The translations under genes were made by a program, and so were the position numbers. The notes under the pieces were generated by a model that saw only the letters and a list, made by a program, of their open reading frames with translations, was not told the origin of the DNA and did not search any database. Below are positions 1 through 64,000 of a stretch of 64,000 nt of DNA, piece after piece. Location: NCBI GenBank assembly GCA_963816185.1, contig CAWFJJ010000028.1:416001-480000 (forward strand). The letters run 5' to 3'. Numbering within the stretch: the first letter of the stretch is position 1; each line of letters begins with the position of its first letter. The stretch is from Thermoanaerobaculia bacterium. Lineage in GTDB: Bacteria > Acidobacteriota > Thermoanaerobaculia > UBA5066.

Positions 1-690
1 GCCGTCCTCGAGCCAGGTGCCGTCTTTTCGCGCGGCGCCGCGGGCGCGGGCGTCCTCTCCGTGGCGAATCCCGACGAGTCCGGCATCTACGCGGGGCTCG
101 AGGCTCCGCACGATGGGCCGGCCGAGGGTCCGGGAAAGCGGCTGTTTCGGAAGGGCTACCGGACGCTCACCTGGAAGGGTACGGACCCGAACGGCGACGC
201 GCTACGGTACGAGGTCGAGGCGCGTCGCGAGAGCGGTTCGGCCTGGTTCCCCGTGAGAAAGGACCTCGAAGACTCGTTTCTCTCGTTCGACACGACCGCG
301 CTTCCGGACGGCCGCTACCTTTTCCGGGTGACCGCCTCCGACCGTCTCTCGCAGCCCGAAAGCGAGGCCCTCACCGCGCGCGAGGAAAGCGGCGTCGTCA
401 TCGTCGACAACACTCCTCCCGTTCTGAAGCTCGAATCCCGCAAGGTCGAAGGCAGCTCTCTCGTCGTCACGGTGCTCGCCACGGACGCGCTCTCGCCCGT
501 TACGAAGGCTGAAGGCGCCGTGAACGCGGATCGCTGGCGCCTCCTGTCCGCGGAGGACGGCGCCGCCGACTCGCCGGTCGAGCGCTTCGTCTTCCGCGTC
601 CCGAAGCCGCCGGGGCCGGCGGTTCTGTCGATCCGCGTTCTCGACGCGGCCGGCAACGTCGCGGCGATCGCCGTGGAGTGGCCGTTCTGA
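1..690 (+). CDS. C-terminal part of a hypothetical beta-rich (FnIII/Ig-like) protein, truncated by the window start
   Basis: Frame is open from base 1. Motifs LTWKGTDPNGDALRYEV, LPDGRYLFRVTASD and VDNTPP are typical of FnIII/Ig-like modules. Confidence 0.6.
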   Translation, partial: AVLEPGAVFSRGAAGAGVLSVANPDESGIYAGLEAPHDGPAEGPGKRLFRKGYRTLTWKGTDPNGDALRYEVEARRESGSAWFPVRKDLEDSFLSFDTTALPDGRYLFRVTASDRLSQPESEALTAREESGVVIVDNTPPVLKLESRKVEGSSLVVTVLATDALSPVTKAEGAVNADRWRLLSAEDGAADSPVERFVFRVPKPPGPAVLSIRVLDAAGNVAAIAVEWPF

Positions 691-2273
691 GAAAGCTGGC
701 TCTCCTCGCGGTCGTCGTCTTTCTGGCCGCCTGCGGTGTGCGCGGAAAGAACCAGGAGAGCGTCGTTCGGCGCCGCCTCGACGGCGATCCGAAGACTCTC
801 AACCCGATCCTCGCGACCTTGGACCCGGAGCAAATCGTCCTGGCTCTTCTCGAGCGGAACCTGCTCGACTACGACGAGAAGCTGAACCTCGTGCCGGGCC
901 TGGCAGAAGAGGTTTCCGCCTCGCCCGACCATCTCGTGTACACGATCCGCCTGCGAAAGGACGCCCGCTGGGAGGACGGCACGCCGGTCACGTCTCAGGA
1001 CGTCGTCTTCACGCTCACGACCCTTCTCGACCCGAAAACGCCCGCGCTCGCCCGCCGGGCGCTCTTCGACGGTTTCGTGAAGGCCGAGGCCGTGGACACC
1101 CGTACCGCGCGCGTCACCTTCAGCATCGCCTCCGCCGGTCGAATGGACGCCTTCAACCTGCCGCTCCTCTCGGCCGCCGCCTGGGCGGGCGGCGACGTGG
1201 CGACGAGTCCCCGAAACCGGAACCCGCTCGCGAACGGCCCGTACCGCCTCGGATCCTGGGAGGCGGGCCGGACGCTGACGCTCGTGCGAAACACGCAGTA
1301 CTTCGGCGAGAAGCCCGACCCCGAGCAGGTGATCTTCCGGGTCGTGCCCGAGACGGCGCCCGCGTTCGCGGCGCTCCAGACCGGCGATCTCGACGAGATG
1401 CGCCTCACCTACGCGCAGAAGAAGGAGCTCGACGGGAAGGCGGGCACGGCCGGCGCTCCGCGCGTCGTCACGTTCGACGAGCTCTCGTACCAGTATCTTC
1501 GGCTGGAACAACAGGCTGCCGATTTTCGCGGACCGGCGCGTGCGTCGGGCGCTGACGATGCTGATCGACCGCGAAAGCATCGACCGCAACCTTTACGGTG
1601 GTCTCGCGAAAGTCGCGAACGGGCCCCTTCCGCCGGCTCACTGGGCCTGGAATGCCTCCCTCGCGCCGTGGCCATACGACCCGAAGGCCGCCGAGGCGCT
1701 CCTCGACGAGGCCGGCTTCCGGAAGGGGCCGGACGGGATCCGGCGCAAGGGCAGTCTCCGCTTCGCCTTCACGCTTTCGCTCGGCATGGGCAGCGACATC
1801 CAGAGGCAGATGGTGGAGCTGGTGCAGCAGTCCTTCCGGAAGGCAGGCATCGAGATGGCGATCCAGCCTCTGGAATGGGCGACCTTCGGGGCCAAGATGG
1901 ACGCGGGAGAGTGCGACGCGTGGGCCGCCGCGCTGAACCTCGACCCGAACCCCGACCTCGCCGTGAGCTGGCACTCCGCCCAGACGCCGCCCGAGCGGCA
2001 TGAACGCGGCTTTCTACCGGAATCCCGAGGTGGACACGCTTCTCGACCGCCTCAAGACGACGTTCGACCGGGACGAGGCGCGCGCCCTTCTCGTGCGCGT
2101 GCAGAGCCTCATCCACGAGGACGAGCCGGTCACGTTCCTGAACGTCCCGCTGATCAAGTGGGGCATCTCCTCGCGCCTGACGAACGTGAAGACGTCGCCC
2201 GATCGGCCTCTTCATGTTCTGGCCCGGGGCGGCCGGCTGGCGCACGAGCGCGACGACGAGGCCGATCTCGTAG
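678..2273 (+). CDS. Peptide ABC transporter substrate-binding lipoprotein (OppA/DppA family), split by 3 apparent frameshifts (~1497, ~1993, ~2200)
   Basis: Lipobox-like LAACG; DPKTLNP and WEDGTPVTSQDVVFT; continues in other frames as VRRALTMLIDRESI, YDPKAAEALLDEAGF and YRNPEVDTLLD; probable stop TAG 2271-2273. Confidence 0.8.
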
Positions 2274-2308
2274 GCTTCCCGCCGCATCGCCAAGTAACAT
2301 CTCTATCG

Positions 2309-3280
2309 GTGATCCGTTTCGCTCTCCGCCGGTCGCTCTCGGCCGTCCTGACGTTGCTGGGAGTTCTCGCGCTCGTCTTCGGGCTGGTCACCGCCGCTCC
2401 GGGCGACGCGGCGACGCTCGCAGCGCGCGCCGGCGGCAACCGCGCGGTGGCGATCTCTCCCGCCGCCCTGGCGGCCTTTCGGCATCTCTACGGCCTCGAC
2501 CGGCCGGTGGTGGAGCGCTTCGCGACCTGGATCTGGCGCGCCGCGCGCCTGGATTTCGGGCGCTCTCTCGTGGACGGCCAGCCCGTGACTCTTCGGATCG
2601 CCCGCGCGCTGCCGGCGACGTTGGCGCTGAATGCCGCCGCCCTCCTCCTCGCCTGCCTGATCGGGGTGCCCCTGGGAATCGCCGGAGCGCGCCGGCCCGG
2701 CGGGCGTCTGGACAGGATTTCCGGCTTCGTCTGCGACGCGTTTTTCGCGACGCCCACGTTCGTACTCGGACTCGTCCTGCTGCTCGTGTTCTCCGGCTGG
2801 CTGCGCATCACGCCCCTCTTTGCCGACGCGGAGTCCGGGGTGCGCGGTTTTCTCCTTCCGGTCGCCACCCTTTCGCTCACGTCGCTCGCCCTGATCGCGC
2901 GGTTCGTCCGGGTCTGCATGGCGGCCGCGCTCGCGGACCCCGCCGCTCTCGCCGGGCGCGCGCGCGGCGAACGACCCTCCGAAGAGGTCCGGCGCGCCCT
3001 CAGACGCTCGGCGGCTCCGTTCGCCGCGATGGGCGCCGTGCTCGTGCCGTCCGTCGTCTCGGGCTCGATCCTCGTGGAGCGGGTCTTCTCGCTGCCCGGC
3101 GCTGGGGGCCTTCTGGCCGAAGCCGTCTTCGCGCGGGACCTCCCGACCGTTCTCGCTCTCACGTGGTGCTCGGCCATGGCGGTCGTGGCCGCGTCTCTTG
3201 CCGCCGACCTCATCGCGGCGGCGCTCGACCCGCGCGTCGCACGCGAAGTCGACGTGGCGGCGCCGGGAGTCGCGGCGTGA
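2309..3280 (+). CDS. Peptide ABC transporter permease (OppB/DppB-like)
   Basis: VIRFALRRSL..APGDAA, YGLDRPVVERF, LDFGRSL, GSILVERVFSLPGAG, ARDLPTV. Confidence 0.85.
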   Translation: MIRFALRRSLSAVLTLLGVLALVFGLVTAAPGDAATLAARAGGNRAVAISPAALAAFRHLYGLDRPVVERFATWIWRAARLDFGRSLVDGQPVTLRIARALPATLALNAAALLLACLIGVPLGIAGARRPGGRLDRISGFVCDAFFATPTFVLGLVLLLVFSGWLRITPLFADAESGVRGFLLPVATLSLTSLALIARFVRVCMAAALADPAALAGRARGERPSEEVRRALRRSAAPFAAMGAVLVPSVVSGSILVERVFSLPGAGGLLAEAVFARDLPTVLALTWCSAMAVVAASLAADLIAAALDPRVAREVDVAAPGVAA

Positions 3281-4152
3281 CGGCAGCCCGGGCGGCTCTG
3301 CGCCGCGCGGGTCTCGCCTTCGCTCTTTTTCCCCTGATCGCCCTTCTCGCTCCGCTTCTCGCCCGCGAGAAACCCTGGATTACCGGCCGCGGCGGCGAGA
3401 CGATCGTGAGCGCTCCGGTTCCGTTCGATCCCGACGCCGTGGATCTCGACCAGCGGCTCAGGCCGCCCGGCCGGCGGCACCTTCTCGGCACGGACGAGCT
3501 CGGGCGCGACGTTCTATCCCGGGTCCTTCACGGGACGCGCCTCTCCGTCGCGGCAGGCCTGCTTGCCTCTGCTCTTGCTCTCGGTCTCGGAGCCGCGCTC
3601 GGAACTCTCGCGGGCTGGGCCGGAGGACGCACGGATCGCGTCGTGATGCTCTTCCTCCAGATCGTCCAGGCGCTCCCGGCGCTCGTCCTCGTGATCGCCG
3701 GAGCGGCGTTTCTCACGCCGTCTTTTCTCGTCGTGGCCCTCCTCATCGCCCTGACCGGCTGGACCGATGCGGCCCGCCTCGTACGAGCGGGCACGCAGCG
3801 CCTGAGAAACGAGGCATTCGTGGACGCGGCGCGGGCGACGGGCGCCTCGAACGCGCGCCTGCTCTTCGTCCACGTCCTCCCGCACGCGCTCCCGCCCGCG
3901 CTCGCGACGCTGCCATACGTGCTCGGTTCTGCCGTTCTCACGGAAGCGGGGCTGTCGTTCCTCGGGCTGGGCGCTCCACCCCCGGCCGCGTCCTGGGGAC
4001 GCGCGCTCGCCGAGGCTCGCAATCTCCTTCCGGGTGCGTCGTGGTGCGTCCTGCCGCCCGCCCTCGCGCTCTTCCTGCTCGTCTGGACGGCGCGCCGGCT
4101 CGGCGACGCGTTCCTCGGCCGAAGAGGGGACGTACAATCCCGTCTCGCGTGA
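3277..4152 (+). CDS. Peptide ABC transporter permease (OppC/DppC-like)
   Basis: HLLGTDELGRDVLSRVLHGTRLS, EAFVDAARATGAS and EAGLSFLGLG; GTGA overlap with the upstream stop. Confidence 0.88.
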   Translation: MTAARAALRRAGLAFALFPLIALLAPLLAREKPWITGRGGETIVSAPVPFDPDAVDLDQRLRPPGRRHLLGTDELGRDVLSRVLHGTRLSVAAGLLASALALGLGAALGTLAGWAGGRTDRVVMLFLQIVQALPALVLVIAGAAFLTPSFLVVALLIALTGWTDAARLVRAGTQRLRNEAFVDAARATGASNARLLFVHVLPHALPPALATLPYVLGSAVLTEAGLSFLGLGAPPPAASWGRALAEARNLLPGASWCVLPPALALFLLVWTARRLGDAFLGRRGDVQSRLA

Positions 4153-4637
4153 AGCGCACCGCCGTCTACCCGGGCACGTTCGATCCCATGACGAACGGCC
4201 ATGTCGATCTCATCCGGCGGGGTTGCCACATCTTCGACCGCGTGCTCGTCGCGGTTCTCATCGACACCGAAAAGGAGCCGCTCTTCACCGTCGAGGAACG
4301 GCTCGCGATGATCCGCTCCGTCTTCCGGCGCGAGCCGAAGGTCGTCGTGAAGTCGTTCCGAGGCCTCCTCGTGGAGTTCATGCACAAGGAAAACGCGCGC
4401 ATCGTCGTGCGCGGACTCCGCGCCGTCTCCGACTTCGAGCACGAGTTCCAGATGGCCCTCATGAACCGACGCCTCGGCCCGGAGGTCGAGACGCTCTTTC
4501 TCACGCCGAAGGAAGAGCTCTCGTACACGTCGAGCCGCCTCGTGAAGCAGGTCCACCAGCTCGGCGGCGACGTCTCGGGTCTGGTTCCGGCCGTCGTCCA
4601 CCGGGCGCTGGCGCGCAAGGTTCCGAACGGCGACTAG
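4149..4637 (+). CDS. coaD: Phosphopantetheine adenylyltransferase
   Basis: AVYPGTFDPMTNGHVDLI, VRGLRAVSDFEHEFQMALMNR, SSRLVK. Confidence 0.97.
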   Translation: MKRTAVYPGTFDPMTNGHVDLIRRGCHIFDRVLVAVLIDTEKEPLFTVEERLAMIRSVFRREPKVVVKSFRGLLVEFMHKENARIVVRGLRAVSDFEHEFQMALMNRRLGPEVETLFLTPKEELSYTSSRLVKQVHQLGGDVSGLVPAVVHRALARKVPNGD

Positions 4638-4663
4638 GCGGTCCGGGGCGCTTTCGTACGCGC

Positions 4664-5083
4664 TCAGATCCGCCCGAACCGCCGGAATGCCTTCGCGATC
4701 GGTTCGGGCACGGTGCGCGGCCGGCCCGACGCGTCGAGAAACAGGTGGTGCGTCTCTCCCTCGGCGGCGAGCGCGCCGTCCGCAAGGACGATCTCGTACT
4801 GGAACGTGCAGCCCCGGCTCTTGAGCTCGGTCATTCGGGCTCGGACCGTCACGGTGTCGCCGTAGCGCACCGCGCGGCGGTAGCGTACGCGCGCCTCGGT
4901 GACCGTGATGAACGAGCCCTCGGCTTCCATGCGCGGGTAGGGATAGCCGGCGCGCTCGCAATAGGCGGTGCGGGCGACCTCGAACCAGATGATGTAGTTG
5001 CCGTGATAGACGACGCGCTGCGCGTCGGTCTCGGCGTAGCGCACCTGGATGGAGGTCTCGACGGCGGGATGGGGGGCGCTCAC
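4664..5083 (-). CDS. Acyl-CoA thioesterase (YbgC/4HBT hotdog family)
   Basis: VRYAETDAQRVVYHGNYIIWFEVAR signature. Confidence 0.9.
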   Translation of the reverse strand: MSAPHPAVETSIQVRYAETDAQRVVYHGNYIIWFEVARTAYCERAGYPYPRMEAEGSFITVTEARVRYRRAVRYGDTVTVRARMTELKSRGCTFQYEIVLADGALAAEGETHHLFLDASGRPRTVPEPIAKAFRRFGRI

Positions 5084-5091
5084 GATGCCCC

Positions 5092-5098
5092 TAGACTA
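5092..5098. promoter_or_regulatory. Putative overlapping divergent -10 boxes (TAGACT on +, TAGTCT on -) between the thioesterase and pabB
   Basis: The 25-bp gap between the divergent starts contains CTAGACTAG; a TANNNT lies 9-11 nt before each start. Confidence 0.4.
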
Positions 5099-5108
5099 GA
5101 CGATCGCC

Positions 5109-6389
5109 ATGAGAGCGCTCTTCCGGGGTGACGGTTGGGGACTGGGAGAGAGGAGAGGACCGGGGACCGGGGATTTCTTAGAAAGAGAAGAACCGGGGAA
5201 AGAGATCTTCTTAGAAGGTGAAGAGAGGGTCATTTGCGCCGAGAGGCTGGAGCAGCTGCCCGACATGCTCGCCTCGCTCGACGAAATCGCATCGTCGGGC
5301 GATTTGAACCTGATCGCAGCGGGGTTCGTCTCCTACGAGGCGGGCGTTTACCTCGAAGGATCGACGGCGCTCGCGCGCCGGCATGAATTTCTTCCTTTCG
5401 CGGAATTCTTCCTCTTCGATACCCGCCGCTCCGGCGCCGCACGACGCATGTCGCCGCCTCCCGCCGCTTCCGCCCCATTCACCTTCGAAGAATCGGTACG
5501 CGCGGAGCGCGTGTTCTTTTCGGACCCTTCGGCTCGCGAAACGGAGCCGTCGCTATGCCCGGACGCGTGGAGAAACGGAGTAGACGCCATCCGGGACGCC
5601 ATCGCCCGCGGCGACGTCTATCAGGTCAACCTCACGCGCCGCACGCGCTTCGCGGCCCGCGTCGAGCCCTTCGCCCTCGCGCGCGCCCTCTACGGCGACA
5701 GCCCCGTGCCCTTCGCCGTGACGCTCGTCGGGAACGAGTGGGCCGTCGTGTCGAATTCGCCGGAGCTCTTTCTCGACGTGGACCTTGCGGCGCGCCGCGC
5801 GGTCACCAAGCCGATCAAGGGCACGATCGCGCGGGGCGCGACCGACGCCGAGGACGCCGGCCGGCGCCGCGAGCTCCTGGCCTCCGCGAAGGATGCGGCC
5901 GAGAACGTGATGATCGTGGACCTTCTGAGAAACGACCTCGGCAAGGTGGCTGAGAGAGGGCGCGTCGAGACGACCGCCATGAGATCGTTGAAGTCGTTCC
6001 GCCATCTCCATCACCTCGAATCCACGGTGGAGGCCAGCTTGAAGCCGGACGCCCGGCTCTCCGACGTCCTCCGCGCCACGTTGCCGGGGGGCTCGATCAC
6101 GGGTGCCCCGAAGCGCGCGGCGCTGCGTTTCATCCACGACCTCGAGAACGTGCCGCGCGGCGCGTATTGCGGGGCCGCGGGGTTCGTCCGTGGCGACGGC
6201 CGGGCGGTCTTCAACGTGGCAATCCGGACGGCGATCCTCGGTCGGGATACAGTGGACTACCACGCAGGAGGCGGAATCGTGTGGGACTCGAACGCGGAGG
6301 CCGAATGGCGCGAGACGAAGGCGAAGTCCCGGGAGTTTGGGGCGGCGATGGCGGCCCTCGGCGCGGGCGAGGTGCCCCATGAACCTTGA
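5109..6389 (+). CDS. pabB: Aminodeoxychorismate synthase component I / anthranilate synthase family
   Basis: GDVYQVNL, SNSPELFL, TKPIKGT, KDAAENVMIVDLLRNDLGKV, PGGSITGAPK, AGGGIVWDS. Confidence 0.85.
   Translation: MRALFRGDGWGLGERRGPGTGDFLEREEPGKEIFLEGEERVICAERLEQLPDMLASLDEIASSGDLNLIAAGFVSYEAGVYLEGSTALARRHEFLPFAEFFLFDTRRSGAARRMSPPPAASAPFTFEESVRAERVFFSDPSARETEPSLCPDAWRNGVDAIRDAIARGDVYQVNLTRRTRFAARVEPFALARALYGDSPVPFAVTLVGNEWAVVSNSPELFLDVDLAARRAVTKPIKGTIARGATDAEDAGRRRELLASAKDAAENVMIVDLLRNDLGKVAERGRVETTAMRSLKSFRHLHHLESTVEASLKPDARLSDVLRATLPGGSITGAPKRAALRFIHDLENVPRGAYCGAAGFVRGDGRAVFNVAIRTAILGRDTVDYHAGGGIVWDSNAEAEWRETKAKSREFGAAMAALGAGEVPHEP
5165..5229 (+). repeat. Two tandem copies of the TTCTTAGAA repeat inside the pabB 5' end
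   Basis: TTCTTAGAA at 5175 and 5208. AGAGATCTTCTTAGAAGG at 5201 is the exact reverse complement of the copy near 63675. Confidence 0.75.
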
Positions 6390-7170
6390 GTACGCGCCGG
6401 TCCCGTTCCTCTCGCCCGCCGTCCAGCGGGGCTTCGGCTTCTTCGAGACGGCGCTTCTGGCGGGCCGGCGCGCCGTGCTGTGGGAACCGCACCTCGACCG
6501 GATGCAGCGCATCCTCACGAGGCTCGATCTCCCGAAGCCCTCGCGCGAGCGGCTGAACGACGTCGCGAAGCGCGCGCTCGACGCGTCGGCCGCAAAACCG
6601 GCGGAGCAGCGCGCATTGCGCCTCACGTGGTTCGCCGTGGGCGACGACCTCGACGATCCGGCGTCGTACCGTCTCGAGGCGCACCTCCTGCCGATTCCGG
6701 AGAGCCGCCTCGCCCGCCGGAAGGGCTCGCACTGCGTTTCGCTGCCGCTGGAGCTCCAGCGCGACACGCCGGGCGTGAAGTCCACGAGCTATTTCGCCGC
6801 GATGCAGGGAGGACGTCTCGCAAAGAAGGCCGGAGGGGACGAGGGGCTGTTCCGCTCTCCGGACGGGAGCTATCTCGAGGGCACGACGACGGGCCTCGCG
6901 GCGTGGAACGGAGGGACGCCCGTGCTCGCGCCGAAGGGAGTCCTCCCGAGTGTGACGGCCGCCGCCTTTTTCGGCGGCAAGGCCGCCACGGCAGCCCTGA
7001 GCGCGGAGAAGCTCCGCGAAGGATCCATCCTCCTCGGCTCTCTGACCATGGCGACGCCGATCCTTACGCTCGACGGGGTGCCGTGCGCCCGGCCACCCGA
7101 AATGCTCGCGCGCATCGCGGAGTTCAATCGGCGCCTGCTGCAGGATCCGGCCTTTGGCACGGAGCTCTAG
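6379..7170 (+). CDS. Class IV aminotransferase / 4-amino-4-deoxychorismate lyase-like
   Basis: GFGFFET, HLDRM, PLP lysine in VKSTSY, DEGLF..YLEGTT, GVLPSVT; follows pabB. Confidence 0.8.
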   Translation: MNLEYAPVPFLSPAVQRGFGFFETALLAGRRAVLWEPHLDRMQRILTRLDLPKPSRERLNDVAKRALDASAAKPAEQRALRLTWFAVGDDLDDPASYRLEAHLLPIPESRLARRKGSHCVSLPLELQRDTPGVKSTSYFAAMQGGRLAKKAGGDEGLFRSPDGSYLEGTTTGLAAWNGGTPVLAPKGVLPSVTAAAFFGGKAATAALSAEKLREGSILLGSLTMATPILTLDGVPCARPPEMLARIAEFNRRLLQDPAFGTEL

Positions 7171-7192
7171 CACGGACTAAACTTTCATCCTT

Positions 7193-8302
7193 ATGGCCAG
7201 GTCTCGCTCCACCTCCCAGTCCCGCCACGTTCTTTTCACGGGCTTTCCCGGGTTCATCGGGGCGCGCCTGATCCCGCGCCTCCTGGAGCTCGCGCCCGGC
7301 ACGACTTTTCATGCGCTCGTCCAGGAGAAGTTTCTCTCGGCGGCGGACGCGTCCGTCGCCGCCCTCGGCGAGGAGCATCCCGGAACGAAAGGGCGCATCC
7401 GCCTCGTGGTCGGCGACATCACGTCGCCCGGCCTCGGCCTCGCGGCATCGAAGGCGAAGGAGCTCCAGAAGAGCCTCGAAGGCTGCTTCCATCTCGCCGC
7501 GGTCTACGACCTCGCGGTGGCGCGCGACCTGGGCATGCGCATCAACGTGGAAGGCACGAAGAACGTCGTCGAGTTCCTCGGCGGCGCACGGTCCTTCCGA
7601 CGCCTCGACTACGTCTCGACGGCATATGTCTCGGGCACGGCCGTCGGCACGTATCGAGAGACGGACCTCGACGTGGGGCAGAGCTTCAAGAATTACTACG
7701 AGGAGACGAAGTTCCTCGCGGAGACGGCCGTGAAGGAGAGCGGCCTTCCCGCGGCGATTTACCGGCCGGGCATCGTCGTCGGAAGCTCGAAGACGGGCGA
7801 GACCGCGAAGTTCGACGGCCCGTACTACTCGCTCAACGCCATGGGCGTCCTTCCGTCGCCCGGCGTCTTCATCAAGGTGGGGACCGGCGACGCGGAGGTG
7901 AACCTCGTGCCCGTGGACTTCGTCCTCGAGGCGATCGCCCGCCTCTCGACCTGGGAGGGAGCGGTCGGGAAGACGTACCACCTCACGGACCCGCACCCGT
8001 CGACCGCGTTCGAGATCGAGGAGATGTTCGCGAAGGCGCTCGGGAAGTCGTTCCTTTACGTGCCGGTGCCGCACCTGGTCGCGAAGCTGCTCTTCACGCC
8101 GGGCCCGGTCCAGAAGTCGTTCGGGATGCCCGTCCAGTCGATCGACTACTTCGACCATCCCGTGAGCTACGACTCGGCGCAGGCTACCGCGGACCTCGCG
8201 CGCTTCGGCGTGAAGTGCCCGCCGTTCAAGAGCTACGTCCAGAAGCTCGTCGCCTTCTGGCGCACGAAGAAGGACACGATCAAGCGCGGAGCGATGATTT
8301 GA
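7193..8302 (+). CDS. Extended SDR oxidoreductase (thioester/fatty-acyl reductase-like)
   Basis: TGFPGFIG, HLAAVYD, YVSTAYVSG, NYYEETKFLAE (YxxxK), RPGIVVG. Confidence 0.88.
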   Translation: MARSRSTSQSRHVLFTGFPGFIGARLIPRLLELAPGTTFHALVQEKFLSAADASVAALGEEHPGTKGRIRLVVGDITSPGLGLAASKAKELQKSLEGCFHLAAVYDLAVARDLGMRINVEGTKNVVEFLGGARSFRRLDYVSTAYVSGTAVGTYRETDLDVGQSFKNYYEETKFLAETAVKESGLPAAIYRPGIVVGSSKTGETAKFDGPYYSLNAMGVLPSPGVFIKVGTGDAEVNLVPVDFVLEAIARLSTWEGAVGKTYHLTDPHPSTAFEIEEMFAKALGKSFLYVPVPHLVAKLLFTPGPVQKSFGMPVQSIDYFDHPVSYDSAQATADLARFGVKCPPFKSYVQKLVAFWRTKKDTIKRGAMI

Positions 8303-9948
8303 GGCCTTCTTTTCCCTTCACGAACGCCCCGATCATCGACGGTCAGGACGTGAAGACGGGCACGACCTTCGAGGCCGTGAACCCCGCCACGGCCGAGCCG
8401 TTCGCGGAGGTGGTCCGGGCCGGCCCGCGCGAGATCGACATGGCCGTCGGATCGGCGCGGAAGGCATTTCTCTCATGGTCGAAGACACCCGTGGCCGACC
8501 GGCAGCGGTATCTGGCGCGCCTTCTCGAGGAGGTTCGCCGCGCGCACGAGGACGTGGCCCGCCTCGTCGCGACCGAGCAGGGCAAGCCCGTTGGCGAGGC
8601 GCGCGCCGTGGACGTCGTCCCCGCCGCCGACACTCTTCGCTATCTGTCGCGCCATGCGGGCGAGCTTCTGGCCGAGCAGCCGATCGACTACGCCCAGATC
8701 CTCTTCGCCCACAAGAAGGGCCGTTTTCGCTTCGAGCCTCTCGGCGTGATCGCCGTCGTGACGCCCTGGAATTTTCCGTTCGGCATTCCGTTCGTCGAGA
8801 TCGCGGCCTGTCTCGCGGCGGGCAACACCGTCGTGCTGAAGCCCGCGTCGGCCACGGCGCTCACGGGCCTCGCCGTCGGAGACCTCTGTCGCCGCGCGGG
8901 CCTGCCCCCCGGCGTCGTGAACGTCGTGACGGCCGGCGGCGCGGACACGAACGCCCTCGTCGAGCACACGGGCATCGCGAAGGTCCTCTTCACGGGTTCG
9001 GTCCGGACGGGCATCGAGGTGATGGAACGCGCGGCCAGGAACCTCACGGGCGTCGTCCTCGAGCTCGGCGGCAAGGACGCGGCGGTCGTCGCCGCCGACG
9101 CGGATCTCGACCGGACGGCCGCGGGTCTCGTCTGGGGGGCGTTCGCGAACGCCGGCCAGACCTGCGGCTCCGTCGAGCGCGTGTACGTCGTCAAGGACGT
9201 GGCCGCGGAGCTCATTTCGAAGATCGTCGCGCGGACGAAAGCTCTTCGCCTCGGCAATCCGCTCTCGACGACGACGGACATGGGCCCTCTCACGACTTCC
9301 GGCCAGCGCGACCTCGTCGAGGCGCACCTCCAGGATGCCGTCTCGCGTGGCGCGAAAGTCCTCGTGGGGGGCGAGCGTCCGAGCGCGAAGGGATGGTGGT
9401 TCCCTCCGACCGTCCTCACGGGCGTCGACCACGCCATGCGCACGATGTGCGACGAGACGTTCGGGCCGCTCCTGCCCGTCATGGCGGTGGACTCGCTCGA
9501 CGAGGCGATCCGGCTCGCGAACGACTCCTCGTTCGGACTGACGGCCTCCGGATGGACGCGTTCGCGCCGGACGGCCCGCAAGCTCGGGGAGGAGCTGCAG
9601 GCGGGGACGGTCACGATCAACGACCATCTGTTCTCCTTCGGGGAGCCCACCGCGACCTGGGGCGGCGTGAAGAAGTCCGGCGTGGGCAGGAGCCACGGGG
9701 GCTTCGGCCTCCTCGAGCTCGTGAACATCAAGCACGTGAGCGTGGACTTCGCGGGCACTCCGGCGATGCCGTGGTGGTACCCGTACGACGCCGCCTTCCA
9801 TGCGTTCACGAAGAGCGCCTTCGGAACTCTCTACTCGAACGATCCGCTCACGAAGGTGCCCGGCGCGCTCGGGCTCCTGGGCAGCGGACGGTTCTTCGGA
9901 TACGTGAAGGTCTCGGCTCTCGCGTCACGGCTGGGGAAGGTGTTCTGA
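8299..9948 (+). CDS. Aldehyde dehydrogenase family protein
   Basis: TPWNFP, LKPA, FTGS, LELGGKD, NAGQTC, ETFGP; TTG start overlapping the upstream stop. Confidence 0.93.
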   Translation: MRPSFPFTNAPIIDGQDVKTGTTFEAVNPATAEPFAEVVRAGPREIDMAVGSARKAFLSWSKTPVADRQRYLARLLEEVRRAHEDVARLVATEQGKPVGEARAVDVVPAADTLRYLSRHAGELLAEQPIDYAQILFAHKKGRFRFEPLGVIAVVTPWNFPFGIPFVEIAACLAAGNTVVLKPASATALTGLAVGDLCRRAGLPPGVVNVVTAGGADTNALVEHTGIAKVLFTGSVRTGIEVMERAARNLTGVVLELGGKDAAVVAADADLDRTAAGLVWGAFANAGQTCGSVERVYVVKDVAAELISKIVARTKALRLGNPLSTTTDMGPLTTSGQRDLVEAHLQDAVSRGAKVLVGGERPSAKGWWFPPTVLTGVDHAMRTMCDETFGPLLPVMAVDSLDEAIRLANDSSFGLTASGWTRSRRTARKLGEELQAGTVTINDHLFSFGEPTATWGGVKKSGVGRSHGGFGLLELVNIKHVSVDFAGTPAMPWWYPYDAAFHAFTKSAFGTLYSNDPLTKVPGALGLLGSGRFFGYVKVSALASRLGKVF

Positions 9949-9971
9949 GCGGCGGAAAGTAGAATCGCCGC

Positions 9972-10610
9972 GTGAGCGAGATCCGCTATCGGGAGGCGAG
10001 GTCCGCGGACGAGATTCTGAGAGAGTCGGAGAGCTTCTTTGCTGGAAAAGGGGCGGTCCACGTAACGCTCCGCTCTCTGGTCGATCGCCTCGCGGAAGAG
10101 TCGATTCCGTACGCCATCGTCGGCGGGATGGCCTTGAACCTCTTCGGGTTCGCTCGCCAGACGGTCGACGTCGACGTCCTCCTGACAAAAGAGGGGCTCG
10201 AAAAGTTCCGCGAGCGATTCGTCGGACGAAGCTATGTGCCCGCTTTTCCGGCCGCCGCCAAGGCGTTCCGGGACGTCGACACTCGCGTTCGGATCGATTT
10301 CCTGACGACCGGCGAATACCCCGGTGACGGGAAACCCAAACCTGTCGCGTTCCCGGATCCCTCTCTCTCGGCCATCGACCGCGGCCCATACCGGGTCATC
10401 ACCCTCGAGAAGCTGATCGATCTCAAGCTGGCCTCGGGACTCTCCGCTCCGCATCGGATGGGGGATCTCGTCGATGTGCAGCGCCTCGTCGAGGAGCTTC
10501 ACCTGCCCCTCGACCTGGACGCGAGGCTTGATCCGAGCGTCCGCGCCGAGTACCGCCGTCTCTGGGAGCTCGCGCAGCACGCCGGCGACGGGCCGCAGGA
10601 ACGAGGCTGA
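9972..10610 (+). CDS. Hypothetical nucleotidyltransferase-fold protein
   Basis: YAIVGGMALNLFGFARQTVDVDVLL (GG..RxTxDxD), LIDLKLASG, DLVDV. Confidence 0.7.
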   Translation: MSEIRYREARSADEILRESESFFAGKGAVHVTLRSLVDRLAEESIPYAIVGGMALNLFGFARQTVDVDVLLTKEGLEKFRERFVGRSYVPAFPAAAKAFRDVDTRVRIDFLTTGEYPGDGKPKPVAFPDPSLSAIDRGPYRVITLEKLIDLKLASGLSAPHRMGDLVDVQRLVEELHLPLDLDARLDPSVRAEYRRLWELAQHAGDGPQERG

Positions 10611-10657
10611 TGGTCCGCCGGCAAGAAACGGCGCCCGCCGGACGTTAGACTTTGTCC

Positions 10658-12499
10658 GTGGCCGCCCCGGACCTCTCCCTCTATCCAGACCAGCCCGGCA
10701 TCTACCTCTACAAGGACGCGAAAGGGAAGATCCTCTACGTCGGAAAAGCGAGATCCATCCGCAAGAGGCTCGCGTCGTACTTCAACGCCGGCCCGAAGCA
10801 CGTGCGCACCGAGGCGATGCTCGCCGAGTTCGTCTCGATCGACACGGTCGTCGCCAAGACCGAGAGCGAGGCGCTCGCCCTCGAGAACGCGTTCATCAAG
10901 AAGCACAAGCCGCGCTACAACATCCTGCTCCGCGACGACAAGACGTACCCCTACATCAAGGTCACGACGGGGGAGGACTGGCCGCGCGCGTTCGTGACAC
11001 GGCGGGTCCTGAAAGACGGCCACAGCTACTTCGGGCCATTCCTCCCGGCGCGCACGTGCCGCGGCGCGATGAAGATGGTCCAGCGGATGTTCCAGATCCG
11101 CACGTGCCGCATCGAGATCGACGGGACGCTGCCGCGCCCATGTCTCTATTACGACATGCACGCCTGCCTCGGCCCGTGCGTCTCCGGCCTCACGACGAAG
11201 AGCGCGTACGACGACGCCGTGAAAGACGTGCTTCTCTTCCTCTCCGGGCGGAACGAGGAGCTCAAGCCGCGGTTGGAGATGAAGATGCGTACCGCCGCGG
11301 AATCGGAGAGCTTCGAGATGGCCGCGGCATACCGCGATTGCCTGCGGACGGTCGAGGAGCTCGCCGAGAAACAGCGCGTGCAGTCGATGTCGGGCGAGGA
11401 CGTGGACATCTTCGGAGATTTCTTCGATGGAGGAAATCTGGCGATTTCCGTGCTCCTCGTACGCGGAGGCGTGGTCCTCGATTCGCGCGAGTATTACTGG
11501 GAGGGGATCGGCGAGGTGCCTCCCGAGGAGCTCTGGGTTTCGCTCCTTTCGCAGTATTACGACACGATCGCGGACGGCTCTTTCCTGCCCCGCGAGATCC
11601 TCCTGCCGATCGACCTGCCCGAGGACGCCCTCGAGCCGATCGAAACCTGGCTGTCCGAGCGACGGGGCTCGAAGGTCGTCATCAAGACGCCGCGGCGCGG
11701 CGCGGCCTTCGAGCGCGTGCAGATCGCCCGCGACAACGCGCGCCAGAATCACCTGCGGCGCTTCCGCCGGGTGCGCGAGCGCGGGGAGAAGGCGACGCTC
11801 GCCCTCGCGAAGGCGCTCGACCTGGATCGCCGTCCGTCCCGGATCGAATGCTTCGACATCTCACACCTCTCGGGGAGCGAGACGTACGCGTCCTGCGTCG
11901 TCTTCGTGGACGGCGAGCCCGCGAAGGACGAGTACCGCCTGTTCCGCATCGAGCGGCCGGGCGTCGACGACTTCGCATCGATCGCCGAGGCCGTCTCGCG
12001 CCGCTACGCGCACGCGAGAGACGAGGCGAGACCGCTGCCCGACCTTCTCCTGATCGACGGGGGAAAGGGCCAGCTCTCGGCGGCTCTTGGGGCGCTCGAC
12101 CGGATCGGAATCGACCTGGCAGCGGCCTCTCTCGCGAAGCGGGAAGAGCAGGTGTTCGTGCCGGGCCGCTCCGCGCCGATCGTGCTCCCGCGGACGAACG
12201 CCGGCCTCAAGCTGCTCCAGCGTGCTCGTGACGAGGCGCATCGCTTCGGTCTGAAGACGCATCGCCGGGCCCGCGGCAAGCATGCCCTCGAGAGTCCTCT
12301 TCTCGCGATCAGCGGCCTCGGACCTGCCCGCGTAAAGATTCTTCTCGCCGCCTTCGGAGGCTCCGAGGCGGTCCTCGCGGCCAGCGACGAGGCGCTCGCG
12401 GCGGTCGCCGGCAAGGCCGTCGCTGCCCGGATCAGGCGATTTCGCGAGCAGCACGTCGCCGAAAGATCCGCTGGCGCTGCTACACTTTCCGAGGAATGA
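10658..12499 (+). CDS. uvrC: Excinuclease ABC subunit C
   Basis: PDQPGIYLY..ILYVGKA GIY-YIG domain, PRYNILLRDDKTYPYI, RIECFDISH, LIDGGKGQ, RDEAHRF. Start is GTG 10658 or TTG 10652. Confidence 0.97.
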   Translation: MAAPDLSLYPDQPGIYLYKDAKGKILYVGKARSIRKRLASYFNAGPKHVRTEAMLAEFVSIDTVVAKTESEALALENAFIKKHKPRYNILLRDDKTYPYIKVTTGEDWPRAFVTRRVLKDGHSYFGPFLPARTCRGAMKMVQRMFQIRTCRIEIDGTLPRPCLYYDMHACLGPCVSGLTTKSAYDDAVKDVLLFLSGRNEELKPRLEMKMRTAAESESFEMAAAYRDCLRTVEELAEKQRVQSMSGEDVDIFGDFFDGGNLAISVLLVRGGVVLDSREYYWEGIGEVPPEELWVSLLSQYYDTIADGSFLPREILLPIDLPEDALEPIETWLSERRGSKVVIKTPRRGAAFERVQIARDNARQNHLRRFRRVRERGEKATLALAKALDLDRRPSRIECFDISHLSGSETYASCVVFVDGEPAKDEYRLFRIERPGVDDFASIAEAVSRRYAHARDEARPLPDLLLIDGGKGQLSAALGALDRIGIDLAAASLAKREEQVFVPGRSAPIVLPRTNAGLKLLQRARDEAHRFGLKTHRRARGKHALESPLLAISGLGPARVKILLAAFGGSEAVLAASDEALAAVAGKAVAARIRRFREQHVAERSAGAATLSEE

Positions 12500-14007
12500 C
12501 GCCCTCCAGCAGCGACAGCCGCATCCGGATGCTGACCGGCGGATCCCTCGACCGAATCCCGTTCGCCGAGGTGGTCCGAAGCCTCTATCGGGAGCGCACG
12601 ACGGCGAAACTGCTCGTGTCCCGGAGCGGCGAGGAGCGGACATTCTCGTTCGATCGGGGCCAGATTCTCTTCGCGAGCTCGAATCGCGAGGCGCAGCTCG
12701 TCGGCGAGCTTCTTCGAACGTTCGGCCTTGCCGACGAGAACCTCCTCCTGTCCGCCTTCGAGAGAGCGCTGAACGAGCCTGGCCAGGGCCTCGCCCGGGC
12801 GCTCACCGAGTCGGGAGCCGTCCCCGGTTACATCGCGGAGGCCGCCGTCCGGGCCCTCTCGGAGCGCCTCTTCTTCGACACGCTCAAGTGGACGAGCGGG
12901 GTCTTCACGGTAACGCCCGTCGACACGGCGCCCGACGTGCCCGCAAAGATGGAGCGCCCGACGGGAGGAATGCTTCTCGAGGCTCTCCGCCGCGTGCCGG
13001 CTCCGGCATCCCAGCTCAACTCTCCTCTCGATCCGGGGTCGCGGCCGGTGTTCGCGTCCGATCTCCTCCTTCGCTATCAGGCGATTCTCGTCTCGGCCGA
13101 GGAAGCGGAGGTGCTCGGCAAGGTGGATGGAGCTACGACCGTGGAGCAGATACACCGCGACCAGCGCATCGTCGCGCGCCTCGCCGCCACGGGCCTTTTG
13201 CAGCTCGTGGCTCAGGGAAGGCCCATCGAAAAGAGCGGCGTCAACGAAGGTCTCCTGTTCCTCAACGTCGAGATCGCGGGCGCGCAGCCTCCCGCGCGCG
13301 TCGCCGAGCAGCACGAGCTCCAGCGCGAGCTCGTCTGGAACACCTATCGGCGCCTCGACTGGGCTTCCCACTACGATCTTCTCGGCGTCGAGGCGGGGGA
13401 TCCGGTCGATACGATCGTGAAGGCGCTCCACGAGCGCGCACGCCTCTTCCACCCCGACCATCATCTGAAATCGCATCTTCTGGACGCCCGCGAGGCCCTC
13501 GAGGCGCTGTTCGCGCGCCTCCGAAAAGCCGAGCGCGCCTTTCGGACCCCCGAGACGCGGGCGGCCTACGACCGGACGCTGGAAGTGAGTGCGGACACCA
13601 TCTCGCTTCCGGGCACCCAGCCGACGGCGGAGGTCCAGAAGGAGATCGCCCGCAAGAACTATGCAAGGGCGAAGGCGCTGTACGAGGAGGAGGACTTCTA
13701 CCCGGCGTACGAGATGACGCGCCAGGCCGTCGAGTTCGACCCGGGCCAGAAAGAGTACTGGGTGCTTCTTGCGAGGATTCAGCGCAAGAACCCGAAGTGG
13801 GTGCGGCACGCCACCGAGACGATGCGGCGCGCCGTCAAATACATCCCGGAGAACGTCGAGCTCTGGTGGGAGCTCGCGGAAGCGTGCCTTCACGAACGGA
13901 ACGAGCCCGAGCGCGTGAAAGCCCTGAAAGAGGTGATGCGGCTCGACCCGGCGAATCGCAGGGCACAATCCGCGCTGTCCGAGATCTCGGCCAAGGCGGG
14001 CCGATGA
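12496..14007 (+). CDS. DUF4388-like N-terminal domain + DnaJ domain + TPR protein
   Basis: GSLDRIPFAEVV..FDRGQILFASS; J-domain HYDLLGV..ARLFHPD..RAAYD; C-terminal TPR-like helices. Confidence 0.75.
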   Translation: MTPSSSDSRIRMLTGGSLDRIPFAEVVRSLYRERTTAKLLVSRSGEERTFSFDRGQILFASSNREAQLVGELLRTFGLADENLLLSAFERALNEPGQGLARALTESGAVPGYIAEAAVRALSERLFFDTLKWTSGVFTVTPVDTAPDVPAKMERPTGGMLLEALRRVPAPASQLNSPLDPGSRPVFASDLLLRYQAILVSAEEAEVLGKVDGATTVEQIHRDQRIVARLAATGLLQLVAQGRPIEKSGVNEGLLFLNVEIAGAQPPARVAEQHELQRELVWNTYRRLDWASHYDLLGVEAGDPVDTIVKALHERARLFHPDHHLKSHLLDAREALEALFARLRKAERAFRTPETRAAYDRTLEVSADTISLPGTQPTAEVQKEIARKNYARAKALYEEEDFYPAYEMTRQAVEFDPGQKEYWVLLARIQRKNPKWVRHATETMRRAVKYIPENVELWWELAEACLHERNEPERVKALKEVMRLDPANRRAQSALSEISAKAGR

Positions 14008-14618
14008 CGAACGGGCTTCCCCAGCTCTTCGGGACAGGGCTCGGCCTCTCGGCGGCGGCGGGCCTCAACTCCTATGCCGTCCTTCTCGTGTACGGTGCGA
14101 TGGCGCGTTTTTTTCCCGAGGATTATCCAGGCGCGATCGCCCGCTTGCTTGCCTCGACGCCGGCCCTCGGTGTCGCCGCCGTTCTCTTTCTCATGGAATT
14201 CATTGCCGACAAGATCCCCGGACTCGACCATTTCTGGCATCTCCTGCATTCGTTCGTGAGGCCGGTCGTGGGCGCCCTCGTCGCTCTCGCCGTCGTGCAG
14301 CCCGAAGGTTCGACGGTCCTGAACGTCGCCGCGGCCGGGTCGGGCGGAGCGGTCGCCCTCGTCTCGCATCTCGTGAAGAGCGCCACGCGCCTCACGTCGA
14401 CGGCTCTCACCGCGGGCATCGCGAACGCCGGGCTCTCGCTCGCCGAAGACATTCTCGCCTTCCTGCAGAGCCTCGTCTCGATCTTCCTGCCTCTCGTGGC
14501 GCTCGTCGTCGTCGCCGCGATCGGGCTGATCTTCGTCCTCACGATTCCGCGGATGGCACGCTTCCTCGATTTGTTCGGGAGGCGGCGGCCGCGTCGGGAG
14601 ATCCCCCCGCCCGCCTGA
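14004..14618 (+). CDS. DUF4126-like membrane protein
   Basis: GLSAAAGLNSY, EFIADKIPGLDHFW, SLAEDI; hydrophobic. Confidence 0.75.
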   Translation: MTNGLPQLFGTGLGLSAAAGLNSYAVLLVYGAMARFFPEDYPGAIARLLASTPALGVAAVLFLMEFIADKIPGLDHFWHLLHSFVRPVVGALVALAVVQPEGSTVLNVAAAGSGGAVALVSHLVKSATRLTSTALTAGIANAGLSLAEDILAFLQSLVSIFLPLVALVVVAAIGLIFVLTIPRMARFLDLFGRRRPRREIPPPA

Positions 14619-14666
14619 CCGTCAGGCCCGGCAGCCTTCGCGCACTTCCCGTTGGAGGAACCCCCG

Positions 14667-17600
14667 ATGACGCCACGTCCGCCGCGCCTGTTCGCCCTCG
14701 TTCTCGTGCTCCTCCTGGGCGCTCCTCGGCTCTCGCTCTTCGCCCGGAGGACCCGGCGACGGTCGTCGGATCGGTGCCACGCGAGGTCGCCGGCGCCCGG
14801 GAGATCGCGCGCCTCGACGGCAGCCTCCGCCTCGATCGCGTCGTTCTCGTTCTGCCGCGGCGCGATCCGGAGGGCCTCGCGCGCCTCCTCGCCGACCAGC
14901 ACGACCCGGCTTCTCCGGATTTTCACCGCTGGCTTTCCCCCGCCGAGTTCGAGCGGCGCTTCGGCGCCTCCGACGAGGACGTCGCCGCCTTGGTCAGCTG
15001 GCTCACGAGTCACGGCCTCGAGGTCGAGGATGCCCCGGCGGGACGCGCGGCGCTCGTGTTCTCGGGCCGCGTGGCCGACATCGAGGGCGCCTTCGACACG
15101 GAGGTGCACGAGGTCTTCGCCGAGGGCAAGGTCCGGATCGCGAACGTGAGGCCGCCGCACCTTCCGCCCGATCTCGCGCGGCGCGTCACGGGCGTGCTTT
15201 CGCTTCACTCGTTTCCGCACCGCCACCCGCTCGCGCAGCGGAAGCCCGCCAACACGTCCGGAGGAGAACACACTCTCGCGCCGGCCGACTTCACGGCGAT
15301 CTACGACGTGGATGCTCTCGCCGCCTCCGGAATCAACGGCGTCGGCCGAACGATCGGCCTCATCGCACAGACGAACGTCAACGTCGCGGACACGACGTTC
15401 TTCCGACAGACCTTCGGCCTGCCGATCAACGACCCCGTCGTCGTCCTGAACGGACCGGACCCCGGAATCACGCCGGACGACGAGACCGAATCCGATCTCG
15501 ACCTCCAGTGGTCCGGGGCGGTCGCTCCGGCGGCGCATACGATTCTCATCGCGACGAAATCGACCGATACGAGCTTCGGCGTCGATCTTTCGGCCCTCTA
15601 CGCCGTCAGCCACGACGTCGCGGATGTGCTCTCGCTTTCGTACGGCGGATGCGAGGCTGACTTCAGCGACACGGACACGGCTTTCTATACGAACGTCTGG
15701 GCGCAGGCGGCGGCGCAGGGAATCTCCGTGATGGTGGCCTCGGGAGACAGCGGCGTCGCGGGCTGCCAGAATTCCACGGACGCGACGGGGACGACGTTCG
15801 GGGTGAACGGGCTGGGCTCGTCGCCTTACGCCACGTGCGTCGGGGGCACGCAGTTTCTCGACACGGACAACCCGTCGAACTACTGGAACCCGACAAACGA
15901 CCCGACGACGAAAAAATCCGTGAAGGGTTACATACCGGAGACGACCTGGAACGAAAGCGGCGCGGTGCCCGGCGGTTCGACGCTGCTGGGGACGGGTGGC
16001 GGCCGGAGCATCCTTTTCGCGCGCCCGCCCTGGCAGAACGTCGCCGGCCTTCCCGCGGACAACGCCCGTTACGTGCCCGACGTCTCCGTCGCCGCCGCCA
16101 CGCACACCGGATACCTCATGGTTCAAGGGCACACGACAGGGTCGAGCGGACTGTTTGCCGTGGCAGGTACGTCGGCTTCGTCCCCCGCCTTCGCCGGCAT
16201 CGCCGCGCTTCTCGCGCAGAGAGCCGGCGGACGGCTCGGAAACCTGAACCCGCTCCTCTATGCGGTCGGTCGGGCGCAGTACGGCCTCGCGAGCGCGTCG
16301 GCCACGACGCCGCTCGCGGCCGGCTCGCCCGCCTTCCACGATGTCACCACCGGCAACAATTCGGTCCCCGGCCTCACGGGGTACGCGGCCGGACCCGGCT
16401 ACGATGCCGCGACCGGCCTTGGCTCCGTCGACGCGGCAGCGCTCACCGCATCGCTTCCGGCTCCCGCACCGGGCACGACCGATTTCACGCTCGGAGCGAA
16501 CCCCGCGGCGCCGACTCTTCCGGCGTGCGGTACGGTCATCGTGAACCTCACGCTCTCCCAGATCGGCGCCGCGGACGGCGACGCGGTGGCCACGGTTACG
16601 ATCGCCGGGCTGCCCGCGGGTGTGGCGGCAGAGTTCCGGCCGGGAAATCCCGCGAAGGTTTTCTCCGTGGGCGTCCTTTCGCGCACACAGCCCGGAACGC
16701 TGACCCTGACCTCCACAGGCTCGACGGTCGCCGGCACCTATCCCCTCGACCTCGCGGCGACGTCCGGATCCGTCGTCCGGCACGTCACCCTTTCTCTCAC
16801 GGTGGTAAGCGGCGGTGCGGCACCGGGCTCATGTGTCGGCGTCCAGGCACCTGTGGTGCTCGACGTCTTCGGCGCGGCTTCGTCGCACTACACGTCGGAC
16901 TTCGTCGCGGTGAACCGCAGCGCGAGCCGACGCGACACTCGTCCTCGTCTACGTTCCCGCGGCCGGCACGCCCGGCGCCGGCGGACCCGCCGTGGCGCGT
17001 ACGCTTCCCGCGGGGCAGCAGCTCTACATTCCGGACGTCATCGCGTTCCTCGCGGCGAACGGCTGGGCGCTGCCTCCGGACGGGTCCGGGAAGCTCGGAA
17101 CGCTCTTTGCCACGTTCGTCGGGGTGAGCGACCCGGCCGCGGTCTTCGCCGGCTCGCGCACGTCCACCCCGAACCTCTCGGCCTCCGTCGGCGGAGCCTT
17201 CGGTACCTTCGCACCGGCGGTTCCGTCGGGCAGCGCGACCTCGTCCGGCGACGCCTGGATCTACGGGTTGCGCGAGAACGCATCCTTCCGCTCGAACCTC
17301 GCGCGTGGTCCACGCTCCCGGCACCGCCTCCGGCATGACCTCCGGCCCCGTCTCAATCGAGATCCAGCTCTACGATGGCGACAGTGGCGCGCCGGCGGGA
17401 GCACCTCTCACGCAGACCCTTCAGCCGGGCGCGTTCTTCCAGTTCAACTCGATCCTCCGGTACACCTCCGAGCTGGCCCAGATGGGAATCACGAACGGCT
17501 ACGCGCGGGTGCGGCGTACGTCCGGCACCGACCGGTTCATCGCCTACGGCGTCGTGAACGACGGCGGCAGCGCGGGCGGAGGCACCTCGGACGGCAGCTT

Positions 17601-18342
17601 CCTCGCGTCGAACGCGACCGAGGGTCTCTTGCCGATCGTGCTCGACGTCCCGGGCCCGCCGCACTTCACGACGGACCTCACGCTCACGAACCCGACGTCC
17701 GCGCCCGTCACGGTCACCCTGACGTATACGGCGTCGTCGGCGTTCTCGGGGCAGGGGAGCGGGACGCGCACGACCACGCTCGCCCCCCGCCAGCAGCTCG
17801 TGCAGGCGAACGCGCTCTCCTACCTGCGCGGGCTCGGACTCGCGATCCCCACGACGGGCGACCAGGGTGGCACGCTGCTCGTCGCCGGCGCGGTCGCGCA
17901 GGCGCGCACGTCGAACCCGAACCCCGACGCGACCGTAGGCGGGTCGTACGGGCTGTCGTATCCGGCCGTTGCGGCGTCCGCACGCGCAAAGGGCGAGGCG
18001 TGGGTTTTCGGCCTACGGCAGGATGCGGACGTCCGCACCAACCTCGCGATCGCGGACGGGCGCGCCGGAAACGGCGCGACGGTCAACTACGTCATCGACG
18101 TCTTCGATGCCGACACCGGCTCCGCGACGCCCGTCCAGGCCCTGATTCGCTCGTTGACGGGCGGAGATTGGACGCAGATCAACGGAATCCTCTCGGGGGC
18201 CGGTATCGCGCACGGATACGTGCGGATTCGACCGGACTCGGGTACGTCGGATTTCGTCGTCTACGGAGTCGTGAACGACGGGCCCTCGGCGGGCTCACGC
18301 ACCTCGGACGGCTCGTACATCCCGATGGTGGTCGTGAATTAG
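14667..18342 (+). CDS. Secreted S53 (sedolisin/kumamolisin) peptidase with prodomain and long C-terminal extension; 3 apparent frameshifts (~14745, ~16925, ~17303)
   Basis: Signal peptide at 14667; prodomain DPASPDFHRWLSPAEFERRFG; catalytic ExxxD (ESDLD), ASGDSG, GTSASSP, GYDAATGLGS. Confidence 0.85.
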
Positions 18343-18456
18343 GGACAGAGAGAATTCGGATTTCTTAGAAAGTGTGAGGAGCCGCCGCGCCTTCTCGAAG
18401 TGAAGGCGCGCCTGCCGATCCCGCGTCCTTCAGCCTTCTAAGAAATCGTTCTCTTC
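18340..18456. repeat. Inverted pair of the TTCTTAGAA repeat
   Basis: TTCTTAGAA 18362 and TTCTAAGAA 18436; the spacer holds the hairpin CGCGCCTTC-N7-GAAGGCGCG. Confidence 0.75.
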
Positions 18457-18466
18457 GAAACCGCGA

Positions 18467-18472
18467 TAAACT
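18467..18472 (+). promoter_or_regulatory. -10 box of the rnpB promoter
   Basis: TAAACT 6 nt before the start of the P1 helix. Confidence 0.55.
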
Positions 18473-18478
18473 GCGCAT

Positions 18479-18880
18479 GACTCGGGCCGGACAGGCGGTC
18501 GCCGCTCTCGACGCTTCGGCGGAAGGAGGGGAGGAAAGTCCGGACTCCCGCGGGCAGCGTGCCGGAGAAATTCCGGTCGGGGCAACCCGAAGGAAAGTGG
18601 CACAGAAAACACACCGCCGACGCGCCGCAAGGCGCAGGTAAGGGTGAAAAGGTGCGGTAAGAGCGCACCGCGGTTCCGGCAACGGGACCGGCAGGCGAAA
18701 CCCCACGCGGAGCAAGGCCAAATAGGGTGACGGAAGGGGCGCCCGCCCCCGCGGTTTCGGCCGACGTCACCGGGTCGGTCGCTCGAGCCCGTTCGAAAGA
18801 GCGGGCCTGGAGGAATGACCGCCGGCTGGAAGGCGCGAGCCGACCGGTTACAGAATCCGGCTTATCGTCCGGCCCGAGTC
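18479..18880 (+). ncRNA. rnpB: RNase P RNA (class A)
   Basis: GAGGAAAGTCCGG, AGGGTGAAAAGGTGCGGTAAGAGCGCACC, GAGCAAGGCCAAATAG, ACAGAATCCGGCTTA; ends pair as GACTCGGGCCGGAC / GTCCGGCCCGAGTC. Confidence 0.97.
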
Positions 18881-18969
18881 ACTCTCCGGGGGCTTGGCTT
18901 CGCGCGCCCCCGGCCCCCCGGCTGCGGCGCACATCGAAGTCATCCGGCTTCGGCTAAACTCCCCGGACC

Positions 18970-19752
18970 GTGAAGGTCGTCGTCAAGTCCGGCGCACCGG
19001 GTGGATTCACCGACTACCTCGCTCGCTTCTCGGCCGGCCAGCCCATCTTCGGGGAGGGCGAGGTCGGCACGGAGATGTTCGTCATCCAGTCCGGCACGGT
19101 GGAGATCTACAAACGCAGCCGGCGCAACGAGGAAAAGCTCCTCGCGACGCTCGAGAAGGGCGACTTCTTCGGCGAGATGTCGATCCTCGAGGACGTCCCC
19201 CGCACGGCTTCGGCACGCGCGAAGACCGACTGCGAGCTCGTGCGTATCAACCAGTCGACGTTCGACGAGATGCTCCGCCACAACGCGGAGATCGCCGTGC
19301 GCATGCTTCGCAAGCTCTCCCGTCGGTTGCGCGAGACGACGAAGCTGCTCGAGCAGTCGACGGGCGCTGCCCCCGCTCTCGACGAAAGCTCGTCCGACAT
19401 CTTCGCGAAGGTGTCCGAGCGCCACGACATCTTCCGCCTCGTCGCCGCGAGCGGCGAGGAGTTCTTCCTGAACCGCGACGGAGAGACGACCGTGGGACGA
19501 GTCGATCCGGTCACGGGCATCAAGCCGGACGTGGACCTCGCGAATCTCGATACGCAGCGCTCCGTCTCGAGGCGGCACTCGAAGATCGTCCGCGAAGGCG
19601 GCGAATTCCGCGTCGTCGAGGAGATCGGTACCATGAACGGCACGTTCGTGAACGGCGCGCGCATCGTCACGGGACAGCCGATCACGATCAAGGACGGAGA
19701 CCGCACGCGCTTCGGCCTCGTCGACCTCACGTTTCGCGTCAGCAAGGCGTAG
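18970..19752 (+). CDS. Cyclic-nucleotide-binding domain + FHA domain protein
   Basis: IFGEGE..MFVIQSGTVEI..FFGEMSIL..PRTASARA; FHA VGR..VSRRH..TMNGTFVNG. Confidence 0.88.
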   Translation: MKVVVKSGAPGGFTDYLARFSAGQPIFGEGEVGTEMFVIQSGTVEIYKRSRRNEEKLLATLEKGDFFGEMSILEDVPRTASARAKTDCELVRINQSTFDEMLRHNAEIAVRMLRKLSRRLRETTKLLEQSTGAAPALDESSSDIFAKVSERHDIFRLVAASGEEFFLNRDGETTVGRVDPVTGIKPDVDLANLDTQRSVSRRHSKIVREGGEFRVVEEIGTMNGTFVNGARIVTGQPITIKDGDRTRFGLVDLTFRVSKA

Positions 19753-19757
19753 GAGAG

Positions 19758-21947
19758 ATTTCCGTCCCGCTCCCGCTCCTCGCGAATCTTCCCGGCGTCG
19801 GCGCGGCGCGCGCCCGCGAGCTGGCCGAGGCCGGGGTCGAGACGGCGGTCGATCTCCTTCTCCACCTTCCGTTCCGCTACGAGGACCGCACGCGCATCGC
19901 GCCGATCGCGGCGCTCGTGCCGGAGGGGCCCCCGACGACGGTCAAGGGCACGGTCCTCTCGGCGCGCCTCATCCGGACGCGGCGCCGCGGCTTCACGATC
20001 TTCGAGGCGATCCTCGACGACGGCTCCGGCCCTCTCCGCCTCGTCTTCTTCAACCAGCCGTACCTCCAAAGATGGATGACATCGAAGAAGACCTTCTGGG
20101 TCTACGGCGTCGCAACCCAGTCGGCGCGTTATCGGCGCGGTCTCGTCATGGAGAACCCACAAATTGAAGAGTTAGTAGAAGAACCAATAGAAGATTTCTT
20201 AGAAGGGAAAGAGGGAAAGGGCGCCGTCACGGGAAAGGGCGAAGGCGCGGGCAAAGGCGAAGGCACAAGGCGCGCCGCAGATCCTCTCTCTGTCGGCCGC
20301 GTCGTGCCGATCTACCGCAAACTCCCGGGACTCACTCCACGGATGCGGCGGCGAACCGTCCATCACCTTCTAAGAAACTTTGCAGACCATCTCCCGGAGC
20401 GACTTCCTCTCTCGCGCGAGAGGGAGCAAGAATTCCCTTCTCTTTCCGACTCGCTGAGAGAAGCCCACTTCCCGGGCAGCGCCGGGGGCTCCGCGGACGC
20501 GGAGGAGTGGACGGAGCGCCGTTCGCCTTACCTCCACCGCCTCGCCTACGAGGAGTTCCTCGAGTTTCAGGTCGGATTGCAGCGCCGCCGCCGGGAGCGC
20601 GCCGCCGTACCCGCTCCCGTCCTGTCGGCAGACGACGCGATTCGCGCGCGACTCAAGGGTGCCCTTCCGTTTACGCTGACGGGGGCTCAGAAGCGCGTGA
20701 TTCGGGAGATCGGCGGCGACTTCCGCGCGGGCCGCCCGATGCGCCGGCTTCTCCAGGGCGACGTAGGAAGCGGAAAGACGATCATTGCCGTCCTCTCGGC
20801 GATCCTCGCCGCCGAGTGCGGCTTCCAGACCGCGCTCATGGCGCCGACCGAGATCCTCGCCGAGCAGCATTTTTCGTCGATCTTCCGGATCTTCCGCAAG
20901 ACGCGGTTCCGGGCCGAGCTCCTGACCGGCCGCGTGAAGGGGAAGGCCCGCGCGCAAGTCCTCGACGCGCTCGCCGGCGGCCGCGTCGACATGCTCGTCG
21001 GGACGCACGCGCTCCTCGAGGACCCCGTCGACTTCCGTCGCCTCGGCCTCATCGTGATCGACGAGCAGCACCGCTTCGGCGTCGCGCAGCGGACGACGAT
21101 CGCGGCAAAAGCGCACCCCGCGGAAGCGCGCCCGCACCTTCTCGTCATGTCCGCGACGCCGATCCCGCGCTCTCTTGCCCTGACCCTTTACGGCGACCTC
21201 GACGTCTCGACGCTCGACGAGAAGCCGCCGGGCCGCACGGCCATCTCGACGCGCGTCCTTCCGGAAACGGAGCGCGCGGCCGCGTTCCGCGAGATCGAAG
21301 CCGAGATCCGCGCGGGAGGGCAGGCCTACGTCGTCGTTCCGCTCATCGAGGAGTCGGACAAGATCGAGGCGCGCGCCGTCGAGAAGCACGCGGCCGAGAT
21401 CCGGAAAGCCCTTCCCATTCGCCGCGTCGGTGTCGTCCACGGCCGACTTCCGCCCGACGAGCGCGAGCGCACGATGGGCGAGTTCGCGGCCGGAAGGCTC
21501 GACGTCCTCGCGGCGACGACCGTCATCGAGGTCGGCGTGGACGTCCCGAACGCGTCGTACATGCTCGTCGAGAACGCGGAGCGCTTCGGTCTCGCGCAGC
21601 TCCACCAGCTGCGCGGTCGCGTCGGGCGCGGCAGGCGCGCTTCGCGCTGCGTGCTGCTGTTCGGCCCGAAGGTCTCGCCGGAATCGCGCGAGCGGCTCGG
21701 GGTGCTCGAGAGGACGGACGACGGATTCGTCGTGGCCGAGGAGGACCTCAAGCGCCGCGGCCCCGGCGACGCGCTCGGGACGCGGCAGAGCGGCGTCCCG
21801 CTCTTCCGCGTCGGAGACCTCATCCGCGACGTCAGGTGGATGAAGGAGGCGCGCGACGAAGCGCAGAAGATGATCGCGGACGGGCGCGATGCCGCGTTCC
21901 GCGAGCCGCTCTTCCTTCGCGCCGCCGCCTTGCCGGCCGCGGACTGA
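19758..21947 (+). CDS. recG: ATP-dependent DNA helicase RecG (start uncertain)
   Basis: LPGVG, DLLLHLPFRYED, RLLQGDVGSGKT, MAPTEILAEQH, DEQHRFGV, SATPIPR, QLHQLRGRVGRG. Confidence 0.95.
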   Translation: MSVPLPLLANLPGVGAARARELAEAGVETAVDLLLHLPFRYEDRTRIAPIAALVPEGPPTTVKGTVLSARLIRTRRRGFTIFEAILDDGSGPLRLVFFNQPYLQRWMTSKKTFWVYGVATQSARYRRGLVMENPQIEELVEEPIEDFLEGKEGKGAVTGKGEGAGKGEGTRRAADPLSVGRVVPIYRKLPGLTPRMRRRTVHHLLRNFADHLPERLPLSREREQEFPSLSDSLREAHFPGSAGGSADAEEWTERRSPYLHRLAYEEFLEFQVGLQRRRRERAAVPAPVLSADDAIRARLKGALPFTLTGAQKRVIREIGGDFRAGRPMRRLLQGDVGSGKTIIAVLSAILAAECGFQTALMAPTEILAEQHFSSIFRIFRKTRFRAELLTGRVKGKARAQVLDALAGGRVDMLVGTHALLEDPVDFRRLGLIVIDEQHRFGVAQRTTIAAKAHPAEARPHLLVMSATPIPRSLALTLYGDLDVSTLDEKPPGRTAISTRVLPETERAAAFREIEAEIRAGGQAYVVVPLIEESDKIEARAVEKHAAEIRKALPIRRVGVVHGRLPPDERERTMGEFAAGRLDVLAATTVIEVGVDVPNASYMLVENAERFGLAQLHQLRGRVGRGRRASRCVLLFGPKVSPESRERLGVLERTDDGFVVAEEDLKRRGPGDALGTRQSGVPLFRVGDLIRDVRWMKEARDEAQKMIADGRDAAFREPLFLRAAALPAAD
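20165..20380. repeat. Repeat copies inside recG
   Basis: TTCTTAGAA 20196 and TTCTAAGAA 20368; the purine-rich stretch encodes an E/G/K-rich insertion. Confidence 0.65.
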
Positions 21948-21982
21948 CGCGCGTTCCGGGTTAACATCCGCCGCCGCGCGGT

Positions 21983-22648
21983 GTGACCGCGCCCGAAGGC
22001 GCCGTGGACCCGCAAAAAACGCTCGAAATCATCATCCAGATCGTCGTGCTGCTCTTCGCCGTCTCGTTCCACGAGTCGGCTCACGGCTACGTGGCGATGA
22101 AGTGCGGCGACAACACGGCCCGCGACCTCGGGCGCATCACGATGAATCCGCTCAAGCACCTCGATCCGATCGGCAGCCTTCTTTTCCCGGCCTTGCTCGC
22201 GTTCTCGGGCCTGCCCGTCTTCGGCTGGGCGCGGCCGGTGCCTGTCTCGCTGCGCGGCGTGCGGAACCCGCGCCGCGCGAACCTCCTCGTGTCGGCGGCG
22301 GGGCCCCTGTCGAACGTGCTGCTGGCCGTCATCTTCGGGTTCGCTTTCGCGATCCTCAAGCGCTTTTTTCTCGTGGACGGCGATCCGGCGATCTTGCAAC
22401 CGCTGTTTCTCGTCGCGGGAGCCTCGGTGCTGGTCAACGCTTCTCTGGCGATCTTCAACCTGCTGCCGATTCCTCCGCTGGACGGATTCGGCGTCGTGGA
22501 GAGCCTGGCGCCTCCGACCGCCATCCCCTCGATCATCTTTCTGCGGCGGTATGGATTCATCATCCTCATCGTGCTGATGTTCACCGGAGTCCTCGGGTTC
22601 ATCATGCGACCCGTCCAGAATCTCGTCATCCAGTGGCTGAGGTCCTGA
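21983..22648 (+). CDS. Site-2 protease family (M50) membrane metalloprotease
   Basis: HESAHG (HExxH), NPLKHLDPIGS, AAGPLSN, FNLLPIPPLDG. Confidence 0.93.
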   Translation: MTAPEGAVDPQKTLEIIIQIVVLLFAVSFHESAHGYVAMKCGDNTARDLGRITMNPLKHLDPIGSLLFPALLAFSGLPVFGWARPVPVSLRGVRNPRRANLLVSAAGPLSNVLLAVIFGFAFAILKRFFLVDGDPAILQPLFLVAGASVLVNASLAIFNLLPIPPLDGFGVVESLAPPTAIPSIIFLRRYGFIILIVLMFTGVLGFIMRPVQNLVIQWLRS

Positions 22649-23644
22649 TGTCCGCCGTTTCGAGGAGAGTCGTTCTCTCCGGCCTCCGCCCGACGGGCCG
22701 CGTCCACCTCGGGAACTACTGGGGAGCGGTGAAGAACTGGGTGGATCTGCAGGCCGACTACGACTGCCGGTATTTCGTCGCCGATCTCCATGCGCTCACG
22801 ACCGACTACGCGGACACCTCCGCGATCCGCGAGTCGACCCTCGAGGCCGTGACGGACTGGCTCGCGGTCGGCCTCGACCCCGAGAAGTCGGTGATCTTCG
22901 TGCAATCGCGCGTCCCGCAGACGGCGGAGCTGGCGCTCGTCTTCGGGATGATCACGCCCCTCGGCTGGCTCGAGCGCGTGCCGACCTACAAAGAGCAGAT
23001 CGAGCAGCTTCGCGAGCGCGACCTCGGGACGTTCGGATTCCTCGGCTATCCGGTTCTCATGACGGCCGACATCGCGCTCTACCGCGCGCATTACGTGCCG
23101 GTCGGCAAGGACCAGGAAAGCCACCTCGAGATCTGCCGCGAGATCGTCCGGCGCTTCAACGGCTTCTACGGCGACGTCTTCCCCGAGCCGCAGCCGCTCT
23201 TCACGGCCACGCCGAAGGTGCCGGGGCTCGACGGCCGGAAGATGTCGAAGACCTACAACAACGCGATCGCCCTCTCCGACTCGGCGGCCGAGGTCGAGAA
23301 GAAGGTCATGAGCATGGTCACCGACCCCGGCCGCGCGCGGCGCGCCGACCCGGGGAATCCGGACGTCTGCAACCTCTACCCGTTCCACCTCCTCTACTCG
23401 CCCCCCGAGGAGCAGAAGGTCGTGGACTTCGAGTGCCGCACGGCGGCGCGCGGCTGCGTCGACTGCAAGAAGCACCTCATCCGCAACATGAACGCCGCGC
23501 TCGAGCCCATCCGGCAGAAGCGCGCGGAGATCACGGCGAAAAAAGACTTCGTGAAGAGACGTGCTCGAACAGGGCAGCGCGAGAGCGAGAGATATTGCTT
23601 CGGAGACCATGGAGAGGGTTTCTGATGCGATGAAGTTGCTGTGA
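22648..23644 (+). CDS. trpS: Tryptophan--tRNA ligase (apparent frameshift near 23556)
   Basis: SGLRPTGRVHLGNY, GYPVLMTADI, VPVGKDQ, KMSKT; the normal C-terminus DVLEQGSARARDIASETMERV continues in another frame to TGA 23642-23644. Confidence 0.95.
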
Positions 23645-23654
23645 TGTACGGCCA

Positions 23655-23740
23655 GGAAGATTCTCTTAGAAGGGTTAATGAGCGCGGCGCTCGGTCGCGC
23701 GGTGGAGCGGCGACCAGCCCTCTTCACTTTCTAAGAGGAA
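23655..23740. repeat. Inverted pair of degenerate repeat copies
   Basis: CTCTTAGAA 23663 and TTCTAAGAG 23729; CCCTCTTCACTTTCTAAGA recurs near 23889. Confidence 0.7.
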
Positions 23741-23782
23741 TTAGATTCGGATCTCTTATATGCGGCGGCTGCTGTGCAGCCG

Positions 23783-23940
23783 CCGATAGTAGAAAATCTT
23801 TCGCTCGAATGGCCGGCGTCAAGGGCGCGCGTAGCGCGCCGCTAAGCGGTCTTCGACCCTTGACTCCGGCCGTTCGAGCGACGTCCGCCCCTCTTCACTT
23901 TCTAAGAAATCTTCATCCTCTTCTTCCTCTTTCTTCTTCC
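23783..23940 (+). repeat. Four-way-junction element, copy 1, with an adjacent TTCTAAGAA repeat
   Basis: 24-bp stem 23802-23825/23857-23880 enclosing three triloop hairpins; inverted homolog at 25321-25468. Confidence 0.85.
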
Positions 23941-23941
23941 A

Positions 23942-24748
23942 ATGGCTGAAGGAATCCGCATCCCCGTCCCCGCCGGTGCCGACCTCATGGGGCCGTACCC
24001 GGTGAAGCTGCCGCAGTTCGAGGGGCCGCTCGACCTGCTGCTGCACCTGATCCGGAAGAACGAGCTCGACATCCGCAACCTGCCGCTCGTCGACATCTGC
24101 CGCCAGTACCACGAGTACCTGGTCCTCATGCAGGAGCTCGACCTCGAGGTCGCGGCCGAGTTCCTCTACGTCGAGGCGATGCTCGTGCACATCAAGTCGC
24201 AGCTGGTCCTGCCGCGCGCGGCCGCGGGCGCGCCCGAAGGGGACCCGCGCGACGAGCTCGTGAGGCGCCTTCTCGAGTACCGCAAGTACAAGGGCGTCGC
24301 CGAGTCGCTGCACGAGATGGAAGCCGTGCGGCTCGGGCTCTGGAGCCGTGCGCCGGCGAAGCTCGAGACGCCGGAAGGGGAGGCCGAGGAAGCGGACCTT
24401 TCGGAAGTCTCGCTCTTCGACCTCCTCACGTTCTTCAAGGGCGCGCTCGACCGCTACCGCGCGCAGCACCCGCCCTCGATGGAGATCGAGCACCAGAAGT
24501 TCTCCATCAAGGAGAAAATGGAGCAGATGCTCGCGCGCGTGAAGTCCGGGGGTGGGCCGCTGCCGCTGTCGGACGTCTTCCGCTCTCTTTCGGGCCGGGC
24601 CGAGGCCATTGCGATCTTCCTCGCCGTCCTCGAGCTTCTCCGCCTCCGTGTCGTCAAGGCGCGGCAGGAAGGCGAGTTCAACGAGATCTACCTCGACTCG
24701 ACGGGCGAGACCGCGTCGCTCGAAGGTTACGAGGAGGCCTACCGGTGA
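23942..24748 (+). CDS. scpA: Segregation and condensation protein A
   Basis: FEGPLDLLLHLIRKNELDI, IKSQLVLP, DPRDELVRRLLEYRKYK, FLAVLEL. Confidence 0.95.
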   Translation: MAEGIRIPVPAGADLMGPYPVKLPQFEGPLDLLLHLIRKNELDIRNLPLVDICRQYHEYLVLMQELDLEVAAEFLYVEAMLVHIKSQLVLPRAAAGAPEGDPRDELVRRLLEYRKYKGVAESLHEMEAVRLGLWSRAPAKLETPEGEAEEADLSEVSLFDLLTFFKGALDRYRAQHPPSMEIEHQKFSIKEKMEQMLARVKSGGGPLPLSDVFRSLSGRAEAIAIFLAVLELLRLRVVKARQEGEFNEIYLDSTGETASLEGYEEAYR

Positions 24749-25362
24749 CGACGCACGTCGCCCTCCTCGAGGCGCTCCTCTTCGCGTCGGGCAAGCCGGC
24801 GACCGTCGAGCGCCTCGCCGAGGCCGCCGAGATCTCCAAGGAAGAGGTCGAGACCGCGCTCGAGGCGCTCGAAAAGGCGTGCGAGACCGACGGGCGAGGC
24901 GTGCGCGTCGACCGCGTCGCGGGCGGCGCGCGCCTCGTCTCGCGCAACGAATACGACCTGCCCGTCCGCAACCTGCTCGGGCTGGAGGGAAAGAACAAGC
25001 TCTCGATGGCGAGCCTCGAGGTGCTTTCGATCGTCGCGTATCGCCAGCCGGTCACCGCGCCCGAGATCGCCGAGCTCCGCGGCGTGAACTCGGCCTCCTC
25101 GCTGCGCACCCTCCTCGACAAGAAGCTCATCACGACCGCGGGGCGCAAGGAGGTCGTCGGGACGCCGTTCCTCTACAAGACGACCCGGGAGTTCCTCGTC
25201 CACTTCGGCCTCGCGGACCTGAAAGACCTCCCGCGCCCGGAGGACCTCGACGCGCTCTACGGGGTCGAGGCGAACACGGCGCAGACGGAATTGTTCCCAG
25301 AGGAGATTTCTGCTGAAGAGAAGAGGGAAGAAGAGGAAGAGGAAGATTCGGGGAATGGTTGA
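24745..25362 (+). CDS. scpB: Segregation and condensation protein B
   Basis: LEALLFAS, LEVLSIVAYRQPVTAPEIAELRGV, GTPFLYKTTREFLVHFGL. Confidence 0.95.
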   Translation: MTTHVALLEALLFASGKPATVERLAEAAEISKEEVETALEALEKACETDGRGVRVDRVAGGARLVSRNEYDLPVRNLLGLEGKNKLSMASLEVLSIVAYRQPVTAPEIAELRGVNSASSLRTLLDKKLITTAGRKEVVGTPFLYKTTREFLVHFGLADLKDLPRPEDLDALYGVEANTAQTELFPEEISAEEKREEEEEEDSGNG

Positions 25363-25468
25363 AGACCGTAGTTCCCGAATGACCGATGTCAAGGGTCTTA
25401 GACCGCTGCGCGGCGCGCGAAGCGCGCCCTTGACATCGGCCATTCGGGAAGAAGATTTTCTACTATCG
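25321..25468 (-). repeat. Four-way-junction element, copy 2 (inverted)
   Basis: Stem 25372-25395/25427-25450; flank AAGATTTTCTACTATCGG is the reverse complement of 23783-23800. Confidence 0.85.
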
Positions 25469-25536
25469 GGGCTACATCTGCTTCCTCATATCGAAGAAAT
25501 ATTTATTCCCGGGCAGCCGCCGCTCTTGGGGATCGC

Positions 25537-26322
25537 ATGAGCGCCGAGCGCCTGCAGAAGATCCTGTCCGCCGCCGGCATCGCGTCGCGGCGCGCGGCCG
25601 AGCAGATCATCCTCGAGGGTCGCGTGACCGTGAACGGCCACAAGGTCAAGGAGCTCGGGGTCAAGGCCGATCTCGCGAAGGATCACGTAAAGGTGGACGG
25701 AAAGCTCGTCCGCGTCGCGGTCGCGCGGCGGTACGTCCTCATGAACAAGCCGAAGGGCCTCATCGTCACGCGGGACGATCCCGGCGGCATCCCGACGGTC
25801 TTCGAGCTTCTGAAGGGCCGCGTCGGGGAGCGCGTCGTGGCCGTGGGGCGGCTCGACGTGGAGTCCGAGGGGCTGCTCCTCCTCACCGACGACGGCGCGC
25901 TCGTCCACAAGCTCACGCACCCCTCCGGCGGCTGCCGCAAGGAATACGAAGTCAAGGTGTCCGGCGTCCCGACGCCCGCGCAGCTCGAGAAGCTACGCAG
26001 GGGCGTGACGCTGCCCGACGACGGCGCGCGGACGTCGCCCTCCGAGATCGAGCTCGTCAAGACGACGCCCGAGAAGAACGGCGCCGGCGGCAACGCCTGG
26101 CTCAAGGTGATTCTCGGCGAAGGGCGCTCGCGCCAGGTTCGCAGGATGTTCGACCTCGTCGGCCACCCCGTCACGAAGCTGCGCCGCGTCGCGATCGGCC
26201 CGATCCGCGACCGGAATCTGCCCCCGGGCGCGTTTCGCGACCTGTCCCGGGAAGAGGTCGCGGCGCTCCACGCGATCCGGCCCGCTCCACCGCGGCTTGC
26301 ACGCGCCCGAGCGCGGGCGTGA
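25537..26322 (+). CDS. rluB: rRNA pseudouridine synthase (RluB/RsuA family)
   Basis: ERLQKILSAAGIASRRAAE S4 domain, GRLDVESEGLLLLTDDG, EGRSRQVRRM. Confidence 0.9.
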   Translation: MSAERLQKILSAAGIASRRAAEQIILEGRVTVNGHKVKELGVKADLAKDHVKVDGKLVRVAVARRYVLMNKPKGLIVTRDDPGGIPTVFELLKGRVGERVVAVGRLDVESEGLLLLTDDGALVHKLTHPSGGCRKEYEVKVSGVPTPAQLEKLRRGVTLPDDGARTSPSEIELVKTTPEKNGAGGNAWLKVILGEGRSRQVRRMFDLVGHPVTKLRRVAIGPIRDRNLPPGAFRDLSREEVAALHAIRPAPPRLARARARA

Positions 26323-27005
26323 AGGGCCTCATCGTCGCGATCGACGGACCTTCCGGAGTCGGGAAGTCGACTGTGGGAAAGGCGGTTGCCGCACGGCTCG
26401 GCGTGCCCTACCTCGACACGGGAGCCATGTACCGCGCCGTCGGTCTTGCCGTGAAGAGAGCGGGATTCGCGCTCCCTCTCGCCGATCCTGAGGCCGTCGT
26501 CGCGGTTGCATCCCATGTGGACGTGCGCGTGACGGGAAGCGCGGCTGATGCGCGGACGTGGCTGAACGGGGAGGACGTGTCCCGCGAGATCCGGACTCCG
26601 GAGATTTCGGCGTACGCCTCGGCCGTCTCGGCCGTGCCGGGCGTGAGACGCCGCCTCGCCGGGATGCAGCGCAGCCTCGCGCTCGAGGCCGGCGGCGTCC
26701 TCGAGGGGCGCGACATCGGGACGAAAGTCGTCCCCGAGACTCCGCACAAGTTCTTCCTCACGGCAACGGCGGAAGTGCGGGCGCGCCGCCGGTTCGCGGA
26801 GCTTTCGGCTCGGGGCGCTTCCCAGACGTTCGCCGAAGTGCTCTCGGACATGGAAGCCCGCGATCACGCGGATTCCACCCGAGCCGATTCACCGCTGAGA
26901 GACGACGGGACCTATACGCGCATCGACACGTCCGGGCTCACGGTCGAAGACGTCGTCGACCGCGTCCTTTCGGGCGTGGGCCACGGAGTTCCGCGGCCCG
27001 GTTGA
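26319..27005 (+). CDS. cmk: Cytidylate kinase
   Basis: AIDGPSGVGKST, YLDTGAMYRA, VLEGRDIGT, RARRRF. Confidence 0.96.
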   Translation: MKGLIVAIDGPSGVGKSTVGKAVAARLGVPYLDTGAMYRAVGLAVKRAGFALPLADPEAVVAVASHVDVRVTGSAADARTWLNGEDVSREIRTPEISAYASAVSAVPGVRRRLAGMQRSLALEAGGVLEGRDIGTKVVPETPHKFFLTATAEVRARRRFAELSARGASQTFAEVLSDMEARDHADSTRADSPLRDDGTYTRIDTSGLTVEDVVDRVLSGVGHGVPRPG

Positions 27006-27110
27006 CCGGTCTCCCCCCGCGCGTCTAACATCAAGGGTTCCGGCCGCTTAAGCGTTTGCCTCACGGCAATTTAGGTGGCCCCATTTCAAGCCGCGAAGGA
27101 GCACGAGTAC

Positions 27111-28922
27111 ATGTCGCCTGTCGACCCGAAGAACGACGTCGGCCCGAAGGCCGAAGAGGGCGCGGACAATGGAGAGTTCGCACGCCTTCTCGCCGAGAGC
27201 GAGCGCTCTCTGAAGGAGGGAGAGCTCATCCGAGGCCGCGTGCTTCAGGTGACGAACGACGAGATCCTCGTCGACATCGGCTACAAGTCGGAAGGGATGA
27301 TTCCCCGCTCCGAATTCCACCACGTCCCGGCCGACCGGCTTCCGCATCCGGGGCAGGAGATCGAGGCCGTGCTGGAGCGCACCGAGGGCCCGAACGGCTA
27401 CGTCGTGCTCTCCTGGGAGAAAGCGCGGCGCGGAAAGGCGTGGGACCTCGTCGAGCAGGCGTTCGCGACGAACGCGCCGATCAGGGGACGCGTCCTCGAG
27501 CGCGTGAAGGGCGGGCTGTCCGTCGACATCGGCGTGCGGGCGTTCCTGCCGGGCTCGATCGCCGACTCGCGGCCCCTCAAGAACCTCGACGTCCTGAAGG
27601 GCCGCGAGCTCGAGTTCCGCGTCGTCTCCCTGGACAAGAAGCGCGGCAACATCGTGCTGTCGCGCAAGGCCGTCCTCGACGAGGCCGCCGAGGTCAAGAA
27701 GAAGGAAGCTGCGGCGGCGCTCGCCGACGGCCGCGTCCTCAAGGGCGTCGTGAAGAACCTCACCGACTACGGCGCGTTCGTGGACCTCGGGGGCATCGAC
27801 GGCCTTCTCCACGTGACCGACATGACGTGGGGCCGCCTCGCGCACCCGTCGGACGCTGTGCACGTGGGGCAGGAAGTCGAAGTGAAGGTCCTCCGGTTCG
27901 AGGAGGCGACGGGCCGCATCTCGCTCGGCATGAAACAGCTGAAGCCCGACCCGTGGCAAGACCTGCCGGCCCATTACCCCGTGGGGGCGCGGGTGCGGGG
28001 AAAGGTCGTCTCCCTCACGGATTACGGCGCATTCGTGGAGCTCGAGGAGGGCGTCGAAGGCCTCATTCACGTGAGCGAGATGTCGTGGACGAAGCGGGTC
28101 AAGAATCCGTCGAAGCTCCTGAACGTCGGCGACACGATCGAGGCCGTCATCGCGGACGTGAATCCCGAGACGCGCCGGCTTTCGCTGTCGCTTCGCGCCA
28201 CCGAGCCGAACCCGTGGGAGCAGCTCGCCGAGAAATACCACATCGGGGACCGCATCCACGGCACCGTTCGCAACCTGACTGACTTTGGCGCGTTCGTGGA
28301 GATCGAGGAGGGCATCGACGGCCTCATCCACGTGTCCGACATGTCCTGGGGCCGCCGCGTGAAGCACCCTTCGGAGATCCTCAAGAAAGGCGACGAGGTG
28401 CAGGCCGTCCTCACGGCCATCGACGTCGAGAACCGCCGCATCAGCCTCTCGATCAAGGAATTCCGGCCCAACGAATGGGAGGAGTTCGCGGCCAAGCACC
28501 AGCCAGGCGACGTCGTGGACGGCACGGTCGCGAAGGTGGCCGAGTTCGGCGTGTTCGTGCGCCTGCCCGAAGGCCTCGAGGGCCTCATGCACGTCTCCGA
28601 AACCCCGCTCGGACGCGGAGAGAAGCCGGCCTCGCACTACGCCGAGGGCGACCCGGTGCGCGTCCGGATCCTCCGGATCGAGCCGCACGAACAGCGCATC
28701 GGACTTTCGTCCCGCGACGTGGAGCAGCCCGTCCGCGAACCGGCGGCGGAAGGTGAGGTTTCTGCGGGGCAGCCCCAGTCTGACGGCGAAAGAGACGACT
28801 CGGCACGCGCCCGAAAATTCGCTGAGAGAGCCGGTCGACACGGACGAGAAGGCCGTTCCCGCCGGAACGGACCCGCACGAGTAGCCGAGGCGGTGAAGGG
28901 TATCCTGGAGGAGAACTCGTGA
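27111..28922 (+). CDS. rpsA: 30S ribosomal protein S1
   Basis: Six S1 repeats (VDIGYKSEG, TDYGAFVDLGGIDGLLHVTDM, etc.); AAGGAG upstream of ATG 27111. Confidence 0.96.
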   Translation: MSPVDPKNDVGPKAEEGADNGEFARLLAESERSLKEGELIRGRVLQVTNDEILVDIGYKSEGMIPRSEFHHVPADRLPHPGQEIEAVLERTEGPNGYVVLSWEKARRGKAWDLVEQAFATNAPIRGRVLERVKGGLSVDIGVRAFLPGSIADSRPLKNLDVLKGRELEFRVVSLDKKRGNIVLSRKAVLDEAAEVKKKEAAAALADGRVLKGVVKNLTDYGAFVDLGGIDGLLHVTDMTWGRLAHPSDAVHVGQEVEVKVLRFEEATGRISLGMKQLKPDPWQDLPAHYPVGARVRGKVVSLTDYGAFVELEEGVEGLIHVSEMSWTKRVKNPSKLLNVGDTIEAVIADVNPETRRLSLSLRATEPNPWEQLAEKYHIGDRIHGTVRNLTDFGAFVEIEEGIDGLIHVSDMSWGRRVKHPSEILKKGDEVQAVLTAIDVENRRISLSIKEFRPNEWEEFAAKHQPGDVVDGTVAKVAEFGVFVRLPEGLEGLMHVSETPLGRGEKPASHYAEGDPVRVRILRIEPHEQRIGLSSRDVEQPVREPAAEGEVSAGQPQSDGERDDSARARKFAERAGRHGREGRSRRNGPARVAEAVKGILEENS

Positions 28923-29824
28923 AACGTTCGACCGTCGCATGGATCGTCGCGGCCGTCGCGTTCGCGTTTCTCGTGCTGGTCGTCTGCGCCACGGCCCTCG
29001 TCTTCGCGCCGCGCACCGGCGCGCCTCCCCTCGCCCTCGGCGGCCGCGTGGGCGTCGTCGACCTCGAGGGAATCATCCTCTCGGCGGACCGCTTCCGCGA
29101 CATGCTGAAGCGGTTCCACGATGCCTCGAACATCAGGGCCGTCGTCGTGCGCATCAACTCGCCGGGCGGAGGAGTGGCGGCATCGCAGGAGCTCAATAGC
29201 GAGCTTCGACGCTTCCGGCGGGAGACGGGGAAGCCCGTGGTCGTCTCGATGGAGTCCGTCGCCGCCTCGGGCGGCTATTACGCGGCGGTGGCCGCAGATC
29301 ACATCGTGGCGAATCCCGGCACGATCACGGGATCGATCGGCGTCATCATCCAGTGGATGAACTACGGGGACCTCCTCGAGTGGGCGAAGATCCGAACGGT
29401 CACCCTGACGAGCGGTGCGCTCAAGGACGCGGGGAACCCGACCCGCCCGCTCACGGACGAGGAGCGGAAATACTTCGAGGACCTCATCCTGAAGCTCCGG
29501 GCGCAATTTCAGGCGGCCGTCGCCGAAGGCCGGAAAGGCCGGCTCAAGCCGGGCGCGCTCGAGCAGATGTCCGACGGACGCGTCGTCACGGGCGAGGAAG
29601 CGCTCGCGCTGGGGCTCGTGGACGAGATCGGAGACTTCCGCGACGCCGTCGACCGCGCCGCACGGCTCGCGCATCTTTCCGTGCCCGCCGAGATCTGGCA
29701 TCCGCGGCCCATGCGGCCGGGACTCATCGATTTGTTGACGGGAACTTCTGAATCGACATGGACGGGGCGCCTTTTCTCCGGCGCACCGGTGGGGGGCGGA
29801 TGGAACGTCTTCTTTCTGTGGTAG
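28919..29824 (+). CDS. sppA: Signal peptide peptidase SppA (short form)
   Basis: RINSPGG, SMESVAASGGYY, ITGSIGVI, GLVDEIG. Confidence 0.93.
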   Translation: MKRSTVAWIVAAVAFAFLVLVVCATALVFAPRTGAPPLALGGRVGVVDLEGIILSADRFRDMLKRFHDASNIRAVVVRINSPGGGVAASQELNSELRRFRRETGKPVVVSMESVAASGGYYAAVAADHIVANPGTITGSIGVIIQWMNYGDLLEWAKIRTVTLTSGALKDAGNPTRPLTDEERKYFEDLILKLRAQFQAAVAEGRKGRLKPGALEQMSDGRVVTGEEALALGLVDEIGDFRDAVDRAARLAHLSVPAEIWHPRPMRPGLIDLLTGTSESTWTGRLFSGAPVGGGWNVFFLW

Positions 29825-30177
29825 GCCGTGCGGAAGGTACGACGACGAAGGCGGACCTGGTCGAGCAGGTCGCTCACGCCACGGACGTGACCAAGAAGCA
29901 GGCAGAGGTCATCGTGGACTCGGTCTTCGACGGCATCATCGCCTCGCTGAGGTCGGGCCAGAAGATCGAGCTGAGGGGCTTCGGCAGCTTCCGGCTGCGG
30001 CAAAGGGGCGCGCGGATCGCTCGCAATCCGAAGCGCAGCGGCGTGAAGGTCATGGTGCCGCCCAAGCGCGTGCCGTATTTCAAGCCGGGCAAGAAGCTGA
30101 AAGAGCTCATCAATCAGGCGACTCCTGCGGCCCCCCCCGCCGGGGACGACCGGGTTTCGGGAGCCGGCCCGGGCTGA
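29818..30177 (+). CDS. HU/IHF-family DNA-binding protein (IHF beta-like; start uncertain)
   Basis: TKADLVEQVA, IELRGFGSFRLRQRGARIARNPK, VPYFKPGKKLKE. Confidence 0.9.
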   Translation: MVGRAEGTTTKADLVEQVAHATDVTKKQAEVIVDSVFDGIIASLRSGQKIELRGFGSFRLRQRGARIARNPKRSGVKVMVPPKRVPYFKPGKKLKELINQATPAAPPAGDDRVSGAGPG

Positions 30178-30665
30178 TGGAGAGCCTTTACACGCCGTGG
30201 CGCGCGGCGTACCTCGCCGGCGAGGGTGAGGTCGTGACGGGGTGTCTGTTTTGCGTGCTCGCGGGCCGGAACGACGAGGACGGCCTGATCGTCCATCGGG
30301 GCGTGCTCGTGTTCGCCGCGCTGAACCGGTATCCCTACACGAACGGGCATCTCATGCTCGCGCCCTTCGCACACCGAGGATCCGTGTCCTCGATGTCGGC
30401 CGCCGAGCGGCACGAGCTCGTCGACCTCGCGGCGACGTCCGAAGATGTCCTGACCGAGGCCTACCGGCCTCACGGGTTCAACCACGGCTTCAACATCGGC
30501 CGCAGCTCGGGCGCGGGAGTCATCGAACATGCGCATCTGCACGTCGTGCCTCGCTGGGAGGGGGACACGAGCTTCCTGACGGTCGTCGGCGCCACGCGGA
30601 CGATTCCCGAGGAGCTCCCCTTCACGCGGGAGAAGCTCGCCGCAGCGTTCGCCCGCCGCTCGTGA
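30177..30665 (+). CDS. HIT family hydrolase
   Basis: LYTPWR, CLFC, LNRYPYTNGHLM, HAHLHVVPRW. Confidence 0.93.
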   Translation: MESLYTPWRAAYLAGEGEVVTGCLFCVLAGRNDEDGLIVHRGVLVFAALNRYPYTNGHLMLAPFAHRGSVSSMSAAERHELVDLAATSEDVLTEAYRPHGFNHGFNIGRSSGAGVIEHAHLHVVPRWEGDTSFLTVVGATRTIPEELPFTREKLAAAFARRS

Positions 30666-30931
30666 AGCGGCCGGGCCGAGAGCTCGCCCTCCTCGTGCTC
30701 GCATCCGCGGCCGTTCCCGGACTCGGGCACTTCCTACTCGGCCGCCGCGCGCGCGGCGCCGCGTTCTTCGCCCTCGTTCTCGCGACGGCGCTCGTCGGGC
30801 TCTCCCTCGAGCCGTGGAACCTGACCTCGGCCACGTGCGAATACGGGCGCACGTATCTCCTCGTGTCGGCGATCATGCAGATCCTTCTCGTGCTCGACGT
30901 CTTCGAACGGAAATCCGGGTGGCGGGGATGA
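30662..30931 (+). CDS. Small membrane protein (DUF6677-like)
   Basis: VPGLGHFLLGRRARG..EYGRTYLLV..LLVLDVF; overlaps both neighbours by 4 nt. Confidence 0.55.
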   Translation: MKRPGRELALLVLASAAVPGLGHFLLGRRARGAAFFALVLATALVGLSLEPWNLTSATCEYGRTYLLVSAIMQILLVLDVFERKSGWRG

Positions 30932-31107
30932 TCCTGTCAGATCACTTCCCGCTTCTTTTCCTGCTCGCGGCTTTCCTGGCCGCGTTCTTCGCTCTTCTCT
31001 GGAAGGACGACCCCGCCGAAGGGCGCCGTTTCTTCCTGAAGGCTCTCCTCGGCCTCGTGGGCTGCGCCGTGGCCTTCGGCTTCCTGTTCGAGGCGGTGCT
31101 GCGTTGA
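30928..31107 (+). CDS. Small two-TM hypothetical protein
   Basis: MILSDHFPLLFLLAAF..; 4-nt overlaps on both sides. Confidence 0.55.
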   Translation: MILSDHFPLLFLLAAFLAAFFALLWKDDPAEGRRFFLKALLGLVGCAVAFGFLFEAVLR

Positions 31108-32262
31108 AGCTCCTCGTCGTGGCGGGAGAGGTCTCCGGCGACCAGCACGCGAGCGCGCTCCTCGCCGCGCTCGGGGCCCGCGTTGGTGCGCTCGAGACCT
31201 TCGGCGTCGGGGGCGAAGGCTGCCGACGCGAAGGAATGCGGCTTCTCGCGCATCAGAAGGACCTCGCGGTCGTGGGTTTCGTCGAGGCGCTCGCGAAAGC
31301 TGCGATATGCGCGGCGGCTCATCGGCTCGCTCGCGGCGGAGGCCGTAAGAGAGAAAGCCGACGGCGCCGTCCTCATCGACTCGCCGGACTTCAATCTTCC
31401 CCTCGCGAAGCGCCTCTTTCGCGCCGGGATCCCCGTCGTGTTCTATGTCTCGCCCCAGGTGTGGGCGTGGCGGAGCTCCCGCGCGGAGACGATCGCGGCC
31501 CTGGGGCGCGCGGTTCTCGTCCTGTTTCGCTTCGAAAAACGCTGGTGGGACGCCCGCGGCCTCGGCGCCAAGGCGACCTGGGTGGGCCATCCGCTCGTGG
31601 ACCGCGCCGCCGAAGAGCTCGCGACTCCGGCGCCGCGGCCGCCCGGGGGCGCGCGCCGCGTCGTCCTGATGCCGGGCTCGCGCTCCGGCGAGATCCGCCG
31701 CAACCTGCCCGTCCTGCGCGACGCCGTCCGCCTGCTTCGGCAGACTCGTCCCGATCTCGAGATCGTTCTCGTGAGGGCCGACTCGATTCCGGCGGATCTC
31801 CCGCGCAGCGTGGCCGGGCCTGACATCGATTCGTGGCGCGTCGTCACGGGCCCGCACCTCGCGCTCCTCGCGGCGTCGGACGTCGTCCTCGTCGCGTCCG
31901 GAACGGCGACCGTGGAAGGGCTTCTCGCGAACGTCCCGATGGTCGTCGTCTATCGCGTTCATCCGCTGACGTTCTGGCTCGCGCGCCGGCTCGTGAAAGT
32001 GCCCTTCGTCGCGATGGCGAATCTCGTGAGCGACGACGGCTCCGGGAAAGGGACGGTGCCGGAGCTGGTGCAGAGTGATGCCACGCCGGAGCGTGTCGCG
32101 GCCGAAGCGGCCGCCTATCTGGACGACCCGGCCCGCTCGGCGAGTACACGCGCGCGCCTCGCGCGCGGGCTCGAGGAGCTCGGGCCGCCCGGCGCGCCGG
32201 GCCGCACGGCGGACGCTCTCGTGGCCGCGCTCGCGGCTGCTGCCTCGGAGAGTCCCGCGTGA
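31104..32262 (+). CDS. lpxB: Lipid-A-disaccharide synthase (apparent frameshift ~31297)
   Basis: VAGEVSGDQH, LAVVGFVE, LIDSPDFN, YVSPQVWAWR, VGHPL, MPGSRSGE, SGTATVE. Confidence 0.93.
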
Positions 32263-34160
32263 GCGATTTCCGGCGGCTCCTCCGTATCTTCCGGCCGCAC
32301 CGGTCCGCGGCTCTCGCCGCGATCCTCGCCATGCTGGGCGTCGCCGTGTTCACGGGCCTCGTGACGTATCTGTTCGGCCCGCTTTTCGATCAGGTCCTCA
32401 CGCCCGAAGCGCGGACCGCCGTGATGTCCCATGCCGGCGCCGCGCCCGGCCTCGGGTCGGTGGTCGGCGAGAAGTCCGTCGTGAGGCGGACGGCCGTCGC
32501 GAAGGCTCTCGACGCGGGACTCGCTTCCGTCGAAGCGGCGCTCGGCGCCACGGAGAAGACGCGCGCCTTCGTCCTGCCTCTTCTCCTCCTCGCTGCGTTC
32601 GTCCTCAAGAACCTCTGCGCCTTCGTCGCCGAGTACCGGTTCAACGCGGTCGGGCTCGCGTTCGTGAGGGACCTGAGGAAGACGCTCTACGAGAAAGTCC
32701 TCGGCCAGTCCGGAGCGTTCTTCGCGCGCCACCCGTCAGGCGATCTCATCGCGCGGGTGACGGGCGACGTCGACCGCGTTCAGAGCCTGTTCGGGACCGA
32801 TCTCGCGGATCTCGTCCAGTCCCTCGCGACGCTCGCGGTCCTCCTCGTCGTCGTCGTCTCGCTCTCGCCCCAGCTCACGCTCGTCGCCCTCCTCATCACG
32901 CCCGCGATCGTCGTGCCGGTCGTCGTCATCGCGAAGCGTCTCCGCGCCCTCTCGCGGTCGGCGCGCGAGCGGATGGGGGACCTCACGGGCGTCCTTTCCG
33001 AGACCATCCGGGGTGCGCGCGTCGTCCAGGCCTACGGCGCCGAGCGCTGGGAGACCGAGCGGTTCTCCGAGGTCAACGAGCGCACGTTCCGTCTCGCGCG
33101 CAAGGGGGCGCGCGTCATGGCGTTTTCGTCGCCCCTCGTCGAGACGGCTTCGGTCCTGGCGTTCCTCCTCCTCCTCGCCTATGCGACGACGCGGATCGCG
33201 GCGGGCAAGATGACGCTCGGCACGTTCATCTCGTACGGCGTGGGACTCGCGATGATGTACCAGCCCTTCAAGCGCGCGACGCGCACGAATCTCGCTCTCC
33301 AGCAGGCTCTGGCTTCCGCTCGCCGGCTCTTCGAGGTGCTCGACGCACCGAACGACGTCCTCGACCGGCCCGGTGCCCGACCGATCGCCGGCTTTTCCCG
33401 CGAGATTCTCTTCGAGGGGGTCTCCTTCGCTTACGGCGACGGCGAGCTCGTCCTCGACGGCGTGGACCTCGCGCTTCGCCGCGGCTCGGTGACCGCCCTC
33501 GTCGGCCCTTCCGGCGCCGGAAAATCCACGCTCGCCGCGCTTCTCCCGCGCTTCATGGATCCGACGGCCGGCCGCGTCACCCTCGACGGGGTCGACCTTC
33601 GTGACGTGACGCTCGCCTCGCTTCGGGCGCACATCGGTCTCGTGACCCAGGACGTCGTCCTCTTCGACGAGACCGTGCGGCGCAACGTCGCCTACGGCCG
33701 TCCCGACGTGGCCGAGACGGACGTCCGCGACGCCCTCGCCGCCGCGAACGCCCTCGCGTTCGTCGACGCGCTTCCCGACGGTCTCGACACGCGGGTGGGG
33801 GAGGGCGGCGCGCGCCTCTCGGGCGGCCAGCGCCAGCGCCTCGCGATCGCGCGCGCGATCCTCAAGGACCCGCCCATCCTCGTCCTCGACGAGGCGACGT
33901 CGGCGCTCGACGCCGAGAGCGAGCGGGCCGTGCAGGAGGCCCTCGAGCGCCTCATGGCCGGGCGCACCGTTCTCGTCATCGCGCACCGACTCTCCACCGT
34001 GCGCCGAGCCGACCAGCTCGTCGTGCTCGACGCGGGCCGAATCGTGGAGCGCGGCCGGCACGCGGACCTCCTCGCGGCCGGAGGGTTGTATCGTCGCCTC
34101 CACGATCTGCAGGTTTTCGAGCCGGCGCGCGAGACGGCGGCGGCGGGGAGCGACGGATGA
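32259..34160 (+). CDS. msbA: MsbA-like ABC exporter (TMD + NBD)
   Basis: TM region, GPSGAGKST, LSGGQRQRLAIARA, LDEATSALD; follows lpxB. Confidence 0.8.
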   Translation: MSDFRRLLRIFRPHRSAALAAILAMLGVAVFTGLVTYLFGPLFDQVLTPEARTAVMSHAGAAPGLGSVVGEKSVVRRTAVAKALDAGLASVEAALGATEKTRAFVLPLLLLAAFVLKNLCAFVAEYRFNAVGLAFVRDLRKTLYEKVLGQSGAFFARHPSGDLIARVTGDVDRVQSLFGTDLADLVQSLATLAVLLVVVVSLSPQLTLVALLITPAIVVPVVVIAKRLRALSRSARERMGDLTGVLSETIRGARVVQAYGAERWETERFSEVNERTFRLARKGARVMAFSSPLVETASVLAFLLLLAYATTRIAAGKMTLGTFISYGVGLAMMYQPFKRATRTNLALQQALASARRLFEVLDAPNDVLDRPGARPIAGFSREILFEGVSFAYGDGELVLDGVDLALRRGSVTALVGPSGAGKSTLAALLPRFMDPTAGRVTLDGVDLRDVTLASLRAHIGLVTQDVVLFDETVRRNVAYGRPDVAETDVRDALAAANALAFVDALPDGLDTRVGEGGARLSGGQRQRLAIARAILKDPPILVLDEATSALDAESERAVQEALERLMAGRTVLVIAHRLSTVRRADQLVVLDAGRIVERGRHADLLAAGGLYRRLHDLQVFEPARETAAAGSDG

Positions 34161-35035
34161 AATCCATGACCGGATTCGGCCGCGCAGCCGGCACGTTGCC
34201 GGACGGCACGGAGGCGAACGTCGTCGTGCGCGGCGTGAACCACCGCTTCCTGGACGTTGCCGTGAAGCTCCGCGACGAGTACGCCTCGGCCGAACCGGCC
34301 ATCCGAAAGGCCGTGGCGGCGGTCGCGTCGCGCGGGCACGTGGACGTCCTCGTCCGGACGACGCGGCCTGCGGGGGCAGCGGGAGCCGCCCGCTTCGACA
34401 TGGAACTGGCGGAGCGTTACGCGAGGATCTGGAAAGAGGATTCTTCGAACAGAGGATTGCCCGGTGAGCTCTCTCCGCGCGACCTCCTCAGTCTGCCGGG
34501 CGTCGTCCGGCAGGAAGAGGCCGCGCCGGGCGAGGGCACCTTCGAAGAAATCTTCGTTGCTCTGGTCGAAAAGGCGCTCGCCGACTTCGACGAGAGCCGG
34601 TCGCGGGAAGGCGCCGCTCTCGCTCTTACCTTCGAAGAAATCCTCAAAAAGATCGAGGGTGGAGTGACACGGCTCGACGCGGAACGAGTCGGCATATCGG
34701 AACGCATTCAAAGCAGCCTCAAAGAGCGCATCGCGAAGCTGGCGGCCGGCGTCCCGCTCGACGAGGCGCGCCTGGCGCAGGAGGTCGCGCAGCTCGCCGA
34801 CCGCGCCGACATCACGGAGGAGATCGACCGCCTGAAGACGCATGTCGTCGAGGTCCGGCGCCTGCTCGCTTCGCCGGGGCCCGTGGGGCGGCGCCTCGAC
34901 CATCTCGCACAGGAGCTCCACCGCGAGGTCAACACCTCCGGCTCGAAGGTGAGGGAGGCCGGCGCGACGAAGCTGGTCCTCGACCTGAAATCCGACCTCG
35001 AGACCTTCAAGGAACAGGTCCAGAACGTCGAATGA
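34157..35035 (+). CDS. yicC: YicC/YloC family endoribonuclease
   Basis: MKSMTGFGR, VNHRFLD, DITEEIDRL, GRRLD..QELHREVNT.GSK, EQVQNVE. Confidence 0.93.
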   Translation: MKSMTGFGRAAGTLPDGTEANVVVRGVNHRFLDVAVKLRDEYASAEPAIRKAVAAVASRGHVDVLVRTTRPAGAAGAARFDMELAERYARIWKEDSSNRGLPGELSPRDLLSLPGVVRQEEAAPGEGTFEEIFVALVEKALADFDESRSREGAALALTFEEILKKIEGGVTRLDAERVGISERIQSSLKERIAKLAAGVPLDEARLAQEVAQLADRADITEEIDRLKTHVVEVRRLLASPGPVGRRLDHLAQELHREVNTSGSKVREAGATKLVLDLKSDLETFKEQVQNVE

Positions 35036-35045
35036 GAGGCGCGCG

Positions 35046-35669
35046 ATGAGCCGCGGCGATCTTTTCATCGTCTCCTCGCCTTCGGGAGCGGGCAAGACGA
35101 CGCTCATCCACCGGGTGCTCGAAGATCCGCGCATCGGCGGCTCGCTGCACTTCTCGGTGTCGCACACGACGCGGGCGCCGCGGGCGGGCGAGCGCGACGG
35201 GGTCGAGTATCACTTCGTGGACGAGGCCGGCTTCCGCGCCATCGAGGAAAGAGGCGGGTTCCTCGAGTGGGCCGTCGTCCACGGGAACCTCTACGGCACG
35301 TCGCGGGCGGAAGTCGAGCCGCGCCTCGAGAAAGGCCTCGACGTCCTCCTCGACATCGACGTCCAGGGTGCGCGACAAGTGCGCTCTCACGTGCCCGACG
35401 CCGTGAAGGTGATCGTCTTCCCCCCGTCTCGCGAGGTTCTCGAGGCGCGCCTCAAGGCCCGGGCCTCCGACGCTCCGGACGTCGTCCGGCGCCGGCTCGC
35501 GGCGGCCCGCAAGGAGATGGAAGAGTGGGGCGAATACGACTATGCGATAATCAACGAGGATCTGGAGGCCGCGGTGGACGAGCTTCGCTCGATCCTCGTG
35601 GCGCGGCGGGCGGGGAAAAGCCGCCGGCGTGAGCGCCTCGAATCGATCCTCAGGAGCTTCGCGCCCTGA
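35046..35669 (+). CDS. gmk: Guanylate kinase
   Basis: SSPSGAGKTT, SVSHTTRAPRAGERDGVEYHFV, YGTS, DIDVQGA. Confidence 0.97.
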   Translation: MSRGDLFIVSSPSGAGKTTLIHRVLEDPRIGGSLHFSVSHTTRAPRAGERDGVEYHFVDEAGFRAIEERGGFLEWAVVHGNLYGTSRAEVEPRLEKGLDVLLDIDVQGARQVRSHVPDAVKVIVFPPSREVLEARLKARASDAPDVVRRRLAAARKEMEEWGEYDYAIINEDLEAAVDELRSILVARRAGKSRRRERLESILRSFAP

Positions 35670-35692
35670 ATCTCACGGAGGACACTCTCTTC

Positions 35693-35923
35693 ATGTCGCA
35701 GCTTCCGCCGAACGTCGAGTCGAAGTTCCGCCTCGTCCACATCGCCGCCCGGCGCGCCGAGCAGCTCGTCCAGGGCGCGCGCCCGAAGATCGAGAGCAAG
35801 CACGCAAAGGTCACGCGCATCGCGCTTCAGGAAGTGAACGCCGATCTCGTGCGCTGGCAGCTCGCGTCGCCCGAACCGGTCGTGGAAGAGACTCCGACCG
35901 TCGACCTGCTTCCCACCGAGTGA
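35693..35923 (+). CDS. rpoZ: RNA polymerase omega subunit
   Basis: SKFRLVHIAARRAEQL, IALQEV; follows gmk. Confidence 0.92.
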   Translation: MSQLPPNVESKFRLVHIAARRAEQLVQGARPKIESKHAKVTRIALQEVNADLVRWQLASPEPVVEETPTVDLLPTE

Positions 35924-35930
35924 TCTCCGG

Positions 35931-36869
35931 GTGACCCCCGCGCGGCCTGGCCATGGCTCCGACGCGCTGAGGGAAACCCTCGCCTACTACCGCGACCTGG
36001 GGGTGGCAGAACTCTATCTGACGCGATCTCCTGGTCATGCGGCGTCCGAAGAGCACGAGGAGAAGGAGATTTCTGCGAATGTGAATCAGGCGGAGGGCAA
36101 TGCCGCGGCAGGATCCGCAGCGGCGGCGCACGCCGCACCGGCGTCCTTATTCACCTTCGAAGAAAACGCGCCCTATCACGGCGCTTCTAGGACCGCTCGA
36201 AGCGGGCCGCCCGCGCCAGGCGCCTCTTCCACCTTCGAAGAAAATGCTCCGTACCCCGCTACTTCGAAGTCAGCCGGAAACGCGAGCGCTTTGGAGCTGA
36301 AGTCTCTAGCAAGAATCGTCTCCTCCTGCGTCACGTGCCGCCTGTGCAAAACCCGCAAGCAGACGGTCTTTTCGGACGGGTCGCCCGATGCCCGGATCAT
36401 GTTCATCGGGGAGGCGCCCGGGGCCGACGAGGACCGGCAGGGCGTGCCGTTCGTCGGCCGTGCGGGGCAGCTCCTGACGAGAATGATCGAGGACGGCATG
36501 GGCCTCCCGCGCAGGTCCGTCTATATCGCGAACGTGCTGAAGTGCCGGCCCCCCGACAACCGGAACCCGGAGCCGGACGAGATCGCTTCGTGCCGCGGCT
36601 ATCTGGAACGGCAGATCGACCTCGTGAAGCCCGAGGTGATCGTCGCGCTCGGCAAGTTCGCGGCGCAGTTCCTCCTCGGGACCGAGGAAGGCATCATGCG
36701 TCTGCGCGGGAAGTGGGGAAGCTACCGCGGGATTCCGGTGATGCCCACGTTTCACCCCTCGTTCCTTCTGAGGCAGCCTGCCCAGAAGAAGGAAGCGTGG
36801 GAGGATCTCCTCGCCGTTCTTTCGAGGCTCGGAATCGATCCTCCGGCTCGAAGGGGAAAAGCGACGTGA
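35931..36869 (+). CDS. Uracil-DNA glycosylase family 4 with extended N-terminal linker
   Basis: [42 protein letters not shown]. Confidence 0.93.
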
Positions 36870-37525
36870 ACCTTCGCCTTCGTCATGTCCTCCTCGCCGT
36901 CGGCGTTGCCGCCGCGATCGCGGCTGCGGCTGTGCTCCTGACGAGCCACGCCGCCAGGCCTGCCAGGCCCGCCCGGACGGCGCCGCCGCCCGCCGACACA
37001 CGCGGGCTCGACGCGTCTGGCCGGACCAAGGCCGAGCGCCTCGCGGTCGAGGAAGCGCTCGCCCAATTCAAGAAGGACGGGCTCCTCCTCCGGTCCGCAG
37101 AGGACGGCGACGCGGCGGAATCCGACGAGCGACGGGACCTCGAGGCCGTCTACGGGAGCTACCACCCTTTCTTCGTCCGCGGGGACCTCGACGGCGACGG
37201 ACGATTGGACTTCGCGCAGGCCTTCGTGGAAAAGGGGTCGAGCGGTCCCTGGTTCCACGTGGCGGTCTTCTTCGGCACCGCGGACGGCGCTTTCCAGAAG
37301 CCTCTCTGGGTCGAGCGCGCGATCTCTCTGTCGACGGGCGACCTGACGATCGACCGTTCGCTCCTCGTCGTGACGCCCGACCTCGCGCTCGATCCGACAC
37401 GCCGTTGGCGCTGGGAGGCCGGCGAGAAGCGCTTCGTCGACGCCGACGAGGATTCCGGGCGCGAGCCGCCCGACGAGGACGCGCCCGACGAGACCCCCGA
37501 CCAGAAACCGAGGACGCGCGTCTGA
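36866..37525 (+). CDS. Hypothetical exported protein with an FG-GAP-like motif
   Basis: N-terminal hydrophobic segment; GDLDGDGRLDFA; GTGA overlap with the UDG stop. Confidence 0.6.
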   Translation: MNLRLRHVLLAVGVAAAIAAAAVLLTSHAARPARPARTAPPPADTRGLDASGRTKAERLAVEEALAQFKKDGLLLRSAEDGDAAESDERRDLEAVYGSYHPFFVRGDLDGDGRLDFAQAFVEKGSSGPWFHVAVFFGTADGAFQKPLWVERAISLSTGDLTIDRSLLVVTPDLALDPTRRWRWEAGEKRFVDADEDSGREPPDEDAPDETPDQKPRTRV

Positions 37526-39924
37526 CGCGCGTCGCGCTTCTCCTTCCCAACCGTTTCCCCGGGCTGCCGAGCTACCGGGTGCCGGAGGACGTCGGGCCGC
37601 TGGTGCCTGGCGCGCGCGTGGCCGCGCCGTTCGGAAGCGCGCTCGCGACCGGCCTCGTGGTCTCGCTGGACCCTCCGCCCGCGCCCGAAGGCACGGTGGA
37701 GCGGGACGTCGTCGCGGCGTTCGACGACACGCCTTTTCTTCCGGAGCGGCTCGTCAGCGTTCTCGTGCGCGCCGCCGCGTATTATCTCGTCCCGCCGGGC
37801 GAGATCCTGCGGTCCGCGGTTCCCGCGCGCCTCCTCGCGGCCTCCGAAGCGGTCTACGTGCCCACCGGGAGGGCCGTCGGCGCCTCGGCGGAAGGTGTCA
37901 CGGGGAAGATCCTCGGCATGCTTCTCGAAGCGGGGGAGGCACGCCTTCCCGAGCTCGCGGAGCGCGTCGGACGAAAGGGCCTCGCTTCGGCGCTCAAGCA
38001 GCTCCTCGCCGACGGCCTCGTGAGGATCCGTTCCGAAAAGCTGCGGGCCGCCGCCGCTCCCTCGGATCGAGCGTGGGTCGCGCGGCCCGCGCCGGCAGAC
38101 CACCCCGCGCTCGCGCGTTCTTCGAAGCGGCGCGCGCTTCACGCACATCTCCTCGCGCTGGCCCGGCCCGCGTCCAGCGAGGAGCTGCGGGCCGCGGGAG
38201 CCTCGCCTTCCGTCCTCGCAGCCCTCGAGAAGGCAGGGCTCGTCTCCCGCGTCGAGATCGAGCGCCGCGCGGATCTCGCGCGGCATGTCGGCGCGTTCTC
38301 CGCAGATCGCAGGCCGATCCCCACTCCCGCACAGCGCACGGCGATCGAAGCGATCTCCGGGAGCGTCCGCGCAGGAGGCTCCCGGGAATTTCTCCTCGAC
38401 GGCGTCACCGGAAGCGGAAAGACCGAGGTTTACCTCGCCGCCCTGGAGGCCGCCCGGGAGGCGGGCCGGCGCGGGATCCTCCTCGTGCCCGAGATCGCGC
38501 TCGCGCCGGCGCTCGTGCGGCGGCTCGTCGCGCGCTTCGGCGACCGGATCTCGCTCCTCCACAGCGGCCTGTCCGACGGCGAGCGGGCGGCGGAGTGGGA
38601 GCGCGCGCGCCGCGGAGACGTGGACGCGGTCGTAGGGCCGCGTTCGGCGGTCTTCGCGCCGCTGCCGGATCTCGGCCTCGTCGTCCTCGACGAAGCGCAC
38701 GACGCCGCTTACAAACAGGGTGAGTCACCGCGATATGACGCGCGCGCCGTGGCGCGCGTCCGAGCTCACGAAGAGGACGCCACGCTCGTTTTCGGCTCGG
38801 CGACGCCGTCGATGGAGCTGGAGCGCGCCGCCCGCGAAGGCCGCCTCCCGCGCCTCGCCTTGCCGGAAAGGCCGGGCGCCCGGCCCCGCGCGACGGTCGA
38901 AGTCGTCGATCTCAGAAACGAGACCGCGCGCGAGGGGGATCACGGGCGAATCCTCTTCGCATCACGGACGGCGGAGATCCTCTCGAAGTGCTTCGAAAGG
39001 GGAGAGCAGGCGATCCTCCTTCTCAACCGGCGCGGGTTTTCGCCGAGCTTGCTCTGCCGGGCGTGCGGCGAGGACTTCCGGTGCGCGAACTGCTCGGTGG
39101 CGCGCACGTACCACCGGCGTCACGAGAGGCTGCTCTGCCACTACTGCGGCAACGAAATCGCCCGACCTGCGGCGTGTCCGTCGTGCGGGTCCGGGGTTCT
39201 CATGCCGATCGGCTTCGGGACCGAGCGCCTGGCCGAACGCTTCGAGGAGCGCTTCCCCGGTATTCCCTACGCCGTCCTGGACCGTGACGCAGCCGCACGC
39301 CGCGGCGGCGCCGCGGGCGTGCTCATGGACTTCGAGGCCGGACGCTCGCAGGCGCTCCTCGGCACGCAGATGGTCGCCAAGGGCCACGACTTTCCGAACG
39401 CGACGGCGCTTGCCGTGCTGGATGCGGACGCGCTTCTCTCCTTTCCCGACTTCCGCGCAGCGGAGCGGACGTTCCAGCTCGTCACTCAGGCCGCGGGGCG
39501 CGTGGGCCGAGGCGACCGGCCCGGCACCGTCGCCGTGCAGACGGCCCGGCCGGACCACGAGGCGATCCGCGCCGCCGTGAGCCAGGATCATCCGTCGTTC
39601 GCGGACGCCGAGCTGCGCTTTCGGAAGGCGTTCCGCTATCCGCCGTACACGCGTCTCCTCCTCGCGCTCTTCGCCCACGCCGACCTTTCGAAAGCGCACG
39701 CGGCCGCGGGAGCGGCGTTCAGGGCGCTCGCCTCCGCCGAAGTCGCGCGGGAGATCCGCATCCTCGGGCCCGCCCCGGCCCCGATCGAGAGGCTGAAAGG
39801 CGTCTGGCGCTACCACCTTCTCGTCAAGGCCGAGCGCCGCGAGGCGATCGCGGAAGCCGGGCATTTCCTCGCGGCGCTGCCGGACCCCCCGCGCCTCGAC
39901 ATCGACCCGCAGAACCTGCTCTAG
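37522..39924 (+). CDS. priA: Primosomal protein N'
   Basis: GVTGSGKTEVY, LVPEIAL, DEAHD..YKQ, SATPS, four CxxC, GTQMVAKGHDFP, QAAGRVGR. Confidence 0.96.
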   Translation: MTRVALLLPNRFPGLPSYRVPEDVGPLVPGARVAAPFGSALATGLVVSLDPPPAPEGTVERDVVAAFDDTPFLPERLVSVLVRAAAYYLVPPGEILRSAVPARLLAASEAVYVPTGRAVGASAEGVTGKILGMLLEAGEARLPELAERVGRKGLASALKQLLADGLVRIRSEKLRAAAAPSDRAWVARPAPADHPALARSSKRRALHAHLLALARPASSEELRAAGASPSVLAALEKAGLVSRVEIERRADLARHVGAFSADRRPIPTPAQRTAIEAISGSVRAGGSREFLLDGVTGSGKTEVYLAALEAAREAGRRGILLVPEIALAPALVRRLVARFGDRISLLHSGLSDGERAAEWERARRGDVDAVVGPRSAVFAPLPDLGLVVLDEAHDAAYKQGESPRYDARAVARVRAHEEDATLVFGSATPSMELERAAREGRLPRLALPERPGARPRATVEVVDLRNETAREGDHGRILFASRTAEILSKCFERGEQAILLLNRRGFSPSLLCRACGEDFRCANCSVARTYHRRHERLLCHYCGNEIARPAACPSCGSGVLMPIGFGTERLAERFEERFPGIPYAVLDRDAAARRGGAAGVLMDFEAGRSQALLGTQMVAKGHDFPNATALAVLDADALLSFPDFRAAERTFQLVTQAAGRVGRGDRPGTVAVQTARPDHEAIRAAVSQDHPSFADAELRFRKAFRYPPYTRLLLALFAHADLSKAHAAAGAAFRALASAEVAREIRILGPAPAPIERLKGVWRYHLLVKAERREAIAEAGHFLAALPDPPRLDIDPQNLL

Positions 39925-40859
39925 CGGCGGATCTCGAGGACGAGATAGGGGTTCAGGGCCGTGCCGGCAATCCACGTGAAGCCGGGTACGGACATCAGCG
40001 CGAAGAAGGCCTTCATCGGGGAACCGAAAAGGTGGCCGTACCAGTGCGCGCCAACCTGGTTGAAGCGCAGACGGCGATGAGGCGACCGAACGGAGACACG
40101 GTACGCGGGCTCGAGGGATCTCGCGAGCGCGGCGATCTCCCTCACTTTCGGAAGAAATCCTTCGAAGGGCGAATGCCATCGCGCTCCACCGGCGCTCGGG
40201 CCGTGCCAGAAGTCGATGGGGAAGGCGCCGTTCGGGAAGTCGAGGTAGAGGACGCCGCCGGGCGCGAGGACTCGAACGAGGCCGGCCACGAAAGCGGTGC
40301 GTCGCGCGTCACGGTCGGCGAGCGGAGCCACCTCGTAGAGTCCAGGGCCCCCACGCTCGTCGACGCCGATATGTTCGAGAACGCCCGAGCAGACCACTGC
40401 GTCGAAGCAGCCATCGGGAAAGGGAAGGCGGAGCCCGTCCGCGACGACGAGACGGTCCCGGCGCTCTCTGGTGCGCCATTGCCACTTGCGGAAGGCTGAG
40501 AGGTCGTGTCCCCAGGCTTCGAAGCCTGCTTCCGAAAGAAGGTCGATCGCCTCGCCGTTCCCGCAGCCCGAGTCGAGAACGCGCCGTGCGCTCGTCGAAC
40601 GCAGGAGCGGCAGGTAGTAGTCCTCGATCCGCCGACCCGCGTTCTCGTTCTCGTATCCGCGACGTGCCTCGTCGGAGAGGGACGCAGGGTCCGGGTGGTC
40701 GTCGAAGTACTGCCGCCCGGAAAAATCGGCGATCCCGTCGTCGACGGGAAACGCGCGACCGCACGACGCGCACGTCAATGCGGTCGCGGAGGCGGAGAGC
40801 GCGCCATGGCAGGCAGGGCACACCAGGTCCACGCGCGCAACGGCCCTGCTGTCTTTCAT
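39921..40859 (-). CDS. Class I SAM-dependent methyltransferase with N-terminal Trm112-like Zn finger
   Basis: LVCPACH..LTCASCGRAFPVDDGI; VLDSGCGNG; LPFPDGCFDAVV..VLEH. Confidence 0.85.
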   Translation of the reverse strand: MKDSRAVARVDLVCPACHGALSASATALTCASCGRAFPVDDGIADFSGRQYFDDHPDPASLSDEARRGYENENAGRRIEDYYLPLLRSTSARRVLDSGCGNGEAIDLLSEAGFEAWGHDLSAFRKWQWRTRERRDRLVVADGLRLPFPDGCFDAVVCSGVLEHIGVDERGGPGLYEVAPLADRDARRTAFVAGLVRVLAPGGVLYLDFPNGAFPIDFWHGPSAGGARWHSPFEGFLPKVREIAALARSLEPAYRVSVRSPHRRLRFNQVGAHWYGHLFGSPMKAFFALMSVPGFTWIAGTALNPYLVLEIRR

Positions 40860-40919
40860 TCTCAGAAATCTCTCTTCGGAGCTTGACCCGGGAGAGCCGC
40901 GCTGTCGAGCGACCTCCCG

Positions 40920-40986
40920 TCCCCTCTGTTACAGTCTCCAAGTGGCGAACGAAGCCCAGTTCGAAGCGCCGATCCAGCGCGTGCGG
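40920..40986 (+). repeat. 67-bp direct repeat, copy 1 (duplicate of the accA promoter and first 15 codons)
   Basis: Matches 42240-42306 except for 2 nt. Confidence 0.95.
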
Positions 40987-41017
40987 AGGTGACGATCGCG
41001 CCCATGGCCTTGGACGA

Positions 41018-42325
41018 ATGACGGAAAGCCAGCCAAAAAGATGGCGGCTGGCAATCTTCGCCGTGGCCTTCGCAGTCCGTATCGGCGCGATCGGTTTTCA
41101 CGGCCCCGAGGAAGTTGTCTTCGGTGACGGACGCGACTATCTCGCGACGGCGAGTCACCTGTGCCGGGAACACGCATATCCGGATCGCGGGAGTCTTCCG
41201 TTCTTTCGCGCGCCGCTCCTTCCTTTCTTCATCTCGGCGACGACGTTGTGTCACCCGGAGCGCGTCGTTTCGGTCAAGGTGGCGCTTGCCGCGTGCGATT
41301 CGGGCACCGCGCTCATCATCGGCGAGATCGCCTTCCTTCTCTTCGGGTCGTCCGGGGCGGCAACAGTTGCAGCTCTTCTCGCAGCCCTTGATCCGTTCTT
41401 CGTCTTAAGCGTCGGTGACGTCAGGACTGAACCACTCTTCATGTTCTTCCTGACCGTGGCGATTTGGTGCTTCCTTCGAGCACTTCGCGGCGGCAAGGCC
41501 GTGAGCGCTCTGCTCTGCGGGGCCGCATTCGCGCTCGCTTCGCTCACGCGGCCCGCCGGGCTCGCGGCGCTCACGTTCGCCGGCATCACGTTACTGTTCT
41601 CCCGAGGAATCAGAAGGATGCGGTGGAAGGACGCGGGGGCGCTCGGGGTCGGAGCAGCGATCGCGTTGCTCCCGTGGATCACGCGCAATGCGCTGCGCTA
41701 CCACGAGCTGATCGTCGTGAACGACGCCGCGGGCTTCAGCTTCTGGCGTGGCTCGCACCCCGAGATGGATCGCATCGCGCGCATCCGGGACGCCGCGGAG
41801 TATCGTCGCGCGGCTCTCGCATTCGAGACCGTGTTGACCCCAGCAGTCGCGCGCACGATCGCGACGCCTGGTCGGTCACCGCAAGAACGAAGCCGCGCGT
41901 GGTTCGCCGCGGGGCTCGAGAACGTGAGTCAGGACCCGGCGGAGGCGATGCGATTCGCATGTCAGAAGGCCTGGCGGTATTGGCGCCCCTGGGTCAATCC
42001 TCAGGAGCACGGAAGGGCTGCCATTGCGGGCAGCGCGGTCCTTAACATTCTGCTTTATGGCCTTGCCGCGATTGGTCTCGCCCGCTACTGGGAGCGAGAT
42101 CGATTCGTCACCGGCTGGGTCATCGGCTACTTTCTCGTCATCTGGCTTGCTCACGTCCCGCATCAGGTCGTCATGCGATTTCGGATCCCCTTCACGGATC
42201 CGCTGATGGTCGCGTTCGCTGCAAGCGCCGTGATTCACTTCCCCTCTGTTACAGTCTCCGGGTGGCGAACGAAGCCCAGTTCGAAGCGCCGATCCAGCGC
42301 GTGCGGCGACGGCTCGAAGAGCTGA
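41018..42325 (+). CDS. GT-C fold membrane glycosyltransferase (ArnT/PMT-like)
   Basis: DGRDY, FRAPLLPFF, VRTEPLF, LTRP, LLPWITRN, RFRIP; polytopic membrane protein. Confidence 0.82.
   Translation: MTESQPKRWRLAIFAVAFAVRIGAIGFHGPEEVVFGDGRDYLATASHLCREHAYPDRGSLPFFRAPLLPFFISATTLCHPERVVSVKVALAACDSGTALIIGEIAFLLFGSSGAATVAALLAALDPFFVLSVGDVRTEPLFMFFLTVAIWCFLRALRGGKAVSALLCGAAFALASLTRPAGLAALTFAGITLLFSRGIRRMRWKDAGALGVGAAIALLPWITRNALRYHELIVVNDAAGFSFWRGSHPEMDRIARIRDAAEYRRAALAFETVLTPAVARTIATPGRSPQERSRAWFAAGLENVSQDPAEAMRFACQKAWRYWRPWVNPQEHGRAAIAGSAVLNILLYGLAAIGLARYWERDRFVTGWVIGYFLVIWLAHVPHQVVMRFRIPFTDPLMVAFAASAVIHFPSVTVSGWRTKPSSKRRSSACGDGSKS
42240..42306 (+). repeat. 67-bp direct repeat, copy 2 (native accA 5' end)
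   Basis: Lies exactly 1320 bp after copy 1. Confidence 0.95.
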
Positions 42326-43212
42326 AGAGCTTCGCGGAGAGCCCCGCGCGCACCCGGGAGGTCGAGAAGCTCGAGGAGAAGCTCAGGAAGCTCTCCCGCG
42401 AGATCTACGAGAATCTCACGCCCTGGCAGAAGACCCTCGTGGCTCGGCACCCGAACCGGCCGTTCACGCTCGACTACGTGCGCATCCTCGTCCGGGATTT
42501 CGTGGAATGGCACGGCGACCGGTCCTTCGCGGACGATCCGTCGATCGTCGCAGGGTTCGGGTTTCTCGGCGCGCGTGCGGTGGCCGTCATCGGACACCAG
42601 AAGGGCCGCGACACGCGGGAGAAAATCCGACGCAATTTCGGGATGCCGCGCCCCGAAGGCTACCGTAAGGCGCTCCGGGTGATGAAGCTCGCCGAGAAGT
42701 TCCGCAAGCCCGTCCTCTCGTTCATCGACACGCCGGGCGCTTTCCCCGGCCTGGAAAGCGAGGAGCGCGGCGTCGCCGAAGCGATCGCCCGGAATCTCCT
42801 CGAGATGTCGGCGCTTCGCACCCCGATCGTGGTGACGGTCATCGGCGAGGGCGGCTCCGGCGGGGCGCTCGGCATCGGCATCGGCGACGTCGTCCTCATG
42901 CTCGAGCACTCGGTCTACTCCGTGATCTCGCCCGAGGGCTGCGCCGCGATTCTCTGGAAGGATCAGGCCCGCGCCCAGGAGGCGGCCGAAGCGATGCGGC
43001 TGACAGCCGCGGATTGCAGGGCGCTGGGCGTGATCGACGAGGTGCTGCCAGAGCCTCCGGGCGGAGCGCATGCAGACCCTGTCGCGACCATCGATACGGT
43101 CGGCCGGGCGATCGACGAACGGCTGGAGCGCCTCACGAGCCTTCCCATCGAGACGCTCCTCGAGGCGCGCTACGCGAAATTCCGCGCCATGGGAGCCTGG
43201 GAGAGCGCGTGA
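42262..43212 (+). CDS. accA: Acetyl-CoA carboxylase carboxyltransferase alpha subunit
   Basis: LTPWQ..ARHPNRP, HGDR..DD, RNFGMPRPEGYRKA, GEGGSGGAL, YSVISPEGCAAILWK. Confidence 0.97.
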   Translation: MANEAQFEAPIQRVRRRLEELKSFAESPARTREVEKLEEKLRKLSREIYENLTPWQKTLVARHPNRPFTLDYVRILVRDFVEWHGDRSFADDPSIVAGFGFLGARAVAVIGHQKGRDTREKIRRNFGMPRPEGYRKALRVMKLAEKFRKPVLSFIDTPGAFPGLESEERGVAEAIARNLLEMSALRTPIVVTVIGEGGSGGALGIGIGDVVLMLEHSVYSVISPEGCAAILWKDQARAQEAAEAMRLTAADCRALGVIDEVLPEPPGGAHADPVATIDTVGRAIDERLERLTSLPIETLLEARYAKFRAMGAWESA

Positions 43213-44969
43213 ACGCCCGGGCGCGCACGCCGCGTCTCGTGCGGCGCCAACTTCGGCCCCAGCATCCCGACGCGGCGGGTCGTCTCTGCCGGGAGCTCGG
43301 ACTGCCCGCGGCCGCGGCGCGCGTCCTGGTCGCGCGCGGGTTTGAGGACGTCGAATCCGCGCGCACCCATCTCTCTCCGGCGGCGGACGCGCTTCACGAC
43401 CCTTTCGCGATGGCAGGCCTGCCGGCCGCCGTCGAGCGCCTCGCTTCGACCGCCCGGCGCGGCGGGCGCGTCGTCGTCTTCGGCGATTACGACTGCGACG
43501 GCGTGGGCGCGCTCGCGATTCTCGCGACCGCCCTCGGAAAGCTGGGCGCCGACGTGCGCCCCTTCATCCCGCATCGGCTGCACGACGGCTACGGCCTTCG
43601 TGCCTCGACTCTCCGGCGGGCGCTCGAGCAGCACGATCCGGAGGGAATCGTGACGGTGGACTGCGGCATCACGGCCGTGGACACCGTCGCCGAGGCCACC
43701 GGGCGCGGCGTCTACGTCGTCGTCACCGATCATCACCTGCCTCCGGCCGCGCTCCCGGAAGGCGCGGTGCTCGTGGACCCGAAGCTGCCGGGCTGCCGTT
43801 ACCCCTTCAAGGAGCTGTGCGGCGCCGGTCTCGCCTGGAAGCTGGCCGAAGCCCTCTTCATTCACTCGGGCGAGCGCGTCGGAATGAACGGCCCGGCCCG
43901 CCGCCGCTGGCTCGCCTCTCTCGCGAAGATCGCGGCGCTCTCGACGGTCGCCGACATGGTGCCGCTCACGGGAGAGAACCGTGTCCTCGTCGCATGGGGC
44001 CTCGCGGGCCTCGCGGATCCTCGCGCTCCCGGGCTCGCCGCTCTTCTCCGACGCGCCGGAGTTCCCGCCGGGCGCGCTCCCTCGACGCGCGAGGTCGCCT
44101 TCCGGATCGCGCCCCGCCTCAACGCCATGGGGCGCCTCGACCACGCGGCTCGAGCTTTCGAGCTCCTGACGACCTCCGATGCCGCGCGGGCGGAGGTTCT
44201 CGCAAACGAGATCGACGCCGCGAACGACGAACGGCGCGCGGTGCAGGAGCGCGTCGTCGACGCCGTCCTGAGCCGGCTCGCCGGCCGCTTCGACCCGGCT
44301 CGGGACGCCATCGTCGTGGAAGCGGGGGAGGCGGCGGACGGCTGGCACCGCGGCGTGCTCGGGATCGCGGCCTCGCGCGTCGCGAAGGAGCTGGCACGCC
44401 CCGCTCTCCTTCTTGCCCGCGAGGGGGACGTCGTGTCGGGGAGCGGGCGCACACACGGAAGGACGCCTCTCTTCGCGCGGCTCGCGCCCGTGGCGAAGCG
44501 TTACACGTCCGAGTTCGGCGGTCACGCCGCCGCGCTCGGCCTCACTCTTCCCGCGGCTTCCTTCGAGGCTTTCCGCGACGACTTGCGGACGGCTTTCGCC
44601 GAGGCGCGGGACGAAGACGAGTGGGTCGAAGAGCTGATCGTCGATACGGACGTGGAGGCGCCCGAGGCCGACGATTCCCTCGCGCACGCGCTGGCACGGC
44701 TCGAGCCGCACGGGCAGGAGAATCCGAAGCCGCTTCTTCGCTTTCAGGGGATGGAGTGGGACGGCCGCGGCCGGGCCGTCGGCGAGCGGGGGCTGCGCGT
44801 CTCGCTCTCGTCGAACGGGCGGCGCATGGATGCCGTGGGCTGGACGCTCGCCGACATCCCGCCCGCCGCCCGCGCCGGCCGAGTGGACGTGGCCGGGAAT
44901 CTCGCGATCGACTCGTACACGGGACGGCCCGCCCTCACGATCGTCGACCTCTTGCCGGTTGCAGGATGA
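43209..44969 (+). CDS. recJ: Single-stranded-DNA exonuclease RecJ
   Basis: GDYDCDG, TVDCGI, TDHH, ADMVPL.GENR, PRLNAMGRL, GSGR, GGH. Confidence 0.93.
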   Translation: MNARARTPRLVRRQLRPQHPDAAGRLCRELGLPAAAARVLVARGFEDVESARTHLSPAADALHDPFAMAGLPAAVERLASTARRGGRVVVFGDYDCDGVGALAILATALGKLGADVRPFIPHRLHDGYGLRASTLRRALEQHDPEGIVTVDCGITAVDTVAEATGRGVYVVVTDHHLPPAALPEGAVLVDPKLPGCRYPFKELCGAGLAWKLAEALFIHSGERVGMNGPARRRWLASLAKIAALSTVADMVPLTGENRVLVAWGLAGLADPRAPGLAALLRRAGVPAGRAPSTREVAFRIAPRLNAMGRLDHAARAFELLTTSDAARAEVLANEIDAANDERRAVQERVVDAVLSRLAGRFDPARDAIVVEAGEAADGWHRGVLGIAASRVAKELARPALLLAREGDVVSGSGRTHGRTPLFARLAPVAKRYTSEFGGHAAALGLTLPAASFEAFRDDLRTAFAEARDEDEWVEELIVDTDVEAPEADDSLAHALARLEPHGQENPKPLLRFQGMEWDGRGRAVGERGLRVSLSSNGRRMDAVGWTLADIPPAARAGRVDVAGNLAIDSYTGRPALTIVDLLPVAG

Positions 44970-46984
44970 GGCCCCCCCGGCGGATCGCCCGAGCGTCGGT
45001 CGCGGCCGCCGCGGCCGCGTTCACGCTTGCCGTCCTCCTCTCGTACCGAAAGCCCGGCGCCCGCACGGAGGGCGCCCGCGACCCCGTGGCCGAGACACTG
45101 CTCCGCGAAGCCGGCGGCAAGCGCGACACGATGCGCTTCCGGGACTTCCAGTACGACGAGACCCGTGCTTCCGAAGGCCGTTACCGCGTGCGCGCGTCCG
45201 AGGCGGTGAAGTTCGAGGAGAAGGGAGAGAAGCTCTTTCGACTCAAGGATGTCGTCTTCGAGTCACAGGAGGGCGGCGGAGCGCCGGTCGTGTCCGTACG
45301 GGCTCCACGTGCGGAGCTCGTCGAGGGATCGCGTGCCTTCCGCGTCTTCGACGACGTGCGGATCGAGGGCGAGGATACGAGCGTGAGAGCGTCCTCGTTC
45401 CGATACGAGCCCGCGCAGCGAGTCCTCGCCTCGGAAGGCGCCGTGGCCGCGCTCCGTGCGGGCCTCGTCGCGCACGCCGCCTCGGGCCGGCTCGACGTGC
45501 GCGACGGACGCCTCATGCTCGACGGGGAGGCGCGCCTGCGAGGGCGAGAGCAGGGCGGGCGCGCCTTCGACCTCGCCGCTCCACACGTGGTCCTCTCACG
45601 GAACGGGAAGATGGAGGCGGCGGGCGGCATCATCCTGAAGACGGATCGTTTCGTTCTCCGGAGCGATGCCGTGTCCCGGCTCGAAGAGGCGGGCGGGAGC
45701 CTCCTGAAGGCCATGTCGAATGCGTTCCTTCTCGTGCTTCGGGACGACGACCATCCTCCGGCGGCGCTCACCGCGCAGGGGAATGTTCTCGAGATGAAGG
45801 TCGATGCTCACGGACAGCCCGCTACGCTCGCGGCGGAAGGCCTTGGGGACGTTCCTGCGCGTCTCGATCTCGGACCCACGGCTGAGGCGGGGGCCCGGCG
45901 CGCCCGTGCACCCCGTTTCTCGGGACGATTCGAGAACGGGCGCTTTCGCGAGCTCGACGTGCCCGCGCACCTCGATGCCGCCGAAACCAGCCGTGCCGGG
46001 GGCCCGCCCGGGTCCGGCTTGCGAACGCTCGTGGCAGGCTTCGCGCGCGTTCTCTTCCAGGATGACGGGCGCTCGATCGACACGGCGACGTTCGAGAACG
46101 GAGTGGAAGCGGCGGACGGTACGCGGGCGGTTCTGCGAGCGCCGCACGGGACCCTGCGGGGGCGCGACGAGACCGCCGTCTTCTCAGGTGAGGCGAACGT
46201 TCCCGCCCGTTACCGCGACGAACGGGGCGCGATCGCAGCCCGAGCGCTCTCGTGGAATGCCCGCGAGGAACGCCTGGACGCCGCAGGGTCCGTGAAAACG
46301 TCGTACCTGCCGGTGGCCGGACGTCCCGGCCTTCTGGGCGGTGACGGGAAGAGCCCGTTCTTTTCGGAGTCCGACACCTTGCTTTTCCTCAACCGGGCCG
46401 AGAAGCTCAGCCTCCGCGGCTCCGTCCGCGCGTGGCAGAACGAGAACGTCCTGCGTTGCGGGAGCCTCGAGGTGGACGACGCGGCGAAGACGCTGAGGGC
46501 AGAACAAAAAGTGCAGGCGTTCTTCCGGCGCGAGACGACGCCCGTGAAAGGGACCCGGCCGCCGCCCGGCGAACACGCGGGTGAGACCGTGAACGCAACG
46601 GGTGACGTTCTCATCCACCGCGAGGAGGACCGCTCCGTCCGTCTCGAAGGGCATGCGACGATGACGTCCGGAACGTGGACGATGAGCTCCGACGTCACGG
46701 ATATCCGCCTCGCGCCGGACCGCGCCATCGAGTACACCGAGGCGCGGGGAGCCGTCGTCGTGGAGGACCGCGCGCAGCACAGGCGCGGCGAGGGCTCGAA
46801 GGCGATCTGGCGGCCCCAGACCGAGGCCGTCACGCTCGAGGGAACGCCGGCGACCGCGCTGGATGGAAAGGGAAACCGCTCGACGGGCGCGGTCCTGACG
46901 TTCCGGCAGGGACGCTCCGAGGTGGACGTGGAGACGGACCGGTCGGTGCCGACCGAGACCATCCTCAAGCCGGAGGGCTCGTGA
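44966..46984 (+). CDS. Long LptC/LptA (OstA-like) LPS transport periplasmic protein
   Basis: N-terminal anchor followed by repeated beta-jellyroll-like segments; directly upstream of lptB. Confidence 0.7.
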
Positions 46985-47718
46985 ACGCGACCGGGCCGGT
47001 CCTCGACGCGCAGAACCTCTCCAAAGCCTATCGGGGACGCACCGTGGTCAACGGCGTGTCGATCCTCGTCACGGCGGGAGAAGTCGTGGGTCTCCTCGGT
47101 CCGAACGGAGCGGGAAAGACCACGACATTCTCGATCGTCGTCGGGCTCGTCGAACCTGATGCCGGCTCGGTCCTTCTCGACGGGCAGGACATCACGACCC
47201 TTCCGATGTACCGCAGGGCGAGGCGCGGCCTCGGCTATCTCCCTCAGGAAGCGTCGATCTTCCGCAAGATGACCGCCCTCGAGAACCTGGTCGCGATTCT
47301 CGAGACTCTTCCCGGGAACCGAGCGGCGCGCGAGGAGACCGCCCGGGGCCTTCTCGACCGCTTCAATCTCTCGCACCTCGCCCATGCCGTGGCCGACACT
47401 CTTTCGGGAGGAGAGCGGCGCCGGCTCGAGATCGCGCGGGCCTTGACGCTGTCGCCCCGCATCATGCTCCTCGACGAGCCTTTCGCCGGCATCGACCCGA
47501 TCACCGTGCTCGACGTCCAGCACGTGATCCGGGACCTCGCGGCCGCCGGGATCGGAGTCCTCATCACCGACCACAACGTGCGGGATACGCTCGCGATCGT
47601 GGACCGCGGCTACATCATCCACACGGGCGCCATCTTCCGGGCAGGCTCTCCCGCCGAGCTCTCCTCGGACCCCGAAGTGCGCCGCGTCTATCTCGGCGAA
47701 CGCTTCCGGCTCGACTGA
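46981..47718 (+). CDS. lptB: LPS export ABC transporter ATP-binding protein
   Basis: [54 protein letters not shown]. Confidence 0.97.
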
Positions 47719-47779
47719 GCGCCGAGGCGCGGGGCTAGAATCAACACGGCCCCCGGCTGACGGGAGCTCCGGTAAAACA

Positions 47780-49420
47780 TTGGGACTCGAACAGAAACTC
47801 TCGCTGAGGCTCTCGCAGCGGCTCGTCATGACGCCGACGTTGCAGCAGGCCATCAAGCTGCTGCAAATGACGCGCCTCGAGCTGCAGGACGTCGTGAACC
47901 AGGAGCTCGTCTCGAACCCGGTGCTCGAAGAGCAGGACCCCGAGAGCCCCGGCACGCCCGACGAGGATTCCGGCGCCGCCGAGACGCGCGAGCGAGAGCT
48001 CGCCGAGACGCCCGGCACAGGGCCCGGGAGCGCCGACGCCGGACCCGAGGAGGTCGAGGCCGTGCCGGAACCTGCCGCCGCAGGGGCTCCCGAGGCGGCC
48101 GCTCCCGAACCGGTCATCGAGGCGCCGTCCGAGACCCTGCAGGACGCGCTCGGGGACATCGATCTCGAGGCTTATTTCGGCGACTACATGGACTCGACCG
48201 CGACGGCGCCCCGGATGAGCGAGCAGGCCGAGGAGTTCTCGCTCGAGAATCGGGCCGATGCGCCGCCCGGCCTGGAAGCGCATCTCACGGAGCAGCTCGG
48301 CGTCTCGGACGCGCCTCCCGGCATACGGGCGGCCTGCGGATTCTTGATCGGAAATGTGGATCCCAACGGTTGCCTGCGGGTGACGCTCGACGAAGTGTGC
48401 GCCGCGGTACCTTGCGCGATGGAGACGGCCGAGAAGGCCCTCGCGCTCCTCCAGTCGTTCGACCCGTGCGGAGTCGGCGGGCGCGATCTCGCGGAGATCC
48501 TCCTCCTGCAGGCACGGGCGGCGAACATCGCGACGCCCCTTCTCGTGGAGCTCGTCACGCACCGTTTTGCGGAGCTCGGCTCGAAGCCCGCGGCCCTTCT
48601 CGCCCGGCAGATGAACGTGCCCGTCGAGGAGATCCAGCAGGCGCTGGACTGGATCCGAAGACTCGACCCGAAGCCCGGACGCGCGTACGACTCGTCCCGA
48701 ACGATCTACGTGGAGCCCGATGTGGCCGTCGTGAAGGTCGAAGACGAGTACATCGTCCTGTTCAACGACGACGGACTGCCGCGGCTGCGCGTTTCGGCGC
48801 TCTACCGGCGCATGCTGCTCGCGCGGGACGGCGCCCTCGACGGGGAGGGGAAGAGCTACCTCAGGGAGAAGATGCGCGCCGCGCAATGGCTCCTGAAGAG
48901 CCTCGACCAGAGAAAGCGCACGATCGTGCGCGTCGCCGAGTCGATCGTGAAGAAACAGCACGAGTTCTTCGACTACGGCGTCGCCTACCTCAAGCCCCTC
49001 GTCCTCCGCGACGTCGCCGAGGACATCGGCATGCACGAGTCGACCGTCTCGCGCGTCGTCTCGAACAAGTGGATGGCGACGCCGAGAGGCCTCGTCCCGA
49101 TGAAGTTCTTCTTCCACTCGGCGATCGCCTCGTCGATGGGGGAGGACGTGTCCTCCCTCGCCGTGAAAGGCAAGATCCGGAGCCTGGTCGAATCAGAGGA
49201 TCCCGCGCACCCGCTCTCGGACGCGCGCCTTGCCGAGCTGCTCTTGCGCGACGGAATTCGCATCGCGCGCCGCACGGTGGCGAAGTATCGTGAGGAGCTG
49301 CGCATTCCCGCGAGCTCGATCCGCCGCGTCGGCGAGCCTCTGCCCGTAGCCGAGGAGCACGAGGCGGAGCCCGAGCCGGCCGACGAGCCGCTCCCGGACG
49401 GCCCGCAGGAGGAATCATGA
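47780..49420 (+). CDS. rpoN: RNA polymerase sigma-54 factor
   Basis: LVMTPTLQQAIKLLQM, HESTVSRV, RpoN box ARRTVAKYRE. Confidence 0.97.
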   Translation: MGLEQKLSLRLSQRLVMTPTLQQAIKLLQMTRLELQDVVNQELVSNPVLEEQDPESPGTPDEDSGAAETRERELAETPGTGPGSADAGPEEVEAVPEPAAAGAPEAAAPEPVIEAPSETLQDALGDIDLEAYFGDYMDSTATAPRMSEQAEEFSLENRADAPPGLEAHLTEQLGVSDAPPGIRAACGFLIGNVDPNGCLRVTLDEVCAAVPCAMETAEKALALLQSFDPCGVGGRDLAEILLLQARAANIATPLLVELVTHRFAELGSKPAALLARQMNVPVEEIQQALDWIRRLDPKPGRAYDSSRTIYVEPDVAVVKVEDEYIVLFNDDGLPRLRVSALYRRMLLARDGALDGEGKSYLREKMRAAQWLLKSLDQRKRTIVRVAESIVKKQHEFFDYGVAYLKPLVLRDVAEDIGMHESTVSRVVSNKWMATPRGLVPMKFFFHSAIASSMGEDVSSLAVKGKIRSLVESEDPAHPLSDARLAELLLRDGIRIARRTVAKYREELRIPASSIRRVGEPLPVAEEHEAEPEPADEPLPDGPQEES

Positions 49421-49953
49421 AGACGACTTTCACGGCTCGGCACATCCGGCTCCACCCGCGCCTGCGCGACATCGTCCATACGAAGCTCGCGAAGCTCGAG
49501 CGCGTGCTGCCAGGTCGCGCCGAGGCGCGCGTCGTGGTCACCGGAGGCCGCAAGGACGTCGGGGTCGAAGTCACCGTCGCCGGACGCCGTGGCACGCTGA
49601 CCGCGTCCGCGCGCGCGGCGGACCAGCCGAGCGCCGCGCAGGACGTCATGGACCGGGTCGCCGCTCAAGTGGTCAAGACGAACACGAAGGTGAAGGGCGT
49701 GAAGAAGCGGATGCCGTCCGCGGTGCGGAGCCCCGCGGTCTGGCCCGCCGAGCAGAGCGCGGAGCCTGGGATGGCCGTCGAGCCGCGGCGCGAGACGTTC
49801 GCCCCTCGCGCGATGTTCGAGGAAGACGCCCTCACCGCGTTCGCGGCCTCGCGTCGCGAGGTCCTCGTTTTCCGCGATCCGGCGTTCGACAACGCCATTC
49901 GCTTCCTTTATCGCCGCCGCGACGGGACCCTCGGGCTGGTCGTCCCCGAGTAG
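49417..49953 (+). CDS. hpf: Ribosome hibernation factor (long HPF/RaiA-like, divergent)
   Basis: TARHI..KLAKLER N-terminus; FLYRRRDGTLGLV C-terminus; follows rpoN. Confidence 0.75.
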   Translation: MKTTFTARHIRLHPRLRDIVHTKLAKLERVLPGRAEARVVVTGGRKDVGVEVTVAGRRGTLTASARAADQPSAAQDVMDRVAAQVVKTNTKVKGVKKRMPSAVRSPAVWPAEQSAEPGMAVEPRRETFAPRAMFEEDALTAFAASRREVLVFRDPAFDNAIRFLYRRRDGTLGLVVPE

Positions 49954-49956
49954 ATC

Positions 49957-50979
49957 ATGCAAGACCAGGCTGGCACGAAGCCTTCGCTGCACGCTGGCGA
50001 CTTGCAGTCGACCGCTCTTGCGTCCCTCGGCCTCAAGCTCGTCGCGGGACACAAGGGCCTCGACCGACCCATCGAGTGGCCGCGCGTGCAGAAGCCCGGC
50101 CTCGCGATCGCCGGTTTCACGGACTACGTGAAGGCGAACCGCGTCCAGATTCTCGGCGAGAGCGAGTTCGCTTTCCTGAAGACTCTTCCGGCGGGAATCA
50201 TGCGCGAGCGCCTCGATGCGTTCACGGCGCTTCCGATGGCCTGTGTCGTGGTCACGAAGGGAATCGACCCCGGTCCGGTCCTCACGAACTTCTGCCGCCG
50301 GCGCCGCGTCCCGCTCTTCGTGACGGCGCGCATGACGAGCATCGTCATCGAGGCCCTGGCCGCATTTCTCGAGGAGTCGCTCGCGCCGCGCGCGACTCTC
50401 CACGGCGTCCTCCTCGAGGTCGGCGGCCTCGGGACGCTCCTCCTCGGCGAGTCGGGCGTCGGCAAGAGCGAGTGCGCCCTCGCCCTCGTCCAACGCGGAC
50501 ACCGGCTCGTGGCAGACGACCTCGTCGTCATCCAGCGCTTCCCGAACGACGTCCTCATCGGCTCCTCGTCCGGGCTCATCCGCCATCACATGGAGCTGCG
50601 CGGCCTCGGCATCGTGAACGTTCCCATGCTCTTCGGCGTCGCGGCCGTCCTCGAGAGGCACACCGTCGAGTTCGTCATTCAGCTGACCGACTGGGATTCG
50701 CAGCAGAAGATCGACCGCCTCGGGCTGGACGAGGAGTTCGAGGACATCCTCGGAGTCGCCGTGCCGCGCGTGAAGATGCCGGTCGCGACGGGGCGAGACG
50801 TCGCTCTCCTCGTGGAGATCGCGGCCCGAAATCAGCTCCTCAAGCGGCGCGGCTTCAACGCGGCGCGCGAGATCGCCGCGAAAGTGCACGACGAGATCGC
50901 CCGGAAGGCCGCGTCCGATCGCTTCACGATCGCGAGGCGGACCCGACGAAAGATCTCCGCGCGCGAGAGGGCGCGGTGA
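49957..50979 (+). CDS. hprK: HPr kinase/phosphorylase
   Basis: QKPGLAIAG, HGVLLEV.G.GTLLLGESGVGKSECAL, GHRLVADD, HMELRGLGI. Confidence 0.95.
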   Translation: MQDQAGTKPSLHAGDLQSTALASLGLKLVAGHKGLDRPIEWPRVQKPGLAIAGFTDYVKANRVQILGESEFAFLKTLPAGIMRERLDAFTALPMACVVVTKGIDPGPVLTNFCRRRRVPLFVTARMTSIVIEALAAFLEESLAPRATLHGVLLEVGGLGTLLLGESGVGKSECALALVQRGHRLVADDLVVIQRFPNDVLIGSSSGLIRHHMELRGLGIVNVPMLFGVAAVLERHTVEFVIQLTDWDSQQKIDRLGLDEEFEDILGVAVPRVKMPVATGRDVALLVEIAARNQLLKRRGFNAAREIAAKVHDEIARKAASDRFTIARRTRRKISARERAR

Positions 50980-51845
50980 CGGGAAGCGCGACGCGCCTCG
51001 TCGTCGCCACGGGACTATCCGGCTCCGGGAAGTCGCTCGTCGCTCACGCCCTCGAGGACATCGGCTACACGACGGTCGACAATCTCCCGCTCTCGCTGCT
51101 CGAGGAGTTCGCCGGAGGGGTCGCCGCGGGCCGCATGCCGCGGCAGAAGAATGCCGTCATCCTCGATGTGCGCAATCCGGACTTTGCGGAGCATTTTCCC
51201 GGGCTCCTCGAGAAGCTTCGCCAGCGCCTTCCGATCACGGTGCTCTTTCTCGACTGCGAGGACCGCGCGCTCCTGAACCGTTTCTCGGCGACACGCAGAC
51301 CGCACCCGCTCGCGGACGGGCGCTCTCTCGGCGAAGCCGTCGCCTTCGAGAGACGCCTCCTGGCCGAGGTGAAGGCGCGGTCCGACCTCGTGATCGACAC
51401 GACGGCGATGACGGTGCACGAGCTCCGGGCTGCGGTCGCGCAGCACTTCCGCGATCCGGGAGATCCCGGCGTTCTCGCCGTGTCGCTCGTCTCCTTCGGC
51501 TTCAAGCACGGATATCCCGCCGCCCTCGACCTGTGCTTCGACGTGCGTTTTCTCGCGAATCCGCATTTCGACGCGCGCCTGAGGTCTCGAACGGGCCGCG
51601 ACGGAGAGGTCGCACGCTTCATCGAAGCGGGAGAGCAGACCGCGCCGTTCTACGCGCACCTCAAGGAGTTTCTCGGCTTCTGCCTTCCGAACTACCGCAG
51701 CGAGAACCGCGCCTATCTCACGATCGGGATCGGGTGCACCGGAGGCCGGCACCGGTCGGTCTACGTCGCCGAGCGCCTCGCGCGGGATCTCGCCGCGATG
51801 GGCTATCCGGTGCGCGTCTCGCATCGGGACGAGGCGCTCGACTGA
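50976..51845 (+). CDS. rapZ: RNase adapter RapZ
   Basis: TGLSGSGKS, VDNLP, SFGFKHG, FDVRFLANP, IGCTGGRHRSV. Confidence 0.95.
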   Translation: MTGSATRLVVATGLSGSGKSLVAHALEDIGYTTVDNLPLSLLEEFAGGVAAGRMPRQKNAVILDVRNPDFAEHFPGLLEKLRQRLPITVLFLDCEDRALLNRFSATRRPHPLADGRSLGEAVAFERRLLAEVKARSDLVIDTTAMTVHELRAAVAQHFRDPGDPGVLAVSLVSFGFKHGYPAALDLCFDVRFLANPHFDARLRSRTGRDGEVARFIEAGEQTAPFYAHLKEFLGFCLPNYRSENRAYLTIGIGCTGGRHRSVYVAERLARDLAAMGYPVRVSHRDEALD

Positions 51846-51847
51846 GG

Positions 51848-52294
51848 ATGAAGACGCCGGCCGGCCCCGTCGTGGGCCTCCTCCTCCTGTCGCACGGACC
51901 GCTCGCGAACGCGCTCCGCGAGACGGTGCACATGCTCGAACCCGAGGAGCCGGACGACCTCGGCGCCCTGTCGCTCGCATGGGACGAGTCGCCCGAGTCG
52001 GCGAGCCGCCGCCTCGAGAAGGCGATCTCCGAAGCCAACGGCGGGAAAGGCGTCGTGCTGCTGACGGACATGTTCGGCGGCACACCCTCGAACCTGGCGC
52101 TCGCGTTCCTCGAGCCCGGAACGATCGAGATCGTCTCGGGGATCAACCTTCCGATGGTCGTGAAGGCGCGCGCCCTCGCGCGCGAAGGCAAGAGCCCGCG
52201 CGAGATCGCGCACACGCTCGTCGAGCGCGGGCGCCGCGCCATCGTGGCGGCCGCCGAGCTCGTGGACGGCCCCCACGGGGGGCCTCATCGGTGA
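51848..52294 (+). CDS. PTS EIIA component, mannose/fructose family
   Basis: LLSHG, LTDMFGGTPSN, GINLPM. Confidence 0.92.
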   Translation: MKTPAGPVVGLLLLSHGPLANALRETVHMLEPEEPDDLGALSLAWDESPESASRRLEKAISEANGGKGVVLLTDMFGGTPSNLALAFLEPGTIEIVSGINLPMVVKARALAREGKSPREIAHTLVERGRRAIVAAAELVDGPHGGPHR

Positions 52295-52560
52295 AGGAGG
52301 AGACCCTCACGCTCAAGAACCGGCTCGGCCTGCACGCGCGCGCCGCGGCAAAGCTCGTCCATGCCGCTTCCTCGTTCGACGCGAAGGTCTCCCTCTCGCG
52401 GGACGGCGAGGAAGTGGACGGCAAGAGCATCCTGGGCCTCTTGCTTCTCGCGGCCGGCAAGGGCACGCCGCTCCACGTGCGCGTAGAGGGAAGCGACGAG
52501 GAGCAGGCTCTCGCGGCCCTCCGCGACCTCGTGGACCGCAAGTTCGACGAGGCGGATTAG
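52291..52560 (+). CDS. ptsH: Phosphocarrier protein HPr
   Basis: NRLGLHARAAAK (His15), DGKSILGLL (Ser46). Confidence 0.95.
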   Translation: MKEETLTLKNRLGLHARAAAKLVHAASSFDAKVSLSRDGEEVDGKSILGLLLLAAGKGTPLHVRVEGSDEEQALAALRDLVDRKFDEAD

Positions 52561-52600
52561 GAAGGGGGCGAATCCTCCTGACCCTCGTTACAATAGGAAG

Positions 52601-54367
52601 GTGAAGCGTTCCCTATCGCTGACAGGAATTCCCGTGTCGCCCGGCGTCGCCATCGGGCGTGCCGTGCTCTGGGTCTCGCGAGAGGACTCCGCGCCGAAGC
52701 GGACTCTCGAGGCGGAGGAGATCGGGCCCGAGATCGAGCGGTTCCGCCGGGCGGCCGAGGCGGCGGTCCACGAGATCGAGTCCATGGCCCGCCACGTGAA
52801 AGACAGCCTTGGCGCCGAGTACGCCGGGATCTTCCAGGCGCACGCCTTGTTCCTGAAGGACCACGCCTTTCTCGGACCGATCGAGCGCCGAATCGTGCAC
52901 GAGAAAGTCAATGCGGAATGGGCGGTCGCCGAAACGACGGCCGACCTGTCCGCGCGCTTCCGGGGCCTGCCCGACGAGAACTTCGCGCATAGCGCGGCCG
53001 ATATCGACGATGTGGCGCGGACCCTGAAGAAACATCTCGGCGGAGAAGAGTACTCGCGCTTGAGGATGGAGGACCTCGTGGGAGAGGCGATCGTGCTCGT
53101 GGCGGACGAGCTCACGCCGTCCGACGCCGTGCGCATCCCACGCGACCGCGTCGTCGGGTTCGTGACGGAGCGCGGCGGACGCACGTCCCACGCCGCGATC
53201 CTCGCGCGCTCCTTCGGAATTCCCGCGGTCGTCGGCGTGCCGCGGCTCCTCGCGGAAGTCGGGGAGGGCGACCGCGTCGTGGTCGACGGCCGGGACGGTC
53301 TCGTCTGGCGCGAGCCGTCCGAGAGCGTCGTCGCGTTCTTCCGCGAGCGCCGCGACCAGGAGGCGCGCCACGAGCGGTCGCTCAAGGAGCGAAGCCACGA
53401 CGCCATCACCCGCACGCACGACGGCGCCGAGGTTTTCGTGCGCGCGAACATCGAGCTCGCGAACGAAATCAGTGACGTTCTGGAATACGGGGCCGACGGG
53501 GTTGGCCTGTTCCGATCGGAGTTTCTCTACCTTTCCAAGGCGGGAGACGAGTTTCCCTCGGAAGAAGAGCAGTCGCTTGTCTATCAACAAGTCCTCGCCG
53601 GGCTCGCGCCCCGCCTCGTCGTGATCCGGACGTACGACCTCGGCGGCAAAAAAGGGGCCCGGCATCTCGTCGGGCCCGGCGAGGTCAATCCGGTTCTCGG
53701 TCTTCGGGGCGTGCGCTTGTGCATCGCGCGGCCGGAGATGTTCTCCACGCAGCTCCGTGCCCTGCTGGCCGCCGCCTCCTCAGGCAACCTCCGCATCCTC
53801 GTCCCGATGGTCTCGAGCGTCGAGGAGATACGCCGAGTGCGCGTTCTCCTGAAGGAGGCCCGGCAGGACGTGCTCGAGCGAGGCATCGCCGTTCCCGACG
53901 ACATCCCGCTCGGAGCGATGATCGAGGTTCCCTCTGCCGCGATGATCGCCGACCTGCTCGCACCCGAGGTGGACTTCCTCGCTCTCGGGACGAACGATCT
54001 CATCCAGTACACGCTCGCCGTGGACCGTGCGAACGAGACGGTCTCGAACCTGTTCCGGCCGACGCACCCCGCGGTGCTGCGCCTCGTGGCACGGGTCGCC
54101 GACGCGGCGCTGAGCGCCGAGAAGCCGCTCTCCGTGTGCGGTGAGATGGCGGCGGACCCCGCCCTCGTCCTCCTGTTTCTCGGCCTCGGCATTCGGGAGT
54201 TCTCGATGGGGCCGCGCACGGTCCCGGTGGTGAAGGAGTTCCTGCGCGGCATTTCCACCCGGGACGCCGAGCGCGTCGCCCGCGCCGCGCTCTCCATGTC
54301 GACCGCGGACGAGGTCTCGTCGTTCCTCGCCCAGGAGCTGGGCGACCTCACCATGGTGCGTGCTTGA
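52601..54367 (+). CDS. ptsI: PEP-protein phosphotransferase (Enzyme I)
   Basis: GGRTSHAAILAR, GVGLFRSEFL, NPVLGLRG, GTNDLIQY, CGEMA. Confidence 0.96.
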   Translation: MKRSLSLTGIPVSPGVAIGRAVLWVSREDSAPKRTLEAEEIGPEIERFRRAAEAAVHEIESMARHVKDSLGAEYAGIFQAHALFLKDHAFLGPIERRIVHEKVNAEWAVAETTADLSARFRGLPDENFAHSAADIDDVARTLKKHLGGEEYSRLRMEDLVGEAIVLVADELTPSDAVRIPRDRVVGFVTERGGRTSHAAILARSFGIPAVVGVPRLLAEVGEGDRVVVDGRDGLVWREPSESVVAFFRERRDQEARHERSLKERSHDAITRTHDGAEVFVRANIELANEISDVLEYGADGVGLFRSEFLYLSKAGDEFPSEEEQSLVYQQVLAGLAPRLVVIRTYDLGGKKGARHLVGPGEVNPVLGLRGVRLCIARPEMFSTQLRALLAAASSGNLRILVPMVSSVEEIRRVRVLLKEARQDVLERGIAVPDDIPLGAMIEVPSAAMIADLLAPEVDFLALGTNDLIQYTLAVDRANETVSNLFRPTHPAVLRLVARVADAALSAEKPLSVCGEMAADPALVLLFLGLGIREFSMGPRTVPVVKEFLRGISTRDAERVARAALSMSTADEVSSFLAQELGDLTMVRA

Positions 54368-54747
54368 AAAAGCCCTTGGGAGTCGGCCGCCCGCGGATCG
54401 TTCCGAAGCCGTGGGGCGAGGAGCGCATCTTCGCCGAAACGGGGCGCTACGCCGGCAAGCTGATCCTCATCCGGGCCGGCGAGTCGCTCTCGTACCAGTA
54501 CCACGTTCGAAAGGAAGAGACCGTTCACGTCCTCGAGGGAACCCTCGGACTCGAGGTCGAGAGAGCCGGGGAGAAAGCCGACCTCCGCCTCGTTCCCGGA
54601 GAGACGTTTCACGTGGACCCCGGGACCCGACACCGGATGTACGCGGCCGAAGCCGACTGCCTCGTCGTCGAGGTCTCGACGCCGGAGCTCGACGACGTGG
54701 TCCGGCTCGCCGACCGTTACGGGCGGGAAGGAACATCGACGCCATGA
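54364..54747 (+). CDS. Cupin domain protein (mannose-6-phosphate isomerase type II C-terminal-like)
   Basis: KPWGEE, LSYQYH..KEET, HRM, EVSTPELDDVVRLADRYGR. Confidence 0.88.
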   Translation: MKKPLGVGRPRIVPKPWGEERIFAETGRYAGKLILIRAGESLSYQYHVRKEETVHVLEGTLGLEVERAGEKADLRLVPGETFHVDPGTRHRMYAAEADCLVVEVSTPELDDVVRLADRYGREGTSTP

Positions 54748-55466
54748 ATCGAACCGTGCGTGAGACGTTGATCTCGGTCGCGGCCGTCGCCACCCTCGCT
54801 CTCGCGGCCAGCGCCGCGCAGGACCCGGCGCTCTCGGGCATGGCCCCCGAACCCACTCCCGCCTCCGCAACGTCTCACACTCCGGTCCCGACCGCGGCCG
54901 CGAGCACCCTTTCCGGAGGGAGGGCCGAGACGCCGGGAACGAGACGTGGAAGCTCGCTTGCGGACGTCGTGAAGCTCTCCAGGGAAGCGCGTAAGGGTCA
55001 GCCGCCGAAGAAATCCCTTGGAACGATCACGAACGACAACCTGAGAAAGGGCGGCTCGCCGACACCGACTCCCAAGGGGGCGGCAGCCAAGAGTCCTTCG
55101 GGCAAGGCCGCCGGGAAGGAGGGCCCGACGGCGGTTCCCTCGCCGAACGCCACCCCTTACGTCGCTCGCGACGACAAGGGGCGAAGTGAAGCCGACTGGA
55201 GGAGCCTCGTGGAGCACGCGAAAGCGGCCGTCGATTACGGCGAAGTGCGCGTGCGCGAGCTGGACACGAAGGCGAAGCAGCTCGAGAACGACTTCTACGC
55301 GATGAGCGACGGCAACAGGCGCGACGCCGTGGTCAAGCCTGCCTGGGACAAGGCGCGCGAAGACCTCGCGAAGGCTCGTCAGGAGCTCGAGGACGCCCGC
55401 AAGGCCTTCGACGACCTCTCCGAGGAGGCTCGCAAGTCGAACACGCCTCCGGGCTGGCTGCGGTAG
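54744..55466 (+). CDS. Hypothetical secreted protein with a coiled-coil C-terminus
   Basis: Signal peptide; P/T/A-rich linker; ITNDNL; ends EEARK..PPGWLR. Confidence 0.65.
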   Translation: MNRTVRETLISVAAVATLALAASAAQDPALSGMAPEPTPASATSHTPVPTAAASTLSGGRAETPGTRRGSSLADVVKLSREARKGQPPKKSLGTITNDNLRKGGSPTPTPKGAAAKSPSGKAAGKEGPTAVPSPNATPYVARDDKGRSEADWRSLVEHAKAAVDYGEVRVRELDTKAKQLENDFYAMSDGNRRDAVVKPAWDKAREDLAKARQELEDARKAFDDLSEEARKSNTPPGWLR

Positions 55467-55712
55467 GAAACGGGAGAGGGACCGAATGAATTTTCTTAGA
55501 AAGGGTGAGGGAGAAGGTGTCCGCACGAGGCGGGGGCGTACTTCGTGCGCCGGCGTCACCCGAGCCCTATTCATTTTCTAAGCAAAATCTTTCTCTTTTC
55601 GAACCCTTGTGTTAGGAGCTCTTGTGCCGCTGGGCTGTGTCCCGCCAGTGAGTCGCGGCCGCGGCCTCTTTCCTCTCGTACCCTTCTAAGAATCTTCTCT
55701 TTCTCCTCCTGC
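55467..55712. repeat. Cluster of TTCTTAGAA-family repeats upstream of miaB
   Basis: TTCTTAGAA 55493, TTCTAAGCA 55576, TTCTAAGAA 55684, with purine/pyrimidine flanks. Confidence 0.75.
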
Positions 55713-55724
55713 TAAGCTCGCAAG

Positions 55725-57152
55725 GTGAGCGTACCCCCGTCCCGCAGCCCGGCCCGAAGCGTCTTCGTCGAGACGTGGGGCTGCCAGATGAACGTCCTCG
55801 ACGGGCGGCGCTTCGTCGGACTCCTCGCTCGCGAAGGATTTTCCGAAGCGACATCTCCCGAGGAAGCAGACGTCATCCTCCTGAACACGTGCTCGGTTCG
55901 CGACAAGGCCGAGCAGAAAGTTTACGACCGGCTCGGGCGCCTCGCGAAGATCAAGCGCGAACGCCCGGAAACTGTGCTCGGCGTCTGCGGCTGCGTCGCG
56001 CAGCAGGAAGGGGAGAGGCTCCTCGAACGCCTGTCGCAGGTCGACTTCGTGCTCGGGACGGGACGCATCGAGGCCCTGCCGGCGGTCCTGCGCCGCGTCG
56101 AGGAGGAGGACGACAGGCCCTGCGAGACGGGCTTCGACCCGGACGAGGTCGTCTACACGCCCGCTGCGATCGCACGCTCGGTGCCGTACCGCGCCGCGAT
56201 CACGGTCATCGAGGGCTGCAACAAGAACTGCACGTTCTGCGTCGTTCCGCGCACGCGCGGGCGCGAGCGCAATCGCCGGCTTCGCGACATCGTGGACGAG
56301 TCCCGCCGCCTGCTCGGCGAGGGAGCCCTGGAGATCGAGCTCCTCGGACAGACCGTGAACGCGTTCCGTGATCCGGAAACCGGCGAGGACCTCGCGGACC
56401 TTCTCCGCGCGGTCGGTGCGCTGCCGGGACTTCGGCGCCTGCGCTTCGTGACGTCCCACCCGCGGAATTTCTCCGCCCGCCTCACCGCGGCGATGGCAGA
56501 CACTCCCGCGGTCGTCCCCGCCTTGCACCTGCCGGTCCAGTCCGGCTCCGACGCGGTGCTGCGCCGCATGAAGCGCCAGTACACGCGCGCGGAATATCTC
56601 GACCTCGTGGCGTCGCTTCGCGACGCCATCCCGGACCTTGCGCTCTCGACCGACGTCATCGTGGGCTTCCCGGGCGAGACGGACGACGACTTCGCGGCGA
56701 CGCTCTCTCTGCTCGAAGAGGTGAGATTCGCCGGCGTCTTCTCCTTCACGTATTCGCCTCGGCCCCGAACTGCCGCGCTCCACTGGGAACACGATGTCAC
56801 GCCGGGAAAGGCATCCGGCCGGCTTGCGCGGCTCATGTCCATTCAGCAGGAGATCCAGAGGCAGTTGAACCGCGAGATGGAGGGACGAACGCTGGACGTG
56901 CTCGTCGAGGGTCTCGACAGAAAGAGGCTCTTCAGCTCGGGCCGCTCCCGCTGCAACCGCGTCGTGAACATCGCGGGGGAGTCCGCGCTGCAGCCGGGCA
57001 CTCTCGTGAACGTACGAATCGAGCGGGGATTTCCGAATTCTCTGCTCGGAAGGATTAAGAGAATCGAAGAGAGAGATTTTCTTAGAAAGCCTTCGCATGA
57101 GCGGCCGTCCCAATGCGGCGAGGCCGGTTCGGTTCTCCCGGGCACCTTCTAA
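55725..57152 (+). CDS. miaB: tRNA-2-methylthio-N6-dimethylallyladenosine synthase
   Basis: TWGCQMN, LNTCSVRDKAE, GCNKNCTFCVVP, HLPVQSGS, IVGFPGET, YSPRP; TRAM domain. Confidence 0.96.
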   Translation: MSVPPSRSPARSVFVETWGCQMNVLDGRRFVGLLAREGFSEATSPEEADVILLNTCSVRDKAEQKVYDRLGRLAKIKRERPETVLGVCGCVAQQEGERLLERLSQVDFVLGTGRIEALPAVLRRVEEEDDRPCETGFDPDEVVYTPAAIARSVPYRAAITVIEGCNKNCTFCVVPRTRGRERNRRLRDIVDESRRLLGEGALEIELLGQTVNAFRDPETGEDLADLLRAVGALPGLRRLRFVTSHPRNFSARLTAAMADTPAVVPALHLPVQSGSDAVLRRMKRQYTRAEYLDLVASLRDAIPDLALSTDVIVGFPGETDDDFAATLSLLEEVRFAGVFSFTYSPRPRTAALHWEHDVTPGKASGRLARLMSIQQEIQRQLNREMEGRTLDVLVEGLDRKRLFSSGRSRCNRVVNIAGESALQPGTLVNVRIERGFPNSLLGRIKRIEERDFLRKPSHERPSQCGEAGSVLPGTF

Positions 57153-57185
57153 GAAATCCTCGGTTGTCTCCTTCTGGAAATCTCC
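57062..57185. repeat. Inverted repeat pair forming the miaB 3' end
   Basis: TTCTTAGAA 57079 and TTCTAAGAA 57147 (which supplies the stop). CGGGCACCTTCTAAGAAA is the reverse complement of 62031-62048. Confidence 0.8.
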
Positions 57186-57294
57186 TGTAATTCGTTCTAA
57201 AACAAGAAGTTAATGGCATGAGAAGGCTCATGGATCAAGGGCTCTTCCTTGCTTTATCCCGGTTTCCTCCCTAGATTGATAACGGAGAAGTCGT

Positions 57295-57780
57295 GTGAGC
57301 ATCAAGATGGACGTGAAAGCGCTGATCGTCGACCCGATCGCAAACATGCCGGTCGTGATCTTGCGCGACGAGGAAGAGAAGAATTTCCTGCCGATCTGGG
57401 TTGGAGTCTTCGAGGCAAACGCCATCGCGCTTCAGATGGAAGGCGTCACCACGCCCCGGCCGATGACTCACGATCTCTTGAAGAATCTCATCATACAGAT
57501 CGAGGGCGACGTGCAGCGAGTCGTCATCAACAGCCTCAAGGAAAACACGTTCTACGCCCAGATCCACCTCAGGGTCGCCAACAAGGACGTCCTCGTCGAC
57601 AGCCGGCCGTCGGATGCGATCGCACTGGCTCTCCGGCTCCAGGCGCCCGTCTTCGTCGAGGAGGCCGTCCTCGAGATGAGCCGGAACGGAGAAGACACCG
57701 CGGAAGCACAGAACGCGGAGCGCCTGAGAAAATGGCTCGAGGAAGCGGATCCGGACACTCTCGGCAAATACAGGATGTGA
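57295..57780 (+). CDS. Bifunctional nuclease family protein (DUF151)
   Basis: LPIWVGVFEANAI, PRPMTHDLL, FYA, DSRPSDAIALA. Confidence 0.93.
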   Translation: MSIKMDVKALIVDPIANMPVVILRDEEEKNFLPIWVGVFEANAIALQMEGVTTPRPMTHDLLKNLIIQIEGDVQRVVINSLKENTFYAQIHLRVANKDVLVDSRPSDAIALALRLQAPVFVEEAVLEMSRNGEDTAEAQNAERLRKWLEEADPDTLGKYRM

Positions 57781-57852
57781 TTTTCGCCGCGGGACGAACG
57801 ATTCGTCCTTGAAGCCTCCGCGCCCCCTCCGTATCATTCGCGTCGCCGGCGC

Positions 57853-58614
57853 ATGATCATCACTGTTGCAAATCAGAAAGGCGGTGTGGGGAAGACCACG
57901 ACCGCGATCAACCTTGCCGCGGCGCTTGCGCAAAAGGGTCTCCGGACTCTCCTCATCGACCTCGATCCCCAGGGCAACTCGACGATGTCCTTTCTGGATC
58001 GCAAGGACGTGGAAAAGTCGATGTACGAGGTGCTCACGGATCCGAGCGCGTCGTTCTTCGACATCGTCAAAGAGACGAGCGTCCCGAAGCTCACGATCGC
58101 GCCCGCGCGCATCTCGCTCGCGAAGGTGGAGTCGAAGCTCCTCGGTGAGCTCGACGGGCATTTTCGGCTCAAGGACAAGCTTCAGGTCGTGCGAGAATCG
58201 GGAGAGTACGACGCGATCCTCATCGACACACCGCCTACGCTCGGCATGATCACGGTGAACGCGCTCGTCGCCTCGACACACATCCTGATCCCGATTCAAT
58301 CCTCTTATTTCGCACTCGAAGGCACCGACGACCTCCTCGAGACGATCGAGAAGATCAAGAACCGGCCCAATCCGAACCTCCAGATCTTGGGCGTCGTGAT
58401 CACGCTTCACGACAAGCGCACGACGCTCGGAAAAGACATCCAGAGTCAGATCAACCAGGTCTTCAAAGACAAGCTCTTCAAGACGACGATCTCGAAGTCC
58501 ATTCGGCTGGAGGAATCGCCGGCGTATCGAGAATCCATCTTCACATTCGCTCCGCGCTCGTCAGGCGCGCTCGAGTACTACAGCCTGACTGAGGAGATCC
58601 TGTCCCGTGTCTAA
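57853..58614 (+). CDS. parA: ParA/Soj family ATPase
   Basis: ANQKGGVGKTTT, IDLDPQGN, IDTPPTLG, ESP. Confidence 0.92.
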   Translation: MIITVANQKGGVGKTTTAINLAAALAQKGLRTLLIDLDPQGNSTMSFLDRKDVEKSMYEVLTDPSASFFDIVKETSVPKLTIAPARISLAKVESKLLGELDGHFRLKDKLQVVRESGEYDAILIDTPPTLGMITVNALVASTHILIPIQSSYFALEGTDDLLETIEKIKNRPNPNLQILGVVITLHDKRTTLGKDIQSQINQVFKDKLFKTTISKSIRLEESPAYRESIFTFAPRSSGALEYYSLTEEILSRV

Positions 58615-59503
58615 GCGCCGCGGTCTGCCGGAAACTTCGCGCATGCGTCACGACTCGCACTTCGTCGAGCAGCTCGTCCGCGCGGACGAGCTGCCGGTCG
58701 GACGTCGCATTCCGATCCACCTCATCGAGGCGAATCCCGATCAGCCGCGCAGCACGATGGGAGACCTTGCGGACCTGACGAGATCGATCGTGGATAAAGG
58801 CGTCCTCGAGCCGATCCTCGTGCGTCCCCGCGGTGACGGACGCTTCACGATCATCTCCGGCGAACGGCGCTTTCGCGCCGCGCTCGACGCGGGTCTCCCG
58901 GAAATTCCGTGCATCGAGATGGACGTCGCCGACAATGAGCTGCTCGAGATCGCGCTCGTCGAGAATCTCCAGCGCAGGGACCTGAGCCCTTTCGAGGAGG
59001 CCGACGGATATAGAGCTCTTCAGGAACGCCACGGATACACGCACGAACAGATCGCAGACGCCGTGGGGAAGTCGCGCGTGACGATCACCGAAGCGCTCTC
59101 CATCGCGCGGCTCCCCGAACGCGTGCAGGTTGAATGTCGGCGCGCCGACATCGGATCGCGGTCCTTCCTCCTCGAGCTCGGAAGACTCAAGGACGAAGAC
59201 CTCATGCTCGCCGCGGTCGTGGCGATGGCGAGCGGTGAGACCTTGAGCCGCGACGTCCTGCGGGAAGCGAAGAAGGACGCGCGCCGCGGCACGAGCTCGA
59301 AGCTAGGCGGAATGAAGAGGGCGTACACACTCGATTTCGCTCCGGAGGACAAGCGCTACAAGGTCAGCCTTGTTCTCAAGGGCCGCCTCCACAAGAAGGA
59401 CGAAATCCTCGAAGCGATCCGCGATGTCGCGCGCCGAATCGAAGCGGGGGACATCGACCTCGAGGCACAGGGTCGATTCGTGAAGGCGAAAGCAAAGAAG
59501 TAG
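58607..59503 (+). CDS. parB: ParB/Spo0J family protein
   Basis: NPDQPR, GVLEPILV, SGERRFRA CTP-binding motif, ENLQRRDL, HTH THEQIADAVGKSR. Confidence 0.9.
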   Translation: MSKRRGLPETSRMRHDSHFVEQLVRADELPVGRRIPIHLIEANPDQPRSTMGDLADLTRSIVDKGVLEPILVRPRGDGRFTIISGERRFRAALDAGLPEIPCIEMDVADNELLEIALVENLQRRDLSPFEEADGYRALQERHGYTHEQIADAVGKSRVTITEALSIARLPERVQVECRRADIGSRSFLLELGRLKDEDLMLAAVVAMASGETLSRDVLREAKKDARRGTSSKLGGMKRAYTLDFAPEDKRYKVSLVLKGRLHKKDEILEAIRDVARRIEAGDIDLEAQGRFVKAKAKK

Positions 59504-59589
59504 AGACGCCCGCTCGGAGCGCTCCTCTCCGCGCGCAGGGAAGCCTCCTTCTCGACCGCCCTCATTTCGTTAGGCACGGGCTCTCCAGA

Positions 59590-59617
59590 ATTTAACATAA
59601 TAAATATTATCGGACGT
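59590..59617 (-). other. dif: dif site (XerC/XerD chromosome dimer resolution)
   Basis: Minus strand reads ACGTCCGATAA TATTTA TTATGTTAAAT. The XerD arm is identical to that of E. coli dif and the layout is 11-6-11. Confidence 0.9.
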
Positions 59618-59688
59618 TGCGCATTGGCGCTGGAATCGGCCCGAAAAGAGCACAAGAGAATCTTCTTCTTCGTCTTACCATCGGTTCC

Positions 59689-61992
59689 GTGTTGCGGCGC
59701 GTGGATCGCTACGTCTTCCGCGAGGTTCTGGCGCCCACGTTCGTGGGCTTCCTCGCGTACACGGGCTTCATGGCCGTCCGGGGTCTCGTGCAGTTCTCGG
59801 AGCTGCTCGTGCAGAGCGAGCAGCCGTTCGTCGAGGCCGGCCTCGTCGTCGCCCTCTCGCTCCCGCACATCGTCGTCCTCACGCTTCCCATCGCGTTTCT
59901 CCTGGGGCTCCTCATCGGAATCGGACGGCTTTCAGCCGACTCCGAGCTGACCGCCCTTCGCGCCTCGGGCGTCGACCTGCTGTCCCTTTACAGACCGATC
60001 GCAATCCTCGCGGTCGCGATCGGCGCCGCGACGCTCGCGCTGATGCTCGGCGTCGTCCCGAGGACGAACCATCTCCTCTATGCGATGAAGCTCCGCCTCT
60101 CCAGCTTCGCGTTCGCCCAGCGCATCCAGCCGGGCGTCTTCAGCCCCGAGATCGCCGGATTCAGGGTTTACGCCGAGGGAGCTTCGCCCGACCGCCGGGA
60201 GCTCACGGGCCTCATCATCTCGGATCGCTCCAGCCCCGAGGGCGAAAGGCTGACGCTCGCAAAGCGAGGCTGGCTGGAGCTGGAGGAGGACCAGGGCCGG
60301 CTCTGGCTGCGCGTCGAGGACGCCGAGACCCATCACATGCAGGCGGGCGGCGCCCGATACGACATCACGTCCTTCTCGGAGCACCGCATGGTCCTCCAGG
60401 ACAACGGCCCGACCGGCGGCGTCACGGAAAAGCAGATCCGCGAGCAAACGCTGCGCGAGCTTCTCGAACGCGCCGCTGCCCGTACACGCCGGCCGGAGGA
60501 CCGCAGGCTCGCGCTCACGGAGGTCCACAAGAAGTTCGCTCTGCCGTCGGCGTGTCTCGTCTTCGGCCTCATCGGGCTGCCCCTCGGCATCGTCAACCGG
60601 CGCGGAGGGCGCGCGGCCGGGTTCGCCGTGTCCGTCGCGATCGTGCTTCTCTACTACGCCCTTCTCGCCACGGGCGAAGCGCGGGCGATCGAAGGCCGAA
60701 TGTCGCCGGCTCTCGCCATGTGGCTGCCAAACCTCATCCTTCTGGCGTTCGGCGCTTTCGCACTCGACCGCGTGCGGCGTGACAAGGAGATCTTCTCCTT
60801 TCCCATGAGCGCCGCCGCACCCGTCGCCGCGACCGCGACGCCGGCGTCCGGCCAGGCGCCCGTGGCCGAAAAGGGCCCGGGCCTCCCGGCCCGACGGGCT
60901 CCGTTTCCGGGCCTTCTCCTCATCGACCGCTACGTCGCACGGCGATTTCTCGGCACATTCGCCCTCGTCGTGACCTCGATCGCGACGCTCTACGTGCTGA
61001 TCGACTACCTCGAGATCTCCGACGACATCGCCCGCCATCGACCCCCGACGACTCTCATCCTGCGTTACTACCAGGCCTTCCTGTCTCCGATCATCCTAGA
61101 CATCGTGCCGTTCGCGTTTCTCGTGGCCGCGCTCGTGACCATCGCGAGCCTCGTACGCTCCGGCGAGACGACCGCACTTCTCGCGCACGGGGTCTCTCTC
61201 TATCGAACCACGGCTCCCCTTCTCGTGCTCGCCGTGGCGGCCGGAGCCGGACTCTTCGTTTTCGCCGAGCGCGTCGTTCCGGCGGCGGCTTCGGAATCCG
61301 ACCGAATCCGGTTCCTGCTCAAGGGACAGAAGCCTCCTCTCAGCGGGGCCGGCGGGGCCTGGTTCCGAGGCGACGGAGGACGCTTTCTCGCGGCGGACGC
61401 ATACGATCCCGCCTCTCGCGTCGCGAGCGGCGTCACGGTGCTTCAAATCGACCCCGCGAGATGGAGGCTCGTCTCACGCCACGACGCGACCCGGGCGCGC
61501 GTCGTGCCGGGCAAGGGCCTTCTCGCGGAAAGCGGTTGGATCCGGACGTTCTCGCCGGGCAACGTTCTGGCCATCCGGCGCGACGATCCGTTTTTGATCG
61601 AGGCGCCGGAGGCCGCCGCCGGCTTTGCCGCCGGACGGGCCGACCCGCGTCAAATGACGTTCCGTGAGCTCTCGCACTTCATCGACGTCCGTCGCAGGGC
61701 CGGGGCCGACACGGCGGCTCTTGCGACGGGTCTCCACCAGAAGACCGCGGTGGCGGCGTCCTCTCTTCTTCTCACGCTCATCGGACTCCCCTTCGCGTTC
61801 GCGTACGGAAAGCGCGGGGCCGTGGCGGGAGTCGGCGTCGCGCTTTTCCTCGGCCTGACGTATCTGTTCCTCTCCGCGCTTCTCGTCTCGTTCGGGCAGC
61901 AGGGCGCGATCCCGCCTTTCCTCGCTGCATGGGCCCCGAACATCTTCTTCGGTCTCGGCGCAGCGTGGGGATTGCTTGGAGTGAGAACGTAG
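59689..61992 (+). CDS. Fused LptF-LptG LPS export permease
   Basis: Two YjgP/Q units: RVDRYVFRE..GRLSADSELTALRASG and LIDRYVARRF..GETTALLAHG; both end in W.PN motifs. Confidence 0.9.
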   Translation: MLRRVDRYVFREVLAPTFVGFLAYTGFMAVRGLVQFSELLVQSEQPFVEAGLVVALSLPHIVVLTLPIAFLLGLLIGIGRLSADSELTALRASGVDLLSLYRPIAILAVAIGAATLALMLGVVPRTNHLLYAMKLRLSSFAFAQRIQPGVFSPEIAGFRVYAEGASPDRRELTGLIISDRSSPEGERLTLAKRGWLELEEDQGRLWLRVEDAETHHMQAGGARYDITSFSEHRMVLQDNGPTGGVTEKQIREQTLRELLERAAARTRRPEDRRLALTEVHKKFALPSACLVFGLIGLPLGIVNRRGGRAAGFAVSVAIVLLYYALLATGEARAIEGRMSPALAMWLPNLILLAFGAFALDRVRRDKEIFSFPMSAAAPVAATATPASGQAPVAEKGPGLPARRAPFPGLLLIDRYVARRFLGTFALVVTSIATLYVLIDYLEISDDIARHRPPTTLILRYYQAFLSPIILDIVPFAFLVAALVTIASLVRSGETTALLAHGVSLYRTTAPLLVLAVAAGAGLFVFAERVVPAAASESDRIRFLLKGQKPPLSGAGGAWFRGDGGRFLAADAYDPASRVASGVTVLQIDPARWRLVSRHDATRARVVPGKGLLAESGWIRTFSPGNVLAIRRDDPFLIEAPEAAAGFAAGRADPRQMTFRELSHFIDVRRRAGADTAALATGLHQKTAVAASSLLLTLIGLPFAFAYGKRGAVAGVGVALFLGLTYLFLSALLVSFGQQGAIPPFLAAWAPNIFFGLGAAWGLLGVRT

Positions 61993-61999
61993 GAACAAT

Positions 62000-62170
62000 T
62001 AGGAAGATAGGAGAAAGAGAAGACAGAGATTTTCTTAGAAGGTGCCCGTGCCGGGATGAACTGGCCGCGCCGCGCCGACAAGGCGGCCCGCGCCCCAACG
62101 CGGCCGGCGCTGGATGGGCGTTCCCCCTGCCCTATTACCTTCTAGGAAATCATCCTCTTTCTCTTCGGTC
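62000..62170. repeat. Inverted repeat pair between the convergent lptFG and ahcY genes
   Basis: TTCTTAGAA 62032 and TTCTAGGAA 62140 with a GC-rich spacer. Confidence 0.75.
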
Positions 62171-62177
62171 TCCCGTC

Positions 62178-63545
<1,368 letters not shown>

Positions 63546-63569
63546 TCAGGAAACATCAGTCAGCGAGCG

Positions 63570-64000
63570 TCAATCAGAGTGTCGGGTCCGAAGAGGACCC
63601 TTCTTCGAATGGTGAATAGGGCTGGGCGCCGCCGGGGCCTTGCTCGTCGGAGCCGGGCTTGCCGAAATCTCTTTCCTTCTAAGAAGATCTCTCGTGGTCT
63701 CTCGTCTTCGTCCGCCGTCCCGGACGGCGTCGACGATGTACGTGGCAAGAGCGACCTCCCCGGAGACCGTGGAGACCCGGTAGGGAGCAAATGCCGAGAA
63801 GCGCGCATCGGCGAAGCCTGCGCGCCCGAGGCCGCCGCGAATGGTCTCGCGCGGCAGTCCGAGGTGCTGCGCGCCGGTCACGGCGCGCAGCGCACGCAGG
63901 CCGTGGGGCTCGAGCTCGACGAGGACCACGCGACCGCCCGGCTTCATCGTGCGCCCGAGCTCCGCGAGCGCGTCCGCCGGCCGGACGAGATGCCGGAGAA
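63570..64000 (-). CDS. C-terminal part of a class I SAM methyltransferase domain (possibly an ArsR-methyltransferase regulator upstream of ahcY)
   Basis: ALAELGRTMKPGGRVVLVEL..HLGL..AGF; truncated by the window end. Confidence 0.65.
   Translation of the reverse strand, partial: LRHLVRPADALAELGRTMKPGGRVVLVELEPHGLRALRAVTGAQHLGLPRETIRGGLGRAGFADARFSAFAPYRVSTVSGEVALATYIVDAVRDGGRRRETTRDLLRRKEISASPAPTSKAPAAPSPIHHSKKGPLRTRHSD
63590..63712. repeat. Inverted repeat pair inside the 3' end of the methyltransferase gene
   Basis: TTCTTCGAA 63601 and TTCTAAGAA 63677. Confidence 0.7.

Follow-up and report, generated by a model that had tools for sequence, protein, structure and literature searches.

A ParA-ParB pair beside dif in Thermoanaerobaculia and a candidate non-canonical parS of its ParB subfamily

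Genes and Features of the Locus

The locus lies in a 64-kb stretch of DNA (hereafter the window) from a Thermoanaerobaculia (Acidobacteriota) MAG (GCA_963816185.1, contig CAWFJJ010000028.1, positions 416,001-480,000, forward strand), and these 64 kb are the sequence seen of that genome. Genes were called with a codon log-odds model trained on the Pfam-confirmed genes of the window. The comparison set was the loci of 43 relatives at species level whose ParB belongs to the same subfamily (up to 21 kb seen per relative), and 37 loci with a canonical ParB served as the control set. As listed in Table 1, the locus consists of a BFN (DUF151) gene, a Soj-type parA, parB, a 28-bp dif site and a fused lptFG gene.

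Table 1. Features of the parAB-dif locus (positions are those of the window).
Feature	Position	Strand	Basis or remark
BFN (DUF151, bifunctional nuclease domain) gene	57295..57780	+	PF02577, E 6e-42
Sigma-70-like promoter match in the BFN-parA spacer	57809..57837	+	TTGAAG-17-TATCAT, 9/12 positions; consensus match only
parA, Soj-type deviant Walker A ATPase, 253 aa	57853..58614	+	AAA_31, E 1e-56; AAA_31/CbiA
parB, distinct Acidobacteriota subfamily	58607..59503	+	ParB_N + HTH_ParB; Pfam, NCBIfam
Candidate non-canonical parS, perfect 16-bp palindrome TGTCGGCGCGCCGACA	59135..59150		Within parB; cross-locus comparison
AT-rich imperfect inverted repeat in the parB-dif interval	59560..59576		By eye; GCCT-TA...TA-AGGC type in close relatives
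dif (XerC arm, 6-bp centre, XerD arm)	59590..59617	-	Degenerate-pattern match and conservation
Fused lptF-lptG	59689..61992	+	PF03739 twice; TIGR04407 and TIGR04408 above cut-offs
ahcY	62178..63545	-	AdoHcyase; opens the oppositely oriented block and marks the orientation switch

An earlier, sequence-only reading of this DNA had named a Soj-like ParA and a ParB with a GERRFRA motif, preceded by a DUF151 nuclease gene, and all three genes are borne out by the profile matches and translations. The order BFN-parA-parB is conserved among the family loci, with a BFN homologue immediately 5′ of parA in every locus that has upstream DNA, and almost all relatives preserve the gene order of the wider block that runs from rpoN to lptFG. 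The synteny check proposed in that reading was carried out, and the succession of DUF151, parA, parB, dif and lptFG proved to be largely kept: dif lies 3′ of parB in 40 of the 43 relatives, that is, in all 40 that have DNA 3′ of parB, and the remaining 3 contigs stop less than 80 bp from the gene.

The BFN protein is related to TM0160 (PDB 1vjl, E 1e-28), and its participation in the partition system is putative. ParA is a small deviant Walker A protein without an N-terminal HTH, carrying NQKGGVGKTT near its N-terminus, and its closest solved relatives are the chromosomal ParA/Soj proteins (8ray, E 3e-52; Thermus 1wcv, E 7e-51). The 3′ end of parA overlaps the start of parB by 8 nt.

The ParB Protein and Its Recognition Residues

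The translation of parB contains GERRFRA and KSRVTITEALSIARL, and the protein scores 141 bits against TIGR00180 (cut-off 58). It matches the ParB structures of Thermus, Caulobacter and Myxococcus in sequence (E 1e-38 to 1e-34). In fold, its AF2 model (pLDDT 80) leads in Foldseek to ParB and Noc (6t1f_D, TMt 0.82), and KorB is found among both the sequence and the fold matches. The predicted N-terminal CTP-binding domain (PF02195) carries the GERRxRA box and resembles CTP- and CDP-bound ParBs in fold; in an alignment of 34 family members, G85, R87 and R88 of this box are invariant and E86 is nearly so.

The subfamily has an N-terminal signature KRRGLP....MRHD.H(F/Y)VE and a recognition helix GKSR...TE.LS. 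At the place of the ParA-stimulating peptide stands the variant KRRGLP followed by MRHD.HYVE, in which G6, L7 and P8 are invariant and the model has a pLDDT of 42-52. The C-terminal region does not match Pfam ParB_C (PF23552), which canonical acidobacterial ParBs do match. For residues 232-298 a homodimer is predicted with an ipSAE of 0.46 against 0.00 for the best control, a value attained by 20 of the 30 proteins whose solved structures are pairs and by 1 of the 23 whose solved structures are single chains; these benchmark counts are only rough, the alignment being our own, and resemblance to solved ParB dimers may contribute to the score. Contacts agree by at least 69% between runs, with a pLDDT of at least 69.

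The recognition helix had been described as departing from the Spo0J pattern, and the alignment and the subfamily signature locate the differences at parS-contacting positions. Where the canonical helix has AN.LRLL, this ParB has TE.LS. In Caulobacter numbering R173 is kept, N178 is changed to E, R181 to S, and GHAR to SRSF; the E at the N178 position is the invariant E162 of the 34 aligned family members. According to the part of PMC7383237 drawn on here, parS is contacted by N178 and R204, both of which are conserved in ParB and Noc. That is to say, the residues R173, N178, G201 and R204, which read the canonical parS, are only partly retained, and this supports an altered DNA specificity of the subfamily.

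The dif Site

The dif-like site had been reported 86 bp after parB, and it was indeed found to start 86 bp past the stop codon. It differs at 1 position from a 28-nt degenerate pattern after the proteobacterial consensus of Carnoy and Roten; it is the only match with up to 3 mismatches in the window, and none of 100 shuffled sequences matches. The site is present in a single copy in the window and once per locus, and its conservation holds at ParB identities down to 45%, while none of the 37 canonical-ParB loci has it. Its right arm is presumably identical to the E. coli XerD arm. Among 41 dif sites, hardly any variation is seen at positions 3-11 and 17-23, and the centre positions 12 and 15 are split 23/18 and 25/14; fixed arms with a freer centre are typical of a Xer site. 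One locus (L036) stands apart, with 3 mismatches in its best dif-like site, which is 9 kb off.

No XerC/XerD-type recombinase and no FtsK is encoded in the 64-kb window, and no recombinase lies between parB and dif in the four loci L038-L041, where the inserts encode a WG-repeat protein, a GDSL lipase and proteins without a Pfam match. The inverted repeat between parB and dif keeps, by eye, a similar spacing from the XerD arm in close relatives; it may be an accessory site, or else part of an lptFG promoter, namely its -35 region. In some relatives, extra Xer-arm-like half sites occur close to dif.

Gene Orientation and Base Composition around dif

The first gene past dif is lptFG, whose reading frame is open from 59617 and whose likely start according to the codon model is a GTG; it is the sole plus-strand gene there. 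On the left of dif, 459 genes lie on the plus and 15 on the minus strand; on the right, 208 lie on the minus and 55 on the plus strand, and 38 of these 55 are lptFG. In 32 of the 35 loci with at least 3 right-side genes, the minus strand carries 80% or more of the right-side genes that follow the first. The strand bias in the window spans 62 kb and flips at dif, so that genes converge on the parAB-dif locus rather than diverge from it, as they would at an origin-proximal location.

Majority-strand genes on the two sides have similar GC3 skews along the coding strand (-0.083 and -0.095), and the values of minority-strand genes lie further below zero (-0.15 to -0.215, from small and related sets of 4, 13 and 11 genes), a pattern that fits converging forks. 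The total GC skew shows no change of sign at dif (-0.012 on the left, -0.028 on the right) and drifts downward throughout the window. The motif GGGNAGGG, known from E. coli, occurs 20 times on the plus and 9 times on the minus strand left of dif, and 6 and 14 times on the right, counts that are confounded with gene orientation. Origin genes had been said to be absent near parAB, and a Pfam scan of 63 ORFs agrees: no dnaA, dnaN, gid, rnpA or yidC was found in the 64 kb, nor any cluster of DnaA boxes, the 2 one-mismatch matches being equalled in 39 of 100 shuffles. The conserved dif and the converging gene orientation thus support the placement of the locus at a terminus-like point.

A Palindrome Tied to the ParB Subfamily

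The best match to the canonical parS in the window has 3 mismatches, which 19 of 100 shuffles equal, and a search for repeated palindromes within the window alone gave nothing useful. The earlier statement that no convincing parS was visible therefore stands for the canonical site, which is at chance level; it does not stand for centromere-like sites at large, since comparison across loci, by which alone the site surfaced, brought out the palindrome TGTCGGCGCGCCGACA. It becomes 18 bp long when the flanking A/T is counted, and no other match with fewer than 3 mismatches exists in the 64-kb window.

Each locus (up to 21 kb) holds one copy. Among 44 sequences (the 43 loci and the window), the palindrome is perfect in 39, has 1-2 mismatches in 4, and is missing in 1 that lacks upstream DNA; among the 37 canonical-ParB control loci it was found in none. 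In the window and 36 of the 43 loci it lies about 530 bp inside parB, where it encodes the residues C-R-R-A-D-I. In the window it is 455 bp from dif, and in the family the in-gene palindromes are 0.4-1.6 kb from dif. The window and 34 loci share the codons TGT CGG CGC GCC GAC AT without change, and the neighbouring codons vary; synonymous positions under the palindrome are invariant in the family loci, and one locus (L002) has a single mismatch in its in-gene copy. In four relatives (L037, L039, L040 and L043) ParB lacks CRRADI, and the same palindrome sits instead in the BFN-parA spacer; a fifth ParB (L041) also lacks the peptide, on a contig from which the upstream DNA is missing. In the wider family the peptide is restricted to CR[RLHQ]ADI (CRLADI in 120 of 120 Vicinamibacterales-like proteins), and therefore only the central 2 nt of the palindrome are free.

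These comparisons support a constraint at the DNA level and a tie between the palindrome and this ParB subfamily, and they make TGTCGGCGCGCCGACA a candidate non-canonical parS. The earlier proposal that this ParB uses a non-canonical site has thus gained a concrete candidate. A full-text literature search, to which subscription journals were largely outside, returned neither the palindrome nor a natural terminus-proximal ParABS.

Proposed Role at the Replication Terminus

It is moderately probable that the locus is a complete ParABS of a distinct acidobacterial ParB subfamily, with its candidate centromere beside dif at the replication terminus. ParB dimers, acting as CTP-gated clamps, would load onto DNA at the palindrome and from there spread across the adjacent DNA, dif included, and ParA-ATP on the nucleoid would position the ParB complex. 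A lone copy would be kept at mid-nucleoid, and a pair would be pushed apart after the terminus has been replicated; by positioning the complex of ParB and palindrome, the system would position and separate the sister termini near the sites where FtsK and XerCD act.

The sister class Vicinamibacteria bears on the relation of this system to the canonical one. Both ParB types occur there at class level, and the canonical type adjoins dnaA (dnaA-dnaN in Vicinamibacterales and Luteitalea); in a search with the canonical representative P0217, all the named relatives were Vicinamibacteria. Because this ParB type stands there alongside a canonical, origin-proximal ParABS, the terminus ParABS is probably a paralogue dedicated to the terminus that supplements the canonical system and does not replace it.

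A more specific version is put forward tentatively: in a dedicated terminus ParABS, ParB would load at its private palindrome, and until the terminus is replicated, ParA would hold it at mid-nucleoid, below where the septum will form, and would separate the copies after replication and XerCD/FtsK resolution. In Thermoanaerobaculia the palindrome could even be the only chromosomal centromere, and segregation would then be organised from the terminus, not from the origin. Two cautions apply to the coupling with dif. Since the synteny of the relatives extends, with few exceptions, over all of rpoN to lptFG, the parB-dif adjacency could be inherited and not itself selected, and a ParB complex that extends over dif could get in the way of XerCD or FtsK, contrary to a helpful coupling.

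It is unlikely, though worth weighing first, that this is an ordinary origin-acting ParABS whose genes lie near dif by chance, with functional centromeres formed by palindrome copies near oriC and the in-gene copy incidental or minor. The data cover a small part of each genome, the adjacency may be inherited as just described, and 12 of 20 canonical-ParB loci checked have a canonical parS (at most 1 mismatch) about 1 kb 5′ of parB; canonical systems commonly have parS inside or beside parB. Against it, exactly one palindrome is seen in the 64-kb window and one per locus, and ParB loaded at the in-window copy is necessarily about 0.5 kb from dif. Moreover, the separate canonical ParABS at dnaA in Vicinamibacteria leaves no obvious origin role for the paralogue there.

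Rather improbable is that the palindrome is an operator and ParB mainly a KorB-like transcriptional regulator of parAB or its neighbours, with no centromere involved. Some ParB-family proteins do regulate, KorB is among the matches, and in the four relatives with a spacer copy the palindrome occupies the place expected of a promoter. Such a role fits poorly with the window and the 36 loci in which the palindrome is 3′ of any parAB promoter, with the cognate Soj-type ParA that is always encoded alongside, and with the retained CTP box and ParA-type N-terminal basic peptide.

The terminus placement itself would fall if the 28-mer were not a working chromosomal dif but a relic or accessory Xer site, or if the gene convergence were merely local and the locus not a terminus. 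The lack of a total GC skew switch at the 28-mer and the half sites in some relatives point that way. We consider it very improbable, given the conserved arms and variable centre of the 41 sites across distant ParBs, the 62-kb strand bias that flips at dif and the GC3 skew. In addition, a strong correlation exists between where dif lies and the skew shift-point opposite the origin (PMC3025954, in part).

Plasmids often combine partition genes with a multimer-resolution site, and some mobile elements integrate at dif; that parAB is a remnant of a plasmid or of a Xer-integrated element inserted at dif is nevertheless scarcely credible, since all 3894 matching PLSDB records are below 60% identity (none close, the best mainly over the N-terminal domain), core genes neighbour parAB in an order conserved in 43 species, window Pfam scans show no integrase, rep or transfer genes nearby, Rfam and tRNA scans of the region give no matches, and there is one dif, not a flanking pair, all in keeping with the sequence-only reading, which had seen core-gene neighbours and no plasmid or phage markers.

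Comparison with Known Systems

Chromosomal ParABS is regarded as an origin-segregation system, and the handling of the terminus is credited to unrelated, lineage-specific factors. Like canonical ParABS (Soj/Spo0J; Thermus 1vz0, Caulobacter 6t1f, Myxococcus 7bnk), the acidobacterial system has a Soj-type ParA beside parB, a ParB with a CTP-binding domain carrying GERRxRA, an HTH, the ParB fold and a predicted C-terminal dimer, and a 16-bp palindrome in or beside the operon, in which the outer TGT...ACA of the canonical consensus is kept. It differs in the inner ten bases of the palindrome and the absence of a canonical parS from the window, in the replacement of N178, R181, G201 and R204, in an N-terminal peptide of the form KRRGLP..MRHD.HYVE where the canonical one is GLGRGL, and in the missing ParB_C match. 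Furthermore, the locus stands at dif and not at oriC, whereas parS is most often near the origin (PMC7333895, in part).

The Noc/NBS system of Firmicutes is also a case of a ParB paralogue in which changes within the corresponding helix region have shifted recognition to another 16-bp palindrome (PMC7383237, in part), and it sets a precedent for an additional ParB-type protein that acts outside the origin. Noc has no ParA partner, its N-terminal amphipathic membrane helix replacing the ParA-stimulating peptide (PMC7333895, in part). N178 is kept in Noc and replaced in the acidobacterial ParB, which does not pass the Noc-specific model TIGR04285 (141.9 bits, cut-off 315).

In Vibrio chromosome 2 and the Burkholderia replicons, paralogous ParAB pairs with a private centromere coexist with the canonical system; those lie near the origin of a separate replicon, whereas the present pair lies among core genes of the main chromosome, at the terminus. 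With MatP/matS of enterobacteria and with ZapT, which is reportedly a terminus organiser of Caulobacter, the likeness would be in the proposed job only, namely placing the terminus with respect to the site of division; no ParA motor takes part, and the proteins are not related.

If the proposed reading is right, the helix substitutions E/S/R, which accompany a CGGCG core instead of the canonical inner bases, make up a candidate ParB-DNA recognition pair that would be useful for studies of ParB specificity and for orthogonal DNA labelling. It would also mean that a natural ParABS paralogue stands beside dif class-wide in a major soil phylum, with the ParA/ParB-CTP machinery redeployed to the opposite chromosome pole. 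A further parallel is Bacillus subtilis with an engineered terminus-proximal parS, where the ParB-dependent machinery is still recruited far from the origin (PMC4536313, in part); that arrangement is artificial, whereas the acidobacterial one is natural and conserved.

Gene content and conserved order of the locus

The ORF and domain scans gave the BFN/DUF151 gene, parA and parB as the sequence-only reading had described them, and the 28-mer that it had proposed as dif was also recovered (see the table). No tRNA was found in the window, none of the 63 ORFs scanned in it is an origin gene, as the sequence-only reading had stated, and no DnaA-box cluster was found in the 64 kb. The GTG start of parB and the 3′ end of parA share 8 nt (58607–58614), which suggests translational coupling. 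LptF and LptG form a single fusion protein of 768–791 aa in the window and most relatives, while in the related locus L043 they are two separate genes, further from dif. In addition, scpA and scpB, which encode the SMC kleisin and its partner, are located on the same strand at 23909–25362, roughly 34 kb away from the candidate parS.

Positions of the main features of the locus in the window
Feature	Position	Strand	Description
BFN/DUF151 gene	57295–57780		ORF and domain assignment
Soj-type parA	57853–58614		ORF and domain assignment
parB	58607–59503		ParB_N and HTH_ParB domains, intact GERRFRA box
Candidate parS palindrome	59135–59150		parB codons 177–182 (C-R-R-A-D-I); 455 bp from dif
dif 28-mer	59590–59617	minus-strand reading	starts 86 bp past the parB stop
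Fused lptF–lptG	59617–61992	same as parB	beyond dif
ahcY		minus (opposite)	after lptFG

A scan of species-representative genomes yielded 80 loci. The same ParB subfamily is encoded in L001–L043, with identities of 45–94% and matches from residues 1–4 in most, and the hosts are all Thermoanaerobaculia or unclassified Acidobacteriota MAGs; the other 37 (L044–L080), with canonical-type ParBs from other lineages, served as controls. The order rpoN-hpf-hprK-rapZ-EIIA-HPr-ptsI-cupin-x-miaB-BFN-parA-parB-dif-lptFG is preserved in nearly all 43 subfamily loci, and with it the DUF151-parA-parB-dif-lptFG synteny that had been singled out for checking in relatives.

The ParB subfamily and its recognition helix

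ParB aligns with its Thermus, Caulobacter and Myxococcus counterparts at E-values of 1e-38 to 1e-34, and the nearest folds of its AlphaFold model (34-sequence alignment, mean pLDDT 80) are ParB and Noc structures (6t1f_D, TMt 0.82). With the Noc model it scores 142 bits, below the cut-off of 315, and it has no match to Pfam ParB_C. Its last 67 residues are predicted to form a homodimer, with a score of 0.46 vs 0.00 for the best control (contact agreement between runs at least 69%, pLDDT at least 69); among proteins of solved structure, 20 of the 30 pairs and 1 of the 23 single chains attain this score, counts that are only rough because the alignment was built by the authors.

That the recognition helix departs from the usual Spo0J pattern, as first read, agrees with both the alignment and a survey of 105 representatives (≥250 aa) taken from 50%-identity clusters that were searched exhaustively. 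A sizeable group among them has the N-terminus KRGLP....MRHD.H(F/Y)VE, not GLGRGL, and the helix GKSR...TE.LS., not GKSR..(V/I)AN.LRLL. Some representatives in the series P0178–P0221 have the TE-type helix with another N-terminus lacking the MRHD motif; the change in the helix may predate the subfamily linked to dif or extend beyond it. According to the portion of Jalal et al. (2020, PMC7383237) drawn on here, N178 and R204, both conserved in ParB and Noc, contact parS, and R173 forms a bond to the outer guanine in the half-site. In the window ParB, the R173 equivalent is retained, N178 is replaced by a Glu that is invariant across the family alignment, R181 by Ser, A184 by Arg, and the GHAR stretch by SRSF.

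A candidate non-canonical parS

The initial view that there was no convincing parS stands for the canonical site, whose best match in the window has 3 mismatches (equalled in 19 of 100 shuffles), but not for a candidate site private to the subfamily. When all palindromes made up of a half-site, a gap and its reverse complement were screened in subfamily loci against controls, one 16-bp palindrome stood out: TGTCGGCGCGCCGACA. The window and 38 loci carry a perfect copy; L002, L037 and L039 deviate from it at one position and L036 at two, and only L041, where the upstream DNA is missing, has none. The palindrome occurs at most once per subfamily locus, is the sole match below three mismatches in the window, and is found at ≤2 mismatches in none of the 37 controls.

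Every synonymous position of the palindrome codons is identical in the window and 34 loci, while the neighbouring codons vary; in L002 these codons carry its single mismatch. In the ParBs of L037, L039, L040, L041 and L043, AQALGI or VQALGV replaces CRRADI, and in all of these except L041 the palindrome has moved to the BFN–parA spacer. Since the sequence stays the same whether its position is coding or non-coding, this pattern indicates that the palindrome is constrained as DNA. The peptide of the wider family is CR[RLHQ]ADI, which leaves freedom in the palindrome at the central dinucleotide alone; the CRLADI of the Vicinamibacterales-like group (120 of 120 proteins) matches the L036 variant, TGTCGGCTGGCCGACA.

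The dif site and its link with parB

The 28-mer has one mismatch to a degenerate dif pattern and is its sole match at ≤3 mismatches in the 64 kb; none of 100 shuffles matched. At ≤4 mismatches, 40 of 43 subfamily loci and 0 of 37 controls have a dif downstream of parB, and in the three without a match (L018, L025, L031) the contig stops about 80 bp or less past parB. Across 41 dif sites, arm positions 3–11 and 17–23 are almost invariant and centre positions 12 and 15 variable, the signature expected of an Xer site.

Counted from the parB stop, dif is about 60 bp to 1.6 kb away, except in L036, whose best dif-like site (3 mismatches) is at 9 kb. In 8 of the 40 loci (L027, L030, L032, L034, L036, L038, L040, L043) the site is reversed with respect to parB and lptFG, and in several of them the flanking genes are unchanged around the 28 bp. 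Because the order from rpoN to lptFG is nearly universal, the parB–dif adjacency could be inherited synteny that was not itself under selection. Three observations argue against mere inertia: unrelated genes lie between parB and dif in L038–L041, yet the separation stays within 1.6 kb; dif flips; and miaB-BFN-parA-parB are still together in the rearranged L036.

By eye, extra XerD-arm-like and XerC-arm-like half sites, some of them paired in inverted orientation, adjoin dif in relatives that are more distant, 100–120 bp before it in L024, L026, L033 and L042 and just after it in L027 and L029. In Bacillus, XerD sites unload SMC; the extra half sites may be analogues of these, accessory Xer sites or integration relics. 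An AT-rich imperfect inverted repeat is present about 15–20 bp from the XerD arm (59560–59576, with an equivalent in L001–L022), and the repeat and the AT-rich dif could jointly form the promoter of lptFG, in which case there would be overlap between XerCD binding and transcription of lptFG.

Terminus signals

Gene calling by codon log-odds, with the Pfam-confirmed genes of the window as training set, puts 55 of the 57 genes called before 62 kb on the plus strand, and the minus-strand ahcY follows. This bias over positions 1–62000 is extreme; a weaker one is expected in a Gram-negative lineage without PolC. In the window and 40 loci pooled, 459 genes left of dif are plus and 15 minus, and on the right 55 are plus and 208 minus, with 38 of the 55 being the first gene, lptFG. 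After that gene, the minus strand holds at least 80% of right-side genes in 32 of the 35 loci having at least three (exceptions L040, L041 and L043). The locus behaves as a terminus.

No switch of total GC skew appeared at dif: it is −0.012 left and −0.028 right of dif, without sign change. A strong correlation of the location of dif with the skew shift-point opposite the origin is described in the part of Kono et al. (2011, PMC3025954) used here. The coding-strand third-position GC skew of majority-strand genes is similar on the two sides (−0.083 and −0.095) and that of minority-strand genes, in small and related sets, is more negative (−0.15 to −0.215), a pattern that fits forks converging at dif. 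A KOPS-type octamer points toward dif from both sides, with 20 plus vs 9 minus on the left and 6 vs 14 on the right, counts confounded with gene orientation.

Interpretation

The best-supported explanation, and on balance a probable one, is that the ParABS is a paralogue which has its own candidate centromere beside dif at the terminus. By the established family behaviour set out in the part of PMC7333895 consulted, ParB would load and then spread over dif, and ParA would drive positioning and separation of the termini. An origin-acting ParABS, served by additional copies of the palindrome in other parts of the genome, keeps a small but real chance. It is improbable that the palindrome, within parB in most loci and in the spacer before parA in four, is an operator for transcriptional control. 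With the unswitched total GC skew on one side and the Xer-site signature and gene orientation on the other, a non-functional or non-terminal dif is very improbable. A plasmid or mobile-element relic can hardly be entertained, since no plasmid homologue reaches 60% identity, mobile-element genes are absent from the locus, and plasmid genes, as first noted, are absent from the 63 window ORFs.

For the terminus-proximal paralogue, a full-text search with most subscription journals outside its coverage returned neither a description of a natural system of this kind nor a match to the palindrome.

Comparison with canonical ParABS

A search with the subfamily representative P0127 led to proteins named Vicinamibacterales. 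A canonical ParB (GKDRSS.AN..RLL.LP, with a ParB_C domain) and, about 1 kb upstream, a canonical parS (≤1 mismatch) are present in loci of Vicinamibacterales, Luteitalea and other Acidobacteriota, so both ParB types occur in Vicinamibacteria at class level. Two of the controls, L071 and L075, have the textbook origin arrangement dnaN-dnaA, rnpA-yidC-jag-(mnmE-mnmG-rsmG)-parA-parB; dnaN and dnaA are on one strand and the genes from rnpA to parB diverge on the other (L071 641–10744, L075 1094–10762), with a canonical parS near the rsmG/parA junction.

Compared with canonical parS, the palindrome retains the outer TGT...ACA, where R173 acts, and has other inner bases, at the place of the helix changes; we infer that kept bases and kept R173, and changed bases and changed helix, are paired. 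The ParABS machinery here is the known one, and what would be new is its DNA specificity and its chromosomal address.
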